Below are positions 1 through 64,000 of a stretch of 64,000 nt of DNA, piece by piece. Each line of letters begins with the position of its first letter. Within the stretch, counting starts at the first letter, position 1. The translations under genes and the position numbers were made by a program. Where the stretch lies: the NCBI GenBank assembly GCA_020137815.1, contig CM035354.1, positions 5,580,001-5,644,000 of the forward strand. Direction: 5' to 3'. Under the pieces are notes generated by a model. It saw only the letters and a program-made list of their open reading frames with translations, was not told where the DNA came from and did no database searches. Source of the stretch: Hormiphora californensis. Taxonomy: Eukaryota > Animalia > Ctenophora.

Positions 1-1950
1 ATGTTGGGAGGGGTGTTTGGACCTATCAGGGCAGGGATAAAAGAATCCTTGATACAGGTCTCCAAGGGCGTAAAGAGTTCTGCAATCCCTGCAGTTGTTC
101 TCATTAGAAATAACCACTTTTTAGATAAACCAAACGTATAACCACTGTAGGCACATTGTGGTTCACTAGTTGCAATTTCCGACAAAACTTTCAACTCCTT
201 GCTCCATTCTTCTACTTTCTCAGAAACAAAGTTAGTTTTGAAGTCACTGGTCCCGATGGGTGATCCCAAGTATCGAACCCCTTCTGTTGTTATTATAACA
301 TCAGTTCCAGCAAAAATGTCAATGGCTTTCTGTAGATATTGTTCTTTGACAAGGAGGATCGATTTCGAACCATTAGGGAGATATCCGTATCCCGGGCCCC
401 GCTCACACAGTTTTTGCCACCACTCCCGGATTTTCATCAGTTTCCCAGCCGAAGCACCGTCGTCAGCATAAAACAGCTGAAAGTCCGAACATGATGACAA
501 ATCCTCCATCAGGGGGCGAAGGGAAATGGCGTAAAAAGGTGCTGCTGCGTTATCTCCCTGGGTGGTTCCCTCACACGATAATACATATTCGCCATTGTAT
601 AAAAATAGTTTAACTGGTGAGCGATAAAAATTGATAAAAAAAATAGAAAACTCTGGACATAGATATCTCATATTAATAAGACACGTGTTACGATTTAATA
701 CATTAAAAGCATTAGAAGCGTCTGCACACAATACAGCTTCAGTTTCATCTCGCTCAAAATATTCATTCATAGCATGTATTGCTGCCTCGCAGCCTCCCTC
801 TTGCCCAGCCGCAAGCTGCAGCGGACCAGCAGATAGAATAATTTCACTTCGGAGATGCTGGGTGACAGTACGTCCAATGATTCGTCGTAACACCTCACCG
901 ATTCCAATGGGCCTCACCCCAGGGTTTTTGTTTAGTCCGATTAGCCTACAAGCCAGTAGTGAGGAAACGGTCGTGGGATCCACTAGCTCTGTACATAGTC
1001 TCCTTGTTAATCGGGCCAGACTAAAACTTAGGTTGTCGCCTTCTTTAGTAAATGCCTTGGAGCACAACATACGGGACCATAGCTCGGATGACATACCACT
1101 CGGTCCACAGCCGCCACGGGTGGATTTTGCAGCCCGTTTAATAGCAACACCATCGAGGCTGTCAAAAGTGGCATTCTCGAAACTGGGAGCAGGTACTGCA
1201 GACACGAGGTGTTTTCGGCTCAGGGGTGCAGCCGCAGGGTGTTTACTCTGGAGTTTCTCAATAAGGTCAGGAGTTACTTCTAGTGGAGCTGATTGGGATG
1301 TGCTGAGAAGACGCATGGCACTATTAACCCTTCCCGCCATCATAAGCCGTGCAAAACCCTTCCTAGTGCTTTCACTGTTCGATGAGCCAGAATTTAGCTT
1401 TTTCTGAATCGCTATCGACTCCGATAGTAATTCAGAGAAATTTCCCGCTTTCCATAGTTCCAGCCGTCTGCTCCAGCCGTCTGCTCAGAGCGTCTATTGA
1501 CCTCCGACACAAAAGATCGCCCAGCGTTACCTTTGGGTAGTTTAAATAGGTTCGGGCGCCAGGCTGCTGACAGTTCATTAAGAATCACCTGCCCTGAAAG
1601 ATCGCCCCACGTTGCTGTTAGTGGTGTCGCAGGTGAGAAGTCGGGAATACCGCGGCACAGTTGTGACAGTAATAGGGAGTCTCAGATGGAATATCCTGAA
1701 AGTCCGACTCTGATAGCCCTTCACAAGCAGCGTGGAACCAAACATCGCATTTCTCACACTGAATACAATCGAGACCGTCTTTGATCCAAAAGTCTACCTT
1801 ACAGGTAGGGCAAGGGTCTGCTGTTGACTCGTGTGGAGGGGTGTCTGGCGTTGGCGTAGTTGGACGTGGACAAGTTGAGGGAATGTTGGTTGCCTTGGCA
1901 GCTGTTGTCTTTCGCTTAGACTGCCTCCCTTTGCTCGTCCTTTCAGCCAT
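1..1950 (-). mobile_element. Decayed CRE-clade (CRE/SLACS-like) non-LTR retrotransposon: N-terminal PHD finger plus reverse transcriptase, running off the window start
   Basis: Manual minus-strand translation gives GVRPIGIGEVLRRII, DASNAFN, EGTTQGD, FYADDG and GVRYLGSPIG. PHD finger CPTC..CIQCEKCDVWFHAAC..YYCHNC lies at 1650-1810. The 5' part is broken by a frameshift near 1650 and a 13-bp duplication (ccagccgtctgct x2) at about 1460-1485. Confidence 0.85.
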
Positions 1951-1959
1951 TGCTGCACC

Positions 1960-2191
1960 TAAAGGTCCCCCCAAACTACTATGTCCCTTTCTGCGCGCGA
2001 CCGGATTTTAGACGGCCATAGCTCCACCTCCTGATAAGATAGAGACCTGAAATTTGTTTTGTAGGGAGATCATATTGAGTTCTTCGTACAAAACAAATTT
2101 CAAGTCTCTATCTCATCAGGGAGTGGAGTTATGACCGTGGGAAATTTCACAAAACCCGAGTGAGGGACATAGTAGTTTGGGGTGTACTTTA
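1960..2191. mobile_element. Palindromic MITE with Kolobok-like (T)TAA/AAG ends
   Basis: TIRs taaaggtccccccaaactactatgtccct and agggacatagtagtttggggtgtacttta; internal inverted repeat gagacctgaaatttgttttgta / tacaaaacaaatttcaagtctc. Confidence 0.65.
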
Positions 2192-2390
2192 AACCGACCG
2201 CCGAGGGCGATCTCGAAATAAATAAAAGTCCTAAAACTTCGACGTGCGCGGCGCGGCGGGCACATGCAAGCAATACGATACGTAACAGCGCCTTCCGTTA
2301 AGTTGCTAATTTTGTCACCGATTTGACACTATCAAGGGTTTTTATATCAAAGATCTCAATTTCAGCTCTTTCTTAATCTAATGAACCCAC

Positions 2391-5300
2391 TAGTAGGGAC
2401 GATAGTGTCAGTCGATGTCAGGGATCTTAAAATTTCCCTATTCAAGTGTTCGGGGAGCCTCTCCCGAGTAAAATGCGCCCAATTAGAGCTCCAAATCTTT
2501 TCTCGTTCTCTAATTATTCGTGATTATGCTAATTATGACGTCATCAGCAACTACCAGAAATCTACGTCTCAGGACTTAAATTTTGATACTAGCTGATAGG
2601 GGACCACTAGATTAGTGGGCAAAAAAATTTTCAGGCCGATCGGAGTTATGGGCGTGGCGCTATGGCGTTTTAAAGTGTGTAATCCGGTGATGACGTCATC
2701 AAGGATTATCAAATTAGGTCAACGCGGGGGGTCGAGACCGGGTGCGTTTGATCGAGCCTGATAAGCTGATCAAAAATCTGTAGGGGTAGATCAATCCCCC
2801 AACTAGGAGCCGAGCTATTAGCATTTTTTCGATTTTTGACGAAGTCACGTGATCTAAAACACGAAAAACGCTAATAGCTCGGCTCCTAGTTGGGGGATTG
2901 ATCTACCCCTACAGATTTTTGATCAGCTTATCACGCTCGATCAAACGCACCCGGTCTCGACCCCCCGCGTTGACCTAATTTGATAATCCTTGATGACGTC
3001 ATCACCGGATTACACACTTTAAAACGCCATAGCGCCACGCCCATAACTCCGATCGGCCTGAAAATTTTTTTGCCTACTAATCTAGTGGTCCCTTATCAGC
3101 TAGTATCAAAATTTAAGCCCTAAGACGTAGATTTCTGGTAGTTGCTGATGACGTCATAATTAGCATAATCACGAATAATTAGAGAACGAGAAAAGATTGG
3201 GAGCTCTAATTGGGCGCATTTTACTCGGGAGAGGCTCCCCGAACACTTGAATAGGGAAATTGTAAGATCCCTGACATCGACTGACACTATCGTCCCTACT
3301 ACACGATTTTGCAAATTGGTCAAGAAATTATGGTCAAAAACGTCCGTCGTCCAAAAATGTGAAGAGCCGAGTGAGTGTTTACTTGGTGACCAGGTGACAT
3401 ACTGTCTGGCGCCGCGACCCATCTGAGTTGGATCCATCGCATCCTATTCTCGCTCCGCGAATAGATGTGAGATCGATCTCGGTCGCTGCGCGACCTCGAT
3501 CTCACTCAGGCATCAATGTGGCCAACCATCTGAGCGCATTGGTAATGGTAACATAGACTGTCTATTAGACACCTGGCGCGACCCCCGCACACAGGTGCCC
3601 GCTCCGCGCCAACCCAGAAAGGGTCGTTTCTTTAAAAGGATGTTGCAAAGGATGTTGCACGCGATCCACTGGATCGATTTGCATTGGTTTGTCGCAAAAG
3701 ACTAAAAATTGATCCTAATATACTGGAAAATACCCGAGAGTTTTGTCTGTCAACAGGAACTGGAAGTGGGTCAAAATTGACACTGAAGGCAAATCTATAA
3801 TCCAGTACTCACAAGGCCTCAACCTATCTCCCAATATCGTCAGACTCGACAGACTCAGTCTAAACTGCCTGGGAGTGGTGCAAAAACTCTCGGAAGCCAG
3901 ATTATAGATTTGACTTCAGTGTCAATTTTGACCCACTTCCTGTTGACAGACAAACTTCTCGGGTATTTTACAATAAACTATAGGACCAATTTGCAGTCTC
4001 ATGAAACAAGCGGGATGTAAATCGGTCCAGTGGAATTGGATCACGTGCAAGATCTCGGCAATTTCTCATTTGCCGCATACGGCGTCTAGACGGCGTCGCA
4101 ACGCCGTCTAGACGGGTTTTGATAAAATCAGCTAAAAACGGTACCAAAATTGCTTGAAACGGGTTATAGACGGTATCAGACGGTGTTGCGACGGTATCAG
4201 ACGGTCTCTAGACGGTCTCTAGCCGGTACTGTCCCGGTGTCTAGACAGTGTCTGGACGGTCTCTAGACGGTATCCGTTCAAAGTTGAGACGGCACGTCTG
4301 AAAATTGTACCAGACGTTGAGACGGACTTTTAGAACTCCGTCTGTATTTCAGACGGAGTTCTAAAAGTACGTTTAAACGCAGTCTAAAGGAAAATCGATG
4401 AACGTACCGTCTAAACAACGTCTCAACTGAAACCGGTCAACATACCGTCTAAACATCGTCTAAGCAGAATCTCGCGATTCAGTTTCAAATACCATCTAGA
4501 CAACTTCTCAAGCAATTTCGATACGAATACCGTCTAAACAACGTCTAGACAACGTCTTAAGCGAATCCGATACAATCTACCACTAATTCCAACTGGCATG
4601 GGTAATCCAGAATGGTCTTCGAAAACGGTCTAGTCTAGACATCGTTATTTTAGACGTTGTCTAGACGTTGTTTAGACGGTATTCGTATCGAAATTGCTGG
4701 AGAATTTGTCTAGACGGTATTTGAAATTGAAACTGAATCGCGAGATTCTGCTTAGATGTTGTTTAGACGGTATGTTGACCGGTTTCAGTTGAGACGTTGT
4801 TTAGACGGTACGTTCGTCGATTTTCCTTTAGACTGCGTTTAAACGTACTTTTAGAACTCCGTCTGAAATACAGACGGAGTTCTAAAAGTCCGTCTCAACG
4901 TCTGGTACAATTTTCAGACGTGCCGTCTCAACTTTGAACGGATACCGTCTAGACACCGTCCAGACACTGTCTAGACACCGGGACGGTACCGTCTAGAGAC
5001 CGTCTGATACCGTCGCAACACCGTCTATAACCCGTCTATAACCCGTCTATAACCCGTCTGATACCGTCTATAACCCGTGGCCGTTTCAAGCAATTTTGGT
5101 ACCGTTTTTAGCTGATTTTATCAAAACCCGTCTAGACGGCGTTGCGACGCCGTCTAGACGCCGTATGCGGCAAATGAGAAATTGCCGAGATCTTGCACGT
5201 GATCCAATTCCACTGGACCGATTTACATCCCGCTTGTTTCATGAGACTGCAAATTGGTCCTATAGTTTATTGTAAAATACCCGAGAAGTTTGTCTGTCAA

Positions 5301-6852
5301 CAGGAAGTGGGTCAAAATTGACACTGAAGTCAAATCTATAATCTGGCTTCCGAGAGTTTTTGCACCACTCCCAGGCAGTTTAGACTGAGTCTGTCGAGTC
5401 TGACGATATTGGGAGATAGGTTGAGGCCTTGTGAGTACTGGATTATAGATTTGCCTTCAGTGTCAATTTTGACCCACTTCCAGTTCCTGTTGACAGACAA
5501 AACTCTCGGGTATTTTCCAGTATATTAGGATCAATTTTTAGTCTTTTGCGACAAACCAATGCAAATCGATCCAGTGGATCGCGTGCAACATCCTTTGCAA
5601 CATCCTTTTAAAGAAACGACCCTTTCTGGGTTGGCGCGGAGCGGGCACCTGTGTGCGGGGGTCGCGCCAGGTGTCTAATAGACAGTCTATGTTACCATTA
5701 CCAATGCGCTCAGATGGTTGGCCACATTGATGCCTGAGTGAGATCGAGGTCGCGCAGCGACCGAGATCGATCTCACATCTATTCGCGGAGCGAGAATAGG
5801 ATGCGATGGATCCAACTCAGATGGGTCGCGGCGCCAGACAGTATGTCACCTGGTCACCAAGTAAACACTCACTCGGCTCTTCACATTTTTGGACGACGGA
5901 CGTTTTTGACCATAATTTCTTGACCAATTTGCAAAATCGTGTAGTAGGGACGATAGTGTCAGTCGATGTCAGGGATCTTACAATTTCCCTATTCAAGTGT
6001 TCGGGGAGCCTCTCCCGAGTAAAATGCGCCCAATTAGAGCTCCCAATCTTTTCTCGTTCTCTAATTATTCGTGATTATGCTAATTATGACGTCATCAGCA
6101 ACTACCAGAAATCTACGTCTTAGGGCTTAAATTTTGATACTAGCTGATAAGGGACCACTAGATTAGTAGGCAAAAAAATTTTCAGGCCGATCGGAGTTAT
6201 GGGCGTGGCGCTATGGCGTTTTAAAGTGTGTAATCCGGTGATGACGTCATCAAGGATTATCAAATTAGGTCAACGCGGGGGGTCGAGACCGGGTGCGTTT
6301 GATCGAGCGTGATAAGCTGATCAAAAATCTGTAGGGGTAGATCAATCCCCCAACTAGGAGCCGAGCTATTAGCGTTTTTCGTGTTTTAGATCACGTGACT
6401 TCGTCAAAAATCGAAAAAATGCTAATAGCTCGGCTCCTAGTTGGGGGATTGATCTACCCCTACAGATTTTTGATCAGCTTATCAGGCTCGATCAAACGCA
6501 CCCGGTCTCGACCCCCCGCGTTGACCTAATTTGATAATCCTTGATGACGTCATCACCGGATTACACACTTTAAAACGCCATAGCGCCACGCCCATAACTC
6601 CGATCGGCCTGAAAATTTTTTTGCCCACTAATCTAGTGGTCCCCTATCAGCTAGTATCAAAATTTAAGTCCTGAGACGTAGATTTCTGGTAGTTGCTGAT
6701 GACGTCATAATTAGCATAATCACGAATAATTAGAGAACGAGAAAAGATTTGGAGCTCTAATTGGGCGCATTTTACTCGGGAGAGGCTCCCCGAACACTTG
6801 AATAGGGAAATTTTAAGATCCCTGACATCGACTGACACTATCGTCCCTACTA
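2391..6852. repeat. Giant inverted repeat with arms of about 2.17 kb and a spacer at about 4558-4650, built from nested palindromic units
   Basis: tagtagggacgatagtg at 2391 pairs with cactatcgtccctacta ending at 6852. The ORF track shows identical mirrored ORFs (3120-3437 minus = 5806-6123 plus). Sub-palindromes at 2391-3301, about 3655-4050 and 4321-4370, each mirrored in the right arm. Confidence 0.95.
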
Positions 6853-7207
6853 AATGGGGTGTAGCGCCGCCATACAGTTGAAAAATGATTTTCTACTTTC
6901 TGTATCAAGTGAATCAATGGAATCAATGGAATGCTTTTAGTAGAAAATAACGTCATTAAAATGGTAATATCATTGCTATTGGCTAAAAACTTGCTTCATA
7001 TAAAGCTATGATATCATCTAGATGCATTAAAACTGCATTAACTTCAACTTCAAGGCAAGGAACTGGAAAGTAGTATAGTAACTGATAGTGATAATCATTA
7101 TTTAACTGCTAGCCACTACTTGCCTTGCTCGAAACTGTCTCACTGCGCCCCGATTGAACAAAAGATGCTGCACCAGCCGCCTGGCGCCGCCAGGCAGGAT
7201 AATTCGG

Positions 7208-7248
7208 GGCCGGTAAATCGGGTGTCGGTAAATCGGGATCCGACTGTA
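7208..7248. mobile_element. End fragment of a Tc1/pogo-like MITE family (ggtaaatcggg..ccgactgta)
   Basis: Same terminus as the copy at 15192-15272. Confidence 0.5.
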
Positions 7249-8182
7249 ATTATTGGCTCCATTGCAACCTATTCTCGCTCCGTTTGAGTTGCAGTTACAC
7301 TAGAATCATTCATTGAATGGTCAGTGCAAGTGCCTTGGGTGAATGAATGCAGAATGAGGCTTAGTTCGTGAAACTTGATACAGGGTCCCGGAACCTTCAA
7401 TTCTTCAAATTCAATTGATTTTGTCAAATTTTTTTCCTCGTTGTGGTATTTCTACATTTTTTCGCATTTACATACTGCAGTACCCTGTAAGGCGGCGCCA
7501 TACCCCCATTTGATTCTCGACAGTGCGCTCAGATGGGGCCGTGGCGCCAGACAGGCAGACCTAGGTAGGTACACCATGCAATGGTGTTTGCTTTCAGTGA
7601 GTCAGGAATAATATTTAATCAATGGTATACCTATATATACTACCGCTCTGACGCTGAACAGTGTCAGTTAAGCCCCGATTTGCTGGCACTGTTTGGCCTG
7701 GGCGGTAGGTATCTAGCTCTTTACTTTCACCAAAGTCATTGACCGTGATTTGAGTCGGCTCCTGCATTTTACAATTTGAATACCAACAATTCAAACCATA
7801 TAAGAATTATAATAGCCAGGTTCCGCAGTAGGTACAGCTTGAACTTCAGCCTTCAGCGACATAATTTGAACATGTTTATCTTTAGGCAGCGGATTACGGG
7901 GCCCGAAAGAAAAGCCCGAACAGTCCCAAAACAAAAACTAGCCAATTTTGTTTTCGTATGCATAGGTAGGTAGGAACCTATTTCTTGAATATTCAGTTCT
8001 TAGCTTTCCACTTTATTTATTGTAATTTGTTAGGAAGGCAAACTAAAATTAATTTGAGACTTTTGCTTGGTATCTATTCCGTACTCCAAATAGGAATTAG
8101 AATGCAATATATGTAAATATTTCACTTCCCCCCTCTCTCCACACCCCTCTCTTCCCTCTCTTCTAGAATGTTGTAATTTGAG

Positions 8183-8992
8183 ATGAGTCACACACTTGTC
8201 CTGACTATCCTCCTGTTTCCTGCCTGCTTGCTTTGCGAGTGTATCTCTCTCGGACTGGACAGGATCGCCCAGCAGGCCACCCTGACCCTGACCACACCAA
8301 CCTCGTGTAAAGGAGATTACAGTGTGAAGTTGGTTGCGAAGAAACCGAAGGAAACCATTATGCAATGCTCTGTTCTGTGCCATAGAACTAGTCGAAGGAA
8401 GGCTAATCGAGGACCTAAAAAGAAAGGTGGAAAGGGTAAGTTGACCTCCTCAGATTCTGCAACCTGTACCTCCCCAAAGAACAATTATCCTGCCTGTCTG
8501 TGTAGTACATCATGCTCCAAGCGACGATGTGTGTTCTCCTGTGATTGTTATCAGGCCCTATCGGTGTTTTCACTTGACACACACTGGGAAGGAGTGAAGA
8601 GAAATGTTTGTGTGAAGAAAGTGTCTGGAGGGGGTTCCCTACATTTCTCACTGCTCCCCACTACATTAACATACAATTGCGAAAAACACTATGAACCCTG
8701 TGACCTATTGAAAGAGAACATAGGAACAGTTGATGGAATTTCATTTCCCTGTACTAAAGGCGAGAATTTGGTTATTTTGGCGTGCAATTGCTCGTGCAAA
8801 ACGAGTAAGAAACAATGTGACGTACCAGTGGAAGCTGTGAACCACAGTCGCAGTCCCATAACACAGCATCTCTTGGAATATTTAGCAACACATAGCCAAT
8901 CTCAGAGCAATCTAGTCATACCTCCAGTATATAGAGAAGAAATAAAATCGTACATTTCAAATCAAAATTTATGTGAAAAGCGTGAATCGTGA
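8183..8992 (+). CDS. Intronless orphan secreted cysteine-rich protein (269 aa)
   Basis: Hydrophobic N-terminal signal peptide (MSHTLVLTILLFPACLLCEC), about 20 Cys including CxC motifs, basic patch RRKANRGPKKKGGKGK; pyrimidine tract plus AG about 15 nt upstream of the ATG. Confidence 0.65.
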   Translation: MSHTLVLTILLFPACLLCECISLGLDRIAQQATLTLTTPTSCKGDYSVKLVAKKPKETIMQCSVLCHRTSRRKANRGPKKKGGKGKLTSSDSATCTSPKNNYPACLCSTSCSKRRCVFSCDCYQALSVFSLDTHWEGVKRNVCVKKVSGGGSLHFSLLPTTLTYNCEKHYEPCDLLKENIGTVDGISFPCTKGENLVILACNCSCKTSKKQCDVPVEAVNHSRSPITQHLLEYLATHSQSQSNLVIPPVYREEIKSYISNQNLCEKRES

Positions 8993-9659
8993 ATCACGAT
9001 GATTGCGGTGATTTTTATTTTTTTGAATTAAATATTTGATAAGAGATCTTTATTTGATGTGATATGAGAACTTGGTATCCAAGACACCTCACACTCAGGC
9101 CGCTTCGCGCGCCGGCAAGGGAGGGGTAACTTCGTTACCAATATGAGAACAACGTACGTGGTTGTGGAACATGGCTAACCTATTGTATTGTCGCTGTTTT
9201 TTAGTTTTATGTAAAACAACGAGTTTTGACAAGTTAAATAATCAATGACAACTGTCAAACACTACAACTTAAACTACACATTCAAACTAACTTTTCACGC
9301 ACGAGAGACAACTTATTACGATAGAAGAACTACAAACTGTATATATATATTGGTTGCCCAGGTTCTACTACCACGACCCCCGGAGCTTCAAGCACCTGTC
9401 CCATTATAGTGTGAATTACAAGTTTTCCATTCCCACTGCATCTACCAACTTGGTAGTACCAACTTGGTGCTTGTTGAGTAACAAACCCATCCAATGAGAT
9501 CTCTCTGCATCATATAATAATGTCTGAAAAGATTCAGTAGGAATCCATCGAGTTGTCGTATCTTGTAACAAGTCGTATCACTTTCGTATAATTCTCTCAA
9601 ACGACTTCCTTGATACACGACTGTAGTTGCTGGTGTGATAGTTCGAATCAGGGGCATAT

Positions 9660-9690
9660 AGAGAAATATGAGAGAGAGAGAGAGAGAGAA

Positions 9691-9775
<85 letters not shown>

Positions 9776-9782
9776 AATATGT

Positions 9783-9819
<37 letters not shown>

Positions 9820-9820
9820 G

Positions 9821-9868
<48 letters not shown>
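9660..9868. repeat. (AG)n microsatellite
   Basis: Directly visible; produces spurious ER/SL ORFs. Confidence 0.95.
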
Positions 9869-9871
<3 letters not shown>

Positions 9872-10269
9872 TGAGAAAGGGTAAAAAGGAGTGAGAGATA
9901 AGTCGAAAAATAATCCCAAATTATTGAAGTTAATATGTAAATGGATCCATTTCGAAATCAGTTTGTGTAATTAGAAATCGACATACCGAGCTGAGTAAGT
10001 TTTCCTCAGGTTTTAGCATGGTAGCAGTTGCTCGGGGAGAGAACGCACTTAGAGGGGAGGATTTGAATCCAGCATACTGTTTCAGTACCTTGAGCATCGT
10101 CTGTACGGAGAGAGAGAGAGGGAGTTATTCGTTGCCATTTTTTCAAGAGGCTCAACCTCCTGCAAATGCATTTAATCCAGCTCTCTCACTCGACTTTGTG
10201 AGCCCGCCCTGCCCGTGACCCAGGTGCAGCAGGTCCTTGGTTGAATTGAAGTGACCAGGATTGGAGCCC

Positions 10270-13200
10270 TTTATGAAGAAGTCTACACACACACAGTGTC
10301 GGTATTATAATCAATTGTACTGAACTATGAAACACTCTCATGAGGATAGTTCACGTGAATTTACCTAGTACCGCACTATAACTAATACTATCTCGTTCAT
10401 GAAAATGAGGGATTTTGCAATTCAACCAAACGTCATTCACGTGACCCCCAGCGGTGGAAAATGGGTAAACTTGAGGAAACCTTTATGGTAAACCGCCAGC
10501 CCAAAGCGGAAAATAACGACTCAATCCAACCAACCCCCTCCCCCCCCCCCCCCTGGATAGACAACCCTATAACAATTACCCAGAAACCGCGGTAGGCGAG
10601 AATTAAAATCCCGACCATTAAAAAGTTTTGGGACAGCTTGCAGCTTACCTCTTGTTGTAGTGCAAGTTCGGTAGTAGTTCCCTTGCTGCATGACAGCTGT
10701 ACTGTTGAGCTAATATGGGGAGGGGAGAGTTGCTTCAGATGAGTCCTCATGTGTTCTTTCAGAATACTCCCTCTCGCGAATGCTTTACCACACTGCTTGC
10801 ACGCATGTGGTTTCTCGTTGGTATGGGTCTGGATGTGTCGTCGGAGGTTTGATCCATCCGCAAACCGCATACTACAGTGCTGAAACGAGAGCAAGATTCA
10901 GTGATTTGCAGTGGTCAGACTGGTACATTACTATGATTTTTAAAGTACAGCCAACATAAGGGACCAACTTACAAAAAAAGAACCCGGGTATACGATTATA
11001 AGAAGGTTATTAATGATTCGTTATGATTACTTGACCAGCTGGCAAGTCCTGGATTACCTAAGATGCTGTTTTCCTTTGCAATATAGTGGTCGTTTTGTTC
11101 TCGATAATACCGAGATATTATAATAAAACCCGTATAATTAGTTGTACTCTAAAACTACTAACCAGTATAATATGTCCTTCTATAATATTATGAAATTATA
11201 AGTTGTTAAAACCCCTGGGGTTGGTGGAATTGTGTTATAGACCACTGAACGTGGAGTATTTCATGAGGTTGTATTGAGAGACTGAAAGAGTATTACTACC
11301 AACTATAGGAGGGCAAGAGAGAGAAATAGGGGGAGGGAGATAGAAGGGAAGAGAAAGAGAAAGAGATATACACATGAGAATCTACTATAAATATCCGCTG
11401 TTCCCTTCTCTAGCCGCTGTGTGCAATTGCAGCTCAGTGTGTTTGACCACATCCCCCCGCCTCCTGACTCCTAATGACCATTCGCACCAGCTAGAGTACT
11501 AAAGAACTGGTCCTCGCTAATATCATCTTACATCCACAGCGTTCAAATCGGGACTACTATCTAACTAACTCTTGCTGCTCAGAGTGGCACAGCTGGTTAT
11601 ATACTCTGCATCTCCTTGTTGGCTGCACCATGTGATATGATGCCTTGTTTCCTGCTTCCCCTCATACTCCTCCTCTGCAGGGGAGTGCACTCTGCCCCCT
11701 CTACCACCCCAGAGAATGGTAGGGATAAACGGTACGCTCTCGTCCCCCTAACGAGATGCCGAGCCCCCAACTTTTACAATTGTAACGAGACAGTCCTGTG
11801 TATTCGAAACCAGGACCTGTGTGATGGTGTTTTTGATTGCCCCCTGGGGGACGACGAGGAACGGTGTACCAAGCACGAGTGCCCTCCTGCCGCCTACAAG
11901 TGTAGTGATACAGGGCGGTGTCTAAAACCCGGACAGCTGTGTAACGGTTGTGAGGATTGTGATAACTGGAGAGGATGAGAGGAACTTGTACCAGTGTGGT
12001 GGGCCAGTGTCCTGGGAACCGGTTCTATTGTGCATCCGATCACACCTGTATACCTGTAGCCTGGGCGTGTGATGGACAGACAGGCCAGTGTAGTGATGAC
12101 CTGGATGAGAGGTGTGAGTTCGCGGAGCCTCTCAACATCACCCTGTCAACAGAAAATCCATGAGTTCCTTGTCTCAGTCAACTTCACCCGATCTGAATCA
12201 CCCAAACACAGGCTGGCCCAGCAGATCCGAGTTTTAAAATGGAACATATCACTTTCTGACGGGGGTATTCTGTACGCGGCTCCCCAGCGGGTTTCCTTGG
12301 GCCGAGTGTGCGGGCCGAGCAAGGCTGAGGTGAGGGAGGAGGGAGCCCTGGTTGCCCAACTTTGCGGTGATTCCTTCCCACCCTGGCGATCTGGACACAT
12401 TTATTCTCATTCTGGGTCATTACTCCGTGATAATAAAGTTCTTTAATGACTTTGGAGAGGGAGATGAAGCGGAGAGAGGGCTGGAGATAAAGTTTTGGCA
12501 AGGAGCTTTGCTCATGTGAGACAAAGATCAGGGACTAGTTATTGCTCGAATGTGACTGGGACAAAGATCAGGGACTAGTTATTGCTCATGTGGCCGAGAG
12601 AGGGACTGTAGTTTGTTGTAGGTTGTGAGATCTTTTTTAGTTGTCTTGTATAGTGCCTAATGTAACTTTTGTAGATGTAAATTCTTTTTAGCTTTTGTGA
12701 CCAACACACGCACACACAAACTTTTCAGACTGTGCTTTATCCCAATAATTGAGAGTAAAACTGCTGCATTATTTTAAATTTGGTGTGTAAGCACCAGGAA
12801 CCGACCGGATCAGGAAATACTGGTCCCTGATTGGCTGATAACCAGTCACGTGACCTAAATAACGAGTTCTGATTGGTCGTTTACTTGTTTCGGTCGGTTC
12901 CTGGTAAGCACCCGGATCCCTTACCTGGCATTTGAATGGTTTGATCCCCGTGTGGGTACTGTTGATATGGACCTTCAGGGAACTCATATGGGCAAATGCT
13001 TTTGGGCAATGCTTGCACTTGAACGGCTTTTCGCCTGAAATGAAGGGGTTATCAGGTATATCACATGATGTAGTAGATAGTAAAACTGGTAGCGATATGA
13101 AAGGGGGGTGATTATCAGCATACTCCATGTGACTTGTGGCCCACTAAAGTTGCTTGACCTTACTCAACAAGCTTGTCCAGTGAAAGGGGAACTGGCTGTT

Positions 13201-16200
13201 GACACGGCGCTATCAGCTGATTCCTAATTGAATTTCAAACAGCCAAGTTGCAGATAACCCTCTTAAGAAGGTGAGAGTGGGAGTTATAAAACTTAGAGAG
13301 AGCATGGATTTAGAGAGTTCAGAAAGTACCATGTTTTAAGACACTTTACGTTTCAGTGGTGACTTTATCGCTACCGCACGGTGTCTTTTTCTCAACCTGA
13401 GTAAGCGTCTCAAAGTGAGTCATATGACACGTATGATAGTGACACACCACGAGAGGGGCGAGGGGGGGGTCCCACTAAGAGGTCCCCCTCCATTTGTTTA
13501 CCTAAGTGGTGCCCACAATAAGAGAGACAGTGTTTTCTCTATAAACACAGACAGAGAGTGCTCCAGTCCGGAAGTGGGAAACTAAGAGACAAATGAGAGG
13601 GAGGGGACACTAGTGGATCAAGGTGTGTATCGGGGGAGAGAGAATGAGATAACCCTCTCTCTCTCCAATCCAGCCCGGATGTTTGTGTCTGATCTATGTA
13701 CCTGTATGGATCCTCATGTGAGTCTGTAGAGCCTGAGCAACACCAAATCCCTTCCCACACTCAACACACTTGTAGGGTCTATCGTTGTGTCCCGAGTGGT
13801 TTCTAGCGTGAGCCACCAGAGAGTCAGGCCGAGCAAAGGACCGCCCACATTTAGCACAGGTGAATGGTTTGGTGTGGGTTCGGACGTGCGCTTGTAGAGA
13901 GTCTCTCCTTGCGAACTCTTTACCACATACTTCACATCGATATTGCTTGTCGTCTGGGGAGGGGGGAGGCGCCATTTAGTAGACAGAGAGGGGAGGGGTG
14001 GTCCCCTTTTAATTAATATAATGGGAAATATAGCGTGGGAACCCAGATTTGGGAAACAACGCGGGGTGTGGTCACTCACTCTCATGAACACGTTGGTGAA
14101 CTACAAGGGACCCGAGTTGAGTGAAGCTCTTCCCACAGTCCTCACAGGTGTGAGATGGAGAAGTGGGTGGGACAACGGCAGTCGGCTGGGACACTGCTGT
14201 TATAGGGATCGTTCTGATAGCTAGCTTTTCTTGCATCGCCTGGAGATGTATAGAGGGTTAGATACGAATTAGGGAGATGTAGAGAGAGAGTGAGACTGCA
14301 TATGGTCAGGAATGTGGGACCCTCAACCGATAGCTGTAGGTGGAAGGGGTTTAGTTTTTTGTGTTGTTTTTCTAAACATCGTGATTAACTTAGAGTTACA
14401 AGAAGAGGAAAATTGATCACTGATCAGATTGAGAGAGCTGTTAGTATGATTTTCTCATAGATAACTCTCGACCTATACTTGGTTAGATCACAGACAATAG
14501 CTACTTAGGTACTATAATAATATATTTATAGTCGCCTGACAGATTAGACCCCTACTCAGGAGGGACAAACAATGACATTGGGGCCCAGGTCCAATCTGTC
14601 TCACTTTGGACCGCTACAACTGGTACACCCTTGTACCATAGCTGGAGTCTGTGATCGAGTTCATGTTATAGAGGTGTGTGTGTGTGTGTCTGTTTGTATA
14701 CCTGGAGATTTTCCTTTAACATCTGGAGAGATGGATTCAGAAAAAGTGGTGAGAGAAGTGGTGAGATGGCGAGGACAGGGGGTGTAACAGTCTGGGGACT
14801 CGGAGTTTTTAGGAGGTTCTCCGCATCAAAGGGCCGTACTGGGGTTTTCTTCTCTCCTGTGGGTTATGCGTCTGTTAGTTTTACAACATGATATTATGGT
14901 TCGGATATCATTTGTCTGGCGCCAGAAAGGCCAGGATATCATCAAAGCTTTGCAAAGGTGCTTTATACTAAAATCTTATTCTTTTATAATTCTCCGCCAC
15001 CTATTTAGTAATATTATAGGCAGTGGATAATTCCCATTTTTCTAGTCTCGAGATTTCATAACCATAAAACGCAGTTATCCCATTTTCGTATACCCATGAA
15101 TATACTTTACAAATGAATGCCGGTCATGAATAAATAGTTTATCCTTGTACCTCTCCCTTTTCATAAATCTCCTTATCTAACTCCATGTCACTACCAGACG
15201 GTCCCCGATTTACCGGGCAAAACCCTTTCCCCCGACCATTCCGGTAAATCGGGGTCCGACTGTACCAGACGGTACCAACCTAAGTCCCTATATGGATATG
15301 TGTGACTCACCATGGTTGAGGGCATGTTCCAGTAGATGAATCCGGAGTGACTCCAGAAGAGCGAACACATGACCACACTCATCACACCACAGAAAGGCAT
15401 CCTTGCCACATCGATATAGCCGGTGAGATACCATACTCAGGGGGTGAAGGAACATCTTGGGACAACAAGGACACTGGAACACACCTGTGAAGGGGTGGTG
15501 GTGAAAGGGAATACACGATTTATTGTACCGGGGGGGGGGGGGGTAGAAGAAAGTGTTCGGAACTACCGATAACACAATAATCTATGGTGGTGATTAGGAA
15601 ACAGCCCTGTTTTTTATACTGATAAGCCGAGTATTGCACCATACATACCGGTCGGGGAGACTGCTGGAAGGGGGTGCAATTCCAAGAAGATTTAGGTAGC
15701 TATCAGAGAGTTTAAGGAGCAACTCCTCGCCTCCATTCAAGTCCCGTGTTACCTAGTTGAAAACAGAAAATCAAGTTAAATTTTATCCATTTTTTAAAGT
15801 TCCCATCAGGTTGTGCGGTTAGGCTAGGTGTTCTGTTCATTGAGAAAAGACCACATAATAAACCCCATGGTTTCATAGTTACATATATATTCGCCCCCCT
15901 CGTCGTTGAAAAGTGAGAACTGTTTCGATCTTTACCAGTTAATCACCACACCTAGAGAACTGGAGGAAGACTGGAATTATATTTACCCGGAATTTTAGAG
16001 TTCCCGTGGTGTTGTCCAGTAGGACCTCAACGGTAGATTCAGAATTATTCCGGGCAAACTGGACCCAACCAAGCCAGGTAGACCTGGTATCGACATACCC
16101 TGTTAGGGCTCCAGCCTCTCCGAACACCTACAGTATCAGAGATAAGTGATTCTGCAGATAGCACTTGGGGGGTGGGGGGTCATGGGTTCTGTAGTAGAAT

Positions 16201-16450
16201 TTGAACTGGGGGAGAGGTCATGTGTTCTGCAGATAGAGTTCGGGTATTTTTAAAGGGTACTCAGATAAGAACCTACCTCCCATAAATGGATATCTCGTGA
16301 AGAAGCGGCTGTTGGGATATAGGGAAATGGAAGGAGGGTGTCACTAAGGATGACCTCTGTTGTCCAAACCCCCATGCCATATCCAGGAACCTTGGAGGGT
16401 TGGAGTTGGAATCCAGATGGAAACTCCACTGGAGACTGTAAAACACCCAT
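10270..16450 (-). CDS. PRDM-like PR/SET-domain C2H2 zinc-finger protein, multi-exon (approximate exons 16277-16450, 15988-16127, 15290-15484, 14078-14239, 13701-13953, 12925-13035, 10649-10879, 10270-10282)
   Basis: PR-like motifs [15 protein letters not shown] and [15 protein letters not shown]; about 9 C2H2 fingers ([44 protein letters not shown]); GT-AG boundaries visible. Gene ends are approximate. Confidence 0.75.
11386..11393 (+). promoter_or_regulatory. Candidate TATA box of the nested LDLa gene
   Basis: TATAAATA about 250 nt upstream of ATG 11637. Confidence 0.35.
11637..12519 (+). CDS. Secreted protein with 3 LDL-receptor class A repeats and a CUB-like domain, nested antisense in a PRDM intron; frameshifted near 11970, 12160 and 12430 (errors or pseudogene)
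   Basis: Signal peptide [19 protein letters not shown]; LDLa repeats [29 protein letters not shown] and [19 protein letters not shown]; CUB-like [24 protein letters not shown]. Confidence 0.7.
12795..12903. mobile_element. 109-bp hAT-type MITE with an 8-bp TSD
   Basis: TIR caggaaccgacc / ggtcggttcctg; perfect TSD gtaagcac at 12787-12794 and 12904-12911. Confidence 0.9.
15192..15272. mobile_element. Short palindromic MITE (ccccgatttaccg...cggtaaatcgggg)
   Basis: Inverted termini; taccagacggt repeated at both ends. Confidence 0.65.
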
Positions 16451-17677
16451 TATATTACCGCTGTGTGCTGGGAAATAACATATTAGCTGGAACATATATA
16501 TGTAGGTGGATATAATTATATGGAGAAAACGAGGGGATTCCTATTAAAACTGTGATGCAATGGGCTGTAAAACTGATAAATATTTGAAGGAGAAAAACGA
16601 AAACATATTATGAGGAGAACACGCCTAGAACCGCTTATCACTTGCACTTGCACTTTCAGGGGCGTTTCACGTTAGTAGCTGCAAGTGCAGTACTTTGTGC
16701 AGGGCAAGTGGGTGAAATTGATAAGAATGGAATTTAAAAAGCACAATCAAGCGAACCTAAACCAGTATTGAGAAGAAATGGTTAACTTATCCAAAAGAGG
16801 AACTGAACCAATAACGCGAGCTAACTTGGTGGGATATGGGAAGTGGGGGCTGTTTATACTATCCAATAGTGGCACACACATCTTGTCACGCCATCTCGGG
16901 AGCGCGTTAGATGGGCGTGAGGGGACTCGTTAAGAGCATGTTAACTAGGAAGCGCATTAAAGTGAGAGCAAGTTCCCTCGGCTGGTGATGAGGTTTGACC
17001 ACCAGCTCGTCTATATAGATCTGCTTGCTACTTCGGGTGCACGCTTATAACATGCACCTGGTATAATACCAAACAAGAGAGGCTGGGGACAAGCACTACC
17101 CTAGAGAGGGAAAGAGAGAGAGAGGGGGGGGGAGTGCTTGTTTATCACCCTAAAACAAGGAAAGAGGGCTTGTTGTCTCCATTGTCCCACCCGGTGTTGT
17201 TACCCCGGAAGTGTGCAACGTATTGTCCAACCCAGAGACCACACACTACTGGCACTGGAGTAAGGGGTGGTGCACAAAACAAGGGTCATGCAGCAAGTGG
17301 CGGGGGAACAATGGGGGGACGTCACCCAACCACCAGCAAAACTGGAGAAGGGGTCGCTCGCAGGACAACAAAACATGTGACAACAACAACTCAATAAAAG
17401 GGTCCATATTATATTATTGATACCAACTGCTGCACCCATATTGTGTCTGAGAAAAAGGGGGAGTTTTGCCAAAGATGCTGCTCCATGGTGTTATTACTGG
17501 GAGTGATAAAGTAAACAGGAGGTGCAGGAAAAATCTGAAGGTTCACATCTCTTTCCCCCTCCTTGTCCCGGCCCCAGGTCCTACTTAGATAGACAGAGTG
17601 GGACCTGGGTATCGTTAAACAAACAGTTGTAATGCCCCCCAGCACGTGATAGATGGTGCAGACACTTTACAGGGAGG

Positions 17678-17800
<123 letters not shown>

Positions 17801-19099
17801 TTATTATATACTGAAACTGAAAGGGGCGGAATGACACTCCGAATCTAACTAGTATCACTTGAAGGGACAGTGAACGGCAGAAGAAAGATAGAAAGTTAAT
17901 TCACTTGTTTATCGCAATTCTGCCCCTTCTATTCTTCTCCTTTGATCTCTATAGCACTCTCCTTCTATCTATCTCCCTCTGTATGATTGAGACCAATCTG
18001 TCAGTATCCGTTTCAAATGACTAACTCCGCCGTGGTAGCAGAAGATATCTAGGACGAACGTCAGTCAAGCAGTCACCGACACTCGCAGAGCTACTTCTCA
18101 CATTCAGGGGGGGGGGGCTATAGAGGGAGAGAATGGGAAGGACTACTACAGAGAGGAATTATTATAGAGCTGGGGAGGGTGCAAAGTTACCGGGAGCAGT
18201 TAGGACAATCATGCACCCTCGACAAGGCCATCTGCACATGGTTGGTCCTTGTTCAGCAGTGAGAAAGCTATCACAGATTATCTGTAATTTTACATAGTAG
18301 TAGCAGCTAAATCACAGCTCACCCCCAGATCTGCCAGACATCTCAAACTTACGGTGCTCAATAATCAAATGAGTAAACCCCCCTCTCTTTCTCTCGATCG
18401 CTTTCTCTCTTCCTCTCGATCGCGACTATAACATAGGGTGTCCTTTCGCCACTCAACTAGAGCCGGTCACTACTATAACAGTTTAACTCTAACTATGATC
18501 AATAGTTTGCAGTATAAAGTAAGCTGATGTAATCCGTTCAAGATGTAATACGCTAGGAGTTTCTACAAAAAAGGAGTGGGATATTTAACGTCAAAAAGAG
18601 TCCATTATAATAATCTCAGGGATAACTTGATTTTATGCAGTTCAGCTTGATGATTATATTAATTATATATATCCGTGATATTATCCCCCTGATCCCTCCG
18701 CCCGAAATAAGGACTGTTTTACCCCCGCTGACGAGCTAATATAGAGCCTATTTACACTGATTTCCCTTGTCTTGTGCAGCGTGAACCGGACCAGAAATTT
18801 GTATGGGTACAATTAAGACTCCAAATTACAACAGCAGAGAAATGAACTGTATAGTGTATAATGAATTGACCCCCCTTCCCCCAATGAGAGATATCGAAGT
18901 CATGTTATCATGGTTTAGAACCAGTGGAACTGTAACTAGAAACCTCAATCGGAGTTTAAAACACGCCCGCCGGGGGCTGAAGAAAAGACAGCAAGTCAGC
19001 TAGAAATAAATGCAGGAATTTTGGAGAAAGTTTCAATGAACAGAGCTCTGTTTATCTCTTATTCTTATCTCGCATATTCCTCCCCCACTTCACTGGAGC

Positions 19100-19351
<252 letters not shown>

Positions 19352-19995
19352 AATCATAACTAATATGTCGAGTGGGAAGGGAATGTTTCGAGTCTTCATT
19401 GGATAAAATTTTCCATATTCTGTACCTATAACAGTTCAATATGAAGTAAATTCAATTTAACTTCTACCCATAAAAAACAATAAAATGCATTGTTACGCTT
19501 TACTGTGACACCTTGAATCAAACCTTTGAGACTGATCGACCTTCGACCCACTGAACCCACTTGATAAACTACCATTCATGAATCATAAAGTAATATTAGC
19601 CCATCCAGAATCTTTCATTAGCGGTTCAGGCCGACCCTCGTATCTATTTTCCTTTCCCCTCTTTTACAATTACGGCGATATATCTCATGGGAAAAAGAGT
19701 TGACAGCTTTATTGACCCCCCTGCCTGGGTGGGGCCCCTGTATTTTCAGTTAACAAGTTAAGTACGTCCCTGTGAGTTAGAGCGCTACGTTAATAGTTGG
19801 TAGCTAGGTAATAGGTTTACCTCTTCTTGCCCCACCTAGCCCCCCGTGGGAGTCCTAGTGTTGTACTAGTGTGATGCGATCTGTGATTGAATCACAAGTA
19901 GCTCTGCGGTCCCCCGACAGCCCCCAATTTGTAACAAGTGCATGCAGGGAGATACTTCTCTCAACTTTCACTTAGAGTCTTCTCTCTAAGTCTAT

Positions 19996-20246
<251 letters not shown>

Positions 20247-21142
20247 GACCTCACTTGCTCTCTCCCACTCCCTCGTTTTTCAATAAACTATTTAAACAGC
20301 CATAACTAAGCCATTATGTTGTCGATATGATCTTCGAATTGATAATGATACGAAGGATCTTCACAATTTGAATTACCAATACTGCAGCTACTTCCGAAAT
20401 TCGTAATGCAACTACCATTATACGATTACGATACTATATAACACCATTACCAACTTCAATAAATAGGGAGGCGAATATAAAACTAAATGACAAGGGGAGC
20501 GAGAGGGGGTATATCGAGACATACAAAATACTCAACTATTAAATAATCGCATCGGAAGTGCCATGAATCATGATCCAAAAACCATATATCATAGCAATGC
20601 TATTAGCATCGTTTAACTAAAAGAAGAACGGACACGTTACTGTTATGTTTCTCTCCCTTACCCTGTTCGGACTCTTATTATACCAGCACGTAGAATGAAT
20701 AGGGGCAGGGAGAGTTTTGATAAAACTTTTATTGTTTTACTAAGAAGTTCGTGTTACAAAATTATTGTGCCATTTTATGTGATTTCCCCTGATAGTAATC
20801 CTGTCTAACTACCCTGCCGTTCATATCATTTGATCATGTGTTAATGATATCTCTCGGCTCAGAGGGAAGAAGGATTCCTACTTTCAAATATCATGATCAA
20901 TGGATCAAATTAGAATGGATAATGGACCACTGGACCGTGAGAAATTTGATTTTCCACTTAGTATGTTGACTTTTCTAATGGAAATTGCTGTCCTCATGCT
21001 TAAGTAATTTGACTTATCGAAATTTTATCAAATTTTCGACGCGTGCCTGCTGCTAAATAGGGAATTGATGGCGCCACCACTCCCACTAAAACACGTGGGA
21101 ACGTACAAGAAATCTGTAACAAGGCATCAGTGATCACCTATT

Positions 21143-21314
<172 letters not shown>

Positions 21315-22170
21315 CACCTTGATAGTCTTGTTGACTGGCATTGCCTCTAAACTCAATCATTCCCCGGTCCCCGCTGACATAAGAGTCAATTAGAGAGCCC
21401 GGCAATTGGTTTAGGAAGGAGAGAGACATGCCGTTGCGATTCTTACAGGGACCATTAACCTGTTAGAGTTCTGCACTCTATGAGGCTGAGAGATCGACGT
21501 GTCGAGAGATGGCACCCCCATCATATTGCCTGGACGAGCCATGGGCAATGAATATTGAGAATGCATTATGTTAGCCACTTAGATTATGTAATGTGAGTTT
21601 AAAATGGAGCACTGTGAATGAGTGACAAAAATATTGCGTTGCATTGCATGACTCAGACTATTAAATTAATATAATAACGCATGCGGCATGAGCTCGGTGA
21701 ATAAATCAAGACCGGTAATTCTATTTGCTTTTAGCTTGATATCTAACCGTCCGATGATGCCTACATCCCCACCAAGCCCCGGTGGTAGAAACTCTGAAAT
21801 TTGATGACATACAATGAGACTGCCATCAGTCTGGCGGCACCAGATGAAACCAACGACAAGAAATGAGAGGAATTATAGCGGCTTTTGTCTGTTCACAAGT
21901 AGCTATTGAACCTTGTTAGGCCAAACTCCTCAAAAGGCTACTGGTGGCATTATGTAACTATTTAGACAATAGAACAATGAAACAAGTAGCCAAACCTGCC
22001 ATATATAACCAGTTCTCAGCACAAAAGGGGCCCGGGGCACCCTTCAGCAAGGGATTGCGAAAGGCACTAAAGTGGGTGGTCAGCAGTACGCTGTCTGGCG
22101 GGGACCGACAGGCAGTATGTGGTGTGATATTCATCAGGAATATGAAAGATGATAGTGATAGGTCGATCGA

Positions 22171-22307
22171 GGTGGTCATAAAGAGGTCAAGGTGGTCATA
22201 AAGAGGTCAAGGTGGTCATAAAGAGGTCGAGGTGGTCATAAAGAGGTCAAGATGGTCATAAGGAGGTCGAGATGGTCATAAGGAGGTCGAGATGGTCATA
22301 AGGAGGT
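22171..22307. repeat. 20-bp tandem repeat, about 7 copies (ggtggtcataaagaggtcaa)
   Basis: Directly visible; sequence variants drift along the array. Confidence 0.9.
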
Positions 22308-22936
22308 GCAAGAGTCCGATCGTACAGTGGTTAGCTTGCTAAACTGGCACTAGCGTCGTTCAATTTACTTTTCCACCCCGCGTATAACGCTGATTCGGAT
22401 TCTGATTAGCTCGCCATTCATTTCCCCGAAATATTTAGTTATTATATCCAACCATCTCATGCCTCCTGCCTCACATTTTATATTGTTTTGGATTTAATTA
22501 GTGATCCGCCAATTAAGTTATACCGTCCCGTGAACTTAAAAACGGTTTGTTTAGGTAAACTGTACATAATAAAATCGTAATTTATAAAAGAACCTTTTAG
22601 AAATCGTTTTTCAGAATTTCACACATGTTCTAAGTACCTGCTTCCAAAACAAAAATCCTTCTTTTTCTCATCACAAGGGGAGGTTATCAGTACCCGTATA
22701 TAATGATCAAGATGCTCTTGGTGACGTATGTACAGTTCTCTCTCTCGCTCTCTCAATTAATATCTCAGACCCACAAAATGCAGTTTTAGTAGAACACAGC
22801 TCAAGTATGAGGAACACGCTGCATCAGTACACCGTACTATATAACACAACATGTTCATCGCTTTAAATACTCTTCAAACCGCTCAAAACACTCTTCATCG
22901 TTTCTTTCACATTGACGTACACATAAAAAGTCTATC

Positions 22937-25557
22937 TTAGTTTGTCATGATAGGCTGATGATTGTCTATCCTTTCCAGGAGCCTCTCAGAGTATCCAGGT
23001 GAGTAATACCTAGAAAGATGGATTGTTAGTTGGAAGCTATCGGACATCGCCAAATACTAATTCCAGAGAACAAGAACAATTCATTAACGTAGTCTAGAGA
23101 ACAAGTCATTAAAGTATAATAAGGATTACATACCTGACAATTTCTTCTGGGTAGCAACCGTTAATAATGTTAATGTATTCCATGAGGGCTGAACCAGGCT
23201 CTGCCTTGATTTCCTGAACCTTCTTCAGACCACCCGATGTCACGAACAACCTCCTAGCCTTGGCATCATGGGGCAGTACCTGAGAGGGGATATGTATCGT
23301 TAGTTTTCTAGAAGCTAACATTGCTTCTCACACGACTACTCTGATAGAACCCCCCTATCGCACAATTACTAAAACAGTGTTACGTACCTTTGAGAACTGT
23401 GCCACAACGTGTTTCAGAATGTTAGGAGGGGCATCGTGCAACAGGGGCTCAAGTGCGGGAAGGTGGACACACTTTTGTAGAATGTTCTTTAGGGCCTTCT
23501 TAGCCTGGAAAACACAATTTTTAGTTCTTTATGCCCAGCAAATACTGCAAAAGAAGTGTAAGACAATTAATCTGATAGTATCTAATTACCTTGATCTGTA
23601 GATCCTCTGAACTTCCTGCTCTAAGGTAGCACTGTAGTAGTGTAGGGAGAACATTGGCCTGGGCGACTGCCTTGGCATGTTCGGGGGTGTGCCTGCCAGC
23701 CTGTCCCAGAGCCCATGCAGCAGCAGCCTGTGTAGGAGGCAACATGGTTAGTTACAATCTCAGTACACTAAAATATCAGGTTCAATTCTCCCGTCCCTAC
23801 CTCACTAAATGATCGCACGAGTTACACACCTGGATATGGTCTTCCTGTTCCTCCTGTAAGGCAATTGCCAACTGGACAACGCCCTTGGATACAATGACAG
23901 CCATTGCCAAGTTCTCAGAATGTGCAGCAACATAACCCAACATCATAATTCCAGGAAGTCTGACATTTCCGGCACTGTCACCCACGTAGTCGATTACAGC
24001 TGCTACTCCTCCAGCGTTTACGATAAGTTGTGCCAGCTGAGGGGAGGGAGGTGATTAGAGAGAGAAAAGAAAAGGAGAGATTGTTACTCGAAGTAAAGAA
24101 AGAGAGCAGAGAAGCCTGTGCTTGTTTTTGATCCATGTTTTGATGTCGCTACGTTGTCAAGGCAACTCTGTGTAAGGCGCGCGAAAACAGGGGTCCTTTC
24201 ATTCCAAGCGCGTTGGACCGTTCTCGCGCGCGACGTAAAGTTTCCATCAAGATTTCTAAATAATCCTTCGTGGAGTTCAAATCGTGCAGGTGTGCGTGTG
24301 TCATGACAGTGTGTGCAGTAATAAGGTGGCACATATTGCGTTACCTCTGGAGTATGCTTAGCAACCTCTCGGATCAAAGTAGCACAGTTCTTCTTGACGT
24401 ATTCGTCCGAATCTGAAAATGTACTAGCGTGTGACTGATGCATTCTACTCCCAAAAAAGAGAGAAAGTACAGAAAAAGAGATAGTTATGTCCAGAAAAAC
24501 AAATTGTGCCTACCTTTGAGGCAGGTTAGAACGTTGGGGAAGATCTCAGCCTCGACAACCATTTCAGCAAGCTCCACGGAGTGCTTGCTAATCTGGGAGA
24601 GAGCTGAGAAGACCTGTCGCTTCAGTTTGGCATCGGGATTCAGGGTTAGGTTGGCCAGATGGGCGATGGCACCCGCGTCCACCACAGTCTGTGCCAGCTC
24701 TGGAAAGAGACACGAGGTTAGAAATTAGTCTACAATAGTGTATTCTCCCAACAAGTTCTACTTACCGGGGGAGTGTTTGCTGATATCAGAGAGTGCAGAT
24801 GCAGCAATCCTCTTCAGGGACAGTTCAGGTTCCTGAATACACAGGACAAGAAGGGGCACCTGCTCCACTGTCTACCACGCTCTGAGCCAGCTCACCATTG
24901 TGCCTGGCAATGTAACCTAGAGCCCAGGCGGCAGCCTCCTTCACACCAGGGTCGAATTCCTCCAGGCAGATTGCCAGGGCGTCCAAGGCACCCGAGTCAA
25001 CAACTGCCTGTAATAGATCAACTGATAATAGTATGTGTGGAAGATGCATTTTAGACGGGACAATCAAGAACCAAGAGTTTCTAAGAAAATCCAAATATGG
25101 AATAAACGGGGGCCTACCTGAGCGAGAGGAGGGGAGTGCTTTGCAACTGCTCGGAGAACAAAAGCAGCAGCTTTCTTGTAGAATCGATTCTGTTCGGCCA
25201 GGGAGTACACTAGCTGAGGCAGGATATCTCCTTTAACTACGGCCTCCGCAAGATCGTCACTGTAATTCGCGAGACGGCCGAGAGCAAGGGCGGCCGTCTG
25301 TTGAACGGATGGGACAATATCCAGAAGGAGAGGTCGGAGAAGGGACATTACACCTAGAAAGAGGGAAATGTCAACAAAATAAAATTAGGGTCACTCTTTG
25401 GCTGCACAATAAAAAGTTCATTCTTGCGATCATTACCGGCATTTTGGAGGGTCTCGATGTTCTGGGGACGAGTTGAGAGGTCGGCGACAGCTTGTACGAA
25501 GGCTGTCCTGGCCTTTTGGTACTGCTCAAAGACATTTAAGATTTGCCGTGTAGTCAT
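22937..25557 (-). CDS. SPAG6: Sperm-associated antigen 6 / PF16, central-pair armadillo-repeat protein (about 11 exons)
   Basis: MTTRQILNVFEQYQKARTAFVQAVADL, QQTAALALGRLANY, EEFDPGVKEAAAWALGYIARH, RLPGIMMLGYVAAHSENLAMAVI, ARRLFVTSGGLKKVQEI; last exon YYSPGYSERLLERID..stop at 22937. Confidence 0.95.
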
Positions 25558-25797
25558 GTCTAGTTAGGGGCAAGATGGTTAGATTATTAACTTACACAAA
25601 ACTTGCCGAGAAATAAACCGGGTAAAATCTCACAGGGGTGTTATCAAAATTAAATAAAAAACAACAGAAATTCTATAAAACATCAACTGATCTGTCTCTC
25701 TCTGCTTCACTCACTGTCTTTCTTTGTTTTTCACATAAAAACCTCTCTGGCCAGCTCAGATCTCATTATCACGCAAGGTGTGTGAGTGTGAGATGAA

Positions 25798-27889
25798 TTA
25801 GGAATCGATAGCATAGTCACGGAGCACTTCAGATGGGATAGTGTGGGTGGGAGGAATTTGGAGATCCTGATTCACCCGAGATCCAATGTACTGCTGCAAC
25901 AACATTCTCAACTCTGAGTTCTGATTCTGAAGTTTGTCCGTATCCTCGATAAGTTTAGCCCTCTGTGCCAGTACACCATGGTATTTCTGTAGACCCTCAA
26001 GAAGCGCATCCCATTTCAACTCGTGTGAGTTAGGCAGAATGTTGGCCAGTGCCTGCCAATACCCCGCATCATTCCCACTGTCCCTCGCGGGGGCTGTACT
26101 GTCAAACTCAACAGCCGGCTTGTGGGTTGTAACTTTATTAGGTGATACACTATCAGCAACAAAGAGTCGGATGGCTTTGAGAACCTCATTAGGGTGGATT
26201 AGATTGGCTTGTTCTGGGTTGTCCTCCACGGTAGCCAGGAAATACTCAGTTAACCTGTTGATGTCATCCTCCGTCTCAACTCCAATCGCCTTAAAGATGG
26301 AGTCCAACTTCATTAGTAGCCTTTCATCGTGTTCTAGAGGGGCAAGGAGATGCACTAATTTCTTTTCCACGAGGAAATCCGCTTCAGCACACAGAAGCTC
26401 TAAAACCAATTTGATAAGAACGGGGCTAAACTTGTGCCCCTTGCCCTCTCCTCCCATTGTGGACCGGGAGAACTCCAACTGACCACTGCCAGCTTCTGAA
26501 GCCGCTCTCATAATGTCATCAACAGCAGCACGGGCCGATTTGAGAGATGAGGTAGATGCCTGTTTTGGAGGTTCACCAGCTAGGAGTGGCCGACCCTCGC
26601 CCTCTAGGACCTTAGCTGTCTCTGGAACACTCCAGTCCAGTCCAAGTTGCTGACAGTGAACTATACTATCCTCATCCATGACCTTCTTGGCCAACTCCAT
26701 GGCTTCCTCCTCATTCATGACCCACACATCGATGAATTTCTTGGTGTCCGTAGCCTGGAAATGCTTTGATTTCTTCTGAAGTTCCTTGAATTGATCCGTT
26801 ATCCGTTTGTAAACATCCGCTAGCTGCTGATTCTCATCTCTGTAGTGAGCCTCCTGTTTGGCGAACTTGCTCTTTAAATTGTTTAGGGTGTCCTGGAGTC
26901 GGGTGATCTTCCGCTTCTGTTGAGATTTTGTGATCGTGTTCTCCTCATCCCTCTTCTTGAGTACTTGGAAATTGTAGTCCAGTTTCTCTGAGTTAAGCTG
27001 ATATGTAGCTCGCATGGCCTGGAGTTGTTGCTCTAAAACCTGAACATCCGTCTCCAGTTTGATCTTCACCATGTTGTATTCCTCGGCATCCTGCACCCTG
27101 AGATGTTGCAGTTGGGCCGCAAAATCATCCACCCGCTGCTCTGACTCCTTCAGATTTTCCACCTCCTTGTTGGATCGCTGAGACATCAATCCCTCCCACT
27201 CTCCCCGTTGATTTTCTAGAAGCTCCAGCCGCTCACTCTCAAATGCCTGATCGATCTTAGTGAGCTCTTCCCTGTAGGCCTTTTGGAGATTCTTCACTTG
27301 AGCATTCATTCGCTCAATGATCAGATCAATATCTTCCGCCTGCTTCTTCAAATCCTTCACATACTGATCGTCTTTAGCCTTGAGCTCGAGTTGAAATGCC
27401 TGGATGATCTTCTCTTTCTCGGCAATCATACTGTTGATCAGTTCCCGCTGGTTAGTCATCATGTCATCTAGGACCTGGGGGACCTTGAGAGAGTGGGCAG
27501 TGTCCCACCTCTTAGTGATCTCCTCAAACCTTTCCATACTCGCCTTCACCTCAGCTTCCAACTTCTCTCTCCTCTCCTTGTTGGTTTTCTCCTCTTCCAC
27601 CTTCCTCGGCGTCCTCTCGAGCCATAGCAGCTACCCCAACATTAGTGACCAACTCCGAACCGTCATAACGGAGCTTCTCGATTCTTTGGGAGCTCATATT
27701 GATCTGTTTGAAGCTCTTTCCAGAGTCCTTATCCGCAGTTGACTCATCCTTCACCTGACTGACAGTGTTACCCTCATTTTTGGTGTTTTTGTTGCGCTTG
27801 GTGATCCGATCCTGTCGAGCAAGGATTCGCTCCTCGCGCTTCTTGGAGTCTACAGATGGTCCAGGGGCTTCCTCAGCATTGGTACTCAT
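25798..27889 (-). CDS. DRC1: Dynein regulatory complex subunit 1 (CCDC164), intronless; one frameshift near 27610
   Basis: PSVDS..EERILAR, GSELVTNV, ELKAKDDQYVKDLKKQAEDIDL, QDAEEYNMVKIKLETDVQVLEQQLQAMRATYQLNSEKLDYN, QNSELRMLLQQY..VNQDLQIPPT. Confidence 0.92.
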
Positions 27890-28112
27890 GGTCACGTCTA
27901 CAGAGGGAGGGAGGTGGAGTTAAGAGGGGAGTTATAGTAGTAAAAGGGGGGGTTTCAGGGGAGGAAAAACAAAATTATAAATGAATTCAACGATATATAA
28001 AAACTTTGACAAAAACATTGTTGATCATCCTGTTTTGAAACTGCTTAGTAAAATCGAATTAGGAAGTTCTATATTTTGCAAACGTCTCTGAGTACAGCCC
28101 TGCATGACCCTA

Positions 28113-29739
28113 TCACCAAACAAAACCAAGCCTCTTGCTAGTTGAGGAAAGCTCATTGACCTTTTTCGCTGCTCCATTGGCAAATCGAGGTAAGCTGGTT
28201 CCCATAAGCATCATTTGCCTGGTAAGCTCGGTCGAAGGTTGCTTTTCCCCTCGAAAATTGGTCCATTACCACCTCCAGCACCAGCATTTTTCGCCTTTAT
28301 CAGAGGTCCTACTGGTCGTCCCCGTTCCTTGGCAGTTTCGATGACAGCATCAGCGTACCTCTGGAATTCATCTTCCTCTTCCTTGACCATCTGAGCAGAC
28401 CGTTTATCCGCCTCCAACTTCGCTGTGCCGATCCACCTGGAATTTCTTGGCTCGATCTGAGGCCTGCTGTTGGAGAATGCTCTGGAACCTCCAACTCCTC
28501 CATGGTACGACCCTTGTTCCTCTCATCCTGTTCCTGGAAGTATGCCTGGTCCTCACAGACTCTCCTTTGCAGATCAAGGTTCTGGTCCTGGTTTGTTTGA
28601 AATTGTTTCAATTCATTGGCATTCATTGTTTCCATTCGGTGTTTATTGATTTCTTTCTGCATGTTCACTCGTTTCTGTTTCGCTGCAATTTCTTCAGCTT
28701 CCCTCTTTGCGTCCCTCTCTGCAACAGCCTGGGCAATCCTGGAATCCTCATCATCAACTTGCTCCTTGATGAGAGTCGACAAATGGTTTACCATGGCTTG
28801 CTGGTGGTCCTGGAATGACTGGAAGAGCTCACCTTCTCGTCTCTTTCTGAGTTCAGCCATCTTCTTTTTAGCATTGGCATACAGTTTGATCTCCTTCTCG
28901 TTCCTCTTTTCAGCGACCTGCTGCTGCTCTTTGATCATCTTCTCGAGTTCCATGTGTTCATCATAAGTCTTCTTCAGATCTTTTGCTTTTGCCTCCCTCT
29001 TCTTGATTTTCAATTCCTGTTCTTTGTGGAATTGCTCAACATCTTTATGTATGGCTTTTCCCTCCTCGATGTCTTGCACTCGCTCAGCTATGGCGTACCT
29101 TCGTTTCTCTTGAGCTTGCTCGTACTGCGTCTTACGGAGTTCAGCAGACTGTTTGCTTCGGACTTCCGCTTTCTCCCGTTCCACTCTGGCAGCTTCCTGT
29201 CGCTGTTTTTCCTCCCACTCAAGAAGATGATCATCGGCGTTCTTCATTGCATTATCAATCTCCTTCTTCAGCTCAATTTGAGCTTCCCTCTCCTTAATGA
29301 CTTCAGATAACAACAAAGCTCCGTGGAAACCCTTCACACGATCGGTCTGGTAGTACTGGAGCTTCTTGGCGTGTTCAATAGCAGCTTTCCGTTCTGCAGC
29401 TTTGATTTCAGCTTCCCCAATGTCAAGCTTTTGACGTGCCTTTTCTTCTTCCTCTTCTCTCAGTCGCCGAGCATTTAGGCGTTTGTTGCGCTTACCAACA
29501 ATAGTATTACCCCATGCGCTCACTTGGTTGATTGACTGCTCATGTTTCTCCTGGCGGTCTTTTTGAAGGTCAATAGCAAGTTGAACATCGGACGGAAGTT
29601 TGTTGTTTTTACGGTCTTGAATAGCTTGCCATTCCTTCGATGAAAGAATCAAAATTTTCTCCTTGGACGGTGCTGGGGCTTCCTGAGACGATTGTGTCTT
29701 AGGAGAACCTTTCCGTCGCCCGTGCTGGACGGTTGCCAT
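28113..29739 (-). CDS. CFAP210: CFAP210/CCDC173, a trichoplein-family microtubule inner protein; intronless, with frameshifts in the 3' quarter
   Basis: N-terminal VQHGRR, YYQTDRVKGFHGALLLSEVIKEREAQIE, long coiled coil, GAGGGNGP, C-terminal KRLGFVW stop at 28113. Confidence 0.8.
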
Positions 29740-29853
29740 GAATCCTAGGTAAACAGATCAACTTTCAAATAAGGTCAAAGACACAGTAATAGCAGAATGT
29801 AGTAGTGGGCGAAATTGCATGTAGGACAGAGGCAGGAGAGCCATTGTACAGGT

Positions 29854-29867
29854 GTTGCCATGGTGCT
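29854..29867. promoter_or_regulatory. RFX X-box-like motif upstream of CFAP210
   Basis: GTTGCCATGGTGCT versus consensus GTTGCCATGGCAAC, 115 nt from the ATG. Confidence 0.45.
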
Positions 29868-30601
29868 GCTCCTTTATCAAAATTTCTGTTGAATCAGTGA
29901 TTGAAGTGGAATTTCGAATAAAAATGTTAACGCGCGCGCGGCTTCTTAATGACTTTGAGCGCGTAAACAATTTTGCGCGTACCAAAATTCTCGCGCCGTT
30001 TCGCGCATCTGTAACGTATTTCTTGCGTCGCGCGCTACACTTATAACCACCAACGGCCTAAACTGTGGGCAAAGTGGCGCGAATGAATGTTCAGTTGTCT
30101 TCCTCACCAAATTACGACCCGATTAAGCCATATTTGGTGATTCAACGGGGCAGTGAACTTCCTAAGTCAGTGCCAGTTTGAATTTGGGCGGGAAGTGGCG
30201 GGCCCTCAGTATTCGTGATGACGTGATATCACCTCGCAATCAGAGGTGGCTGGTTGATGACAGAAAACGTCGCATTTTACCCGCGTTGACGTCCCTTCCC
30301 TGTTCCTCCCCTCTTTCTAGTTTCTACTTCTAGAAGGCTCTTTGTCTCTGAGTGTACAACAGTTACAAGAAACCTTTATGTGGTCCAGTCAGATGATTGT
30401 TGAGTGTTGTGTCTGTTGGTTACTAGGGAGACAGATGCTCTAATAGCAAATTAAGTGCTCTCTTTAGCTTCCCCATTTACATTCTCTTAGTCCGTCGCCA
30501 ATGGCAGCGTCCTCTATAATAGAAGTCAGAAGAAACGAGAGAAGAGAGAGATCAGAGGGCTAGAGAGAGAAAAGGAGAGAACTCGAATGTTTGGAACGTT
30601 C

Positions 30602-30615
30602 GTTACCATGGTAAA
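30602..30615. promoter_or_regulatory. RFX X-box-like motif
   Basis: GTTACCATGGTAAA (13/14 to GTTACCATGGTAAC); a further GTTGCCCCTGGTGAC at 30762-30776. Confidence 0.5.
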
Positions 30616-31117
30616 GCCATTATCAAGAACCCGGAGATGCCACCTTTCCTAACATACCCCTGCTCTAATGTCATTTTGTTGAAGCCGTAACTAGGGGCGA
30701 CGGTTCAATCAAAATATCTCCATTTCACAGCAGGCCCCCTGGAGCTGTATGTATTCCAGTGGTTGCCCCTGGTGACCACGGCCGATGTGCTAGTTCCACT
30801 GGAGGGAAATAGCCTCCACCATCCCCTTTCAAATTGTTATTTGTGTTTCAACGTGTCACACATTGCACGAAAAACGATGGAAGAATGTCTCACACACAGT
30901 GGAACTGTCAGCCAACGTGGAAAGAGCTGCGTGTGAGTTTTCTATGTGATATCAGAGTACGCAGACAGTCCTGAAAATGTGCAAGTGAAGATCTCAAAAA
31001 CTGTGTGCTGGTCACATAAACGCATGGCATATGTCGGTTTGTTGTTTTCTGTCCGGCAAAACTTCAATGAGTTCAATTCAAGCCACCATGAGGTCATTTT
31101 GAAATAATGTGCCATCC

Positions 31118-31337
31118 TCTGTATGGCGGCGCCATACCCCATTTGATTCTCGACAGTGCGCTCAGATGGATCGCGGCGCCAGACAGGCCATCCTCGAAGT
31201 CAATTAAAGAGTTGTGACAGTCTGAAAGATACGTTTATGTCCCATTCAGCCCCATTACCGATACATTATCCCGTGCTGTCTGGCGCCGCGCCGCGACCCA
31301 TCTGAGAATCAAATGGGGTATGGCGCCGCCATACAGA
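31118..31337. mobile_element. MITE with TIR tctgtatggcggcgccataccccatttgattctc
   Basis: Perfect TIR of about 33 bp; fragments of the same family at 3403-3428, 5815-5842, 6853-6878 and 7485-7555. Confidence 0.85.
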
Positions 31338-32429
31338 TCCCGTGTGCTGTCTTTATGACATTGCGATTGACAATGACTATCTACCCGTCTTTGATTGTAG
31401 GACATTTCCAACTCTAAAATCAGGGTGTGTAGTTGTACTGTGACTGTAGTGTACCAATTGTTGTACTTGTATTACAAGAGTACAATGTTATACGTGTATA
31501 ATAGGTACACACACACTGTATACTGTCTCAATATGTGTATCTCTACGACCTTTCCGCCGCGTGAGAGAGTCTCTACAATAAAACGTGTCAGGTGTCAACA
31601 GGTTGAGTGAGCTCCCTCTGTGAATGAGGTGATCTAATATATTCTAGTACTGATAGTGATGACGTAAGAAATAGAGGACACAGATAGTACCCATTTTATC
31701 TGGTTTGTCATGTTGCTTAAGAGTCATGGTACTGGTCATGGTGTGTTATACCACCTCGTGACAAGAGCCCAGGCATTATCTCTAAAAATGAGACAAACTC
31801 GGCCCTCGGGACTCTTGTGGCACATTGGCAGGGGCGGGGACTATTATAACACGGAGAACCCTCCAGACAAGGAAGTCTGTATCATGATGATTTGTGGTGT
31901 GTGTATCTTTGTGGTGTACATTTGTGTGGGGCAAGGGAGACAAAGAGAGGGAGGGGGCGGGGGAAATAGTACAATGAGTAATGAGAGAGGGAGAGAAAGA
32001 GAGAAACATAATATTCCCTACCCACACACTGAGAAATACCAGACGAACATCAGGTGATCCTAGAGACCTGCTGCATATGGCAGTGTTAAAATATCCCTGA
32101 GAGTCTCACCCAAAAAGGACTGATCGCTGCTGCCAGGGGCAATTAGTTGAGAATATGACAGTGAGAATGAAAGTGAGGCTGTGATAAATGAATAGTGAAA
32201 GAATATGGTCGCGACGGAGCTGTTGGTAATTTCTAATCTAAAGACTAGACTGTTCTCTTTCTCTCATTTACACACGAACACCTTGTAACCGCCAAATGAA
32301 TATGCGCTAAGTGAAATGAATATGCCGATGCGGAAAGAATAATGCATTAACGACGAACAGCATAGAACAAGGGACAGGGAACGCTCACACAGAGTCACAA
32401 TTGGGGTAAGAAAGAGGGAGACTAAGACA

Positions 32430-32890
32430 GTTACAGAGAGACAGAATAGGGGACGGTCACACACAGAGACAGAACAGGTGACAGTCACACACAGAGACAG
32501 ACCAGGAGACAGTCACACACAGAGACAGAACAGGGGACAGTCACACAGAGACAGAACAGGGGACGGTCACACACAGAGACAGAACAGGGTACAGTCACAC
32601 ACAGAGACAGAACAGGGGACAGTCACACACAGAGACAGAACAGGGGACAGTCACACACAGAGACAGAACAGGAGACAGTCACACACACACAGACAGAACA
32701 GGGGACAGTCACACAGAAACATAACAGGGGACAGTCACACACAGAGACAGAACAGGGGACAGTCACACACAGAGACAGAACAGGGGACAGTTACACACAG
32801 AGACAGAACAGGGGACAGTCGTCAGTCACACACAGGGACAGAACAGTCACACACCGAGACAGAACACAAAACAGGGGACAATCACACAGA
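32430..32890. repeat. 28-bp minisatellite (cacacagagacagaacaggggacagtca)
   Basis: About 14 degenerate tandem copies. Confidence 0.9.
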
Positions 32891-33665
32891 CAGAACACTG
32901 TTCTTAGAACAACAACAGGGGACAGGAGACATAACAAGGGACAGTCACAGAGAGAGACGAGACATGCCGGAGAGTTGAGACGTGTTACTCGGCTCCTTGT
33001 TATACAAACACGGAAACCTCCTTTATTCAAACACACGCGCTCCAGGTGTCCTGCTCCTCACATACACACATGTTCATCTCTCCACTCACAAAGCAGCTCT
33101 AGAATGATCTCCATCTCTTATTCATGTGGCCTGCATATAATATGCAACTCCTCTCTCTCTAGCTCACTTCCTTCCCCCTCTCTCTGTAATGCACCACTCA
33201 GAAGAGGGACACGTGACTTGCAGGATCAGGCCACTCAGATTTAATGCACACACGGACGCACCAACTCTCTCTTGGTAAAACCACCTCCACCCCATTACCC
33301 CATTTGAGACAAAGTAATAAACGCAGAGATTTTACTGGGGGGTGAAGGTCAAATGTGTCATCAGGAAAAACATTGGAAACATCACAAAACGCAATGGGGG
33401 GTGTAGCTAGATCGGGGGACAGAATGATTGGTTTGGGGGACACTAATATTGTTGGGTTCGGGAAGATTCTACATTTCTCTGTCAACAAAGGGATATCAGA
33501 GCTCAGAACACTCTCTCGCTCGTTATATACAAAATAAAAATTCACGGCTAAAATAGTCATATATTTACAACAACTGCTCCTGTGGCCAGCTTAGGAAGAG
33601 TTAAAAGAAATAAATTAGTCAACTCAAAAAAAGTTCTTGAGTCCATTTCTTTAATCCTGCTCTTC

Positions 33666-35260
<1,595 letters not shown>

Positions 35261-35357
35261 GATGAAGTTGTAAAGTTAAGCTCGAAAACAGTGACGAAAT
35301 GTAGAATCAGCCGAAGTTGGTGAACCTTAAATCCTGGTGACTTTGGTTAGGCCAAGT

Positions 35358-35371
35358 GATGCCATGGAGAT
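35358..35371 (-). promoter_or_regulatory. X-box-like motif upstream of beta-tubulin
   Basis: ATCTCCATGGCATC on the minus strand (12/14 to GTCTCCATGGCAAC), about 100 nt upstream of the ATG. Confidence 0.45.
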
Positions 35372-35892
35372 CAAAAAGTGACAAAAAGTGTTGCTACCCC
35401 CTCGGTTGCGAAATAATCAAAAATAATGTTTCAGGTAAAAAAATTTATATACTCTAATAGAAATAATTATTTGCAATTTTTTCCAATAAAAATTATAACA
35501 AAAATAATTAATTAATTAGTAATTAATCATAAAACAAATTTCTTCGTACCCTACCCCCTACAAGATCTTTTGTCAAATTTATCCAACGCGACCACCAAAT
35601 TGAGACTCTTTAATCCTTTGCCGAGAAAAGTCATTCGCGCGCGTCGTTACTTCATGCCGCGCACATCAGTATCCCGCGCGGCGGCTGGCCCGAAAACTTG
35701 GCCAAGATTTTGGGGCGGGCTTTTCAAAATTTGTCTTTCACTTTTTAAAATACAAACTTCTTCTCTTTTCATTTTGCTTTTCGACTGTAAAAATGGGACC
35801 TTAGCCGTCATTCCATACCAAAAATGTATTCCTCTATGTACAGGAGACGATTTGTTGTGTAAGAAGTAATGTCCTCTCTTGCACATCAATCA

Positions 35893-35922
35893 TCAACACT
35901 ACTTTAAACAAATTAATTTGAG
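35893..35922 (+). other. Genomic copy of the 3' 30 nt of the ctenophore spliced-leader exon
   Basis: TCAACACTACTTTAAACAAATTAATTTGAG matches the Pleurobrachia SL 3' end as I recall it (verify). It is not followed by GT, so it is not an SL RNA gene. Confidence 0.8.
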
Positions 35923-35969
35923 ATATGTCCTCAGGATGTTGAGACCGCCCGTAGGGGCAGGCAGAAGTT

Positions 35970-37028
35970 ATGACGGAGAAACTTAATACCTCTGATGCAG
36001 ATGCCGATCCACTGGAATGCTGGGATTTGTCGATGATGGAAAAACTTCGTTGTGCAGTAGAGGACGTTTTTTATATCAAGAACGGGCTCAAACAACCAAG
36101 TGAACAACAGGTTGATGGAGTATTGTCCAAGTTATTGGATTCTAGTTTGTATGATGATCCTGAGCAGTATATTGAGGACGCACTGCCGAAAGACTCCGAA
36201 ATGAAAAAGTATAATATTGATCGTTTCATGGCTTTCACCGAGAACCTCTCTCGTCATATTTTTCGGATAGTGAGAGAAATAGGACCAGTTATGAAGGAGA
36301 AACGTCTGTATGCAACTGCCCGAATGAAAGAACGCCTGGAACTAGTGGAGTGTAATCAGAAGCTCAAGGAGGTACAAGAAGAGCTTGGCACTTTTAAGGA
36401 AGAAATCGACAAACATCGGGTAGCAAGGATTGAACTGCAAGAGAAGCTGATTGAAGCACAAAATACTTTGATTGAAGTACAAGGTCGGAAACTTAGTTCA
36501 GTGTCAGAGTCTGTTCAGAAGCATTTGCAGGGCTACTCCAAGGTGCTTGTACAGAATTGCTCTGCGGCTATTGCACCATCCCGCCTCCAAGCAGCATTGA
36601 AGAAAGCGACTGTACCCCATCCAAGTACAACCGCGGAAGAAGCAACTCTTGATCGCAAGTTGAATTTGGTTATATTTGGGCTGCCAGAAACTACGGCAAG
36701 GGCTACTGAGCATGAAGTTCAGGATATCTTTGGAGAGCTCAATGAAAAACCAGTCATATCTTCTACAAAGCGTATTGGCGAAAAGACTGATAACCGACCG
36801 AGACCAGTAATTGTTACACTTGAAAGGAGGGAAACTTTGTTACAACTTCTAAGAAAAGCAAAACAGCTCCGAGATTCAGAGAAATTCTCCTCGGTGTTTC
36901 TCTCCCCCGACCTAACACCGGAGGAGCAGCGAGAGCGGAAAACTCTCGTTGATACAGTGAAAGGACTGAGGCGAGACAATCCGAATGGACGATACTGGGT
37001 TAGCAGGGGGGTAATTAAATGTGGCTGA
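35970..37028 (+). CDS. LINE ORF1p-like protein (coiled coil + RRM-like + CTD, L1/CR1/L2 type), 352 aa
   Basis: RKLNLVIFGLPE, KRIGEKTDNRPRPVIVTL, LLRKAKQLR..SVFLSPDLTPEEQRERK; heptad coiled coil at about aa 115-180; no ORF2 follows. Confidence 0.85.
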   Translation: MTEKLNTSDADADPLECWDLSMMEKLRCAVEDVFYIKNGLKQPSEQQVDGVLSKLLDSSLYDDPEQYIEDALPKDSEMKKYNIDRFMAFTENLSRHIFRIVREIGPVMKEKRLYATARMKERLELVECNQKLKEVQEELGTFKEEIDKHRVARIELQEKLIEAQNTLIEVQGRKLSSVSESVQKHLQGYSKVLVQNCSAAIAPSRLQAALKKATVPHPSTTAEEATLDRKLNLVIFGLPETTARATEHEVQDIFGELNEKPVISSTKRIGEKTDNRPRPVIVTLERRETLLQLLRKAKQLRDSEKFSSVFLSPDLTPEEQRERKTLVDTVKGLRRDNPNGRYWVSRGVIKCG

Positions 37029-37143
37029 CCTGCTACATGTAATTTGTACTCTAAAGAGACTTCAAAAGGAACCTTATGACTATCAATTTAGCCCACAAAA
37101 AGGGGCAGTATATGTTGTATTTTATCCAATATATACATTTTAG

Positions 37144-37176
<33 letters not shown>

Positions 37177-38044
37177 GGGAGCCGGGAGGTCCCCCTGAGA
37201 CACCCCAGCTGGATGATTTTAATTGATGCACCGTCATTTACTGCCACAAAAATTTGTCAAAATTGTAACTAGCAGTAAATAACTCTGCGGGCCAGGCATT
37301 TATTGCAACCCCTGGACAGCTGGGATGTCTCTGTACTGGGGGACGTCTCCCGGTGATCTCCCATGGGCCATGTTGTGGAAGATCTTTGAATTTAGTTGGT
37401 AGTTGTTCAACTTGATGTTGGGTTGAAGTTCGGCAACAAAACCCGGTTTGGAAGGTTCCAACGTTACCCGCCGCAACACAAGTCGCTAAAACAATCCGTT
37501 GGCCTTGCGCTTGGAATACCTTATCAAGTAATGCAAAGACCTAGTCTCATTTAAAGTTCTCACTGGCGACAAGATGCACTCGACAGCTTAACTAATCAGT
37601 TCTTATCTGGGCACAAATCGCTTCCAGAGATGGGAGGCTGTATGAGAAGCTCAGTAGTCTGTACAGCATGTCTAATTTATCAAGAAGGCTTGCTGCAAAA
37701 TCGATTTATTATGGTATCTGATTCTAGTTGGTTCTGATGAAGAGGTGGGTTGAATGGTTTAACTTCTCAGTCGTATTCCCAGTTGTACTCGCGACCGAGA
37801 ACACCAAGGTGTAGAATGAACTTTTTCATGTCTCATTCAGAGCATCATCCACATCATCTAGAAAAACTCTACTGTTTGTTGCTGGAAAGGGTTTCCAGAA
37901 ACGGTCATCGGTGTGGAATCTGTCAGATACGTCAAGTCGGGCAGAACTTTTCAAGCTGATTTTTCCAAGAAACTAATTGAATGAGTTGGCTCTGGAATTT
38001 CTACCAGCTAGAGCCAATTAGTCGATTTATCAGTACATAAATCA

Positions 38045-38216
38045 TAGCACTGGCAAGTGCCCCGGGCCCAAAAGGGGGGTGTGGGGGCACAGCCCCCACC
38101 ATAAACGGGGGTGTGGGGGCAGGGCCCCCACCTTAGAAATACCCTCCAACTCCAAAAACAAAAGAGAAAGCACACGCAACACTTCTACACACAAGCGCGA
38201 GAACCTGCCAGTGCTA
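38045..38216. mobile_element. Small TIR element with two GC hairpins
   Basis: tagcactggca...tgccagtgcta termini; two copies of ggggtgtgggggcNNNgcccccac. Confidence 0.5.
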
Positions 38217-41200
38217 CTATATCAGGGTGTGAACTGCATGTCGTGTTTGCTAGTCGTGAGCGCGCTTGCGAGACAAGCAAACACGTCAAGGTTCATTAAC
38301 AAGCATGCTGCTCAGTCATTTTAGATTTAATACACAATGTAAGGATACCATGTAATAGGTGAGACTCTTGCCGTCACCCTCGTTCAAGTCCCGTGAAAAA
38401 CGGAGCAGTACACGCAAACTGATGCCCATTTTCCTCGCGTGACCCCGATTCAGCAGTTTGAGACACCAACTCTTTAGGGGGCCATATCTCAGGAACCAGA
38501 CAAGATAGGAAAAATCGCCGTCTAATGAGGCGTACAGTTTTTAATCTAGTTTACCACTGTACCGGCCGTTTCACTCTCCGACCTAAAACAAAAATCGCAA
38601 CCCCACAAAACTTCAAAATAATGAAATTCGCATCTCGCATGTCGTGTTGCATGTCGTGTCATGTTATTGACGCGCTCGCGTTCAACTCTCACACAGCAGC
38701 TGCAGAACATGGCGGGAAACATCGAGGAGTAGAGAGAGGGTCGGTGCCGAATCAAATATTTCTTGATCTTGATCTATTCCATCTCTCAGCTATCCTACCC
38801 CTCATCAACTCGATCTCTCAGCTACCCTACCCCTCATCTACTCCATCTTTCAGCTACCCTACCCCTCATCTACTCCATCTTTCAGCTACCCTACCCCTTA
38901 TCTAGTCCATCTCTCAGCTACCCTACTCCTCATCTACTCCATCTCTCAGCTTCCCTATTAGGGAAGCATAGAGATGGAAACGATTAGGGGTAGGGAATCC
39001 CTATCCATAATCGTTTCCATCTCTATGCTTCCCTAGCCCTCATCAACTCCATCTTTCAGCTACCCTACCCCTAATCTAGTCCATCACTCCGCTACCCTAC
39101 TCCTCATCTACTCCATCTCTTAGCTACCCTACCTCCCATTTACTCCATCTCTCAGCTTCCCTACCTCCCATTTACTCCATCTCTCAGCTTACCTACCTCC
39201 CATTTACTCCATATCTCAGCTTCCCTACCTGCAATTTACTCCATCTCTCAGATACCCTACCTCCCATTTACTCCATCTCTCAGCTTACCTACCGGCTACC
39301 TCCCATTTACTCCATCTCTCAGCTTACCTGCCTCCCATTTACTCCATCTCTCAGCTTCCCTACCTCCCATTTACTCCATCTCTCAGCTACCCTACCTCCC
39401 ATTCACTCCATCTCTCAGGTTCCCTACCTCCCATTTACTCCATCTCTCAGCTTCCCTACCTCCCATTTACTCCATCTCTCAGCTTCCCTACCTCCCATTT
39501 ACTCCATCCTTGCCTCCCATTTACTCCATCTCTCAGCTACCCTACCTCCCATTCACTCCATCTCTCAACTACCCTACCTCCCATTTACTCCATCTCTCAG
39601 CTTCCCTACCTCCCATTTACTCCATCTCTCAGCTACCCTACCTCCCATTCACTCCATCTCTCAGCTACCCTACCTCCCATTTACTCCATCTCTCAGCTAC
39701 CCTACCTCCCATTTACTCCATCTCTCAGCTACCCTACCTCCCATTTACTCCATCTCTCAGCTTCCCTACCTCCCATTTACTCCATCTCTCAGCTACCCTA
39801 CCTCCCATTTACTCCATCTCTCAGCTACCCTACCTCCCATTTACTCCATCTCTCAGCTACCCTACCTCCCATTTACTCCATCTCTCAGCTTCCCTACCTG
39901 CCATTTACTCCATCTCTCAGCTACCCTACCTCCCATTTACTTCATCTCTCAGCTTCCCTACCTCCCATTTACTCCATCTCTCAGCTTCCCTACCTCCCAT
40001 TCACTCCATCTCTCAGCTACCCTACATCCCATTTACTCCATCTCTCAGCTACCCTACCTCCCATTTACTCCATCTCTCAGCTTCCCTACCTCCCATTTAC
40101 TCCATCTCTCAGCTACCCTACCTCCCATTTACTCCATCTCTCAGCTACCCTACCTCCCATTTACTCCATCTCTCAGCTACCCTACCTCCCATTTACTCCA
40201 TCTCTCAGCTTCCCTACCTGCCATTTACTCCATCTCTCAGCTACCCTACCTCCCATTTACTCCATCTTTCAGCTACCCTACCTCCCATTCACTCCATCTC
40301 TCAGCTACCCTACCTCCCATTTACTCCATCTCTCAGCTACCCTACCTCCCATTTACTCCATCTCTCAGCTACCCTACCTCCCATTTACTCCATCGCTTAC
40401 CTTCCCTACCTCCCATTTACTCCATCTCTCAGCTTCCCTACCTCCCATTTACTCCATCTCTTACCTTCCCTACCTCCCATTTAGTCCATCTCTCATTTAT
40501 CCTAACATTCCTACCCCTGAGAGATGGAGTAAATGGGAGGTAGGGAAGCGGAGAGATGGAGTAAATGGGTGGTAGGGTAGCTGAGAGATGGGGTAAATGA
40601 GAGGTAGGGAAGCTGAGAAATGGAGTAAATGGGAGGTAGGGTAGCTGAGAGATGGAGTAAATGGGAGGTAGGGAAGCTGAGAGATGGAGTAAATGGGAGG
40701 TAGGGAAGGTAAGTGATGGAGTAAATGGGAGGTAGGGAAGCTGAGAGATGGAGTAAATGGGAGGTAGGGAAGCTGCGAGATGGAGTAAATGGGAAGTAGG
40801 GAAGCTGAGGGATGGAGTAAATGGGAGGTAGGGAAGCTGAGAGATGGAGTAAATGGGAGGTAGGGAAGCTGAGAGATGGAGTAAATGGGAGGCAAGGATG
40901 GAGTAAATGGGAGGTAGGGAAGCTGAGGGATGGAGTAAATGGGAGGTAGGGAAGCTGAGGGATGGAGTAAATGGGAGGTAGGGAAGCTGAGAGATGGAGT
41001 AAATGGGAGGTAGGGAACCTGAGAGATGGAGTGAATGGGAGGTAGGTAAGCTGAGAGATGGAGTAAATGGGAGGTAGGGTATCTGAGAGATGGAGTAAAT
41101 GGCAGGTAGGGTAGCTGAGATATGGAGTAAATGGGAGGTAGGTAAGCTGAGAGATGGAGTAAATGGGAGGTAGGGAAGCTGAGAGATGGAGTAAATGGGA

Positions 41201-42103
41201 GGTAGGGTAGCTGAGAGATGGAGTAGATGAGGAGTAGGGTAGCGGAGAGATGGACTAGATTAGGGGTAGGGTAGCTGAAAGATGGTGTTGATGAGGGCTA
41301 GGGAAGCATAGAGATGGAAACGATTATGGATAGGGATTCCTTACCCCTAATTGTTTCCATCTCTATGCTTCCCTAATAGGGAAGCTGAGAGATGGAGTAG
41401 ATGAGGAGTAGGGTAGCTGAGAGATGGACTAGATAAGGGGTAGGGTAGCTGAAAGATGGAGTAGATGAGGGGTAGGGTAGCTGAAAGATGGAGTAGATGA
41501 GGGGTATATATAGCTGAGAGATGGAATAGATCAAGATCAAGAAATACTTGATTCGGCACCGACCCTCTCTCTACTCCTCGATGTTTCCCGCCATGTTCTG
41601 CAGCTGTTGTGTGAGAGTTGAACGCGAGCGCGTCAATAACATGACACGACATGCAACACGACATGCGAGATGCGAATTTCATTATTTTGAAGTTTTGTGG
41701 GGTTGCGATTTTTGTTTTAGGTCGGAGAGTGAAACGGCCGGTACAGTGGTAAACTAGATTAAAAACTGTACGCCTCATTAGACGGCGATTTTTCCTATCT
41801 TGTCTGGTTCCTGAGATATGGCCCCCTAAAGAGTTGGTGTCTCAAACTGCTGAATCGGGGTCACGCGAGGAAAATGGGCATCAGTTTGCGTGTACTGCTC
41901 CGTTTTTCACGGGACTTGAACGAGGGTGACGGCAAGAGTCTCACCTATTACATGGTATCCTTACATTGTGTATTAAATCTAAAATGACTGAGCAGCATGC
42001 TTGTTAATGAACCTTGACGTGTTTGCTTGTCTCGCAAGCGCGCTCACGACTAGCAAACACGACATGCAGTTCACACCCTGATATAGTAGCACTGGCAGGT
42101 TCT
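38200..42103. mobile_element. Foldback element: unique outer arms of about 580 bp plus inverted 32-bp tandem arrays, spacer about 20 bp
   Basis: 38200-38780 is the reverse complement of about 41525-42103. Unit ctacctcccatttactccatctctcagctacc runs on the plus strand at about 38780-40495 and inverted at 40518-41525. mariner-like CAGGGTG near the arm ends. Confidence 0.9.
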
Positions 42104-42407
42104 TAGCTCTCAACATTCAACAGTCAACAGTCAACAGTTCATGTTTCAACCTGCAATGGTGGACTTATTAAATGGTTAAAATCGCTCAAAAAAGAGCCCA
42201 TATGGCCAAAATTTTCCGGGGGCTTCGCCCCCTGGACCCCTACCAGGGGCTTCGCCCCTGGACCCCACTGGGGGCCTCAGGCGGCCCCCAGACCCCCTCC
42301 CCGACCGCAAACATGCTCACTCCGCCGCATTATTGGCATCCCAAATTCAGCATCCTTCCACTTAAATCAATCCAATTGGTTGGCATTTTTTCAATATTTG
42401 ATTGGGG

Positions 42408-42550
42408 GTCTCACCTATTACATGGTATCCTTACATTGTGTATTAAATCTAAAATGACTGAGCAGCATGCTTGTTAATGAACCTTGACGTGTTTGCTTGT
42501 CTCGCAAGCGCGCTCGCGACTAGCAAACACGACATGCAGTTCACACCCTG
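42408..42550. repeat. Third copy of the foldback terminal segment
   Basis: Near-identical to 41938-42080 and ends caccctg-TA. Confidence 0.85.
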
Positions 42551-42989
42551 TATATACCATTGCAGATTTCGAGGTTTTTGATGCTTTAAAAAAGCATGTT
42601 CAAGATGAAGTAGAGAGCTGAAATTTTGTACTCTAAGGGCCCTCATATACATACTGATATAGGAGAAGAGGCATGCAAATTTTCAGAACGATCGGATGTA
42701 AGGTAAAAATTTGCCAGAGGGGTCCCAAAATGCAAAAATGTAAGGAGGGGGAGGGGGAGGGGGGGGGGAGGACGCTTTTTTATCTTTGAGTGTTCTCCTA
42801 AACCACAAATAGTAGAGACTTGCCGTTTTGAACAGTGGTTCCTTACATCATTGCGCTCGGTAATAGCTGTGTGAGAACTTCGAAATCGCCATAGTTCATT
42901 AATTATTCATTAATTAGTCATTAAATATTCATTTTAACCATGGTTGCGATATGACACGACTGGAAGGTCATAAAGACTTGAAACCGGTC

Positions 42990-43580
42990 TTATTCGACGC
43001 GGAACGGTCGGTTTATGGGGGGTCTTACTCGGGACAAAAATCTCTATCTCGCACCGTTAAGCCGTCATTTGCATATTTATGCACCTATTCACGATTTTAT
43101 GCATATTTTCAATATTTTCACTTCAGGCTGGTCCTAGAACGTTTTCAGTGGACATATTTCGACGCACAGAATAGTCGATTTATGGGGGGTCGTCCCCCTG
43201 GACGAAAAGTCGTATCTCGCACCGTTGAGCCGTTATTTGCATAATTATGCACCGATTCATAATTTAATGCATATTCTGAATATTTCCAGTTCAGCTGGTC
43301 CTAGAACGTTTTCATGGACATATTTCGACGCAAAATAGTCGATTTATGGGGGGTCTTACTCGGGACAAAAATCCCCATCTCTCACCGTTAAGCCGTTATT
43401 TGCATATTTATGCACCGATTCATGATTTAATGCATATTCTTAATATTTCCACTTCGGATGGTCCTAGAACGTTTTCATGGACATATTCCGGCGCAGAATA
43501 GTCGATTTATGGGGGGTCGTCCCCCTGACAAAAAGTCGTATCTCTCACCGTTTAGTCGTTATTCGCATATTTATGAATTA
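42990..43580. repeat. Satellite-like tandem repeat of about 164 bp, 3.5 copies alternating A/B types
   Basis: gatttatggggggtc anchor at about 43010, 43177, 43341 and 43504, followed alternately by ttactcgggacaaaaatc and gtcccc(c)tg. Confidence 0.8.
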
Positions 43581-43658
43581 TTCAAATTCGAAAATATGCA
43601 GAAATCAGAAAAAAAATCCGAAAAATAGCTTTTTCTATTTTACACCAAAAAGAACAGA

Positions 43659-44835
<1,177 letters not shown>

Positions 44836-44908
44836 GAATATATACTTAATTTTATTTATTAATTTATCTCACATAGCATGGTGTTTGGTCTTCCAAGGTA
44901 AAGTAAAC

Positions 44909-45731
44909 ATGTCTGATTTCGCCCATCAAAACTGCGAAGAGTGGAAGACCAACGCTTTGCGAAAAAACAAAGTCGTCCAGAAGATTTTATCCAAGATCGA
45001 GTCAACAAATTTTAATTTTCGTGAATCCTGCATATCGTGTGAGCACTGTCGTGATACAGGTTGGTGATTATGGAATTTATAGTATAAATTTTATACGTGT
45101 GCTGCCCTATTTGACGAAACATCATAAATTATATCTCGATTCTTTGTAAGGTTTTTTCATCTGAAAGGTATTTATTTTCAGGTCTAAAAGGCGGCCTTAC
45201 TACGGCACCAGAGATTTTACTATGTGAAAACAGCCTCAAAACTCAATCAGAAGTGGAACAAGTGCTAAGTCACGAGCTTGTTCATTTTCTCGATCATCTC
45301 AAGGTTAGTGAATCGTAGTTCGACCATCACAAAAGTTGTGTCTAAGCAAGCGCTTTAGATAACCTGCAAGATTCGCCATGTGGCCTTCACTGTATTGTAA
45401 CGTGACGACAAGTGCATATATGTTTCTTAGTTTTTTAATTTCTTTAGTAATTAGCACTCTGACCCAGGGTACAAAATGGGATAACGTCCACGAGCTGGCC
45501 CGCTCTGAGGTCCGAGCTGCTAAGTTTAGTTTGGAATGTCACTCGGAGGCATCGCAGTTTTACGAGGGCTGTCTGGAGCAACCTCACCTCTGCAGTATCT
45601 CGGAACAATTCAAGAAATGTGTCAAAAACCGGGCTATTGATTCTGTAAAACTGATAAAAGATGTGACGCACAGTAAAGCCAGCACTATTGTTGATTCTGT
45701 TTTTGATAAGTCCTTTAACGAAGATTTATAG
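44909..45731 (+). CDS. ATP23: Mitochondrial inner-membrane metalloprotease ATP23 (XRCC6BP1/KUB3), 3 exons
   Basis: CEHC, ILLCENSL..VLSHELVHFLDH (HExxH), LARSEVRAA, CVKNRAIDSV, VDSVFDKSFNED. Confidence 0.85.
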
Positions 45732-45989
45732 CTGAGTGCTGACCATGACTCACTAATTAAAGTAGGATTAATCGCCCATTTTGTGTTTGGTGCCTGTAAA
45801 TTCTTGTTGAGGGATAAATTGTGTAATTTGAGTTGTTTATGTAAATTGTTGTACAGTTTGGAACGTTTATTAACATATTGCGGTTTAAATTTCTACAACC
45901 AATCTCCCTGGCCATGTTATCACGCAAGTATTTAACACCATTCCATTTCCTCGGTAGATCTATAGATAGCTAGGTGTGTCCGATAAGCC

Positions 45990-47847
45990 ATGTCCTCCGA
46001 GGCAGGAGGGGAACAGTACTACTGCTACCAATGTCGTGCTGCCTGTACCCCCACTACCCCCGACTTTGTGTGTCCCACCTGTAACGAGGGATTTATTGAG
46101 CCCATGGCCCACCAACAGCAGCAACGGCCACGACCCACGATCTTTAGAGTGAGTGTTTTTGATTTGATCAAAAAACATTACAGATATCATAATATTTTGA
46201 TCGTGCGGTGCACATCGATCAGGCTGAAACGTGACTCAATTTCACACAGCTCTTACACAGCTCTAACAATAATTGTCCCAGATGATGGGAGGAAATGATC
46301 CAGCATCAGTTGAGAGAGGGATGAGGATGATGCATCATATGAGAATGCGACAACAACTAGGTCAACAACAAGATGGTACGCCCTAATTACTAGTGTATTG
46401 ATTTATCAATTTATTGATTTCAAATCAATGATTTGAAAGTTGATTGTTTCACAAAAGACTGTCCTCTCCTCACCAGGCCGAAGCAAGCTCACAAAGAAAA
46501 CGCTCACTAAAATCCCCTCCAGGTTCATCTGCACCTCCTCCCCCGACGGACCCCAGCGAGGACGCGGAACCCCCTGTACCACCTGTTCCATCTGGTCTCA
46601 TGGGACCCCCTCCCACGGGGGCGGGTGGCCCCGATATCCTCATGCTGCAGAACCTGATCCAGAGTGCGGTGCAAAGCTGCCGCCGCACACAGGATACCAA
46701 ACACTCCCCACCAGCACCAAGGTAGTAGCACGCCCTCTCAGGCAGACGGTGGTGAGCCCGGGGACCAGGAAGTCGGGAGTAGGCGACATTTTCATCGTGT
46801 TCACAGTTCCAGTGTTCCACTAACGGGAGGACCTTTTCCACGAATGTTCCAGGTATGGCTAGGTCTACTAATTGCAGGGTGACATCCGTTTACTAGGTTT
46901 TTCCTAGTATTATTAAAAATTTAAAATGGTGCGAGGCTTTCCAGAGAAGAAGAGAGAAAAAGAAAAAGAGAAGTGGTAGAGATACAGAGAGACAGAATAC
47001 AGAGCTGTGTATTGGCGCTCTGTCTACTACTTCACACTTATTGTAAATCACACACTAGACACTGTGTGTAGCTATGGCAATAGTTGTCTTGCTCTAAGAA
47101 TAATGAAAATAATGGGATAATGAAAGAGATGGAGTGAGAGAGAGAGAGAGTGTGTGTGTAAATTATAGACACAAATAGAGAGAAAGAGACAGAGTGTCTC
47201 TGTAATGTGAACACCTGTGTCAATTAGTTTCCTACACAGTGAAATGTAACACCCATTTTGTCAGGGTGGAGCAGGTTTCCCAGTAGCGGATTATGACCCC
47301 TGATGGACGAAGTATCGACCCGAGCACCACCGATATCCCATCCCTGTTCAGTATGATCCTCTCGGATATGCGACCTGGAGGTAACCAGTCCATGTATGGT
47401 AATCCCGGGGATTACGCCTGGGGTCCCACCGGTCTTGACAACATCATCTCACAGCTGATTGGCCAGTTGGATGGAGCAGGCCCGCCTCCTGCCCAGGCGA
47501 CTAGTATTGAGTCCCTACCCGATGTTAAGGTGTCCCAGGCTCTGGTTGACAACGAAACAGACTGCACAGTGTGTCAAGAGTTCTTTGTTCTGGGGGAGGA
47601 GGTCAAGAAGTTACCATGTGAGCACCATTTTCATAGTGGGTGTATCGTTCCCTGGCTGAAGCTCCACAATTCCTGCCCAATTTGCCGCGTTTCTATTGAT
47701 GGTACGGAACATCCCCCCGCTGATACCCCAATGGCAGATGACATGGATCCAATTTCCACACCCCCTCCTCCTCCTCCTGCCTCGACCGCTCCTCCACCCT
47801 CTTATCCGGCCGCCCCGCAAAACCTACACGAGGATGATCTTGATTGA
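45990..47847 (+). CDS. RNF126: RING-H2 E3 ligase of the RNF126/RNF115 family, multi-exon
   Basis: Zinc ribbon YYCYQC..FVCPTCNEGFIE; GNPGDYAWGPTGLDNIISQL; RING CTVCQEFF..LPCEHHFHSGCIVPWLKLHNSCPICR. Confidence 0.88.
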
Positions 47848-48174
47848 CAAATGATATTTAGAGAGAGAGAGAGGTAGAGAATGGAAGATTCTTATCAGGG
47901 TTGATTGATTTGTAGTGAACAGTAGTTTTGAGATCTGTGTGTGTGTGGGATTCGGCCACGGCCGTGTACCAATTCACTGGCCGATTGGTTGTAGCGCGCG
48001 CGAACATATTTAAGTAAAAAGTGCCGCGAAATTCCCACGCACACACCGTCGTTTTGTGTGTGTTCACCGATTTGTACAGTGCAGCAATAGCAATAACACC
48101 ACCCGATATCTCGTGTTTGTGTTTCTATATATTTTGATAATTAACTAATTAACCAGCCCAAATCTCCAATTAGC

Positions 48175-50204
48175 ATGTGTGGAAGGCTGGCGTGCTTGGT
48201 TGAAGGCCGAACATTGTCTGTACGGTGCGAGTACAAGAGCAGCGAGGGAGGCACGGAGAGGCCTGAGTGGGAGGGCAGTTTTCACCAGCCCAGTTATAAC
48301 ATTCCCCCAACTACCCAGGTTCCTGTTCTCTACGGTAGACTGGGTAAAAGATATCTTAGGTACACGATAAACAATAGTTGAGTGTCGATTAGTGTACAGA
48401 CAACAGTGTACAGTGTACGACTGTACACGATAAACATGATACTCCCCATTTGTATACATTGTCTTCAATAACCAATATCACCATCCCTAACTGCTAACTA
48501 TTACAGGTCTATGAGGTGGGGTCTGGTTCCATCGACACATAGGAAGCCCCTCCGTGAGTTCAACTTATCCACACACAACTGCTGCTCGGAGAGTATAACA
48601 GAGCGACCCATCTACAACAGAGTATTCAAACTGGGTAGACGATGTATCATTCCTGCTGCTGGGTTTTATGAGTGGAACTCAACCAAAGGGGCGGAGAAAA
48701 TTCCACACTTTGTACATCCCGCTGAAGATGGAAAGGTATCAATTCAAAAATCTGCTTGATTAGTTTCTTATTGTACTGGGTGTTCATTTTGGATCTTTAC
48801 AAGCGTTGGCCTTCACCCAGAAAAAAGTTGACAAGATCAGGTCATGAAACTTCATACTCGGACTATTCTATACCCTCATTCAAGGTTCCTGGGGGTTTTG
48901 GAACTCTAGCACCCCGGGAAGTGTGTTTTTGGCATCAAAACTACCAGAAGGAATTTTTTGCTGGTGCTGAGACTTTGTTAAAATGTTTTTTGGGTATTTT
49001 CTATGTCAATCCTAAAGTTTCATAGAGATTGGATGTGTTTTTCGGACTCAAAATTTCGATAAAAGTGGCTGGAAAGGCTCGAAAACAGCTCAAAAACGGC
49101 TAAAATTGAGTCTTTCCAGCCACTTTTTACGAAATTTTGAGTCTGAAAAACACATCCAATCTCTATGAAACTTTAGGATTGACATAGAAAATACCCAAAA
49201 AACATTTTAGCAAAGTCTCAGCACCAGCAAAAAATTCCTTCTGGTAGTTTTGATGCCAAAAACACACTTCCCGGGGTGCTAAAGCTCCAAAACCCCCTGG
49301 AACCTTGAATGAGGGTATAGAATAGTCCAAGTATGAAGTTTCATGACCTAATCTTGTCAACTTTTTTCTGGGTGAAGCCCAATGCCTGTAAAGATCCAAA
49401 ATGAACACCCTGTATCTCTAAATTCCTTTTTATATGATGTTCTCACACTTCTTTTCATTAACATTCAACATCTAACTCCCTCCCCTCAGTTGATGTACAT
49501 AGCGGCATTGTACGACAAGTGTAAACTAGAAGGCGATGGCAGTGAGCTCTTCTCTGTCAGTGTTATAACAACCTCAGCATCTTCATCCATCAGCTGGCTT
49601 CACCACCGCATGCCGGTAAGACACCTTAGGAAAATGATAGGTTTGCGAGAGATCAGATATGTCTGAATGTTGATTTTTCCTAATCTCTAAACCTCCCCCA
49701 GGCACTTCTCGAGACAGAAGAGGAGGTTCAGCGGTGGTTGCACAGTGGACAACTACAATCTGAATCCCTCCTATCACTCCTTCATCCCAGGACCTGCATT
49801 GGACTGTACCCGGTGTGCAAGACTGTCAACAGTGTACACACCAATGGACCTGATTGCCTCGTTATGAAAGGTAAGAACCATCAAAAATTTATGTTCGCTG
49901 ATGATCACGGTTTTTCAATGGTTATTTTTGTTCTGTACCAACATTCTTCTTCTTTTCAGAGCCACCCAAGAAAAGAAAGTCAGTGACGATGGACAAGTTC
50001 TTTGCCAAGAAACCAAAACTAGAAGAACAAAAAGAAGAGAAGATAAAACAGGAACCATCTGAGTCAACGGAGGGAAATAAGGAGAATGAAAATAACAAGG
50101 AAGTTTCCCTGAATAAGGTCAAGAAGGAAGAGAGGTCATCTGAAGATACGGTGCAGGGTGTATCGAGTGTTGAACAAGTAAAATATGAAAAGCTGTCTCA
50201 GTAG
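48175..50204 (+). CDS. HMCES: Abasic-site processing SRAP-domain protein, 5 exons
   Basis: N-terminal MCGR, PSYNIPPT, MRWGLVP, RRCIIPAAGFYEW, WLHHRMP; PIP-like TMDKFF in the last exon. Confidence 0.92.
48776..49412. mobile_element. Palindromic Tc1/mariner-type MITE in an HMCES intron
   Basis: TA-C(T/A)GGGTGTTCATTTTGG ends with TA TSD; arms of about 300 bp (mirrored ORFs 48756 plus and 49163 minus). Confidence 0.9.
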
Positions 50205-50456
50205 AAAGACAATAGACACGCATGAGTTTCCAATTCGTTTTTTAACATTCTCACATTATTTTTTCACGTCAGCCTGGCTATTTTTCACATTGTTTTTAAA
50301 TCATAGTTTTTACATCCATTGTTGTTTTAAAGTTACAATTAACTAAGTTATTCTTTTAAGATACATCCTTGTCTTGGTTTAATCTACCTTCCCCGACCGC
50401 TTATCCAACATTTCCCTTTCCCAAAACCCTCAAAGTACCTCCTTCTTCCTTCTAGT

Positions 50457-52235
50457 ATGTCAGATATCAAGATAGTGCCGTTGGGCGCTGGTCAGGATGT
50501 CGGGAGGAGTTGTATCTTAGTCTCTATCAACGGTAAAAACATCATGTTTGATTGTGGAATGCACATGGGTTATAACGACGAGAGACGGTTCCCAGATTTC
50601 TCCTATATCTGTCAGCCTGGGGGTGCGACTGATGTTATTGATTGTCTTATCATCTCACATTTCCACCTTGATCACTGTGGGTCTCTCCCCTTTTTCACTG
50701 AGAAGTTCGGCTACAACGGACCTCTGATCATGACGGCCCCCACTCGAGCCATCGCTCCTCTTCTTCTCGAGGATTATCGGAAAATATCGGTAGACCGGTA
50801 TGGGGAGGCGGGATTCTTCACAACTCAGCAAATCAAAACGTGTATCAAGAAGGTCCGAACAATCAGAGTTCATGAGACGATACAGATTGATAAAGATATC
50901 AGTGTGAAATGTTACTACGCTGGTCACGTGCTGGGTGCTGGCATGTTTCTTGTAAAGGTGGGCCATCAGTCCGTTCTTTACACCGGGGACTATAACATGA
51001 CTCCCGATAGGCACCTTGGGTGCGCCTGGGTAGACCGATGCAACCCGGACGTGCTCATCACGGAGTCGACCTACGCCACGACCATCCGAGATAGTAAGAG
51101 ATGTCGAGAGAGGGACTTCTTGAAAAAAGTGTACAATGTTGTGGAGAAGGGAGGGAAGGTGCTGATTCCTGTTTTTGCGCTCGGCCGTGCCCAGGAACTC
51201 TGTATTTTAATTGAGGAGTTTTGGGATCGGATGAACCTCAATGTTCCGGTATACTTCTGCCACGGACTAACGGAGAAAGCTACCAACTACTACAAACTCT
51301 TTATCACATGGACAAACGAGAAGATCAAATCGACATTTGTGAAGCGAAACATGTTTGAATACAAGCACATTTCAGTGTTCGAGCGGAGTTACATGAACAA
51401 TCCTGGGCCGATGGTGGTCTTCGCAACACCGGGTATGCTCCACTCAGGCATGTCCCTGAACATCTTCAAGGCTTGGTGCCACGATGCCAACAACATGGTG
51501 ATAATGCCGGGTTACTGCGTCTCCGGAACCGTTGGACACAAGCTCCTCAATGGAACCAGAAAACTGGAAACGGACAAGGGCTCAGTTACGGTTAATATGG
51601 CCGTGGAGTATCTCTCGTTCAGTGCTCATGCAGATGCCAAGGGAATACTTCAGCTCATTAAAAACTGCCAACCGAAGAATGTGGTACTAGTGCATGGCGA
51701 GGATAAGAAGATGGAATTCCTGATTGACAAAATTGATGATCAGTTTGGAATTCCGTCTTTCAAGCCGGCGAATGGTGAGCAGATCAGTATTCCATGTAAG
51801 CCTCACATCATGGGGAGTATCACCAAGGACACTTTCAAATTTGTCAGGACGAATGGTAATCATTTCGATGGCATGCTGGTCAAAGAAGATGACCAGTTGT
51901 CCCTGCTCAGCGCGGAGGAAGCCAGGGTAAAACTTGGACTGAGGCCAGTTTCCATTAACCTCAACTACAAGCTGAGCATGAACCTAGATATATCGCCAAC
52001 TGTGGTCCTGGAGCGTCTTCACACTCAACTTTCCTCGATTATTTCAGACCAGAAAGTGGGACCGTTTAAGCGGCAACTGGACGGTACACTCAATCTAAAC
52101 TCTGTGAATATCACGTGCAAACAGGAGGGAGCCGGGAGTGTGGTTCATGTGTCTTGGTCTGTTGAGGATGACCATGTTGGTCGGGCGGTCAGCGATATTT
52201 TGGAGGAATGTGGGGAGGGTCTTATACTCAACTGA
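50457..52235 (+). CDS. INTS11: Integrator complex subunit 11 (CPSF3L), MBL/beta-CASP endonuclease, intronless
   Basis: PLGAGQDVGRSC, DCGMHMGYNDERRFPDF, SHFHLDHCG, YAGHVLGA, TGDYNMTPDRHLG, SFSAHADAKGI. Confidence 0.96.
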   Translation: MSDIKIVPLGAGQDVGRSCILVSINGKNIMFDCGMHMGYNDERRFPDFSYICQPGGATDVIDCLIISHFHLDHCGSLPFFTEKFGYNGPLIMTAPTRAIAPLLLEDYRKISVDRYGEAGFFTTQQIKTCIKKVRTIRVHETIQIDKDISVKCYYAGHVLGAGMFLVKVGHQSVLYTGDYNMTPDRHLGCAWVDRCNPDVLITESTYATTIRDSKRCRERDFLKKVYNVVEKGGKVLIPVFALGRAQELCILIEEFWDRMNLNVPVYFCHGLTEKATNYYKLFITWTNEKIKSTFVKRNMFEYKHISVFERSYMNNPGPMVVFATPGMLHSGMSLNIFKAWCHDANNMVIMPGYCVSGTVGHKLLNGTRKLETDKGSVTVNMAVEYLSFSAHADAKGILQLIKNCQPKNVVLVHGEDKKMEFLIDKIDDQFGIPSFKPANGEQISIPCKPHIMGSITKDTFKFVRTNGNHFDGMLVKEDDQLSLLSAEEARVKLGLRPVSINLNYKLSMNLDISPTVVLERLHTQLSSIISDQKVGPFKRQLDGTLNLNSVNITCKQEGAGSVVHVSWSVEDDHVGRAVSDILEECGEGLILN

Positions 52236-52388
52236 ACTTGTTTGTCTTTATTTTCGCGTTTCAGCGAGATTTTTTATTGATCTATTTTATTTTAAAATTG
52301 TAACCTGTTTTAAAAGTTTGGCGTCTGTTTCTACAAGTTAATCACCGACCCTTTTAACTCGAACCCTTTTTTTTTCTATAGCACTATA

Positions 52389-53267
52389 ATGATCAGAAGA
52401 CAGGCACGACTCCGACGGGAATACCTTTATCGAAAGGGGCTCGAGGAACAGGAACGAGCAACCGCAGAACGGAAAGCTGCCCTCAAAACAGCCGTGGAGG
52501 ATGGGAAGAAAATCCCGACTGAGCTGAAGAAAGATGCAGTTTCCCTTCAGAAACAAATGGATATGGACGGAGCGGCGGATACCACCCTAAATTCAGTAGA
52601 CGACGAATATCTTTATGCAGGAGTAAAGGATCCCAAATTAGTGCTCACCACATCCCGTAATCCCAGCAGCAGATTGAAACAGTTCACCAAGGAGGTCCGA
52701 TTGATCTTGCCTAACTGCCAGAGGCTCAACAGGGGCCACTTTGTCGTCAAAGACCTGGTTGAGGCTTGTAAATCGAATGATGTTACAGACCTGATTATTC
52801 TCCATGAGCACAGAGGTGTCCCGGATGGAATTGTGATTTGTCACCTTCCCTACGGGCCCACTGCCTACTTTTCTCTCTCGAATGTGGTCATGAGACACGA
52901 TATCCCCAATGTTGGGCCCGTCCAGGAGATTTATCCTCATCTTGTCTTTCATAACTTTACCACCAAGTTGGGCAAACGAGTTGAATCGATCCTGAAGCAC
53001 TTATTTCCGGTTCCCAAAGACTCCAGCAAGCGTGTCATGTCATTTGTGAACAGTGAGGATTACATTTCTTTCCGGCACCACATGTGGAATGGACCGAACA
53101 GCAATATTGAGTTATCGGAGGTCGGGCCGCGATTTGAGATGAAGTTGTACGAGATTAAACAGGGTACCCTCGAGCAGAATCACGTCAACACAGAGTGGAA
53201 ATTACGGCCATTCATGAACACTGCTCGGAAACGGTATTTTATTGGTGACGAGGAGACAGACAGTTGA
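52389..53267 (+). CDS. IMP4: U3 snoRNP protein IMP4 (Brix domain), intronless
   Basis: MIRRQARLRREYLYRK, DDEY..AGVKDPK..TTSRNPSSRLKQF, HEHRGVPDG, HLPYGPTAYF, ELSEVGPRFEMKLY. Confidence 0.96.
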   Translation: MIRRQARLRREYLYRKGLEEQERATAERKAALKTAVEDGKKIPTELKKDAVSLQKQMDMDGAADTTLNSVDDEYLYAGVKDPKLVLTTSRNPSSRLKQFTKEVRLILPNCQRLNRGHFVVKDLVEACKSNDVTDLIILHEHRGVPDGIVICHLPYGPTAYFSLSNVVMRHDIPNVGPVQEIYPHLVFHNFTTKLGKRVESILKHLFPVPKDSSKRVMSFVNSEDYISFRHHMWNGPNSNIELSEVGPRFEMKLYEIKQGTLEQNHVNTEWKLRPFMNTARKRYFIGDEETDS

Positions 53268-53487
53268 GATGGGGGTGTGTTTTTAAAGACGAGGTTTTGT
53301 TAAAGAGGTTTTTCGACTTAACTTATTCATATCTTTTACTTCCAGTTTTAATTTATCAACTTAGTTCACTGTTTTATGTCTTGTGTTTTCTACCCCTTGT
53401 TACCGAATCGTGAACCCCCTGTTAGCCACCACCAACCTGCCGGTATTCCAATATCAACCACTAATTCCGATCCATATTTTGTTCAGT

Positions 53488-53941
53488 ATGAGTACAATGG
53501 ATGAGAAACCGTGGGATAGTCAGTATCAGTATCAGTGCAAAAAGAAAATGTTTGAGAGCCACAGAGAGGAGCTTGGAGATGAACGAGCCACTGCTCTTGC
53601 TAACGTCTGGGCAAACTATCACTTTCTCGGTAAGTGAACTTTCTTCAAATAAATGCGACTATCTTGAGTTGTATTTCTTCTTTTAATCCCCTTTTATTAT
53701 TGTAACCCCTGGCCCTCCTTTGTACAAACTTGTATAACAGTCCTGATTAACATTCAACGTCCCCCAATCAGGCTGTGAGTATCCTTACGAAGCGTTGGAA
53801 GCAATTAAGAGCTGGGGTCCACCGCCACGAAATAAGATGTACGAAGACAAGATGAGAGAGATAAAGGAGAGGGATGCCGTCAATTCAGAACAACGTTCTA
53901 TGACGAAACGTCCGTCGCAGAAGAGACAGCGGTGGGGATAG
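53488..53941 (+). CDS. Small XRN2-binding-domain (XTBD) protein, CDKN2AIPNL/PAXT-1-like, 2 exons (53488-53629, 53773-53941)
   Basis: Spliced product contains ERATALANVWANYHFLG|CEYPYEALEAI, matching the XTBD core L..vwaN..fLGC.Y; GT-AG intron keeps the frame. Confidence 0.75.
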
Positions 53942-54165
53942 AGATCCTGTTAATTTTAAATTTGTTTGTTTGTTCCCAGTGACAGTACTGTATGTTTGTC
54001 TAATATATTCTTGAATTTAACTCTCCATTTATCTTTTTTGGAAACCCGGCTATACTTTGATACCCCTCTTTCTCTCCAATTATAAATCCATTCCCACACT
54101 TCCCTTACGCAATACCCAAATTACTGATCAATACTCTTTCTCTCTGTAGCAATGTCAGATAGGTG

Positions 54166-57100
54166 ATGCCAGCCACTCGTCGATCTTCATCTAGGCTGAC
54201 GAAACCAGCTGAAGAGACACCATCAGCCGAGGATCAGGATGTGAAATCTGTCCCAGAAACAGTGGTCCTAGGGTCATGTCCTGTCGAGGAATCACTGGAA
54301 GAGTCCTCAAAGTCTGGGGCATTTGAAGAGTGTGTCGAGACTTCTGCCTCTGACCAAGAACCTCCAAAGGGGGACAGTGTCCAGGACATTCCTGTTGATA
54401 CCAAAACTGATGAAGAGCCTCTGGAATCTGCCCAGGCTCAGGAGTCTTCGCAAGAATCTGTCTCTGAGCAAATTTCCCTTGAATTTAATGCCAGGGACAT
54501 TTCCCAGCAATCTTCCCAGCTATCTTCCCAGCAATCTTCCCAGGACCGATCTTCCCAGCTATCTTCCCAGCAAACTTCCCAGGACCAATCTTCGCAGCTA
54601 TCTTCCCAGCAATCTTCCCAGGACCAATCTTCGCAGCAATCTTCCCTGGACCAATCTTCGCAGCACGAGCAACTGTCGCAGCAGTCCTCCCAGCAATCGG
54701 TTGTTCCCTTAGAGGTGGTCGAAGAGGTTCCCCATGCAGCAGAGAACATTGTCCAGAATGCAGACACAGTCGAGTATGAAACACCCGTTATTGCTGATCT
54801 CCCGTTTGAACCCCCAACAACAGACATTTCCATGACTATGCCAAGCGTGGTAAAAGCCCCAGTTCTATACCGGAGTGAAGAGATCAGTGAGCCGGTAAAC
54901 TCGACTATGGAGACAGATGAACCAGCCGATGGAGCTACCATCCCAGATGGTAATGAAGATGAGGATCAACCTCCGGAGGTTGAGACATCCCCAACGGAGG
55001 AAGATTTCGAGCTTGTACCCAACCGAGAGGAGTTGGAAAAATTTTGTGATCCAAATATCGAAGAGAAGTCCAGTGCAGATCAGCCGCTATTTCAGATAGT
55101 AAAAGAGTATAAGGATAAAATCAAGCACTCCCTTTTCGGGGACGCTAAAATTTACGATGCCCGGTTCTTGGCAGAATTTGGTGATTGTCATTGGTCCCTA
55201 ATGAGGACGGGAGAGGAGGTTAATCATCATTGGGTGCGTGCCAGATCAGATCCCGCGAACTTTGGATTCGCCAAGGTCCCTAGGAGGAACATTTTCCTTG
55301 AGGTCGGATATGGGGCGGTGTCCTATCGAAATTCTTAACACTATCTCTAAGACTGTTGTTGACGGCAAACTGACGATCAAATACAGTGATTCAACCAAGA
55401 CTGCGTTTGTGTACCTTAACGCCAAATTGGTGTCAAGGGGGAAAGCTGTAGATGGAATTGGAGTGGATCCTCAAATGTCTGCTGCCCGGCAGGCTTGTAA
55501 CGCGGCTCTTGTGTGGCTAAAAGGCTGTGGTGTATCCCTTCTCCCTATCCAGCTGTTGTCCGAGAGTCGTTTCCTCAAGGTTCCGCTCAGTTCGGTGATT
55601 GGTCCGGAACTTAATATGCAGATAGAAGAACATGTCCAGCATTTCTGCAAAAAAGAGGCACTCTGGTGCCTCTTCTTCACGCTTAACAAGAAAACGACTG
55701 AGGACGGTGTGGACTGGTTGTCAAGTCTGAAAAATATCGCCCTATGCTACGGACTATCTATGGTCGTTGATAAGAGTTTGGGTTTCCTTCTCTATAAGAA
55801 GACGAATAAAGCACCTGGGTATAAGATGTCCAACAAGACTGCCACTGATCAGGACACGGTTATAGGGGATGATAATGTGATAACGGTTGACTTTAATTAC
55901 GTTCACAAGCATAGTGATAAGGGTGAGATGTGCGGTAGTTGTGGCACCAAAATACCCGATTTCGCTAATAAAGACGCAACCTTCAACATAGTAGCCCAAT
56001 GGTGTAACCTGGGTGCAGATTGGAAAGCCACCAATGCTGCATACTTGCTATACCTGACACCTAGGTGGAAGAACTTTCCAGCATTCATAGAGGAATTGCC
56101 TGGTCACCTCGATGAGCTCGGGAAGATGGGCTTTCATTTCCGGACCACTTTCCAAAGAACTTGGAAGTAGATGCTGGGAGGCAAAGTGTTCACTCTCCGG
56201 GCATGTTCTTACTAATACTTTCGAGCACAGGAGAGCCCATACCGTAGCTGAACCTAGAGCCATTTCCCAGGCCTTCTTTCTTCTGGCCAGGAAGTTCCAT
56301 TTTTATACCAATCAGCGGCATGTACCACTCAGCCGGAGGAAAACATATCAAGTGGATGATTATACCACGCTAAAGATGACAGGAATGATTGAGCATTTCC
56401 TGAGCGATCCTGATCTATGGGCCATGGACATTAGTTCGGAGCTACAGGACCGACTACATGACAGTCAGCAAGAAATGTTGAAAGCTGAAGCTCTAAAACA
56501 CCAACTCAGTATTCTCCTTAAACCTAGGATAGTGATTCTGAAAAAGACCTGTCGCCTCCATAACATCCGATTCCAGGTTCCTTCGTTTTCCAAGGAGAAG
56601 ATACCAGGTGATGTTATTGTTCACCGGAACCGGATTGTAGTCACCAAGGAACGGTTTACTTACCTAAACGATCGTGGGGAGATATTTGTCTACCTGAAGT
56701 TCGTTTTCGAAAGTTTGAAGTTCATAGATATTCTGGAATATCAGTATCCTACAAATGATGAGAGTTTGAGTCTGACCGCGGACCGCATCGGAGAGCTGGG
56801 TTATTTTGTAACCTTAGATCGGGAAAACAATGTATTCTACATTACAAAGGAGGAATCGATAAACCCCAAACCTCCTATGGAAACGAAGGTTTGTTTTTCA
56901 GTTTTCTAACCACCCCTGTTCTTTCTTTGTCCCCACTCCCCACCCCAGTTTTCCTAATGTTTTACAGCCTGCTAACAGCTCCTTTATCCCACCAGCCTCT
57001 ACCGAATAACAAGGACAGCATGGAAAAATTGAATGTCAACCATATCACCGCGGAAGTGTTGCAAAATCACAAAATGGTTGACATATTCGCGAACTTCCAG

Positions 57101-58011
57101 AACGCCCACAAGACCTGAAATGTATTTTGATGGTCCTATAAGCTCGGCTGACAGAGAACTGATCCAAACGCAGGTCGAGGGGAGGTGGAGAATAGGAACA
57201 TGGGGAAATTCGTGTATTCGTGTCTTCAAGGATGGAGCCTCTCAATCAGCTGTAAGTTCTAACATTTTTACAAGTTTTCAAAGCATAATTATCTTGGGCC
57301 CCTATCTAATATCTTGTCAATTTTTTATTAACTTACCGCACTTACCTCCCTATCCCTCTCCCTCTCAGACTGCATCGTCTGGAAAGAAGCCAGGAAAAAG
57401 GCCTAAAAAGAAGGAAACAAACAATGAAAGGGCCGAGCGGAGAAAACGATCACAATTAAAAGTGAGAGAAGGTCTTGAACGTGCCCAGGCCAGGACAGCT
57501 ACCGGGGGATATCCCTCTCTCCTTCCACAACCCTCCACTTCTCATGCCTAGACCGGCTGCTTCCACGCCCCTTCTTCTCCAACAGAACAATCCAGTCGGT
57601 ATTAAAAGGGTTGTGATCAACCATTCTGCCACCGCCCCTCCCTCTAAACGCCCATCCCTGTCGGATCCACGACCCCTATCGGATCTACGACCCCTGTCGG
57701 ATCCTCGACCCCTGTCGGAACCACGAACGAGCCTGTTACGACCATCCTACATAATGGACTCTGGCAGAAATGAGGGATACGTAGGGGGCTCCTCCAACAC
57801 CCACTCAGCCCATCCAAGCAGACAAGTTCCTGAAACATTTAACAGTCGTTCAAGTTACTCTAGCCACCAACCGTCAGAGAGCTTTAATAACCACGGGGCA
57901 CATTCGAGTAGGTCAACCGGACTTTTATCAGCCCATCCTAGTAGGCAGGTCAATTTGAATGGTAACCAGGGTTACGATAGTCACCGAACAAATTCGAGGT
58001 GGCAGCCGTAA
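54166..58011 (+). CDS. Large protein A: acidic/SSQ-repeat N-terminus plus dsRBD-like and R3H-like modules (NKRF/CARF-like); apparent frameshifts near 55320, 56165 and 57110
   Basis: Consecutive long ORFs 54163, 55238, 56112, 57033 and 57475; AFVYLNAKLVSRG..AARQACNAALVWL (dsRBD-like); MYFDGPISSADRELIQ (R3H-like). Confidence 0.5.
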
Positions 58012-58208
58012 AGAGAACATCTTGTGACATTTCCTATAAACTATTCATGTTACACAACGTTTTAAAATACTCCCCCTTTAAATGTTACGATTGATTTTTT
58101 AATATCCGAGATGTGACTCTTCTTATTCCGTCCCCACTCCCTAACACTAAAATAGCTAACCCCCGTCTTCTCATTTTAGTTCTTCCCACCCTCTCACAAG
58201 AGGGCTCC

Positions 58209-61200
58209 ATGACTCTCACCTGCGATGGAATCAAGGTGGATTATAATGCCGAGTTCAACTTGGGAAGGAAGGAAATAACGAAGTGCGGGAAATGTAATAC
58301 ATTGACTCCGAAGTTGGCCAAATATAATCCTTGCAATAGCCTAAATAGGACATGGGGTAACGTGAGGACAAATATTTCATCGGTTGCAGGGAACTACATC
58401 TTTTTTCTCATGCCCCGTTGGCAAAATTTTGAGGAATTTAGAACACAGGCTTCACACAGATATCAGGAGACTCTCAGGGTGCTGGGATTTGATTTCCAAA
58501 CAGTAACCGGGGCGCTTGGAACAAAGGGCTTTTGCCACGAGGCCAAGTGTTTTCTCAATGGGTTGGTTCTCTCCCACGTGTCTATCCACAAGAAAAAGGA
58601 GGAGGCGGCATCTGCCCTCGCATTCCTACAGAGTCTCCTTCTGCTACGACACAAGCGAGCTAACGTGCACATTAAGACCCACATCCCTTTAGCCAATAGA
58701 AAAGTGTACAGGCAGGCTGACCTGATGTCCATGAAATCTGGTGAGATAATGGATGATTTCGCTGCTAATCCAGACCTCTGGGTGATGGAACTGTCCTCTG
58801 ACGCTAGCAATGGTTTGGTGCCGGGTTGGCAGGAGGAGCTTTCTGTTTTGGCTGCACAACACAATCTGCTGGTTCAGAAGGGCAAGAATTTCTATTGTAT
58901 GAAAACAAACTGTGGTCAGCACAATGTTCGGTTTCAGGTCCCTTGCGACGGCAAACCTGGTACCATCTTCGTTCACGGGACCCACGTGGTCGTTTCCAAG
59001 GAGCGGGTATCCTTCTTCAATAGGAGCCGAGGAGGTCTCCAATACTACGTAATGTTCAGTCTTCGAAAAGCTGAAGTTTATCGAGGTTATCGACTTTTAT
59101 CACGCTGAAAATGAGGTCATTATGGATCTTCGGCTGGTGAAGGATGATGGGTTTTGTGTACACGATGAAGATATTGGTGTCGTCTATGTGGCTAGGAATC
59201 AATCTATCAACCCTCGTGATGGTGTTAACAGGGTAAGACTCTGATCGATTGCTATGTTTTTTTTGCCACTTCCTTTTTTTTCTTTAGCCAGACGCTAAGC
59301 AAACCGCATACCGCCCGGGTATTAGTAACTATGGCGCTATTGTTGTTGTTCAACAGTGGTGCCATATTGGCCAGCCGCACAGCGCCGCCCAAAGCGTTGT
59401 CCACGACGTCCAAAACACGCAAAAAAAACATTCAATTTGAGCGGAGTGCGCCTTTGACATCGTGGACAACGCTTCATGCGGGCGGCCAATATGACGGGGC
59501 ACTACTGTAAGCTCCCCCTTTCCCGATTTCGATTAAATGGCATTTGTCACTTCCTTTTCTAACAGTAACATTTCTTCCCATCCCCCAGAAACCGCCTAAA
59601 CCGGTACCAAGCTTGGACTCTGTTGACACAGTCCACGTTACCAGGGCAGCCCTTGCCAACTACACGGCTCTGTATTGCGTCACGTTTTTTAAGAAAAGTG
59701 GCCAATCTCAAGTAATCTTTGATGGTCCTCTCTCTCCCGAAAACGATGATTACTTACATAAGTTTGCACAGACTAATAATCTGAATGTGGAACAATTCCC
59801 GGACGGTGGTTTACGGATTACTAAAGACACAAATAAACGCATTGTGAGTTGACTTTTTAGGGGGTTAAGAGTATCCCAAAAAGTTGGCTCTTTTGAAACC
59901 TCCGAGTTCCGACCGACCCCCCCCCCCCCAAAGAATCATTTTTCAAAATCACCTCCACCACTTCATGACATCATCGCATCGAGTCGCAATGGGGATCCCT
60001 AATAAAGTTATGACTTGTCACCGTTGTTGAGCGGAGGGCTGAGAGTGTCTTGTCACCGCACGGTGACAGCTCACTCTCAGCCCTCCGCAAGACTACGGTG
60101 AACCATATGCTTTTAGGTACGTCCACCATGCGGTGACAAGTTACATGATCTACTCCACAAGACTAAAGTGAAAAGTCACAACTTTATTAGGGACCCCTAT
60201 CTCAACAGACACACTACTACACTGTGCTCAGTAGTACATTAAAGTACATACTGTTTCTAATTTTTCGATACCCACTTCTTCCAGGAAAACGCCTCGACCA
60301 TCAAAGTAAGGAACCGGCGATTGAAGAAACACATGAACAATCTGAAGATCCCTAAATACCCAAGTGATCAGCTGCAGCCGAGATATGAAGATGGAGCTGC
60401 TGGACCCTCTGTAGCATATGATGATGATGCTGATGATAGTGACATGTCACTGTCTCCTGAAAGGCCTCGAGAATTCGATCCCTACTTTTCAGGACAGTTT
60501 GCACCTCTTCCTCAAGAGCCGCTCAGACCCCATCCATCTAGGTTCTCCCGTCCCGGCCGGGCAGCAAATTACCCGCCTCAACCTCACCCCTACTATCATG
60601 CCACACACAATCCTGGGTATCATTCCACTAACAATGTACCAGCAGGAACCGGTGCCAGCACATCATGCTTCTACTTCTGATGCTCCCAAACTGGACGGTA
60701 TTGATACGGATGCTATAACCAATAATGTCCTATCCCGTCTTCTGGCGTCTAAGCTCGTAAAGGAGCTGGCAGATAATGGTTCTCATAAACGGCCCATAGA
60801 GTACGAAAACTCTACTTCGAGGTCATCAAAACGCCCCATGGCAGATGATAAGCGATATCCTAACGAGAGAAGGCGGCCAGAGGATTTCAACGCGGATGAT
60901 TTTCTACGGGAAAGCAGTTACGATCGAGATCGCAGATTGCAGAAAAGTGAATACGACCGAAGCGGCAATCGGAAAGAAGTTGGCTACGATCGATTTGAAA
61001 AGAGGGAGGAGCACTATCACGATCATTCTGAAACGAGGCGAGAGTACAGTAACAACCGGTATAAACGGGAACGGGAAGGCAGTTACGATAGAAGTGAAAG
61101 AAGGTATGAAAATAGCTACGACAGAAGTGAAAGAAGGCGGGTGAGCAGTTATGATCGAGACGAAAGACGAAGGGGAAGCAGTTATGATCGAGACGAAAGA

Positions 61201-61566
61201 CGGAGGGAAAGCAGTTATGATCGAGACGAAAGACGAAGGGAAAGCAGCTATGGTCGAGATGAAAGAAGTCATCCGAATTATTACGGTCAAGAGGAAGAAA
61301 GGACAAATGTTCGCGGAGAAAGGGGGTATGAACCCAGCGGTGAGCAACACATTCGTTTCCAACAAAGGGGTTTCCAAGACGGTGTTTGCGTAGGTGATCG
61401 ATACCAGAACAGCGGTTACCACGATAGAATTGGCGAATACCAAGCCGGTCATTTCTCTGACCGCCATTTAAATGACAGTGAATTTCGGGACCGTGATCGA
61501 ATTGTAACTGTAGTCCCTGAGAACACTGGTGTGCGAGTTGTTCGTCAATACACAGACAATGAGTGA
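58209..61566 (+). CDS. Large protein B, tandem paralog of A, with an RD/RS-rich C-terminal repeat; multi-exon
   Basis: Aligns by eye with A (PRWQNF/PRWKNF, HEAKCFLNG/WEAKCSLSG, NPDLWVMELSS/DPDLWAMDISS, HNVRFQVP/HNIRFQVP); R3H-like VIFDGPLSPENDDYLHKFAQTNNL; SSYDRDERRR repeats. Confidence 0.55.
59991..60197. mobile_element. Palindromic MITE in an intron
   Basis: gggga-tccctaataaagtt / aactttattagggacccc termini; internal hairpin gcggagggctgagagtg..cactctcagccctccgc. Confidence 0.7.
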
Positions 61567-61690
61567 TGGGAGTTATCGTAATTGTTCCATCTCCATACAT
61601 TTCTTTTGTTTTTCATCATTTTTAACCCAGATTTATAACTCTGAAAATAAATCGAAACTAAACTTTGATTTGAATTTCCTAGTTATAACC

Positions 61691-63703
61691 ATGTCGTACG
61701 CTCAGCAGGGTGAAGATGGTGATGAAGACACCCAAGATTTTGCCTTTCAGACGTCGCTCACCGGAACCATCTTTGTGGTTGATTGTTCTCCGGATATGAT
61801 TTGTCCGGTGGATGGCTCCGAGGCCAAGGTAACCGGGGTAATCCTGGCGCTGGAAGCGATCAAAAGTACATATCAGCAGCGTCTAATTAGCGGCACAAGC
61901 GACTACATTGGCGTGGTTATGGTGGGTGTTAAGGACGCTGGTGATCGGGCCGGAATCAAGACCCTTCTACCCCTGGATACTCCTGACAAGGACAGTCTGA
62001 GAGTGGTTGAGGACCTCCTGACACGGTGTAGGAGTGGAACAGGGATCGTTGGAAATGAGGAATATTCTCCCTACGAGATGTTATGGGTGTGTAACAGCAT
62101 GTACACGAGCTGTGTAAAAAAGTTGGGATCCCGTCAGGTTATAATCTTCACCAATGTTTCCGAGCCGCCAATGATCCGTTCTGATCCCAAGATTCGAACC
62201 ATGGCAACTACAAAATCACGCGACATGTCCGAGATTGGAGTTCTTATCTCGCTGATTACAACACCCGGAACTAGTGCGTTTAATATGGACCTGTTCTACT
62301 CCTCTATCGTTCCAGACACCCATCGCACCGTGAACCCAACCGAGGATATTGAAGATTTCTGTGATAGAGTCAAACAGCAGCAAACAAGGGTCCGAACCTC
62401 AGCATCTATCCCATTTTTCTTTGGACCTAAGGAGATTGGTGTGGCATGTTCTGCTCTTTATGGTACTACTAAAACTACGGGTGTCAATCTTTGTAGTGTT
62501 ACGAATCAGCAAGTTTCCATCACTTCGGCCTTGGTCCGGGAGTCCGATCGGGCGGTACTTCTTCCTCATGAGGTGTATCGATCAGCTCAGCTGGGCTCGG
62601 GCGGGCCACCGATTCTGCTGTCCCAGGAGGATATTGATGAGATGGCCCCTAAAGTGGACAAGGGAATCCACGTTTTGAGCATGGAACCAGCAGATAGTCT
62701 GAAAGCACATCACTTGGGTGGGAAGACCCTCTTTATCCGGCCCTCAGACAAGGTCTATCAGGGTAGTACCAAGTTCTTCTGCGCCCTTTTGGAAAGGATG
62801 CTGGCAAGAGACCTTATCGCTCGGTGTCACTGCGTCCCTAGGGCCGGGTTCTGTGGGTACCTTGGTGCATTGGTTCCCCAAAAAGAGGAAACAAACGCAG
62901 ATGGTAAGCAGGTTCGGGCAGCAGGATTCAACCTAATACGACTCCCCTATAAGAACTCCATTAAGAAAATTGACTATGAGGGACTCAACATGCCGAGTCA
63001 AACCCAGATCAGTGCTGCCAAGTCGCTGGCTCTCAAACTCAGAGCGAAGTGGAGTCCTGAGCTTATGGAAAACCCCACTACTTCACAGTTTAACAAAGCC
63101 TTAGAGGCGATCGCTCTCGAGAAGGACCGAGTTGAGACCCCAGAGGATCAAACTCAGCCGGATGTAGCCGCCATGAGGACCAGAGCAGGGAGTGAGATGG
63201 ACGCTTTTAACAAGAGCGTCTTTCCAAATGGATATCAGCTACCTGAAGCGTGCAAAAAAGTTGACTACAAACCAATCATAAGAAAGGTAATGTTCCCACT
63301 CAGCTGCCGCGAGGGGGTTCACAGCGGGATGTTACGTATCACAAACGTATTAGGATGCCTGATGTCACGCTGTGTACTACCAAAACTGTCTCGTAGCAGT
63401 TTTTAATTTAATAGTTTTTATACTCCAAACGTCTATAAATTATAGACATTTGTCTATTTTACCACTTACTTTCCTTGCTGTCAGCAGTGCTGTTTCAGTT
63501 TCAATATTTCATATCCATTTTCATTGGTTTATTCCTAACACATCATCTCTTTCCCTCAGGTTGAGTCGAGGGCAAGAGAAGGAACTCTGAATAAACTTCC
63601 TGTTAATGATCTCAAACTCTACGCCAAAGGTGTCAAATTGGGTCTCAAGTCAACCGCCAAAAAGGCAGAACTGGTCCAGGCAATCTCCAAGTTTATTGGG
63701 TAA
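61691..63703 (+). CDS. XRCC6: Ku70 DNA end-binding protein, 2 exons (61691-63286, 63560-63703)
   Basis: vWA TIFVVDCS..D.IGVV, MLWVC; core GSTKFFCALL, ALVPQKEE..GFNLIRLPY, ENP..KALEAIAL; SAP-like exon LNKLPVNDLK..KKAELVQAI. Confidence 0.85.
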
Positions 63704-64000
63704 AATGGTGTGGCTTTTTATGGAGCATTGTTCCTATTCGTTCAATTCGTCACTTCCATCTCAATGGTGCAACAAGTTGTTGGTTAGAAAGTGACATACT
63801 CACTTAAATGTATTTTAATTTTTAGTATGCCTGTAAATTTTAACTTATTTTTATAGTTTCACACATTGCTACGTTTTCAAAACATCACTTGTTTTTCCTC
63901 GATCTGTGTTTCATCTACATCTTTAACCCCACCCCTCCTGATTAGGCGATGAACTATAATGTGTATCCACCACCCCTCATGAAATCCAGCACTAGTTTGA

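Follow-up and report, generated by a model that had tools for sequence, protein, structure and literature searches.

A genomic copy of a spliced-leader-capped, polyadenylated RNA encoding a predicted L1-type ORF1 protein in the ctenophore Hormiphora californensis

Main finding

The window analysed in this study, a contiguous stretch of 64,000 nucleotides (64 kb) of ctenophore DNA, harbours on its plus strand an insert of 1.3 kb (35888-37176), which is the genomic copy of a spliced-leader (SL)-capped, polyadenylated RNA. The only protein encoded by this RNA is an L1-type ORF1 protein (ORF1p), the fold of which is predicted. The insert likely represents a member of a multicopy family and not a one-off copy, with tail and target-site duplication being read for the window copy alone. 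As the best explanation we propose an ORF1-only, HAL1-like family of non-autonomous retroposons, the RNA of which is SL-capped before insertion, and we regard this reading as moderately probable. The family is probably copied by a reverse transcriptase (RT) borrowed from another element.

As non-LTR retroelements pass through an RNA stage, they have to retain both a promoter and a defined 5' end, and the known answers to this problem are internal promoters, ribozymes and target-site promoters. If host trans-splicing defined the 5' end of a family, this would be a further answer, and one that can be tested wherever SL trans-splicing occurs in animals. Moreover, an ORF1-only family far from mammals provides a way to ask why ORF1p is kept in cis. 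The annotation of ctenophore genomes is also affected, since gene models fuse copies of the ORF with host genes.

Anatomy of the insert

The insert starts with the left target-site duplication AATCAT (35888-35893), the last T of which also fits the leader. The adjacent SL remnant (35894-35922) comprises the last 29 nt of the 44-nt leader (30 nt with the shared T), and no GT donor follows it. The 5' untranslated region (UTR) of 47 nt (35923-35969) contains an upstream ORF of 5 codons in frame with the main ORF, and an intact ORF of 352 amino acids without internal stop spans positions 35970-37028. The 3' UTR of 115 nt (37029-37143) includes the hexamer AATATA, a possible variant poly(A) signal that ends 10 nt before the tail. 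The tail itself is an uninterrupted run of 29 A (37144-37172), the last two of which are common to the right target-site duplication AATCAT (37171-37176).

The earlier note had proposed this very layout (AATCAT, leader, 47-nt UTR, 352-aa ORF, A29 and AATCAT), and every part was found where it had been placed. Only the boundaries at the two ends required correction: the T with which the 30-mer assigned to the leader begins is at the same time the final letter of the left AATCAT, and on the right the tail shares its two terminal A with the start of the second AATCAT. Hence, both ends of the insert overlap the duplication, by 1 nt (T) on the left and by 2 A on the right. A 6-bp duplication at a fixed register is expected by chance in approximately 1 in 2900 cases, or in 1 in 238 if TCAT alone is counted. 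Within the 64-kb window the A29 tail is the only run of A or T of at least 12 nt, and the element is present in a single copy.

Presence of the insert in genomic DNA

Positions 34900-38050 were compared with contigs from four public runs that are presumed to be DNA. One of these runs (X2) is possibly the window's own source, and another (X16) comes from another organism, here termed organism B. An artefact, i.e., a cDNA or a chimeric read assembled into the genome, would agree with the fact that in the four runs no single record spans the whole insert and no junction reached the bridge rule of 31 letters; the right junction was skipped as a repeat. Against an artefact stands, apart from the 6-bp duplication that flanks the insert, an X2 contig that extends from the left flank over the first 25 bases of the leader remnant, fewer than the 31 letters required by the rule, with 0 differences in 196 letters and a flank-like depth of 34. 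A second X2 contig starts at 37182, with 13 further letters before it, and shows 0 differences in 623, and the element body was found in all four runs compared. Finally, one X16 contig joins 35858 to 37275 and has the element absent; the site in organism B also lacks 133 further bases beyond the element and is not a clean empty site. The left-junction contig of X2, the contig of organism B and the duplication render an assembly artefact unlikely, and we consider it highly improbable.

The insert lies at the left edge of a 192-bp, MITE-like stretch with degenerate inverted ends of 39/49 bp (37174-37365, strand not assigned), which is part of the flank and not of the element. The left end of this stretch is missing in organism B.

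The spliced-leader remnant

The 30-mer at the head of the insert had been taken for the 3' end of a ctenophore SL, and this assignment agrees with the published leader of H. californensis: all 30 of its letters match the 3'-terminal 30 nt of the 44-nt sequence given in PMC8527503. The expected number of chance matches of the 30-mer in the window is 4e-13. The leader is followed by AT instead of GT, and therefore it represents an exon joined to a target and not an SL RNA gene, an identity that is ruled out by the missing GT donor. As in SL-relic retrocopies, the leader remnant directly precedes a UTR and an ORF, without the SL intron. With leader remnant, UTR, ORF, A29 tail and duplication all in place, the earlier view of the insert as a retrocopy of a trans-spliced, polyadenylated RNA holds.

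The window copy contains a single relic, and a related record (L001, see below) contains a single leader; tandem relics, the mark of recycling of the dinoflagellate type, were found in neither. An exact replacement of the leader in each round would also leave one relic.

According to the accessible text of PMC8527503, the genome of H. californensis contains 718 copies of the leader and that of Mnemiopsis leidyi 491, the leader is present on at least 56% of H. californensis Iso-Seq reads, and the hundreds of genomic copies are left unexplained there. In the DNA-like run X2, leader-matching contigs (window 35893-35925) continue into at least two other non-GT sequences, one of which starts with ATG. 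This genome may contain many SL retrocopies of other mRNAs, by which some of the hundreds of leader copies may be explained. A second leader-like stretch is located within the window at 8046-8059, where 12 letters equal the 3' end of the leader (14 with the next letters); it is possibly an old relic or due to chance. Approximately 125 bases downstream and on the same strand lies an intronless ORF of 269 amino acids (8183-8992) without a Pfam match.

Leader-like heads in related sequences

The 1041-base record L001, the protein of which is 46% identical to that of the window copy, begins with the final 26 nt of the same leader, followed by a UTR of 56 nt. For L001 and for two proteins considered below (P0056 and P0212), a DNA or RNA origin is not given, and the leader is in any case carried by at least 56% of the H. 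californensis Iso-Seq reads (PMC8527503). A very short upstream ORF is situated directly behind the leader in both the window copy (35925-35942, 5 codons) and L001 (34-48, 4 codons).

Three of 330 fetched proteins (P0056, P0212 and P0086; 42-76% identical to each other) share a block of 14 residues, which is preceded by a different sequence in each of them; their frame is open upstream and reads through the block. Among the same 330 proteins, 200 shuffled motifs yielded no match, compared with 3 for the block. In P0056 the block is followed by QEDESDV, exactly the residues that follow the leader in L001, and thus the junction is the same; in P0013 the last three residues of the block occupy the same place as in P0056. 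The block begins with FQT in two of the three proteins (FQTF in P0056), which by eye is the translation of letters 4-15 of the printed leader, its last codon fits GAG, and its length is 42 nt versus 41. The nucleotide compatibility of the block with the window's leader was not significant, with 515, 1007 and 578 of 2000 shuffles scoring as high. Judged by these sequence features, the block might correspond to a second variant of the leader that persists as a relic in separate places of the genome; no second leader variant of this kind was described in the literature searched. The N-termini of the 330 proteins yielded no peptide from a leader of the window type, and the N-terminal extensions of P0009, P0293, P0305 and P0308 have no leader-like reading.

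One X2 contig matches the insert from 35906 on and has a different flank before this position, and two X16 contigs match up to 35938 and then continue into a variant UTR. These three contigs, read only in part, point in the same way. Leader-like heads thus recur in relatives, namely as the SL start of L001 and as the block shared by three proteins.

The encoded protein

The model of the 352-aa ORF, which is based on an alignment of 17 sequences, has a mean pLDDT of 73.5 and a pTM of 0.33. The predicted fold consists of N-terminal helices, a helix of approximately 120 residues (coiled coil), an RNA recognition motif (RRM, about 229-314) and a small C-terminal domain (CTD). With the predicted model as query, the top 11 rows of the Foldseek search are human L1 ORF1p (best E 1.1e-6), and L1 ORF1p also takes ranks 1-3 in VIA-align (Z 10.1, rmsd 2.6, 86 aligned), followed by other RRMs at Z 9.0. 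Accordingly modelled, the ORF has the L1 ORF1p architecture of coiled coil, RRM and C-terminal domain, and the description of the ORF as LINE ORF1p-like, previously made from the letters, is upheld by the predicted layout and by the best matches of both structure searches. The motif RhxxhE, which we take to be the trimer motif of the coiled coil, occurs in 7 of the 17 alignment rows.

Pfam recognized no family above its cut-off in the 352-aa ORF or in the ORF1 parts of its relatives, and a sequence search of solved structures with the ORF returned weak coiled-coil matches only. The three nearest Atlas clusters (scores 0.90-0.92) are unnamed, and Ctenophora is the phylum most commonly recorded for them. 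The insert was also considered as a SINE; this identity is rejected, as the insert is protein-coding and no Rfam match came near the gathering score in 35000-38200 (3 matches at chance level).

A probable multicopy family

The depth per contig, a rough measure of copy number, amounts to 523-677 for the element and 30-51 for the flanks in X2 (10-23x) and to 627-929 and 28-52, respectively, in X16 (12-33x). X2 holds at least two subfamilies of the element. Compared with the deepest X2 contigs, the window copy shows 5 differences in 547 bases and 0 in 304, figures that agree roughly with the earlier suggestion of a young insert. The 15 listed variants of the ORF are 6 synonymous and 9 non-synonymous ones, and purifying selection is not apparent from these counts.

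A protein search yielded 16 related clusters at 41-97% identity; a further search returned 8645 representatives at E values up to 0.001, possibly including plain coiled-coil matches, the best 150 of which were examined. In a tree of 51 proteins with a midpoint root only, the window ORF falls into a supported group of 8, itself nested in a larger group of 21. The more distant relatives include proteins from M. leidyi that are 96-99% identical to each other and lie on contigs of 11.7, 15.6 and 20.9 Mb, as well as a 7-member cluster that is spread over seven contigs of 0.2-1.8 Mb. Some gene models fuse the ORF of the family to the host gene PSF3 or, in one M. leidyi protein, to CNRIP1, as expected of insertions beside host genes. 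The family seems to be spread across ctenophores. The searches of viral contigs revealed neither a relative nor the leader motif, and prokaryote genomes contained no relative; a scan of metagenomes produced 1 locus from 77 pattern matches. One family member (P0279) is filed under a “Cytophagales bacterium” MAG on a contig of 735 bases and is likely animal DNA in a bacterial bin. Thus, the element likely belongs to a multicopy family, with a depth of 10-33x in two DNA runs, 16 clusters and no RT among the family sequences examined.

L1TD1 is a mammalian example of a domesticated ORF1 gene. A domesticated host gene family of this type, derived from ORF1 and with abundant RNA-binding products that render its mRNAs prone to retrocopying, would turn the insert into an ordinary processed pseudogene or retrogene. 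The ORFs are indeed intact over deep divergence, the family seems spread across ctenophores, and the X2 leader contigs that run into unrelated non-GT sequence indicate that SL retrocopies of other mRNAs probably exist here. However, many near-identical copies per subfamily occur, with several subfamilies side by side, and their dispersed positions beside unrelated genes fit a mobile family better than orthologous host genes. The depth of 10-33x and the absence of the element at the matching site of organism B (where the 133 further bases are missing) likewise argue against a domesticated gene, and we judge this explanation to be quite improbable.

The ORF2 question and the 3' ends

The preferred reading as an ORF1-only family requires a closer look at ORF2. 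The window copy encodes ORF1p and no ORF2, its tail beginning 115 nt after the stop codon, and no RT or endonuclease (EN) family was revealed in those window ORFs that were scanned with Pfam. Of 58 cluster members, 54 are found on contigs of at most 2 kb (median 1392) and 1 of the 58 on a contig of at least 3.5 kb, the type of contig not being given; for the 53 proteins of at least 300 amino acids the median non-ORF sequence is 340 bases. Two further sets of relatives were restricted to proteins of at least about 280 aa on contigs below genome scale, which retained 40/74 and 34/49 rows, respectively; contigs of at least 3.5 kb account for 2/40 and 1/34 of these. A profile search for longer homologues returned 1 protein among 7992 scored candidates, in which the ORF1 half is joined to host PSF3 and not to EN/RT. 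This outcome is weak evidence of absence. For the family as a whole the evidence is indirect, as an ORF2 would be a separate protein and invisible to protein searches.

A few distant relatives are located on longer contigs. P0080 and P0248 lie on contigs of 4370 and 4290 bases, respectively, with cluster mates on contigs of 1.3-1.5 kb, and P0109 lies on a contig of 3933 bases. Contigs of 3.9-4.4 kb are long enough for an ORF2, and those of P0080 and P0248 could be whole LINEs. Related X2 and X16 contigs diverge from the 3' UTR at 37115, where TAA repeats take the place of poly(A), the further letters numbering 94 in the median for X2; therefore, the family has more than one type of 3' end.

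The source of the insert might alternatively be an autonomous two-ORF LINE that is treated by the host in an operon-like manner, such that its ORF1 mRNA is SL-capped, polyadenylated and pasted back by the LINE's own ORF2p as dead-end copies. Trans-splicing of transcripts from transposable elements (TEs) is reported for Hydra, where it concerns approximately 30% of TE Iso-Seq reads (PMC12220107, accessible text). The contigs of P0080, P0248 and P0109 and the continuation of related contigs past the 3' UTR would also suit such a source, and its ORF2, as a separate protein, would escape protein searches. On the other hand, contigs of at least 3.5 kb are rare in all three sets (1/58, 2/40 and 1/34), gene models continue past the ORF into host genes unrelated to it, and the TAA repeats, reached approximately 90 nt after the stop in relatives, read like the end of an element. 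In view of these points, we find a two-ORF source unlikely.

Proposed cycle

For the ORF1-only retroposon family that we favour, the following cycle can be envisaged. RNA polymerase II would transcribe a source copy, starting at a promoter in the flank or in an outron. Host trans-splicing then sets the leader at a fixed junction 47-56 nt before the ATG, as is shown by the leader-UTR joint in the window copy and in L001. The RNA would then be translated and coated by its own ORF1p, similar to HAL1, for which retention of ORF1p in cis has been argued (PMC3627910, accessible text). As suggested by tail and duplication, nicking of the target and priming on the tail, with an overlap of 2 A, would be the work of the endonuclease/RT of an autonomous LINE. 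Copying stopped 14 nt short of the 5' end of the leader, at the 1-nt overlap, leaving the 6-bp duplication, as can be read from the insert itself. By analogy with LINEs, the process would amount to target-primed reverse transcription, in which the ORF2p comes from elsewhere and ORF1p is retained in cis.

Three points of this scheme are inferred: the lack of an own promoter in the element, the repeated transcription and capping of SL-capped copies, and the supply of RT in trans by a separate element. The UTR of 47 nt leaves little room for an internal promoter. Alternatively, the window copy itself could be a dead-end product of a master locus with an ordinary outron, or of an autonomous LINE. 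The window copy is oriented head to head with a beta-tubulin gene, approximately 630 bases from its start. This gene occupies 33666-35260 on the minus strand, and a GC-rich stretch between gene and insert (35640-35730) could be its promoter.

A further-reaching form of the proposal is a self-renewing head: the 3' end of the leader relic in a promoterless retroposon would itself be the next trans-splice acceptor, and read-through transcripts would be re-capped at the same junction. A branch-like motif TTAAT (35913-35917) together with the terminal AG of the relic would act as the acceptor. In favour of the proposal, the junction is the same in relatives that differ by 23-24% in protein, and it is also shared by two different heads. 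Opposed to it is the terminal triplet of the relic, GAG, which is a weak splice acceptor, as well as a CAG in L001, which is located 3 nt further on and is not used. A fixed junction would equally follow from masters with an ordinary outron. We deem the self-renewing head rather doubtful. If true, such families would explain part of the 718 (H. californensis) and 491 (M. leidyi) genomic leader copies.

Relation to known systems

HAL1 elements derive from mammalian L1 and keep the L1 5' end. In contrast, the 5' end described here consists of a host trans-spliced leader plus 47 nt and the host is a ctenophore, the likeness to HAL1 being one of function and not of shown descent from an L1-clade parent. 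This likeness extends to the coding of ORF1p only, the coiled-coil/RRM/CTD layout, the likely multicopy state, the preserved coding capacity, the tail and duplication of the window copy, and the presumed need for ORF2p in trans (PMC5753468 and PMC3627910, accessible text). M. leidyi is named in the accessible part of PMC5203782 as lacking multiple full-length L1 families.

A genomic leader remnant as the mark of an mRNA written back into DNA is familiar from the DinoSL-relic retrogenes of dinoflagellates, for which recycling and a role of the relic in expression are proposed (PMC6050394, accessible text). Those retrogenes are copies of host genes and often carry tandem relics, whereas the insert has a transposon-type cargo, one relic and an animal host. 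In parasitic flatworms, partial SL loci occur beside LTR elements and LINEs (597 loci), and it was suggested that retrotransposon RNAs receive the SL and integrate with it; this suggestion is a remark on discarded loci, and the accessible text of PMC12582326 describes no element and no ORF1-only family and includes no junction analysis. SL-bearing TE transcripts in Hydra are a further parallel (accessible text of PMC12220107). Likewise, CRE/NeSL elements are non-LTR elements joined to SL sequence in the genome, yet they code for RT as well as a restriction-like endonuclease and use SL genes as their target, while the insert lacks both enzymes and brought its own leader to an unrelated site (PMC3636483, accessible text). 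An SL-targeting retrotransposon of the CRE/NeSL type is thus rejected, as the insert has neither an ORF for RT/restriction-like endonuclease nor a GT donor.

Each ingredient of the family has a precedent: ORF1-only elements are known (HAL1), and SL-capped retrotransposon copies have already been suggested for flatworms. The literature searched, the scope of which did not extend to Repbase and most subscription papers, described neither this family nor any SL-headed element that is limited to ORF1.

Other features of the window

Three additional regions of the window are worth mentioning. Between a Brix-domain gene and Ku70, positions 54166-61566 contain packed, partly overlapping intronless ORFs (390, 286, 265, 299 and 382 aa), in which Pfam found no family above its cut-off. 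Long inverted repeats (149 bases at 98.7% and 1657 at 93%) surround an array with a period of approximately 32 bases at 38200-42556, an arrangement that is foldback-like. Finally, a near-perfect palindrome of 4.5 kb at 2391-6852 is 96% identical to its own reverse complement and is either a foldback element or an assembly artefact.
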